This document shows positions 1-20,000 of a stretch of 20,000 bases of DNA, in pieces. The stretch is from an uncultured virus (IMG/VR IMGVR_UViG_3300025840_000026) (Duplodnaviria > Heunggongvirae > Uroviricota > Caudoviricetes). Position 1 is the first letter of the stretch; each line of letters opens with the position of its first letter. The DNA lies in the IMG/VR virus record IMGVR_UViG_3300025840_000026; one strand, 5' to 3'. The notes under the pieces were generated by a model. The model searched no databases and was not told the DNA's origin. It saw nothing but the letters and a program-made list of their open reading frames with translations. A program made the translations under genes and the position numbers.

Positions 1-137
1 CACAAAAATATATAGAGAACGAGATTGAAAGATTGATGGAAACTTTAGATTATGACCTTGAGTTTAATGGACATGAAGAATCAGAAAGTGAAAGTTTTTT
101 AAGGATGACTAAACCAAAAGACGGAAAGATTCATTAA
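1..137 (+). CDS. 3' end of a hypothetical protein (truncated by window start)
   Basis: Open frame from nt 3 (QKYIENEIERLMETLDYDLEFNGHEESESESFLRMTKPKDGKIH) ending TAA at 135-137; acidic tail. Confidence 0.7.
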   Translation, partial: QKYIENEIERLMETLDYDLEFNGHEESESESFLRMTKPKDGKIH

Positions 138-148
138 GATTATTTTTT

Positions 149-156
149 TATAAATA
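149..156 (+). promoter_or_regulatory. T4-type late promoter TATAAATA
   Basis: Exact gp55 consensus TATAAATA in the intergenic gap upstream of two small membrane-protein ORFs. Confidence 0.6.
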
Positions 157-211
157 GTTCCGTCATAACATTCAGTTATGATATAATATAAATGAGGTTT
201 ATAAATTAATC

Positions 212-355
212 ATGACTGAATTGGTCGAAAAATTATCTGAGTTAAACAGAAAGAGAAAAAATATAACACATAGTTCTATAATTGAATCATTTGAAGTGAT
301 ACTTTTAATAGCTATCTTCATTACCTGCACATACGCACTTGCTCCCATAGTATAA
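212..355 (+). CDS. Small putative membrane protein, 47 aa (not in ORF track)
   Basis: ATG 212 to TAA 355: MTELVEKLSELNRKRKNITHSSIIESFEVILLIAIFITCTYALAPIV. C-terminal hydrophobic segment; abuts the next ORF (GTG at 357). Confidence 0.6.
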   Translation: MTELVEKLSELNRKRKNITHSSIIESFEVILLIAIFITCTYALAPIV

Positions 356-356
356 A

Positions 357-551
357 GTGAGTGACTTAGATAAAAAGGTAAGAAAGGCGTTGCAGACAGT
401 GAACTTGTCTCCACCCATAGATGATGACTTTTTTGATAAATTAGAAAAGATGCATCCGATGAGACAGATTGTTTATGCTAGTATACTACAATTCACGGTA
501 TTTGGGTCAATGTTAGTAGCATTCTATCTACTGCATAACTATATTATATAG
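357..551 (+). CDS. Small putative membrane protein, 64 aa
   Basis: Starts 1 nt after the previous stop; C-terminal hydrophobic helix IVYASILQFTVFGSMLVAFYLL. Confidence 0.65.
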   Translation: MSDLDKKVRKALQTVNLSPPIDDDFFDKLEKMHPMRQIVYASILQFTVFGSMLVAFYLLHNYII

Positions 552-574
552 TATATCCCCCTGACTACATAGTT

Positions 575-603
575 ATCTTATCATGGATTTTTTAATCTGA
601 CAA
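575..603 (-). promoter_or_regulatory. Leftward sigma70-type promoter, divergent from gp55
   Basis: Minus strand reads TTGTCA-17 nt-TAAGAT with an extended -10 TG (..ccaTGaTAAGAT); AT-rich tract upstream (about 606-664). Confidence 0.55.
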
Positions 604-669
604 GATACTTTTGTAAAAAAACTTAAAAATTCTATTCAAATAAATATAAAAAAAACATTAAAAACCCTC

Positions 670-698
670 TAGTCAATAGTGGTTTTTTGGTGTATATT
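670..698 (+). promoter_or_regulatory. Putative sigma70-type promoter of gp55 (leaderless)
   Basis: TAGTCA-17 nt-TATATT; ATG 705 lies 6 nt after the -10 box, no SD. Confidence 0.45.
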
Positions 699-704
699 GT
701 ATAC

Positions 705-1262
705 ATGGCTGAGAAAAAACAAAACGAACACTACGTAAATAACAAAGAGTTCACACAAGCAGTCTCCGAGTATAACCAAGCAGTTAAACTCGCAGAATCA
801 AAAGGGAAAACCCCACCTAGGATGACTGAGTATATTGGTGAGTGTATCTATAAGATAGCAACTCGTCTTTCCACTCGTCCTAATTTTATCAACTATACTT
901 ATAGAGACGAAATGATTTGTGATGCAATTGAAAACTGCATTCAGTATATCAATAATTTCGATGCAGAGAAGTCTAACAATGCATTTGCATACATTACTCA
1001 AATTTGCTACTATGCATTTCTTAGACGAATCCAAAAAGAGAAGAAACAAGTTTATATTAAACAGAAAAGTATAGAAGCTTCAAATGTAATAATGGATTCA
1101 TTTGATACTCTAGATGGAGTTCATGACCCCAATCTAACCAATACTAATATTGAGTGGATGCAAGAAAACATGAATCCAGTTGTTTATGAACCTAGAACTT
1201 CTAGAAAGAAAACAACAACCAAAAGTAAAAAGAACCTAGAAAAGTTCACAGAAGAGGAGTAA
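705..1262 (+). CDS. gp55: Late-transcription sigma factor gp55
   Basis: Typical gp55 motifs HYVNNKEF, YIGECIYKIA, PNFINYTYRDEMICDAIENC, NAFAYITQICYYAFLRRIQKEKKQ; precedes gp47/gp46. Start moved to ATG 705. Confidence 0.96.
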   Translation: MAEKKQNEHYVNNKEFTQAVSEYNQAVKLAESKGKTPPRMTEYIGECIYKIATRLSTRPNFINYTYRDEMICDAIENCIQYINNFDAEKSNNAFAYITQICYYAFLRRIQKEKKQVYIKQKSIEASNVIMDSFDTLDGVHDPNLTNTNIEWMQENMNPVVYEPRTSRKKTTTKSKKNLEKFTEEE

Positions 1263-1265
1263 GTC

Positions 1266-2333
1266 GTGAAGTTTGCGATTTTAAATGACACGCACTGTGG
1301 TGTCAGAGGTGACATGATTGAAATGTCTAACTACCAAGGACGTTTCTACAACGAAGTGTTCTTTCCATACTTAGATGAACATGATATTAAACACATCGTC
1401 CATTTAGGGGACTACTTTGACCGAAGAAAGTATATTAACTTTGCAACAATGAAAGCAAATATACAACACTTCATTGAACCTATGAATGAACGTGGTATTA
1501 CCATGGATTTAATTCTTGGTAATCATGACACCTATTATAAGAACACCAACGATGTGAATGCACCTGAGTTACTACTCTACAATCAACCTAACGTAAATGT
1601 GATTTCCGAATGTGAAGTTAAAGAATACGATGGATTCAACGTTGCACTAGTTCCATGGATTAATAATGATAACTATGCAAATGCAGTAGAATTCTTGTTT
1701 AATGCACAGGCTTCTATTGCAATGGGTCACTTTGAGATTGAAGGTGCAATCATGCAGCCAGGGATGACTTGTCCTCATGGATTAGACCATACTTATCTAA
1801 AACGTTTTGATAAAGTATTAAGTGGTCACTTTCATCATAAATCTGAGGTAAAGAACATTAGGTATCTTGGTTCACAAATGCAATTTACATGGTCGGATTA
1901 TGGAGACGAAAAGTATTTTCATATTTTTGATACACAAGACCAAAGTATCACACCTATTCATAACCCACTTACAATGTTTGAAAAAGCTTTTTATGATGAT
2001 ACTAAAGAAAGTTTTGAATCTATTGCAAATGCAGACTATAGTCAGTATGCAGGGAAATTTACAAAGGTTATAGTAGTCAACAAAGAAAATCCATATTGGT
2101 TTGATACCTTCTTGGATAAAGTTCATGGAGTGAATCCAATACATGTCTCAGTTGTTGATGACAATAAACATATGGACTTTATGGACGATGATGAGGTTGG
2201 TGACATTGAAGACACACTAACAATTTTAAACAAATACATTGAAGGTTTAGAAATTCAAGGAAAGAAAAAACCCTTGACAGAATTGATGACTTCATTGTAT
2301 CATGAAGCTTTAGACGAACATACTTATCTATGA
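1266..2333 (+). CDS. gp47: Recombination endonuclease subunit (Mre11/SbcD-like)
   Basis: Metallophosphoesterase motifs DTHCG, LGDYFDRRK, GNHD, GHFE, SGHFH; synteny gp55-gp47-gp46. Confidence 0.96.
   Translation: MKFAILNDTHCGVRGDMIEMSNYQGRFYNEVFFPYLDEHDIKHIVHLGDYFDRRKYINFATMKANIQHFIEPMNERGITMDLILGNHDTYYKNTNDVNAPELLLYNQPNVNVISECEVKEYDGFNVALVPWINNDNYANAVEFLFNAQASIAMGHFEIEGAIMQPGMTCPHGLDHTYLKRFDKVLSGHFHHKSEVKNIRYLGSQMQFTWSDYGDEKYFHIFDTQDQSITPIHNPLTMFEKAFYDDTKESFESIANADYSQYAGKFTKVIVVNKENPYWFDTFLDKVHGVNPIHVSVVDDNKHMDFMDDDEVGDIEDTLTILNKYIEGLEIQGKKKPLTELMTSLYHEALDEHTYL
2274..2303 (+). promoter_or_regulatory. Internal sigma70-type promoter upstream of gp46
   Basis: TTGACA-18 nt-TATCAT with an upstream A-tract, inside the 3' end of gp47. 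Confidence 0.45.
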
Positions 2334-4045
2334 TAGAATTCCAAAAAGTAAGATATAAAAATTTATTATCTTCAGGTAATAAGTTTACTGAAATTACACT
2401 AAACGACCACCAAACTACATTAATTTTGGGAGAGAACGGTGCAGGTAAATCTACACTGTTAGATGCATTATGTTTTGGTCTTTATGGTCGTGGGTTTAGA
2501 AATTTAAAGAAAGAACTATTAATTAACTCTATCAATCAAAAAGAATTGGTTGTAGAAATTGAGTTTAAAGTAGGTAAGAAATTATATAAAGTTATACGAG
2601 GAACAAAACCCAATAAGTTTGAACTTTATTTAAATGACACTTTGATTAATCAAGATGCATCAGTCAGAGATTATCAAGAACACTTAGAAAAGAACATTCT
2701 CAAAATGAGTTATCGTTCTTTCACTCAAGTTGCAATTCTAGGTTCTGCAAACTTTACACCTTTTATGCAGTTAAAGGCAGCAGAAAGACGTAAACTCGTA
2801 GAAGACCTATTGGATATCTCTATCTTCTCAACAATGGCTGACCTTCTTCGTAAGAAGATATCTTCTCATACAATTGAAATAAAGGATACCTCACATAGTA
2901 TTGATTTACTAGAAGAGAGAATCAATGGTCTTAATGAACAACTTAATGCACTTCGTGAGAATCGTGATAATAAGATTAGTAAGTATGAAAATACTGTGAA
3001 AGAAACACAAACTAACATATCAAATCTCATGGAGAAAATAGATGAAAAGACGCAAGATGTGGTGGAGAAAAAGTCCACGATCTCAGACAGAGACCCTCAG
3101 GGAGATAGACTCAAACAAGCAAGAGAGGTGGAGAACAGACTCAATGAAGCTTACCGAAAAGCTGTTAAAGAAATCGAGTTCTATGAAAAAAATGACGACT
3201 GTCCCACATGTAAACAAGGATTAGACGAAGAACACAAACAAGAACACATTGCACAAAAGTCAGCTAAGAAAAAAGAGTTGTTGGATGCAATTTCAAAAAT
3301 TGGTGAAACTATTGAAGATTCAAGTAGACGACTTGAAGAGATTCAAGAAGTGCAAGACCAAATAGAAAAAATCCAAAAATCTATTGGTATTCTACAATCA
3401 GAGGTTGTGTCTAATCAAAAATTCATTGCAAAAATTCAAAAGGAAATAGAAGAACTCAAAAACGAACAAAGTGGTAACTCTAATGTTCAAGAACGAATTG
3501 ATGACAGTGAAGAAGAACTTGAAATCATGCACAAGAAAAAACAAACACTTGTAGAACAGAGTCACTATTTTGATATTGCACAGATGTTATTAAAAGACCA
3601 AGGTGTTAAACAAAAGATTATCAAACAATATGTTCCAATTATGAATAAACTAATTAACAAGTATCTTGCACAATTAGAATTCTATGTTGGATTTGAATTG
3701 AATGAATCATTTGAAGAAACAATCAAATCAAGATTCAGAGACGTATTCAAATATGATAACTTCTCACAAGGGGAGAAAATGAGAATTGACCTTGCACTTC
3801 TATTTACATGGAGAGCAGTTGCAAGAATGAAAAACTCAGTAAACACCAACCTTCTTATTCTAGATGAGGTGTTTGACTCTTCACTTGATACTAACGGAAC
3901 AGATGACTTCTTAAAGCTTCTGAACACACTTACAGAGAAGACCAATGCATTTATTATCAGTCATAAGGGTGATGCACTCTATGATAAATTTAATGATGTA
4001 TTACGATTTGAGAAATACAAAAACTTCTCAAGACTTGCAGAATAA
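2330..4045 (+). CDS. gp46: Recombination ATPase subunit (Rad50/SbcC-like)
   Basis: Walker A GENGAGKST, long coiled coil with zinc hook CPTC, signature FSQGEKMRIDL, Walker B LILDEVFD, H-loop ISHK; ATGA overlap with gp47. Confidence 0.96.
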   Translation: MIEFQKVRYKNLLSSGNKFTEITLNDHQTTLILGENGAGKSTLLDALCFGLYGRGFRNLKKELLINSINQKELVVEIEFKVGKKLYKVIRGTKPNKFELYLNDTLINQDASVRDYQEHLEKNILKMSYRSFTQVAILGSANFTPFMQLKAAERRKLVEDLLDISIFSTMADLLRKKISSHTIEIKDTSHSIDLLEERINGLNEQLNALRENRDNKISKYENTVKETQTNISNLMEKIDEKTQDVVEKKSTISDRDPQGDRLKQAREVENRLNEAYRKAVKEIEFYEKNDDCPTCKQGLDEEHKQEHIAQKSAKKKELLDAISKIGETIEDSSRRLEEIQEVQDQIEKIQKSIGILQSEVVSNQKFIAKIQKEIEELKNEQSGNSNVQERIDDSEEELEIMHKKKQTLVEQSHYFDIAQMLLKDQGVKQKIIKQYVPIMNKLINKYLAQLEFYVGFELNESFEETIKSRFRDVFKYDNFSQGEKMRIDLALLFTWRAVARMKNSVNTNLLILDEVFDSSLDTNGTDDFLKLLNTLTEKTNAFIISHKGDALYDKFNDVLRFEKYKNFSRLAE

Positions 4046-4053
4046 CATAAATA
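4046..4053 (+). promoter_or_regulatory. T4-type late promoter (CATAAATA)
   Basis: ATAAATA core directly after the gp46 stop, 5 nt before ATG 4059. Confidence 0.6.
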
Positions 4054-4058
4054 GTAGT

Positions 4059-5498
4059 ATGAAATCTTTCTCACAGTTCACAAACATAGATATTTCAGAG
4101 GTAAAGTTAAATCTACCTAAGGTCAAACCTATATCTATTTTTGAGGCTGCAGACCCATTCAACATTGCAATAGTCAATCCTGAAGATTTCAAATTAATTC
4201 CAAACACACCAAAAGCAAATCTTTCAGATTTAGAAAAACTTTTAAGTAAATTTTCTTATGTAAATAGTGTTCCATTAGCAGCACAACCTAGTGGTAAAAA
4301 ATTTAAAGTAAGAACAAAGGACTCTGAGACACAGGAAAGAGTTAGAACATGGATTAAAGATAATGCACCTGACTTAGCACCATTTATAGGATTTGGAAGT
4401 GGTTCTATTGGTTCAGGTGGTAGTGCTAAGATTCATGAAAACACACAAGAATTAATGGTTGCATGTCTTGTATATTTGGGTCAGAAGTATGGGACTGTTG
4501 CACATCCCAAGACCAACGAAATTATAGAAAATGCTAAAAGTGTTTTTTTAAAGATAGAAGGGTCTAAAGATAGAATAGAACTATTAGACCAATTTGCAGA
4601 AAATTATAATGACCTTGCAACTGCTATATCATCATCAAATGCAATTTTAGATATTGTCGGAAAACCATCAAAGGTTTTTTGGACAGGAAAGGGGTGGTCA
4701 AGTGAAATTGCACCATTTAATCCACCCATGGGAAATATTAAAGACTACAACTCTTCTGATATAGTTGTATTAGGTAGTGACAAAATTTATTATGGGTTTT
4801 CTCTAAAGAAAAAGGGTTCTTCTAAAGATGCTGACCCTACACTCATTAACAAACCCATTACAGGTAGTAAGTCATTCTTAAAGGATGTGTTAAGTGCAAA
4901 AGACTTGGATACAATAGAGAAAGCTAAAGAAGACTTCTTTGATTTAGTTATAAAAAAACACTACAAAAAAGACCCCAAAAAGATAGATGAAAGAGAAAAA
5001 TCTAAAATGATTGGTCAGATATCTCAAGTTAAAATGGGAGAGTATCTAAAATCACCTGATAATCTATTTTTTAAAACAGCTGATACTATAGTGAGAAAGG
5101 GGGGTGGAAAGGAATTTGCACTTGCCTTTATGGAACAGATTTTTAGAACAAAACTTTCTAAGATTGAACAAGCAGGACAATTTAAGTTTTATCTCTTAAC
5201 AGGTATAGGAAAAAACGGTGCTAACGAACTTAGTATTGAAGATGCAGAAGTTAAAGACCTTCCAAAGACCATAGAATCTTTGAGTAGGGTTTTTAAGGTA
5301 GGAGTAAAAACAGTAGTAACATCAGGAAAAAAACAAGCATGGGATAAGGGTGCAGGTGCAGCTAAAATATTCCATTCAATTGTAGCAGGTAATACTTCAT
5401 TAGTTGACATTGAAGTTAGATATAAAGGAAGTTATACTGCAAACCCACAATTCCAAGCCACAGCAACTGCAAACTTTAAAAAATTATTTAAGAGTTAA
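4059..5498 (+). CDS. Hypothetical late protein, 479 aa; capsid-targeting-like N-terminus and PD-(D/E)xK-like motif
   Basis: Start moved to ATG 4059 (removes gp46 overlap). N-terminus MKSFSQF..E; motif ENTQE...SSDIVVLGSDKIYYGFSLKK; Lys-rich. Confidence 0.75.
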   Translation: MKSFSQFTNIDISEVKLNLPKVKPISIFEAADPFNIAIVNPEDFKLIPNTPKANLSDLEKLLSKFSYVNSVPLAAQPSGKKFKVRTKDSETQERVRTWIKDNAPDLAPFIGFGSGSIGSGGSAKIHENTQELMVACLVYLGQKYGTVAHPKTNEIIENAKSVFLKIEGSKDRIELLDQFAENYNDLATAISSSNAILDIVGKPSKVFWTGKGWSSEIAPFNPPMGNIKDYNSSDIVVLGSDKIYYGFSLKKKGSSKDADPTLINKPITGSKSFLKDVLSAKDLDTIEKAKEDFFDLVIKKHYKKDPKKIDEREKSKMIGQISQVKMGEYLKSPDNLFFKTADTIVRKGGGKEFALAFMEQIFRTKLSKIEQAGQFKFYLLTGIGKNGANELSIEDAEVKDLPKTIESLSRVFKVGVKTVVTSGKKQAWDKGAGAAKIFHSIVAGNTSLVDIEVRYKGSYTANPQFQATATANFKKLFKS

Positions 5499-5501
5499 AA
5501 T

Positions 5502-6122
5502 ATGTATGAATTAGTTGAAGAAGCAAGTAAGGTTCTAAGAACCCCACCACAACTATTTGACTTTGAAACAAGGACTGATGCAGAAGAGATTGCATCTAAG
5601 TTAAAGGAAGCTATGCAAAGATTTGGTGGTATTGGTCTTTCTGCAAATCAGGTAGGAATTGATGCAAGGGTCTTTGTGATGAAATCCGAAGACAAGGGTG
5701 TTGTAGCATTCTTCAACCCTGAATTAAAAAGAGTTTCACAAGACACAGACTTGATGAAAGAGGGGTGTCTTTCCTTTCCTGATGTATACCTCATGATTAA
5801 AAGGTCAAAAGTAGTAGAACTAGACTACCAAGATGAGAAAGGAGAAAAACATACACTAGTATTAGATGGACTTGCAGCTAGATGTGTTCAACATGAAATA
5901 GACCACTTAAATGGTATTCTTTTTCTTCAGAGAGCATCTAGACTGAAACTTGAAAGGGCTCTTAAATCTAGACCCAAAGAACAAAGAAAAAGAATTGAAT
6001 ATGAAAAACGAATGGCAATTGCAAAATACATCCAATCCCAATCCAATTTGGGAAGTTCCGAACCTGCTGTCGGAGAATCAGTGCAGGAAACTGATACAGT
6101 GGTTCAGAACACACAAGCATAA
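5502..6122 (+). CDS. def: Peptide deformylase
   Basis: All three PDF motifs: GIGLSANQVG, EGCLS, QHEIDHLNG. Confidence 0.95.
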   Translation: MYELVEEASKVLRTPPQLFDFETRTDAEEIASKLKEAMQRFGGIGLSANQVGIDARVFVMKSEDKGVVAFFNPELKRVSQDTDLMKEGCLSFPDVYLMIKRSKVVELDYQDEKGEKHTLVLDGLAARCVQHEIDHLNGILFLQRASRLKLERALKSRPKEQRKRIEYEKRMAIAKYIQSQSNLGSSEPAVGESVQETDTVVQNTQA

Positions 6123-6645
6123 GATATCAGTAGGTTCAGATAAAGACTATTATGGAATACAAAAATTCCATATCTTCAATCCTGAAGTCAGAGATATCTT
6201 AAACAAAGTTGAGTTTGATGTAGTTTCAGAAATCTTTGCAAAGACTGGTGCAAGGATGTATCCAACTATGACAAACATCAATGAGTGGTTCATAGGGGGT
6301 GTTCAAGAACCTCATTTAGATACTTATACTAATCAAGAGATACTACATGGTCTAGACCAAACCCCACCTGAATTTCCAAATAGAGAATGGACTACTATTG
6401 TAAATCTTAATACAGACTTCAATGGTGGTGAAACATATTTCCCTAATGAAAACTATACTGTAACACCTGAAACAGGAAAAGCTTCAATATTCCAAGGTAT
6501 ACACCATGACCATGGTGTCAACAAAGTATATCAAGGATGCAGATACACTGTGTCTATATGGTTTTCAGGAGACATAAACAACATGTTGTCTAATAGAATG
6601 ACAAATGATTTGTCTCTAACCTACCTAAATTTAAAAAATTATTAA
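6001..6645 (+). CDS. 2OG-Fe(II) oxygenase (prolyl 4-hydroxylase-like)
   Basis: N-terminal VPNLLSENQC, HxD (PHLD), LNTDFNGGETYF, distal His (HGV) and RYTVSIWF. Start uncertain (ATG 6001 or TTG 6019). Confidence 0.88.
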   Translation: MKNEWQLQNTSNPNPIWEVPNLLSENQCRKLIQWFRTHKHKISVGSDKDYYGIQKFHIFNPEVRDILNKVEFDVVSEIFAKTGARMYPTMTNINEWFIGGVQEPHLDTYTNQEILHGLDQTPPEFPNREWTTIVNLNTDFNGGETYFPNENYTVTPETGKASIFQGIHHDHGVNKVYQGCRYTVSIWFSGDINNMLSNRMTNDLSLTYLNLKNY

Positions 6646-6685
6646 ACTTTTTTAAAAAATCCCCTAAAATCAACACCTTAGAGAC

Positions 6686-6715
6686 TTGACAATGGGTCTC
6701 ACTTTTTCGTATACT
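6686..6715 (+). promoter_or_regulatory. Strong sigma70-type (early) promoter, copy 1 of conserved family
   Basis: TTGACA-ATGGGTCTCACTTTTTCG-TATACT, followed by SD AGGAG and ATG 6744. Confidence 0.85.
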
Positions 6716-6743
6716 AATAGAGTAGTAAAGAAAAGGAGAAAAT

Positions 6744-6947
6744 ATGTCAAATCTAGCAAACGACCAAATCGTAGAAAGGGCTATTTCTGATGCAGAAACA
6801 GTAGTAGCAAGAATGTCTGATACCAAAGTAGAACAAGTTGGTTTTGTTAACTACGGTGTCAAAGGTATTAACAGAGGTTATTTAATAGCCAAAATTGCAA
6901 AAACTTTCTACAATGAATACATGGAGGCACCAACACCCCATGGTTAA
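6744..6947 (+). CDS. Hypothetical early protein, 67 aa
   Basis: Own promoter and SD AAAGGAG; no recognised motif. Confidence 0.8.
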   Translation: MSNLANDQIVERAISDAETVVARMSDTKVEQVGFVNYGVKGINRGYLIAKIAKTFYNEYMEAPTPHG

Positions 6948-7125
6948 GTATCTGAAAGAAATCACCAAGTGGGATGAGGATATCCCCAACCACACTTATA
7001 TGGTGGATGAAAAAGGTAACCTTGTTGGTTACATCAAAACTGGAACTAAAGAGGAGATTATCTTTAAATCTCCAATGAAACAGTTCTCCAAATCCCATAG
7101 AAAATTTATTGAACTCAAGGGTTGA
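6940..7125 (+). CDS. Hypothetical protein, 61 aa
   Basis: ATG 6940 overlapping the previous gene end, GGAGG upstream; MVKYLKEITKWDEDIPNHTY...FSKSHRKF. Confidence 0.75.
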   Translation: MVKYLKEITKWDEDIPNHTYMVDEKGNLVGYIKTGTKEEIIFKSPMKQFSKSHRKFIELKG

Positions 7126-7151
7126 CAATGACCCTCACTTTTTTATATACT
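7122..7151 (+). promoter_or_regulatory. Strong sigma70-type promoter, copy 2 (leaderless)
   Basis: TTGACA-ATGACCCTCACTTTTTTA-TATACT; ATG 7158 is 6 nt after the -10 box. Confidence 0.85.
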
Positions 7152-7157
7152 TAAAAC

Positions 7158-9515
7158 ATGATGAATGAAACACTAAAAAACCAAAAAGACACTCTTGCAA
7201 AATTAATGGCAACTGAAAACCTTACAGTTGTTCATAAGAAAATACAAACTGCATACTTCGATGTTAAGAATAGGATACTTGCTTGTCCTATCTTTAAAGA
7301 AGACATGTCTCCTGAACTCTATGACTTGTTCATGGGTCATGAAGTAGGACATGCCCTTCACACTCCACTAGAAGGTCTACATTCAACTCTAACAGAGAAC
7401 AAGACCCTAAAGGGTTACCTCAATGTGATTGAAGATGTAAGGATTGAGAGTGCAATTAAAAACAAATTTACAGGTCTTAGAAAGTCATTCTTTAAAGCTT
7501 ACAATGAATTAATGGATATTGACTTCTTCCAATTAAAAGGAAGAAACTTAGAAGAACTTTCATTGATTGATAAAATCAACTTGATTACTAAAGTTGGTTC
7601 TAGGGTTAACATCAACCTTACTGATGAAGAACAAGTCTTTCTTGACATGGCATATGAATGTAAGACTTGGGAAGATGTTGTAGAATGTGCAAAAGCAATT
7701 TATGAATGGTCTAAAGAGAATGAGACTAGGGATGAAAATGATGAGTCAATCGTTCCCACATCTTATCAGTATGATGAATCTGACTTTGATGAAGATGAAA
7801 TGGAAGAGTATGATGAATCTGACTTTGATGAAGAGGATGATGATACTGAAAACACTTCAGGTGAATCTGAACTAACTGATTCTCTTCCTGACATTGACAC
7901 TTCAGAAATGAAGGACACTGGTGAGTCAGTAGAGACAGAAGTAGATGAAGATGAAGACATCAAAAACACTGGTGAAAAAAGAGACGGTGGAGCAGGTGCA
8001 AATCAGTTTGATGATGATGACGGTGCAAGGGAAGCTCTGACTGAACACTATGCACATGAGAATGAAGAAATGTTTATTTCTGAAAATGCAGCTGTCAGAA
8101 CTCATCTTAATATGAAAGATGTCTATAAAGAACTAGATGTAGAAAAAATTGTAGTTCCTTACAAAAAAGTTCTTTCTGACTGGTCAAGATTTTGGGTAAA
8201 ACATGAGAATGGTCGCATAACTCAAGACGATGACATCATTCTTGGTCTTAAAAGAGCAAAACATACTGCAAAAAAAATTCAAAACAAAAACAAAAAAGTT
8301 GTCATGCATATGGCAAAAGAATTTGAAATGAGACAGACTGCATTGAAAAGTGTCAAAGCTTATCAAGGTAAAACTGGTAAGTTAGATATGAATCTACTTG
8401 CAAAATATCAGATTGTTGATGATGTATTCAAAAGAGCAACTTATCTTCCTGAAGGTAAGAATCATGGTATTACTGTTCTACTTGATTGGTCAGGTTCTAT
8501 TAGTAGAGAGGCAGCTGACCTATTAGAGCAAAGTATCATTCTTGCAGAGTTTTGTAGAAAAACAAGTATTCCCTACAGGGTTTATCTTTTCTCAGATTGT
8601 TATTTTCCTAGAAGTGGTGATTATGTAGATTGGTTAAATAGACCTGTTTCACTAATTGAGATTATGTCTAATGAAATGACAAATAGACAACATCAAGAAA
8701 TGATGATTAACATTGCATCACTTTGGAATAATTTTTGGTTGGCAAACTTCTCTAACAGAAAAGGTTATGATAAAATTATCGAGACCTACAACGATATGTT
8801 TGGTGAAGTTGACTACATGTGTCCTGAGACAACTCGTGGGTATCTACACTTTTCAACCTATTGTAGACCTAGTGGTTATGATTTAGGTGGAACTCCTTTG
8901 AATTCATCCATTGTTGCACTGAGAAAACTTCTTCCTATTTTCAACAAGAAGTATGGAATTGAGAAATCAATTCTGACTGTAGTCACAGATGGTTATTCTC
9001 ACGATTGTGAAGCATTGAGACCTTCTGAAAAAGAAAAGAATGATTATAGAGAACAAGCTGATGATGCTTGGAGTAATTGGACTAGAGAGATAATTGATGA
9101 TGAAAACAACAAAGTATATGAGTATTCAAAAAAATCACAATATAGACAAGGATTTGATGTGACTCAGAATCTACTTTCATGGGTTGAAGACACTACAGGT
9201 GTTCAGATTGCAGGTTACTTTGTCCTTTCGAAAAAAACTGACCTCTATAGTTTGATGCACTCTGCTGATGTTAACGTAGATACTGAACTTCTATGGAAAG
9301 ATGTCAGAAACAATGGTGCAGTAGTGAAGTGTAAAGGTTACAGTAAACTTTTTATCACTACACCTAAGTCACTTGGTGTTGATTCTGAAGACACTTTGTC
9401 TGACGATTATATCGATGCAAAAAAAGTAAGAGTGTTAGCAGCTTTCAAAAGAAATCAGAAAGCAAAAACAACTTCAAGATTTTTAACTAATGAGTTTATA
9501 AAGGAGATAGCATAA
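7158..9515 (+). CDS. CobT-like protein: N-terminal HExxH metallopeptidase-like domain, acidic linker, C-terminal vWA domain
   Basis: GHEVGHALHT and NVIEDVRIE; D/E-rich linker; MIDAS LLDWSGS, GGTPL, VVTDG; upstream of CobS-like AAA+. Confidence 0.85.
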   Translation: MMNETLKNQKDTLAKLMATENLTVVHKKIQTAYFDVKNRILACPIFKEDMSPELYDLFMGHEVGHALHTPLEGLHSTLTENKTLKGYLNVIEDVRIESAIKNKFTGLRKSFFKAYNELMDIDFFQLKGRNLEELSLIDKINLITKVGSRVNINLTDEEQVFLDMAYECKTWEDVVECAKAIYEWSKENETRDENDESIVPTSYQYDESDFDEDEMEEYDESDFDEEDDDTENTSGESELTDSLPDIDTSEMKDTGESVETEVDEDEDIKNTGEKRDGGAGANQFDDDDGAREALTEHYAHENEEMFISENAAVRTHLNMKDVYKELDVEKIVVPYKKVLSDWSRFWVKHENGRITQDDDIILGLKRAKHTAKKIQNKNKKVVMHMAKEFEMRQTALKSVKAYQGKTGKLDMNLLAKYQIVDDVFKRATYLPEGKNHGITVLLDWSGSISREAADLLEQSIILAEFCRKTSIPYRVYLFSDCYFPRSGDYVDWLNRPVSLIEIMSNEMTNRQHQEMMINIASLWNNFWLANFSNRKGYDKIIETYNDMFGEVDYMCPETTRGYLHFSTYCRPSGYDLGGTPLNSSIVALRKLLPIFNKKYGIEKSILTVVTDGYSHDCEALRPSEKEKNDYREQADDAWSNWTREIIDDENNKVYEYSKKSQYRQGFDVTQNLLSWVEDTTGVQIAGYFVLSKKTDLYSLMHSADVNVDTELLWKDVRNNGAVVKCKGYSKLFITTPKSLGVDSEDTLSDDYIDAKKVRVLAAFKRNQKAKTTSRFLTNEFIKEIA
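7768..7834 (+). repeat. Perfect 28-bp direct repeat (period 39) in the acidic linker
   Basis: AGTATGATGAATCTGACTTTGATGAAGA at 7768-7795 and 7807-7834, encoding YDESDFDE twice. Confidence 0.9.
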
Positions 9516-9799
9516 TGGAACCATTAAGAGTTGACCCTAGTTATTATCAGACCTTCCCTGATAGTTCTAGTTTATTAGCAGATGCAATACAGGAAGTAGG
9601 CCCTTCACCTTGTCAGAAATTTAATTGTGATAAGTGGAGTCAGTGTGCAAGTGAGAAAGTCGAATGTAAGGCATTCAGAGTTTGGACTAACAATGGTGTT
9701 GGAGTGTATGAGAGACACTTAGTGTTAAAGAAAGATGGAACTCCAAGGGAAAAACCTATCCAAGATGCAGTGGGAATTCTGTTGCAACCTATTAAATGA
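9515..9799 (+). CDS. Small Cys-containing hypothetical protein, 94 aa
   Basis: TAATG coupling and SD AAGGAG; C-x4-C-x5-C-x6-C cluster (PCQKFNCDKWSQCASEKVEC). Confidence 0.75.
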   Translation: MEPLRVDPSYYQTFPDSSSLLADAIQEVGPSPCQKFNCDKWSQCASEKVECKAFRVWTNNGVGVYERHLVLKKDGTPREKPIQDAVGILLQPIK

Positions 9800-9843
9800 T
9801 TGATTTAAAAGGTAATTTATTTTCATTATTTTTTGAAAAACTA

Positions 9844-9873
9844 TTGACAGTGACCTCTACTTTTTTATATACT
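9844..9873 (+). promoter_or_regulatory. Strong sigma70-type promoter, copy 3
   Basis: TTGACA-GTGACCTCTACTTTTTTA-TATACT, followed by SD AAGGAG and ATG 9905. Confidence 0.85.
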
Positions 9874-9904
9874 AATAACTGATGAGAAAAAAAGGAGACT
9901 TATT

Positions 9905-11143
9905 ATGAACAAAGAACTTATAACCGTTCTGAAGTCCGTTGTAGTAAACGGCAAACCCTTCCACTTTACCCCTGATAGAAAGGAGTTCTTGGAAACACTT
10001 CAATCTTCATATCCCAATAAGGTTGAATTTACTAAAGAGGAATTAAATACTGTTGGAGATTTCCCATACTGGGTCAAGTCTGCAAGGTATGACTTCAATC
10101 AAGGTAATGGGATTTTTAATCTATCCCAAGTTATGGGTAATGTAGTTGCAATGACTACACCATCCAAACCTAGAAGTTTTTCAATTCCTGCAAAACCAGT
10201 TTCTAATATGCCTGTTGCAGCTCAGACTGAAACATTGAATGTGTTGGAAGATAATATCAAAATCATTCCTGAGAAGATGTCGAACTACGTTCCTTTTGGA
10301 CACTTCAAAGATATTGATAATATTATCAAGTCTAAAATCTTCTTTCCAGTATTCGTGACTGGTCTTTCAGGTAATGGTAAAACATTGATGATTGAACAAG
10401 TGTGTGCAAAACTGAAGAGGGAACTCTACAGGGTCAATATCACCATCGAGACAGATGAAGATGATTTGATGGGTGGACACACTCTAGTCAATGGTAACAT
10501 TACTTTCAGAGAAGGCCCTGTTATCAAAGCAATGAGAAAAGGTGCAGTCCTTCTCTTAGACGAAGTTGACTTGGGTTCTAACAAACTAATGTGTCTACAA
10601 TCAGTTCTTGAAGGTAAAGGATACCTAATCAAGAAAACTGGTGAGTGGGTGACACCTAAAGAAGGTTTCACTATCCTTGCAACTGCAAACACCAAAGGTC
10701 AAGGTTCTGAAGATGGAAAGTTCATTGGAACTCAAATCATGAACGAGGCAATGTTGGAAAGGTTTGCAATCACAATGCAACAAGAATATCCACCAGTGAC
10801 TACTGAAAGAAAAATTCTTTCAAAAGAAATGGAATTGACTGGAGACGTTGACGAAGAGTTCGTGACCAAACTAGTAGACTGGGCAGACATAATCAGAAAG
10901 ACTTTCTACGAAGGTGCAATTGATGACGTTGTCACTACTAGAAGACTGGTTCACATTGTGAATGCATACAGAATGTTTGGTGACAAACTTAAGTCCATTC
11001 AAATGTGTATCTCAAGGTTTGACGAAGATACTAGGACTGCAATCCTAGACCTCTACACCAAGATTGATGCAGGGGTTGACTTAAATGCAGAAAACCCTGT
11101 TGACGAAAACGACTCATCAGAGTATAATGAATCTTATGAGTAA
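9905..11143 (+). CDS. cobS: CobS/MoxR-like AAA+ ATPase
   Basis: Walker A GLSGNGKT, ETDEDDLMGG, Walker B LLLDEVD, ATANTKGQG, NEAMLERF, TTRRLVHI; the phage CobS type. Confidence 0.9.
   Translation: MNKELITVLKSVVVNGKPFHFTPDRKEFLETLQSSYPNKVEFTKEELNTVGDFPYWVKSARYDFNQGNGIFNLSQVMGNVVAMTTPSKPRSFSIPAKPVSNMPVAAQTETLNVLEDNIKIIPEKMSNYVPFGHFKDIDNIIKSKIFFPVFVTGLSGNGKTLMIEQVCAKLKRELYRVNITIETDEDDLMGGHTLVNGNITFREGPVIKAMRKGAVLLLDEVDLGSNKLMCLQSVLEGKGYLIKKTGEWVTPKEGFTILATANTKGQGSEDGKFIGTQIMNEAMLERFAITMQQEYPPVTTERKILSKEMELTGDVDEEFVTKLVDWADIIRKTFYEGAIDDVVTTRRLVHIVNAYRMFGDKLKSIQMCISRFDEDTRTAILDLYTKIDAGVDLNAENPVDENDSSEYNESYE
11100..11128 (+). promoter_or_regulatory. Sigma70-type promoter inside the cobS 3' end
   Basis: TTGACG-17 nt-TATAAT; ATG 11136 is 7 nt downstream, no SD. 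Confidence 0.7.
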
Positions 11144-11423
11144 AAATATTAACTACAAGTATAATGAGGACAAACTCCTGAAGGAGTTTTCCTCGTATCT
11201 TGACCAAACCTATGACCAACACTATAGTTTAAATCAGTTCCAAGCTACGGAATTTATTTTAGATAGTGGTCATGGTGAGGGATTCTGTATTGGCAACATA
11301 CTTAAGTATGCACAACGATACGGTAAAAAAGATGGGTATAATCGTAAGGATTTGTTGAAGGTCTTACACTACGCTCTTATTGCTTTACATAACCATGACC
11401 TTCAACACGAGGAAAAAAAATAG
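11136..11423 (+). CDS. DUF3310-like small protein (T7 gp1.7 nucleotide-kinase related)
   Basis: QHY...GEGFCIGNILKYAQRYGKKDG...DLLKVLHY motif; start moved to ATG 11136. Confidence 0.7.
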   Translation: MSKNINYKYNEDKLLKEFSSYLDQTYDQHYSLNQFQATEFILDSGHGEGFCIGNILKYAQRYGKKDGYNRKDLLKVLHYALIALHNHDLQHEEKK

Positions 11424-12094
11424 TGATGAAAATATCTACCAATACAAGGAGTGTTCTCAAAAACTTTTCTACGATTAATTCAGGAATTAGAGTGAAATCA
11501 GGAAACAAGTTGGAGACCATTTCACAAATGAAAAATATTCTTGCAGTGGCAACGGTGAATGAAAGTTTCCCTCAAGATTTTAGTATCTATAACCTACCTG
11601 AATTTCTTGGTGCAACCTCTTTAATGGAAGACCCTGAATTTCAATTTGGTGACAGTTCTATGACTGTTGCAGATAACAATACAACTATGGCATATTTTTA
11701 TGCAAGTGATGGTATGGTGACTGCACCTGAAAAGATGATTACAATGCCTGATGCAGAAATTGGGTTTGATATCAGTTCACAATTATTAGGTGACCTTAAC
11801 AAAGCTGCAAGTGTCTTGAATGTAAATGACCTAGTTCTAGAATCAGACGGAACAAAAGTTACACTTACTGTAAAAGATAAAAAGAATGCAGCTTCTAATA
11901 CATTCTCTAGGATTGTAGGAGAAAATACTACAGGGGTAAAATACTCTATGAACTTCAAAATTGAGAACTTGAAGATTTTAGATGGAAACTATAGTGTCTT
12001 AGTTTCATCAAAAGGTATTTCACACTTCAAGAATAAAGACATTGATTTAAATTACTTTATTGCATTAGAACCTGATTCAAAATACAATGTCTGA
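11423..12094 (+). CDS. gp45: Sliding clamp
   Basis: MKIS...LKNFSTINSGI, FSIYNLPEFL, NFKIENLKILDGNY, YFIALEPDS; precedes gp44 (GTG 11423 or ATG 11426). Confidence 0.95.
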   Translation: MMKISTNTRSVLKNFSTINSGIRVKSGNKLETISQMKNILAVATVNESFPQDFSIYNLPEFLGATSLMEDPEFQFGDSSMTVADNNTTMAYFYASDGMVTAPEKMITMPDAEIGFDISSQLLGDLNKAASVLNVNDLVLESDGTKVTLTVKDKKNAASNTFSRIVGENTTGVKYSMNFKIENLKILDGNYSVLVSSKGISHFKNKDIDLNYFIALEPDSKYNV

Positions 12095-12104
12095 ACTATA
12101 TAAT
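12076..12104 (+). promoter_or_regulatory. Putative promoter for the gp44 leader
   Basis: TTCAAA-17 nt-TATAAT; predicted +1 near 12111, the first base of hairpin 1. Confidence 0.45.
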
Positions 12105-12110
12105 ATAGTA

Positions 12111-12211
12111 GTGTTTAGAGAATCCAGTCTCGGCTCTTTACACGGGAGTAGTCCAATCTCATCATCCTTCTTTGGGGGACTACACGTGAATTCGGTGGGG
12201 AGTTCACATCT
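12111..12211 (+). ncRNA. Candidate structured cis-regulatory RNA (5' leader of gp44)
   Basis: GC-elevated gap with three consecutive hairpins: GUGUuuAGAG/CUCUuuACAC, GUAGUCC/GGACUAC, GUGAAUUC/GAGUUCAC; the last covers the SD. Confidence 0.6.
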
Positions 12212-13150
12212 ATGAACGAATTCTTATTTGTAGAAAAATACAGACCTCAAACAATTGAGGATACCATACTACCTGAAAGACTTAAACAAACATTTAAAGA
12301 GTTTGTAAAACAGGGTGAGATACCAAATCTTATGTTGTGTGGTTCTGCTGGTATCGGTAAGACCACTGTTGCAAAAGCATTGTGTAATGAACTTGGTGCA
12401 GACTTTATCGTAATCAATGGTTCAGACGAAGGAAGATTGATTGATACACTTAGAACCAAAATCAAAAACTTTGCATCAACAGTTTCACTAAGTGGTGGCC
12501 CTAAAGTTGTTATTCTAGATGAGGCAGATTATATCAGTGCAGAAAGTGTTCAACCTGCACTACGAAATTTTATAGAAGAGTTCTCTTCAAACTGTAGATT
12601 CATATTCACTTGTAATTATAAGAATAGAATCATTGTCCCTCTACACTCTAGAACAACAGTCATTGACTTTACAATGACACCTGATGATAAACAAAAACTT
12701 GCAACTCTTTTCCATAAAAGAATTATGGAAATCTGTAGTCTTGAGAATATTGAATATGATGAAAAGGTTTTGGTTGAACTGGTTATTAAGTTCTTCCCTG
12801 ATTTTAGAAGATGCATCAATGAGGTTCAGAGATATGGTGTTAGTGGTGTAATTGACAGTGGTCTTCTTGCAACACTAAGTGAAGAAAAACTTACACCATT
12901 GATTCAAACACTACAAAACAAAAACTGGTCTGCAATGAGAAAATGGGTTGGTCAAAATTCTGATAATGATTTCAATACACTTTATCGTAAAGTGTTTGAT
13001 GCACTCGAACAGAAACTTGAACCATCTTCAATTCCAGCTGTAGTTCTTATCATTGCAGATTATCAACACAAGTCTGCATTTGCAATGGATAGTGAGATTA
13101 ACTTTGTTGCATGTCTCACTGAAATAATGTCGGAGTGTAAATTTAAGTGA
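12212..13150 (+). CDS. gp44: Clamp loader large subunit (RFC-like AAA+)
   Basis: LFVEKYRP, GSAGIGKTT, INGSDEG, ILDEAD, CRFIFTCN, PLHSR, FPDFRR. Confidence 0.96.
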   Translation: MNEFLFVEKYRPQTIEDTILPERLKQTFKEFVKQGEIPNLMLCGSAGIGKTTVAKALCNELGADFIVINGSDEGRLIDTLRTKIKNFASTVSLSGGPKVVILDEADYISAESVQPALRNFIEEFSSNCRFIFTCNYKNRIIVPLHSRTTVIDFTMTPDDKQKLATLFHKRIMEICSLENIEYDEKVLVELVIKFFPDFRRCINEVQRYGVSGVIDSGLLATLSEEKLTPLIQTLQNKNWSAMRKWVGQNSDNDFNTLYRKVFDALEQKLEPSSIPAVVLIIADYQHKSAFAMDSEINFVACLTEIMSECKFK

Positions 13151-14031
13151 GAGAAAAGGAGTATAAACAACTACTTCCTTTTGACCCAAATAAAAAAGTA
13201 TTAGACCAATTTGGTTGGAATCCTGTTTCTGTTGTTAAACCAACTAAGTCATCTAAAAAGATGTGGAGTCGTGCCTATCTAGACAATGTCGAATATAGAA
13301 GAGGGGAAGACATTGAGTATCTTGCAGGATTAAAGTTTAGTGAATTTCATGCTGGTATGGCAGAAAACATTATTCACTATTGGTCAATGAAGGGTGCAAA
13401 AGTTGTCGACCCATTTGCAGGAAGACTAACACGTGCATATGTAACTTCAAGTCTCGGTAGAACTTATGAAGGATACGATGTCGTTCAAAGAACCGTAGAT
13501 GAATCTAACAAAGTTTTAACTGAAGATAACTTAAATGGAATCATCCATGTTGGAAATGGATGTGTCATGGAGAAGACGGAATCAGAAACAGCTGACTTAG
13601 TATTTACTTGTCCACCATACCACCAATTAGAAAAATATGAATCTGTCGATTCCCAATTATCAGACATAGGAAGTTATGATGACTTCCTTACACAGATAGA
13701 TATATGTGCAGAAAACTGTCACAGAGTGATGAAAGAAGGTGCATTTTGTGTATGGGTTGTGGGTGATTGGAGAGAGAAAGGCATTTACAGGTCTTTCCAC
13801 TCTGACCTCATTACTATCATGCAAAATCAAAAACTAAAACATCATGACACTATAATTATGGAGAACCAGTCACCCTTTGCATCCCTTCAACTAGGAAAGG
13901 TTGCAGCTAATCGTTATACAAGTAAGATACATGAATTCATACTTGTATTTAAAAAAGAGGGTATACTAAATCCTGTATCTCATGATATAATGGATAACAT
14001 AAACTTGGAGGCTTTTTATGGGACAATATAA
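13147..14031 (+). CDS. Amino (N4-C/N6-A) DNA methyltransferase
   Basis: SAM-binding VVDPFAG followed by catalytic FTCPPY; HRVMKEGAF and HEFILVFKK segments; GTGA overlap with gp44. Confidence 0.82.
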   Translation: MREKEYKQLLPFDPNKKVLDQFGWNPVSVVKPTKSSKKMWSRAYLDNVEYRRGEDIEYLAGLKFSEFHAGMAENIIHYWSMKGAKVVDPFAGRLTRAYVTSSLGRTYEGYDVVQRTVDESNKVLTEDNLNGIIHVGNGCVMEKTESETADLVFTCPPYHQLEKYESVDSQLSDIGSYDDFLTQIDICAENCHRVMKEGAFCVWVVGDWREKGIYRSFHSDLITIMQNQKLKHHDTIIMENQSPFASLQLGKVAANRYTSKIHEFILVFKKEGILNPVSHDIMDNINLEAFYGTI

Positions 14032-14317
14032 TGATAAAGTAGAGAGACAGAGAATTCTCTTAGAAGCAGAAGAATGGGCAAAGGGGATAAAATCCATTCA
14101 TGCACATTCTCTTAATTCAATGTGGTATGACACAAGACCACAAGATACACTTGAAGGTGGTGTGTTAGACGTTACTTTTAATGATGAATCTATCAAAAGA
14201 GAACTAAAAAATGGTGAGATTGTTTGGATGAATGGAGATAAAAAAACTGGTGATGAACTTATTGACCATTATGTCAGAACCGTATCACCAACTCAAACAC
14301 AATCACTACTTAAATAA
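14018..14317 (+). CDS. Hypothetical protein, 99 aa
   Basis: SD GGAGG before ATG; fills the gap between the methyltransferase and gp62. Confidence 0.75.
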   Translation: MGQYNDKVERQRILLEAEEWAKGIKSIHAHSLNSMWYDTRPQDTLEGGVLDVTFNDESIKRELKNGEIVWMNGDKKTGDELIDHYVRTVSPTQTQSLLK

Positions 14318-14319
14318 TA

Positions 14320-14712
14320 ATGGATAAGACTAATCCTTTTGACTTTGTCAAGTCAGTGTCACATACAAAAAAAGACATCATGTTTGATGAAGTCGAGGAG
14401 AAGTCTTACGCTCCTTTCTTAACCAATAAAGCATTATCTTATCACCAAGATTCGATATTCTTCGCTAATGAAATCAATTGTAGACACAGTCTAGATAACC
14501 GTCTTCAATACTCGTTTTTTCTAAATACTCTAAGAAAAAGAAATCGTTTTTCTAAGTGGGAGAAACCCTACATTAGCACAAAACTCGATGTAATTAAAGA
14601 TTATTATCAGATATCAACTAGAGAAGCACAAGACTACATGACACTTCTATCTGATAAAAATATTCGTGAGTTGAAGAAAAGAATGAACATTGGTGGTAAG
14701 AATAATGGATAA
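14320..14712 (+). CDS. gp62: Clamp loader small subunit
   Basis: PFDFVKSV, YAPFLTNKALS, FANEIN, LQYSFFLNTLRKRNRFSKW, IGGK end; directly before regA. Confidence 0.92.
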   Translation: MDKTNPFDFVKSVSHTKKDIMFDEVEEKSYAPFLTNKALSYHQDSIFFANEINCRHSLDNRLQYSFFLNTLRKRNRFSKWEKPYISTKLDVIKDYYQISTREAQDYMTLLSDKNIRELKKRMNIGGKNNG

Positions 14713-15112
14713 CCTAGAACAACAAATACAAGACCTAGTCGAGGTCACATTTCCCGAAAAGGATGACTTTTTAAAGATAAGAGAGACTTTGTCTAGAATT
14801 GGTGTAGCTTCACGAAGAGAACAAGAACTATTTCAATCATGTCATATCCTGCACAAACGTGGAAAATACTATATTGTGCATTTCAAAGAATTATTTAAAC
14901 TTGATGGTAAACCTACTAATATCGATGAAAGTGATATTGGTAGAAGAAATACCATTGTTAAACTATTAGAACAGTGGAAATTGGTGAGTATTGTGGATAA
15001 ATCGAAAACAGAAGAACCACTAACACCACTTTCACAGATAAAGATTATTCCCTTCAAAGAGAAAAACCAGTGGAAACTTACAACTAAGTATTCCATCGGT
15101 TCTTCAAATTGA
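14705..15112 (+). CDS. regA: Translational repressor RegA
   Basis: DDFLKIRETLSRIGVAS, LFQSCHILHKRGKYYIVHFKELFKLDG, RRNTI, KY-IG end; start moved to ATG 14705. Confidence 0.96.
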   Translation: MDNLEQQIQDLVEVTFPEKDDFLKIRETLSRIGVASRREQELFQSCHILHKRGKYYIVHFKELFKLDGKPTNIDESDIGRRNTIVKLLEQWKLVSIVDKSKTEEPLTPLSQIKIIPFKEKNQWKLTTKYSIGSSN

Positions 15113-15118
15113 TAAATA
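15112..15118 (+). promoter_or_regulatory. Putative late promoter core ATAAATA (second copy at 15346-15352)
   Basis: Each copy sits at a stop codon and precedes an AGGAGG SD and a small membrane-protein gene. Confidence 0.45.
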
Positions 15119-15146
15119 CTTTACGTAAAAAGTCTAGGAGGCTAAT

Positions 15147-15353
15147 ATGTTTCAAGGAATCATAGACTTTGTTATGGGAATATGGAACTTATTGATGATT
15201 GTCCCTGTGGTAATCTCAATCTGTTCTGTAGTTGTAGCTCTTACACCTACACCTGTCGATGACAAAGTGTGGGCAAAGGTCTACAAATATTTGGAAGTCT
15301 TAGCTCTTGCTGTTGGTAAGGCAAAAGACAAAAATCCATTATTGGATAAATAA
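15147..15353 (+). CDS. Small membrane protein (holin-like possible), 68 aa
   Basis: SD AGGAGG; hydrophobic helix followed by ALTPTPVDD and an amphipathic helix. Confidence 0.75.
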   Translation: MFQGIIDFVMGIWNLLMIVPVVISICSVVVALTPTPVDDKVWAKVYKYLEVLALAVGKAKDKNPLLDK

Positions 15354-15378
15354 TTAATCTACTAGTAGGAGGCATATT

Positions 15379-15648
15379 ATGGATAACGGCGCAATTATCT
15401 TTATTGTTGTAGTTGTAGCTTTGTTTGCATTCTTTATGTTTAAAGATAAAGGCAAACAGGTTAATGTGAAAACATCTGCATCAAAACCAGTAGAATCTGC
15501 ACCAGTTAAGAATGTTCCTTCAGCTGCAGAACTCAAAAAGTTGACCAAAAATCAATTGATTGATTTAGCTGAAAGAAAAAATCTTAAGGTGAAAAAATCA
15601 GGTTCTAAGGCATCTGTTATTACAGAAATAAGAAATCAGATGAAGTAA
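15379..15648 (+). CDS. Membrane-anchored protein with C-terminal Rho-N/HeH-like helical domain
   Basis: SD AGGAGG; N-terminal TM AIIFIVVVVALFAFFMF, Pro/Lys linker, ELKKLTKNQLIDLAERKNLKVKKSGSKASVITEI. Confidence 0.75.
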   Translation: MDNGAIIFIVVVVALFAFFMFKDKGKQVNVKTSASKPVESAPVKNVPSAAELKKLTKNQLIDLAERKNLKVKKSGSKASVITEIRNQMK

Positions 15649-15670
15649 ACCTACATCTATGAGTATTATA

Positions 15671-15697
15671 AAGGGGTCAGCAAGACCCCTTTTTTTT
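15671..15697 (+). terminator. Rho-independent terminator
   Basis: AAGGGGTC-AGCAA-GACCCCTT followed by a T run. Confidence 0.92.
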
Positions 15698-15717
15698 GCC
15701 TAGAAAAAACCTAAAAC

Positions 15718-15725
15718 TATAAATA
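15718..15725 (+). promoter_or_regulatory. T4 late promoter TATAAATA heading the curli-like cassette
   Basis: Exact consensus just after the terminator, 5 nt before ATG 15731, no SD. Confidence 0.8.
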
Positions 15726-15730
15726 GAAGT

Positions 15731-16027
15731 ATGGAATTTATATTGACACTTATTCGTGACGTTGGAACACCTATTGCAATGGGTCTAGTCATGAGTTATT
15801 TTATATTCCTTGTAATGAAACAAATCCTACAAGGGATAGTGGATAGTATAAAAACTCTTACAATTTTTTGTGAGGGTTTAGAAAATCGTGCAAGAACGAT
15901 GTCAAATGAATTAGTGAAAATTGACCTTTTAGTTTCATCTGCACTAGAACTAAAACCTGATATTGACCGTATAGCACGTGCAGAAAATTTTATAGAGGAT
16001 GGAAAACTAGACGTTAGAAGAGACTAG
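15731..16027 (+). CDS. Single-pass membrane protein with coiled coil (paralog A)
   Basis: DVGTPIAMGLVMSYFIFLVMK TM segment, then heptad-like region. Confidence 0.8.
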   Translation: MEFILTLIRDVGTPIAMGLVMSYFIFLVMKQILQGIVDSIKTLTIFCEGLENRARTMSNELVKIDLLVSSALELKPDIDRIARAENFIEDGKLDVRRD

Positions 16028-16034
16028 GGACAAT

Positions 16035-16310
16035 ATGGAAACTGATATAGCAAGTATAGTAAGTGAATATGGGTTTCCTGTAGTTATGATGGTGGGTCTT
16101 GGATACTTTATATATTTTCTTTGGAATTTTATAAATGACGAGATAGACCCTCATATTGAAAAAATGCATTTTACACTCATTAGAGTAATAGACCAAGTAA
16201 GAATGCTTGACCAAGATTTAATACGACTTCAACAAAAGGTAAACGTAGTTTTAGAGTATAAGAATAGAGATAAATTGAAGTCGGAAGGAGAAAACAAAAA
16301 GAATGATTAA
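16035..16310 (+). CDS. Single-pass membrane protein with coiled coil (paralog B; YvrJ/BhlA-like pattern)
   Basis: EYGFPVVMMVGLGYFIYFLWN TM segment aligns by eye with paralog A; heptad-like region follows. Confidence 0.8.
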   Translation: METDIASIVSEYGFPVVMMVGLGYFIYFLWNFINDEIDPHIEKMHFTLIRVIDQVRMLDQDLIRLQQKVNVVLEYKNRDKLKSEGENKKND

Positions 16311-16881
16311 GAAAGATTGGGAACTGTTAAAGAAACAGCAAGGGTCAAATATTTGGAGTGGTTTGGATATGTTTAGAGCCATGTGTTTCGGTGTTATCAT
16401 CGGAATCTTTATGGGTTTAATTATTGCATTTCCAGTCCATGCAAATCCAATCGTATTTCAATTTAAAAATCCTTCCTTTAGTGGGGTAGGAACGGGTTCT
16501 CATTATCTTACAATTGAAAACCAAGAGTTCTCAAGGAAGAAACAAATAGAGGATGCTTTGGAGGCAGCACGTAAAGCTGCAGAAAGAGAAGCAGATAACT
16601 CCACACTTTCAAAGTTTATTAGAAACTTAGAGAGTAGAATTTATGCACAGATGGCTAAACAATTAGTAGAGTCAATGTTTCAAAATGACAGTGCAGTAAG
16701 GTTTGGTTCATTTGTATTAGAAGGTTCCACAGTAACCTATGAAGTGATCACTCAAGCAGACGGAAGTGAAAGTATTAGAATGACTATAGTTGGGCCCGAT
16801 GGGACTGAAACAGTAATAGAGATTCCAATAGGAACAGGATACTTCGGGAGTGATTATGGGACGACTACTGACGGGGGTTAG
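16303..16881 (+). CDS. csgF: Curli assembly protein CsgF-like
   Basis: Signal peptide ending PVHA, then IVFQFKNPSFSG (compare CsgF FQFRNPNFGG); FIRNLESRIYAQMAKQL; GTETVIEIP end; adjacent to csgG. Alternative start 16369. Confidence 0.82.
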   Translation: MIKKDWELLKKQQGSNIWSGLDMFRAMCFGVIIGIFMGLIIAFPVHANPIVFQFKNPSFSGVGTGSHYLTIENQEFSRKKQIEDALEAARKAAEREADNSTLSKFIRNLESRIYAQMAKQLVESMFQNDSAVRFGSFVLEGSTVTYEVITQADGSESIRMTIVGPDGTETVIEIPIGTGYFGSDYGTTTDGG

Positions 16882-17782
16882 TCTTTTATATCTTGTCCTT
16901 TTAACAGGTTGTGCATCTGTCCCTCGTTGGTCAGATAATCCACAAGATTGTGACCCCTCAACATGGGGCCCCGAATACAATCATGATTTAGTGAATTACG
17001 CTGCCGCTGCTGGTAGAACATTTGAAAGAGCAATGCCTTTTATTTGTGTAGATGACCCTGAAGTAATTAAACTTCCTTCTTATATTGAACTACTAACACT
17101 ACCACCATCAGAGACTATGCCTGTGGTTGCAGTATATCAGTTTCAAGATAAAACAGGACAAAGAAAATCAGAACAAAATATTGCATCGTTTTCAACGGCA
17201 GTTACCCAAGGTGGAACTGAGATGTTAATCGATGCACTTAAAACTGCTGGACAAGGAACTTGGTTCAGAGTTGTAGAGAGACAAGGACTGGACAATCTAG
17301 TCAGAGAAAGACAAATTATACGTAGTGGAAGACAAGAAATTGCAGAAGCTATGGGAGAAGAAGCACAAGGTATACAACCTCTTTTATTTGCAGGGATGAT
17401 AATAGAGGGGGGAATAATTGGGTATGACAGTAATTTATTAACTGGGGGTCGTGGAGCACGATACCTAGGTATAGGAATGAGTAGACAATATCGAAAGGAT
17501 GCAGTTACAGTATCAGTTCGTGCAGTTTCCGTTCTTACTGGTGAAGTTTTATTAAACGTCCAAACACGTAAGACTATATTGTCTTATGGTGGAGCAGGAG
17601 ACATCTTCAGATTTATAGAAGAAGGAACTCGACTTGTAGAATATGAGGACGGAGTGGGTAATAATGAATCAGTGACTTTTGCAACTAGGTCTGCTATTGA
17701 AGCAGCCGTTTACGAAATGATTCAACAAGGAAACCAAAGAGGATTTTGGTCTATTGGAGAATCTCAGGAGAAAAAAGGATGA
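16856..17782 (+). CDS. csgG: Curli secretion channel CsgG-like outer-membrane lipoprotein
   Basis: Lipobox LLTGC; VAVYQFQDKTGQRK, FSTAVTQGGTEMLIDALK, WFRVVERQGLDNLVRERQIIR, IIEGGIIGYDSN, TGEVLLNVQTRKTILS, NESV. Confidence 0.93.
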   Translation: MGRLLTGVSLLYLVLLTGCASVPRWSDNPQDCDPSTWGPEYNHDLVNYAAAAGRTFERAMPFICVDDPEVIKLPSYIELLTLPPSETMPVVAVYQFQDKTGQRKSEQNIASFSTAVTQGGTEMLIDALKTAGQGTWFRVVERQGLDNLVRERQIIRSGRQEIAEAMGEEAQGIQPLLFAGMIIEGGIIGYDSNLLTGGRGARYLGIGMSRQYRKDAVTVSVRAVSVLTGEVLLNVQTRKTILSYGGAGDIFRFIEEGTRLVEYEDGVGNNESVTFATRSAIEAAVYEMIQQGNQRGFWSIGESQEKKG

Positions 17783-18510
17783 AGAAATTTTTATTAACAT
17801 TTACTACATTATTGGTGATAAGTTCATCTCTTTCTGCACAAGCAACTGATGATAACGAAATCAATATAGAGCAAGTTGGTGATACACTAACACTTTATAT
17901 TGACCAAGTGGGTTATGGTAACAAGATAGGGTTGGACAACTTTTCAAGTAGTTCAAGTGCTATGCCTATTACTGGAACTTCATTAACATTCGATATTGAT
18001 CAGATTGGTAATGAAAACTTACTATATGGAACATTGACAGCCGATTCATCAACATATAATCTTCTTTTCACAGGGGATGGAAATATATGGGATTGGTTAA
18101 TAGGTGATACTGGGTCATCAGACTCATCAACAATTGATGTAGACATTACTGGTGATTCTAACACTATGGATTTTGACCAAGGTAGTTTGTTTAGTGCTGA
18201 AAGATTGGACTTTGATTTTACACTTTTAGGTTCGTCTAATGTGTTTGATGTTGACATTGAGGCTGATGATGTTATTTGGAACTTCGATATAACAGGAGCT
18301 TCAAACAACGTTTTAACACTTCAAAAAGATGGTGCATATAATGAAATTAATTTCACGTTAGATGGTGATTCAGCTGACATTGATATTAAACAATTAAGTG
18401 GCACTTGTCCATCAGGTGTAAGCACTTGTTTTGGTGTTATAACTTTAGATGTTACCTCAGATAATGCAGTTATTCAGATTAACCAAAAAGACAACGCTAA
18501 CGATAGTTAG
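17779..18510 (+). CDS. Secreted curlin-repeat (CsgA/CsgB-like) beta-solenoid protein, 243 aa
   Basis: ATGA overlap with csgG; Sec signal MKKFLL...SLSA; roughly 11/22-residue repeats such as NEINIEQVG, LYIDQVGYGN, FDIDQIGNEN, VDITGDSN, FDITGASN. Confidence 0.75.
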   Translation: MKKFLLTFTTLLVISSSLSAQATDDNEINIEQVGDTLTLYIDQVGYGNKIGLDNFSSSSSAMPITGTSLTFDIDQIGNENLLYGTLTADSSTYNLLFTGDGNIWDWLIGDTGSSDSSTIDVDITGDSNTMDFDQGSLFSAERLDFDFTLLGSSNVFDVDIEADDVIWNFDITGASNNVLTLQKDGAYNEINFTLDGDSADIDIKQLSGTCPSGVSTCFGVITLDVTSDNAVIQINQKDNANDS

Positions 18511-19609
18511 TCTTCTATTCTCCTTTGGGTGTTTTGCAGAAGACCCCATTGGAGAAGTAGAGGAGTTCACAGGAATAGGGGCACTACTTAGAAGTGGTGA
18601 AACCTTAGATAGTCCTTTGGGAACTGAGGTCGTTTTATACGATGAAGCAAAGACTGGAAATGGTCGAATGCTTATTCGTTTTTTAGATGATGAAGAACTT
18701 GCACTTACTGAAAACACTTATGCATTTATCGATGAAGCATACTATGACCCTGACCCATCTTTATCTAAGATGTCTATACGAATGGTTAGAGGAACAGCTA
18801 GGTTTGCTTCAGGTTCAGGTGCAAGAATTAGAAGTGCAAATATCAATGTAGAAACACCTACAGCACAAATAACAATAAGAGGAACAAACTTTACAACAAC
18901 CATAGATGAACTCGGAAGGTCTTTGATTGTTCTTCTACCTGATGAAGACGGAGTTACACCTTCAGGTCAGATAGATGTGACTAATGATGGTGGAACAGTT
19001 ACACTTAGTGAATCCTATGCAGCTACAATGGTCTCTAGTTTTGAACAACCACCAACACAACCCGTAACAATTCAAAATATTACACTTAATATAATCGACA
19101 ATATGTTTATTGTCAATCCACCAACAGAAGTAAAACGTGCAATTGAAGAACAAGCACAAAATGATTTAGATTCTGACAGTGGAATACTTGACGTAGATTT
19201 CTTAGAGTTCAATGAATTAGAACAAGATACACTTGCAGACACTACAGAAGACTTAGAATACTCTGAGTTAGATATAGATATGTTAGGAGTAGATTTCTTA
19301 GTTGACCTTTTAGACGTTGTTGAAGAACTAATTAGAACTACAGAAGTTTCTTCAGATTCACAACAGGGTGGTTCAACAGGTCAAGTTGCACTTATTGGTG
19401 CAGCGATAGGATTCAATCAAGATTCACAATACAACATTTTCTTAGAAGACCAAAACATAATCTTCTATAGAGAGGTGGGGGGTAGAATTAGAATCATTTT
19501 ACGACAGGACTCTGAGACTAAGATTACAACTTATGTCGATGGATACACAGGAGATATAAAACTTAATGGTGGGACAGACTCAACCATTGTTATATCACAG
19601 TTCAACTAA
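18464..19609 (+). CDS. Secreted FecR-domain protein with acidic C-terminal region
   Basis: Signal peptide ending GCFA; IGEV, DEAKTGNGRMLIRFLD..LALTENT, VRGTARFASG, VETPTAQITIRGTNF typical of the FecR domain. Start probably ATG 18464. Confidence 0.8.
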   Translation: MQLFRLTKKTTLTIVSLLFSFGCFAEDPIGEVEEFTGIGALLRSGETLDSPLGTEVVLYDEAKTGNGRMLIRFLDDEELALTENTYAFIDEAYYDPDPSLSKMSIRMVRGTARFASGSGARIRSANINVETPTAQITIRGTNFTTTIDELGRSLIVLLPDEDGVTPSGQIDVTNDGGTVTLSESYAATMVSSFEQPPTQPVTIQNITLNIIDNMFIVNPPTEVKRAIEEQAQNDLDSDSGILDVDFLEFNELEQDTLADTTEDLEYSELDIDMLGVDFLVDLLDVVEELIRTTEVSSDSQQGGSTGQVALIGAAIGFNQDSQYNIFLEDQNIIFYREVGGRIRIILRQDSETKITTYVDGYTGDIKLNGGTDSTIVISQFN

Positions 19610-19622
19610 ATATAAGGAATAT

Positions 19623-19793
19623 ATGAAAATATTTAAAGATATAAAAGTTTGGTTTGAAAAGTTTTTTGAGTGGCATGAAAACCAGTTGTGGTCTTTTGCA
19701 AGTCTATTCAAGATAGACTGGTATGTTATGTGGTGGATTGCATTTTTTGAGGGAATAGTGTTTACACTTATATGGATATGGATATTAAGTTAA
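19623..19793 (+). CDS. Trp/Phe-rich small membrane protein, 56 aa
   Basis: SD AAGGA and late-like CTAAATA (19606-19612) upstream; MKIFKDIKVWFEKFFEW...WYVMWWIAFFEGIVFTLIWIWILS. Confidence 0.65.
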   Translation: MKIFKDIKVWFEKFFEWHENQLWSFASLFKIDWYVMWWIAFFEGIVFTLIWIWILS

Positions 19794-20000
19794 TAGATAA
19801 AGGTTTGTTAACCATAGGGTGGTTAATCCTACTTTCATATTGTTCAGTTGCATTCGCAGACAATGAAATTACCATTGACCAAACTGGTGGGGATAACTTT
19901 TCTTTGAATATTGAACAATATGGTGCTAAGAACGAAATCAAAATGTATGATCCATATTCTTATGTTAATGGTGCAAATATGTCATTGCACCTTTATCAAA
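19772..20000 (+). CDS. Second secreted curlin-like protein (truncated by window end; not in ORF track)
   Basis: Open to the window end: MDMDIKLIDKGLLTIGWLILLSYCSVAFA|DNEITIDQTGGDNFSLNIEQYGAKNEIKM..., matching the mature start DNEINIEQVG of the 17779 protein. Confidence 0.75.
   Translation, partial: MDMDIKLIDKGLLTIGWLILLSYCSVAFADNEITIDQTGGDNFSLNIEQYGAKNEIKMYDPYSYVNGANMSLHLYQ

Follow-up and report, generated by a model that had tools for sequence, protein, structure and literature searches.

A structured RNA of about 100 nt lies between the genes for the sliding clamp (gp45) and the clamp-loader large subunit (gp44) in a clade of T4-like myoviruses, and the comparison of relatives shows that it is a real, strongly supported and widespread RNA family. 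It consists of three hairpins in series, with stems that covary freely, segment lengths that are fixed and unpaired blocks that are invariant, a combination that indicates sequence-specific recognition. The element matches no Rfam family, and a characterisation of it in print is very likely absent.

The window (the whole stretch of 20,000 nucleotides that was analysed) is part of the replication module of a T4-like myovirus. The genes that surround the element are the following.

11423..12094, + strand: gp45 sliding clamp gene, the upstream neighbour of the element (Pfam gp45-slide_C, E 6.9e-12; PHROG 223, E 1.4e-69)
12212..13150, + strand: gp44 clamp-loader large subunit, directly downstream of the element (PHROG 168, E 1.4e-121; Pfam Gp44_lid, E 3e-15)
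13147-14031: N6/N4 DNA methylase, overlapping the gp44 stop (Pfam, E 1.1e-17)
14018-14317: 99-aa ORF before gp62, without Pfam or PHROG family
14320..14712, + strand: gp62-like clamp-loader small subunit, in an apparent operon with gp44 (Pfam Phage_clamp_A, E 1.1e-10)
14690..15112, + strand: RegA translational repressor homologue, a candidate trans factor (Pfam Translat_reg, E 1.5e-41)

The spacer between gp45 and gp44 measures 117 nt in the window, and the coding sequences of gp44, gp62 and RegA (Pfam) all lie downstream of the element on the same strand. The closest cultured phages, HTVC008M and Mosig, reach a gp44 identity of merely 61%, a value that is equalled by Prochlorococcus phages, and the window thus represents, as judged from its sequence, an uncultured lineage of marine T4-like myoviruses.

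The minimum free energy fold of 12111-12211 consists of exactly three hairpins (-32.5 kcal/mol), which together with their linkers have the following anatomy.

12111..12143, + strand: H1 hairpin, with an internal loop and an apical loop that carries the conserved CAGUCUC (12125-12131)
12144..12147, + strand: J1/2 linker GGGA (G, G, G and A in 61, 61, 60 and 61 of 61 sequences; length 4 in 61/61)
12148..12183, + strand: H2, in which 12148-12154 pairs with 12177-12183 (7 perfect bp) around a large loop
12158-12176, + strand: H2 loop, with CUCAUCA (12158-12164), then a variable insert, then GGG (12174-12176)
12184..12185, + strand: J2/3 linker AC (A in 57/61, C in 61/61; 2-3 nt in 58/61)
12186..12207, + strand: H3, with a 7-bp stem and the 8-nt loop CGGUGGGG (12193-12200)
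12197-12202, + strand: Shine-Dalgarno-like GGGGAG, made up of H3 loop and two stem bases

An earlier note on this DNA had proposed the same three hairpins, and their coordinates were confirmed base by base. Its H1 at 12111-12143 was recovered together with the 2x2 U-U internal loop but not with the 8 bp that had been counted, as the fold contains 10 pairs (4+4+2) and a 3-nt bulge. The seven perfect base pairs of H2 stood unchanged, as did the placement of GGGGAG partly in the stem of H3, where its last two bases lie. The GC-elevated gap that the note had remarked upon is equally present, with a GC content of 0.45 in 12100-12199 against 0.26-0.33 just 5' and 0.31-0.34 just 3' of it. Folding energy by itself is modest evidence, because z is only -2.42 for 12111-12211 (shuffles -24.98 +/- 3.11 kcal/mol; 3 of 200 fold equally well) and -1.76 when the flanks are included (12095-12225; 11 of 200 shuffles equal). 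The weight of the evidence is carried by the relatives. Within the window, the H3 loop word CGGNGGGG is found once only, and CTCATCA and CAGTCTC occur at chance frequency.

Relatives were collected by a gp44-based search of viral contigs, which yielded 80 loci. In the 35 loci with 72-94% gp44 identity the gp45-gp44 spacers are 106-140 nt long, with the exception of locus L028 (195 nt). The other 45 loci have 58-63% gp44 identity, and a recognisable gp45 is located upstream in 37 of them; the spacer measures 2-59 nt in 21 of these, and the gap is larger in the other 16. The spacers of HTVC008M and Mosig measure 18 and 26 nt. A covariance model trained on 31 distinct spacers matched all 35 loci of the close clade and none of the 45 sister-clade loci, and it gave no match in T4, HTVC008M or Mosig. 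The model is a clean clade marker. The element occurs in a single copy: the window has one match of 88.7 bits with a runner-up of 14.9 bits, and each of six related records (one of them 153.5 kb and 81% complete) has one copy as well. A strict pattern of 22 bases, built from the invariant blocks, was present in at least 120 viral contigs. Of these, 81 loci were examined, and every one has gp45 upstream and gp44 downstream, on the same strand as the motif. A loose pattern of three blocks was of little use in viral contigs, where its matches were mostly due to chance and 17 of 80 loci passed the covariance model. Among genome contigs the strict pattern gave nine matches, eight of which were chance and one true (L411, 84.5 bits). 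The latter is a 39-kb contig with the gp45-motif-gp44 layout that is binned in a Rhodobacterales MAG, and this binning could be a hint to the host or an error.

Locus L028 deserves separate mention. It has a divergent copy of the motif (39 bits, at 1300-1404), followed after 2 nt by a tRNA-Gly(GCC) at 1406-1479, which ends some 20 nt before gp44. A search with the L028 gp44 as query for variants of the invariant loops revealed no close relative.

Downstream of the motif the conserved genes of the clade are the 99-aa ORF, gp62 and regA. The DNA methylase that follows gp44 in the window is absent from all 80 related loci and is therefore a recent insertion peculiar to this phage; for the same reason a link between the element and SAM via this methylase fails. 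With the exception of L028, all motif loci that extend over the position of the 99-aa ORF contain it, and none of the 45 sister-clade loci does. The co-occurrence of ORF and motif reflects one shared ancestry and not independent events. An alpha/beta fold is predicted for the ORF product (pLDDT 79), for which the PDB held no fold match at E <= 0.001 and the protein atlas nothing usable. As a candidate binding partner the ORF was given no function by Pfam, PHROG or the predicted fold.

We aligned 61 distinct sequences to the covariance model to describe the family. The order of the parts is H1, J1/2, H2, J2/3, H3. In the family, H1 comprises 11 pairs and an internal loop, and its apical loop reads YYAGUCUC, of which the letters AGUC.UC are retained in 58-61 of the 61 sequences. 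H2 has 7 bp and a loop composed of CUCAUCA, a variable insert of 1-11 nt and GG(U), in which CUCA and UC are present in 61/61 and GG in 59/61. The J2/3 linker is AC(U). The 7-bp stem of H3 closes the 8-nt loop CGGNGGGG, which has GG.GGGG in all 61 sequences; the remaining base N is U in 30 of them, A in 22 and C in 9. The H3 hairpin measures 22 nt in 60/61. The geometry is thus fixed (7 bp in H2 and H3, 8 nt in the H3 loop, 4 nt in J1/2), and five unpaired blocks (AGUCUC, GGGA, CUCAUCA, GG and GGNGGGG) are about invariant while the stems vary freely. In total, some 25 unpaired bases per element are nearly invariant.

The earlier note had made its proposal depend on conservation and covariation among relatives, and both turned out to be very strong. 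In a plain MAFFT alignment of 31 sequences, which was not fitted to the structure, 89.8% of the structure cells pair, against 71.6% in shuffles and 43-52% in controls in which the structure was slid. The number of cells with a double change was 188 versus 55 in shuffles, and none of 500 shuffles attained the observed values. The alignment of the 61 sequences, which leans toward the model to which it was made, gave 92.1% paired cells versus 63.4%, and compensatory double changes in 24 of 25 pairs. More specifically, double changes were seen in 10 of the 11 family pairs of H1, and all seven pairs of H2 and all seven of H3 covary, with 99.5% of the H2 cells being paired and at most five pair types per H2 position. 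In an independent mutual-information scan of the alignment, helix pairs account for 15 of the 20 highest ranks; the remaining five are indel columns next to each other or neighbours of helix positions, and the scan revealed no additional long-range pair. G-U/U-G cells (158) far outnumber A-C/C-A cells (21), and the folded strand is therefore the gp44-sense RNA.

The earlier note could not assign the RNA to a known family, and this was borne out. At gathering score, no Rfam 15 family matched anywhere in the 20-kb window; at E <= 10 the region 11950-12400 had only five matches of snoRNA type (9.9-18 bits, with cut-offs of 35-100), and in nine related loci only the tRNA of L028 and one weak miRNA match were found. 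The SAM-II/SAM-V and preQ1-II riboswitches are pseudoknots that sequester the Shine-Dalgarno sequence. The element resembles them in the possible pairing of a pyrimidine-rich loop with a G-rich ribosome-binding segment and in being a short 5' leader. It differs from them in that no Rfam match was obtained at E <= 10, that the gene context offers no ligand, and that its loop pairing is without support from covariation.

A comparison with T4 is instructive since the junction is the same: the site lies between genes 45 and 44, and the downstream order is 44, 62, regA. The T4 spacer likewise has a hairpin and a TATAAT, and the window also encodes a RegA homologue. The T4 spacer is, however, only 50 nt long and contains one small hairpin with a UUCG loop before the TATAAT, followed by a GAGG Shine-Dalgarno sequence. 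In T4, RegA represses the translation of gene 44 at an AU-rich, unstructured site. The element in the window, in contrast, is G/C-rich and structured, and does not correspond to an operator of that type, that is, an unstructured AU-rich site overlapping the initiation region. An AU-rich stretch is present around the gp44 ATG in many relatives, outside the motif. Post-transcriptional control of the T4 replication genes, the textbook example of such control, employs the unstructured sites of RegA, the hairpin of gp43 and the pseudoknot of gp32. The gp43 operator shares the general layout of H3, in which a short stem with a loop of 8 nt closely precedes the start codon, and the operators of gp43 and gene 32 share with the element that a structured RNA is located directly 5' of a replication gene. 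They concern another gene and, for gp43, one hairpin versus three, and we claim no sequence likeness. The gene 32 pseudoknot is also named in excerpts of PMC10690425.

The latter study (Fremin et al. 2023, PMC10690425) is, according to the same excerpts, a screen of IMG/VR intergenic regions, and two rows of its supplement table are of direct relevance. DNAVirus_3658 is 55 nt long, comprises 120 sequences and has 3 covarying bases, and DNAVirus_8780 is 90 nt long, comprises 68 sequences and has 1 covarying base. Both are unnamed, and both are placed there, mainly on marine Caudovirales contigs, at most 25 bp upstream of genes that have AAA/Rad17/DNA_pol3_delta2/'44' domains. As far as these table rows go, both are shorter than the element and come with no described structure or function. 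Compared by these rows alone, they may be partial models of the element, and if so, the element has been catalogued in that supplement but is undescribed there. In the literature on RNA motifs of phage clamp loaders and on gp44 riboswitches we found no description of it.

The element is directly preceded by a promoter-like sequence.

12076..12104, + strand: promoter-like element, -35 TTCAAA, 17 nt, -10 TATAAT (10/12 matches)

The earlier note had taken the TATAAT to place a transcription start at the first base of H1, and the sigma-70-type scan agrees with this in that TATAAT ends at 12104 and the predicted +1 is near 12111. The -10 sequence is part of a TA-rich box (TATAAATA, CATAAATA, CTATATAWTA) just after the gp45 stop, which is found in 28 of the 31 distinct spacers; L022, L028 and L029 lack the box yet have the motif. 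Within the window the TATAAATA and CTATATAWTA forms of the box are not enriched. The same scan for sigma sites and terminators over 11400-13300 of the + strand revealed no terminator-like site, and the tails after H3 in relatives have no U runs as an intrinsic terminator would have.

At the other end of the element, GGGGAG ends 9 nt before the gp44 ATG at 12212, and other genes in the window have AGGAG or GGAGG 5-9 nt upstream. For the 59 relatives in which the distance was assignable (one start being mis-assigned), the distance between the end of the GGGG in the H3 loop and the start codon is 10-12 nt in 24 members, 14-20 nt in another 27 and 26-33 nt in a further seven. The members with N=A have a GGAGG core and carry UU after the H3 loop in 19 of 22 cases, and in those with N=U or C the purine run is continued by AG or GG in 25 of 39. 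A Shine-Dalgarno-like core is thus present in every member of the family. A ribosome-binding role of the H3 loop would fit most members, but not those with a long spacer or L028.

The stretch is present in nine runs that are recorded as metatranscriptomic. In three of the four RNA libraries examined, the contigs run unbroken from gp45 through the motif to gp44. In the fourth, they end at 12132 and resume at 12167, with a depth of 11.5 before the gap (gp45 side) and 3.6 after it (gp44 side). Such contigs reveal neither strand nor ends nor level, and DNA may be contained in these libraries; what they show is presence only.

Two pairings that involve loops had been put forward in the earlier note. 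The complementarity of CUCAUC in the H2 loop to GGUGGG in the H3 loop is indeed present in the letters. In the family the duplex CUCAUC/GGNGGG is worth -7.5 kcal/mol with N=U, -4.6 with N=A and -3.5 with N=C; its middle pair is standard in 30 of 61 sequences only (N=U), with no compensating change seen, and L028 retains the pairing via two one-sided changes. The second proposal, the H1 loop with CGGGA, likewise holds as complementarity in the letters, but its fifth pair (G12132-C12143) would need a C that is already paired within H1, and no more than 3 of 61 relatives have a standard pair there. The pairing of the H1 loop with GGGA is sterically doubtful, because the top of an 11-pair hairpin would have to meet the four bases directly after its own base without a linker, which by ordinary helix geometry should not be feasible with H1 intact. 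Covariation speaks neither for nor against either pseudoknot, since the bases involved show no variation. For the CUC in the H2 loop there are alternative partners in GGGA (-3.7 kcal/mol) and in the GG located further 3' within that loop (-3.4 kcal/mol), and competing partners would be what a switch needs.

What the element does can be approached from its position. We consider that there is about an even chance, on present sequence evidence, that it is a clade-specific, cis-acting leader of about 100 nt on the gp44-(variable genes)-gp62-regA mRNA. Cis control is the best reading because the element lies strictly 5' of gp44, on the sense strand, with a Shine-Dalgarno-like loop near the start. 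The cis-regulatory role that the earlier note suggested is favoured by the same invariable position, and the regulation itself we infer. In the proposed mechanism, the G-rich H3 loop would be, or would abut, the gp44 ribosome-binding site, and the CU-rich loops, above all the CUCAUC of H2, would be its complementary partners. A trans factor that reads the invariant loops could then tip the G-rich loop toward exposure or sequestration, by which clamp-loader synthesis would be set independently of gp45, and a second transcript, started from the TA-rich promoter-like box, would begin with H1. As candidate reader, a protein of the phage, such as RegA, gp44/62 or the product of the clade-specific 99-aa ORF, is more likely than a small molecule, since there is neither a regulon nor a metabolic context. 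The placement of the H3 loop 10-20 nt before the start in 51 of 59 members is consistent with the layout of a protein-bound operator. Nevertheless, the H3 loop cannot be the Shine-Dalgarno sequence everywhere, because it lies 26-33 nt from the start in seven of the 59 and L031 has a separate GGAG nearer to the start codon. Other observations that sit uneasily with a cis-acting leader are the tRNA-Gly that separates the motif from the ribosome-binding site in L028, the middle pair of the H2-H3 loop duplex, which is non-standard in half of the family and leaves a weaker duplex with N=A or C, and the lack of further long-range covariation in the alignment. In addition, the motif precedes one gene only, so that no regulon points to a ligand or a protein.

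Several of these observations would suit a stand-alone or processed small RNA, transcribed from the TA-rich box or cut from a gp45-gp44 transcript, that acts in trans; such an RNA could use its CU-rich loops to pair with Shine-Dalgarno regions in other mRNAs, or its G-rich loops to titrate a protein. We regard this as unlikely. The promoter-like box stands directly before H1 in 28 of 31 spacers, but the other three keep the motif without it. In L028 the processing of the tRNA-Gly by RNase P would release the motif, which evidently tolerates separation from gp44 there, but L028 is a single divergent case without a close relative. The distance to the start codon ranges from 10 to 33 nt, and invariant exposed loops are suited for pairing with an invariant trans partner; against such an RNA, synteny and orientation with gp44 are strict (81/81), no terminator follows H3 on the + strand, and contigs from three RNA libraries read through. 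The contig break and depth step in the remaining library are a weak hint from a single run and not evidence. The same break and step at the motif would also agree with passive punctuation of the mRNA, a boundary of processing or stability that uncouples the level of gp45 from those of gp44/62 by 3' protection of the gp45 mRNA and 5' protection of the gp44 mRNA, with no sensing involved. T4 offers a precedent in the stable hairpin that is followed by TATAAT in its 50-nt 45-44 spacer. The probability of this explanation is low, as generic stabilisers need neither five invariant blocks nor the fixed geometry of 8 nt, 7 bp and 4 nt that is maintained across 61 sequences.

The invariant unpaired bases amid covarying stems, the fixed geometry and the location in a 5' leader near a ribosome-binding site are features that are expected for a small-molecule riboswitch, in which contacts between the loops would shape a pocket from loop and linker bases, and the ligand would hide or expose the H3 loop. 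Covariation and synteny indeed define a conserved, structured, aptamer-like domain in a 5' leader, and, according to the excerpts of PMC7029224, the probable hosts of these phages rely on riboswitches. The domain does not, however, recur in front of several genes of a pathway: each genome has a single copy, invariably upstream of gp44, and nothing in this one context indicates a ligand. Moreover, the downstream gene encodes a replication ATPase and not a metabolic or transport protein, the three hairpins are arranged serially without a multi-helix junction, and there is no Rfam riboswitch match, not even a weak one. We therefore hold a riboswitch to be improbable. The wider proposition, namely that the element represents a new class of RNA sensor in the form of either a riboswitch or an RNA-protein switch that depends on a ligand, is similarly a long shot. 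If it were true, the invariant loops would make up the binding pocket by contacting one another, and the sensor would gate the synthesis of the clamp loader, and through it both replication and late transcription, in this abundant and uncultured lineage.

Protein coding was rejected. A 42-codon ORF at 12087-12215, the TGA of which overlaps the gp44 ATG (ATGA), could in principle make the region a small protein gene, and a start-to-stop ORF spans the motif in 46 of 61 sequences, some frame is open in 49 and many indels are multiples of three. But 12 of the 61 bona fide carriers of the motif have stops in all three frames and there is no codon periodicity, the third position being the least variable (entropy 0.761 vs 0.875 and 0.913). 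The sole variable base of the H3 loop would be a second codon position, segment lengths also change by 1 and 2 nt, and the changes in the stems are paired compensatory substitutions. Taken as an explanation of the conservation, a small protein is extremely improbable. Any translation of this ORF would unfold the RNA.

Abundant marine relatives of T4 carry a far more elaborate RNA at the 45-44 junction than T4 itself. Finding its binder would show how these phages set the ratio of clamp to clamp loader, and the element could yield a new RNA-protein or RNA-ligand pair. The phage group is pelagimyophage-like, with a curli operon, and a riboswitch scanner found nothing in pelagimyophages according to the excerpts of PMC7029224.

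The curli-type cluster occupies 16303-19609 of the window and comprises CsgF (E 1.6e-13) and CsgG (E 3e-56), then a Curlin-repeat-like ORF and a FecR-domain protein. Such a cluster is described for pelagimyophages in the excerpts of PMC7029224, where these phages are stated to be without CsgA/CsgB. In view of this statement the Curlin-repeat-like ORF (17746-18510), the match of which is just below the Pfam cut-off (20.4 vs 20.7 bits), may be worth a look. Elsewhere in the window, a peptide deformylase (Pfam, E 7e-42) is encoded at 5502-6122 and an AAA_5 ATPase of the CbbQ/NorQ type (PHROG 249, 'porphyrin biosynthesis') at 9905-11143.
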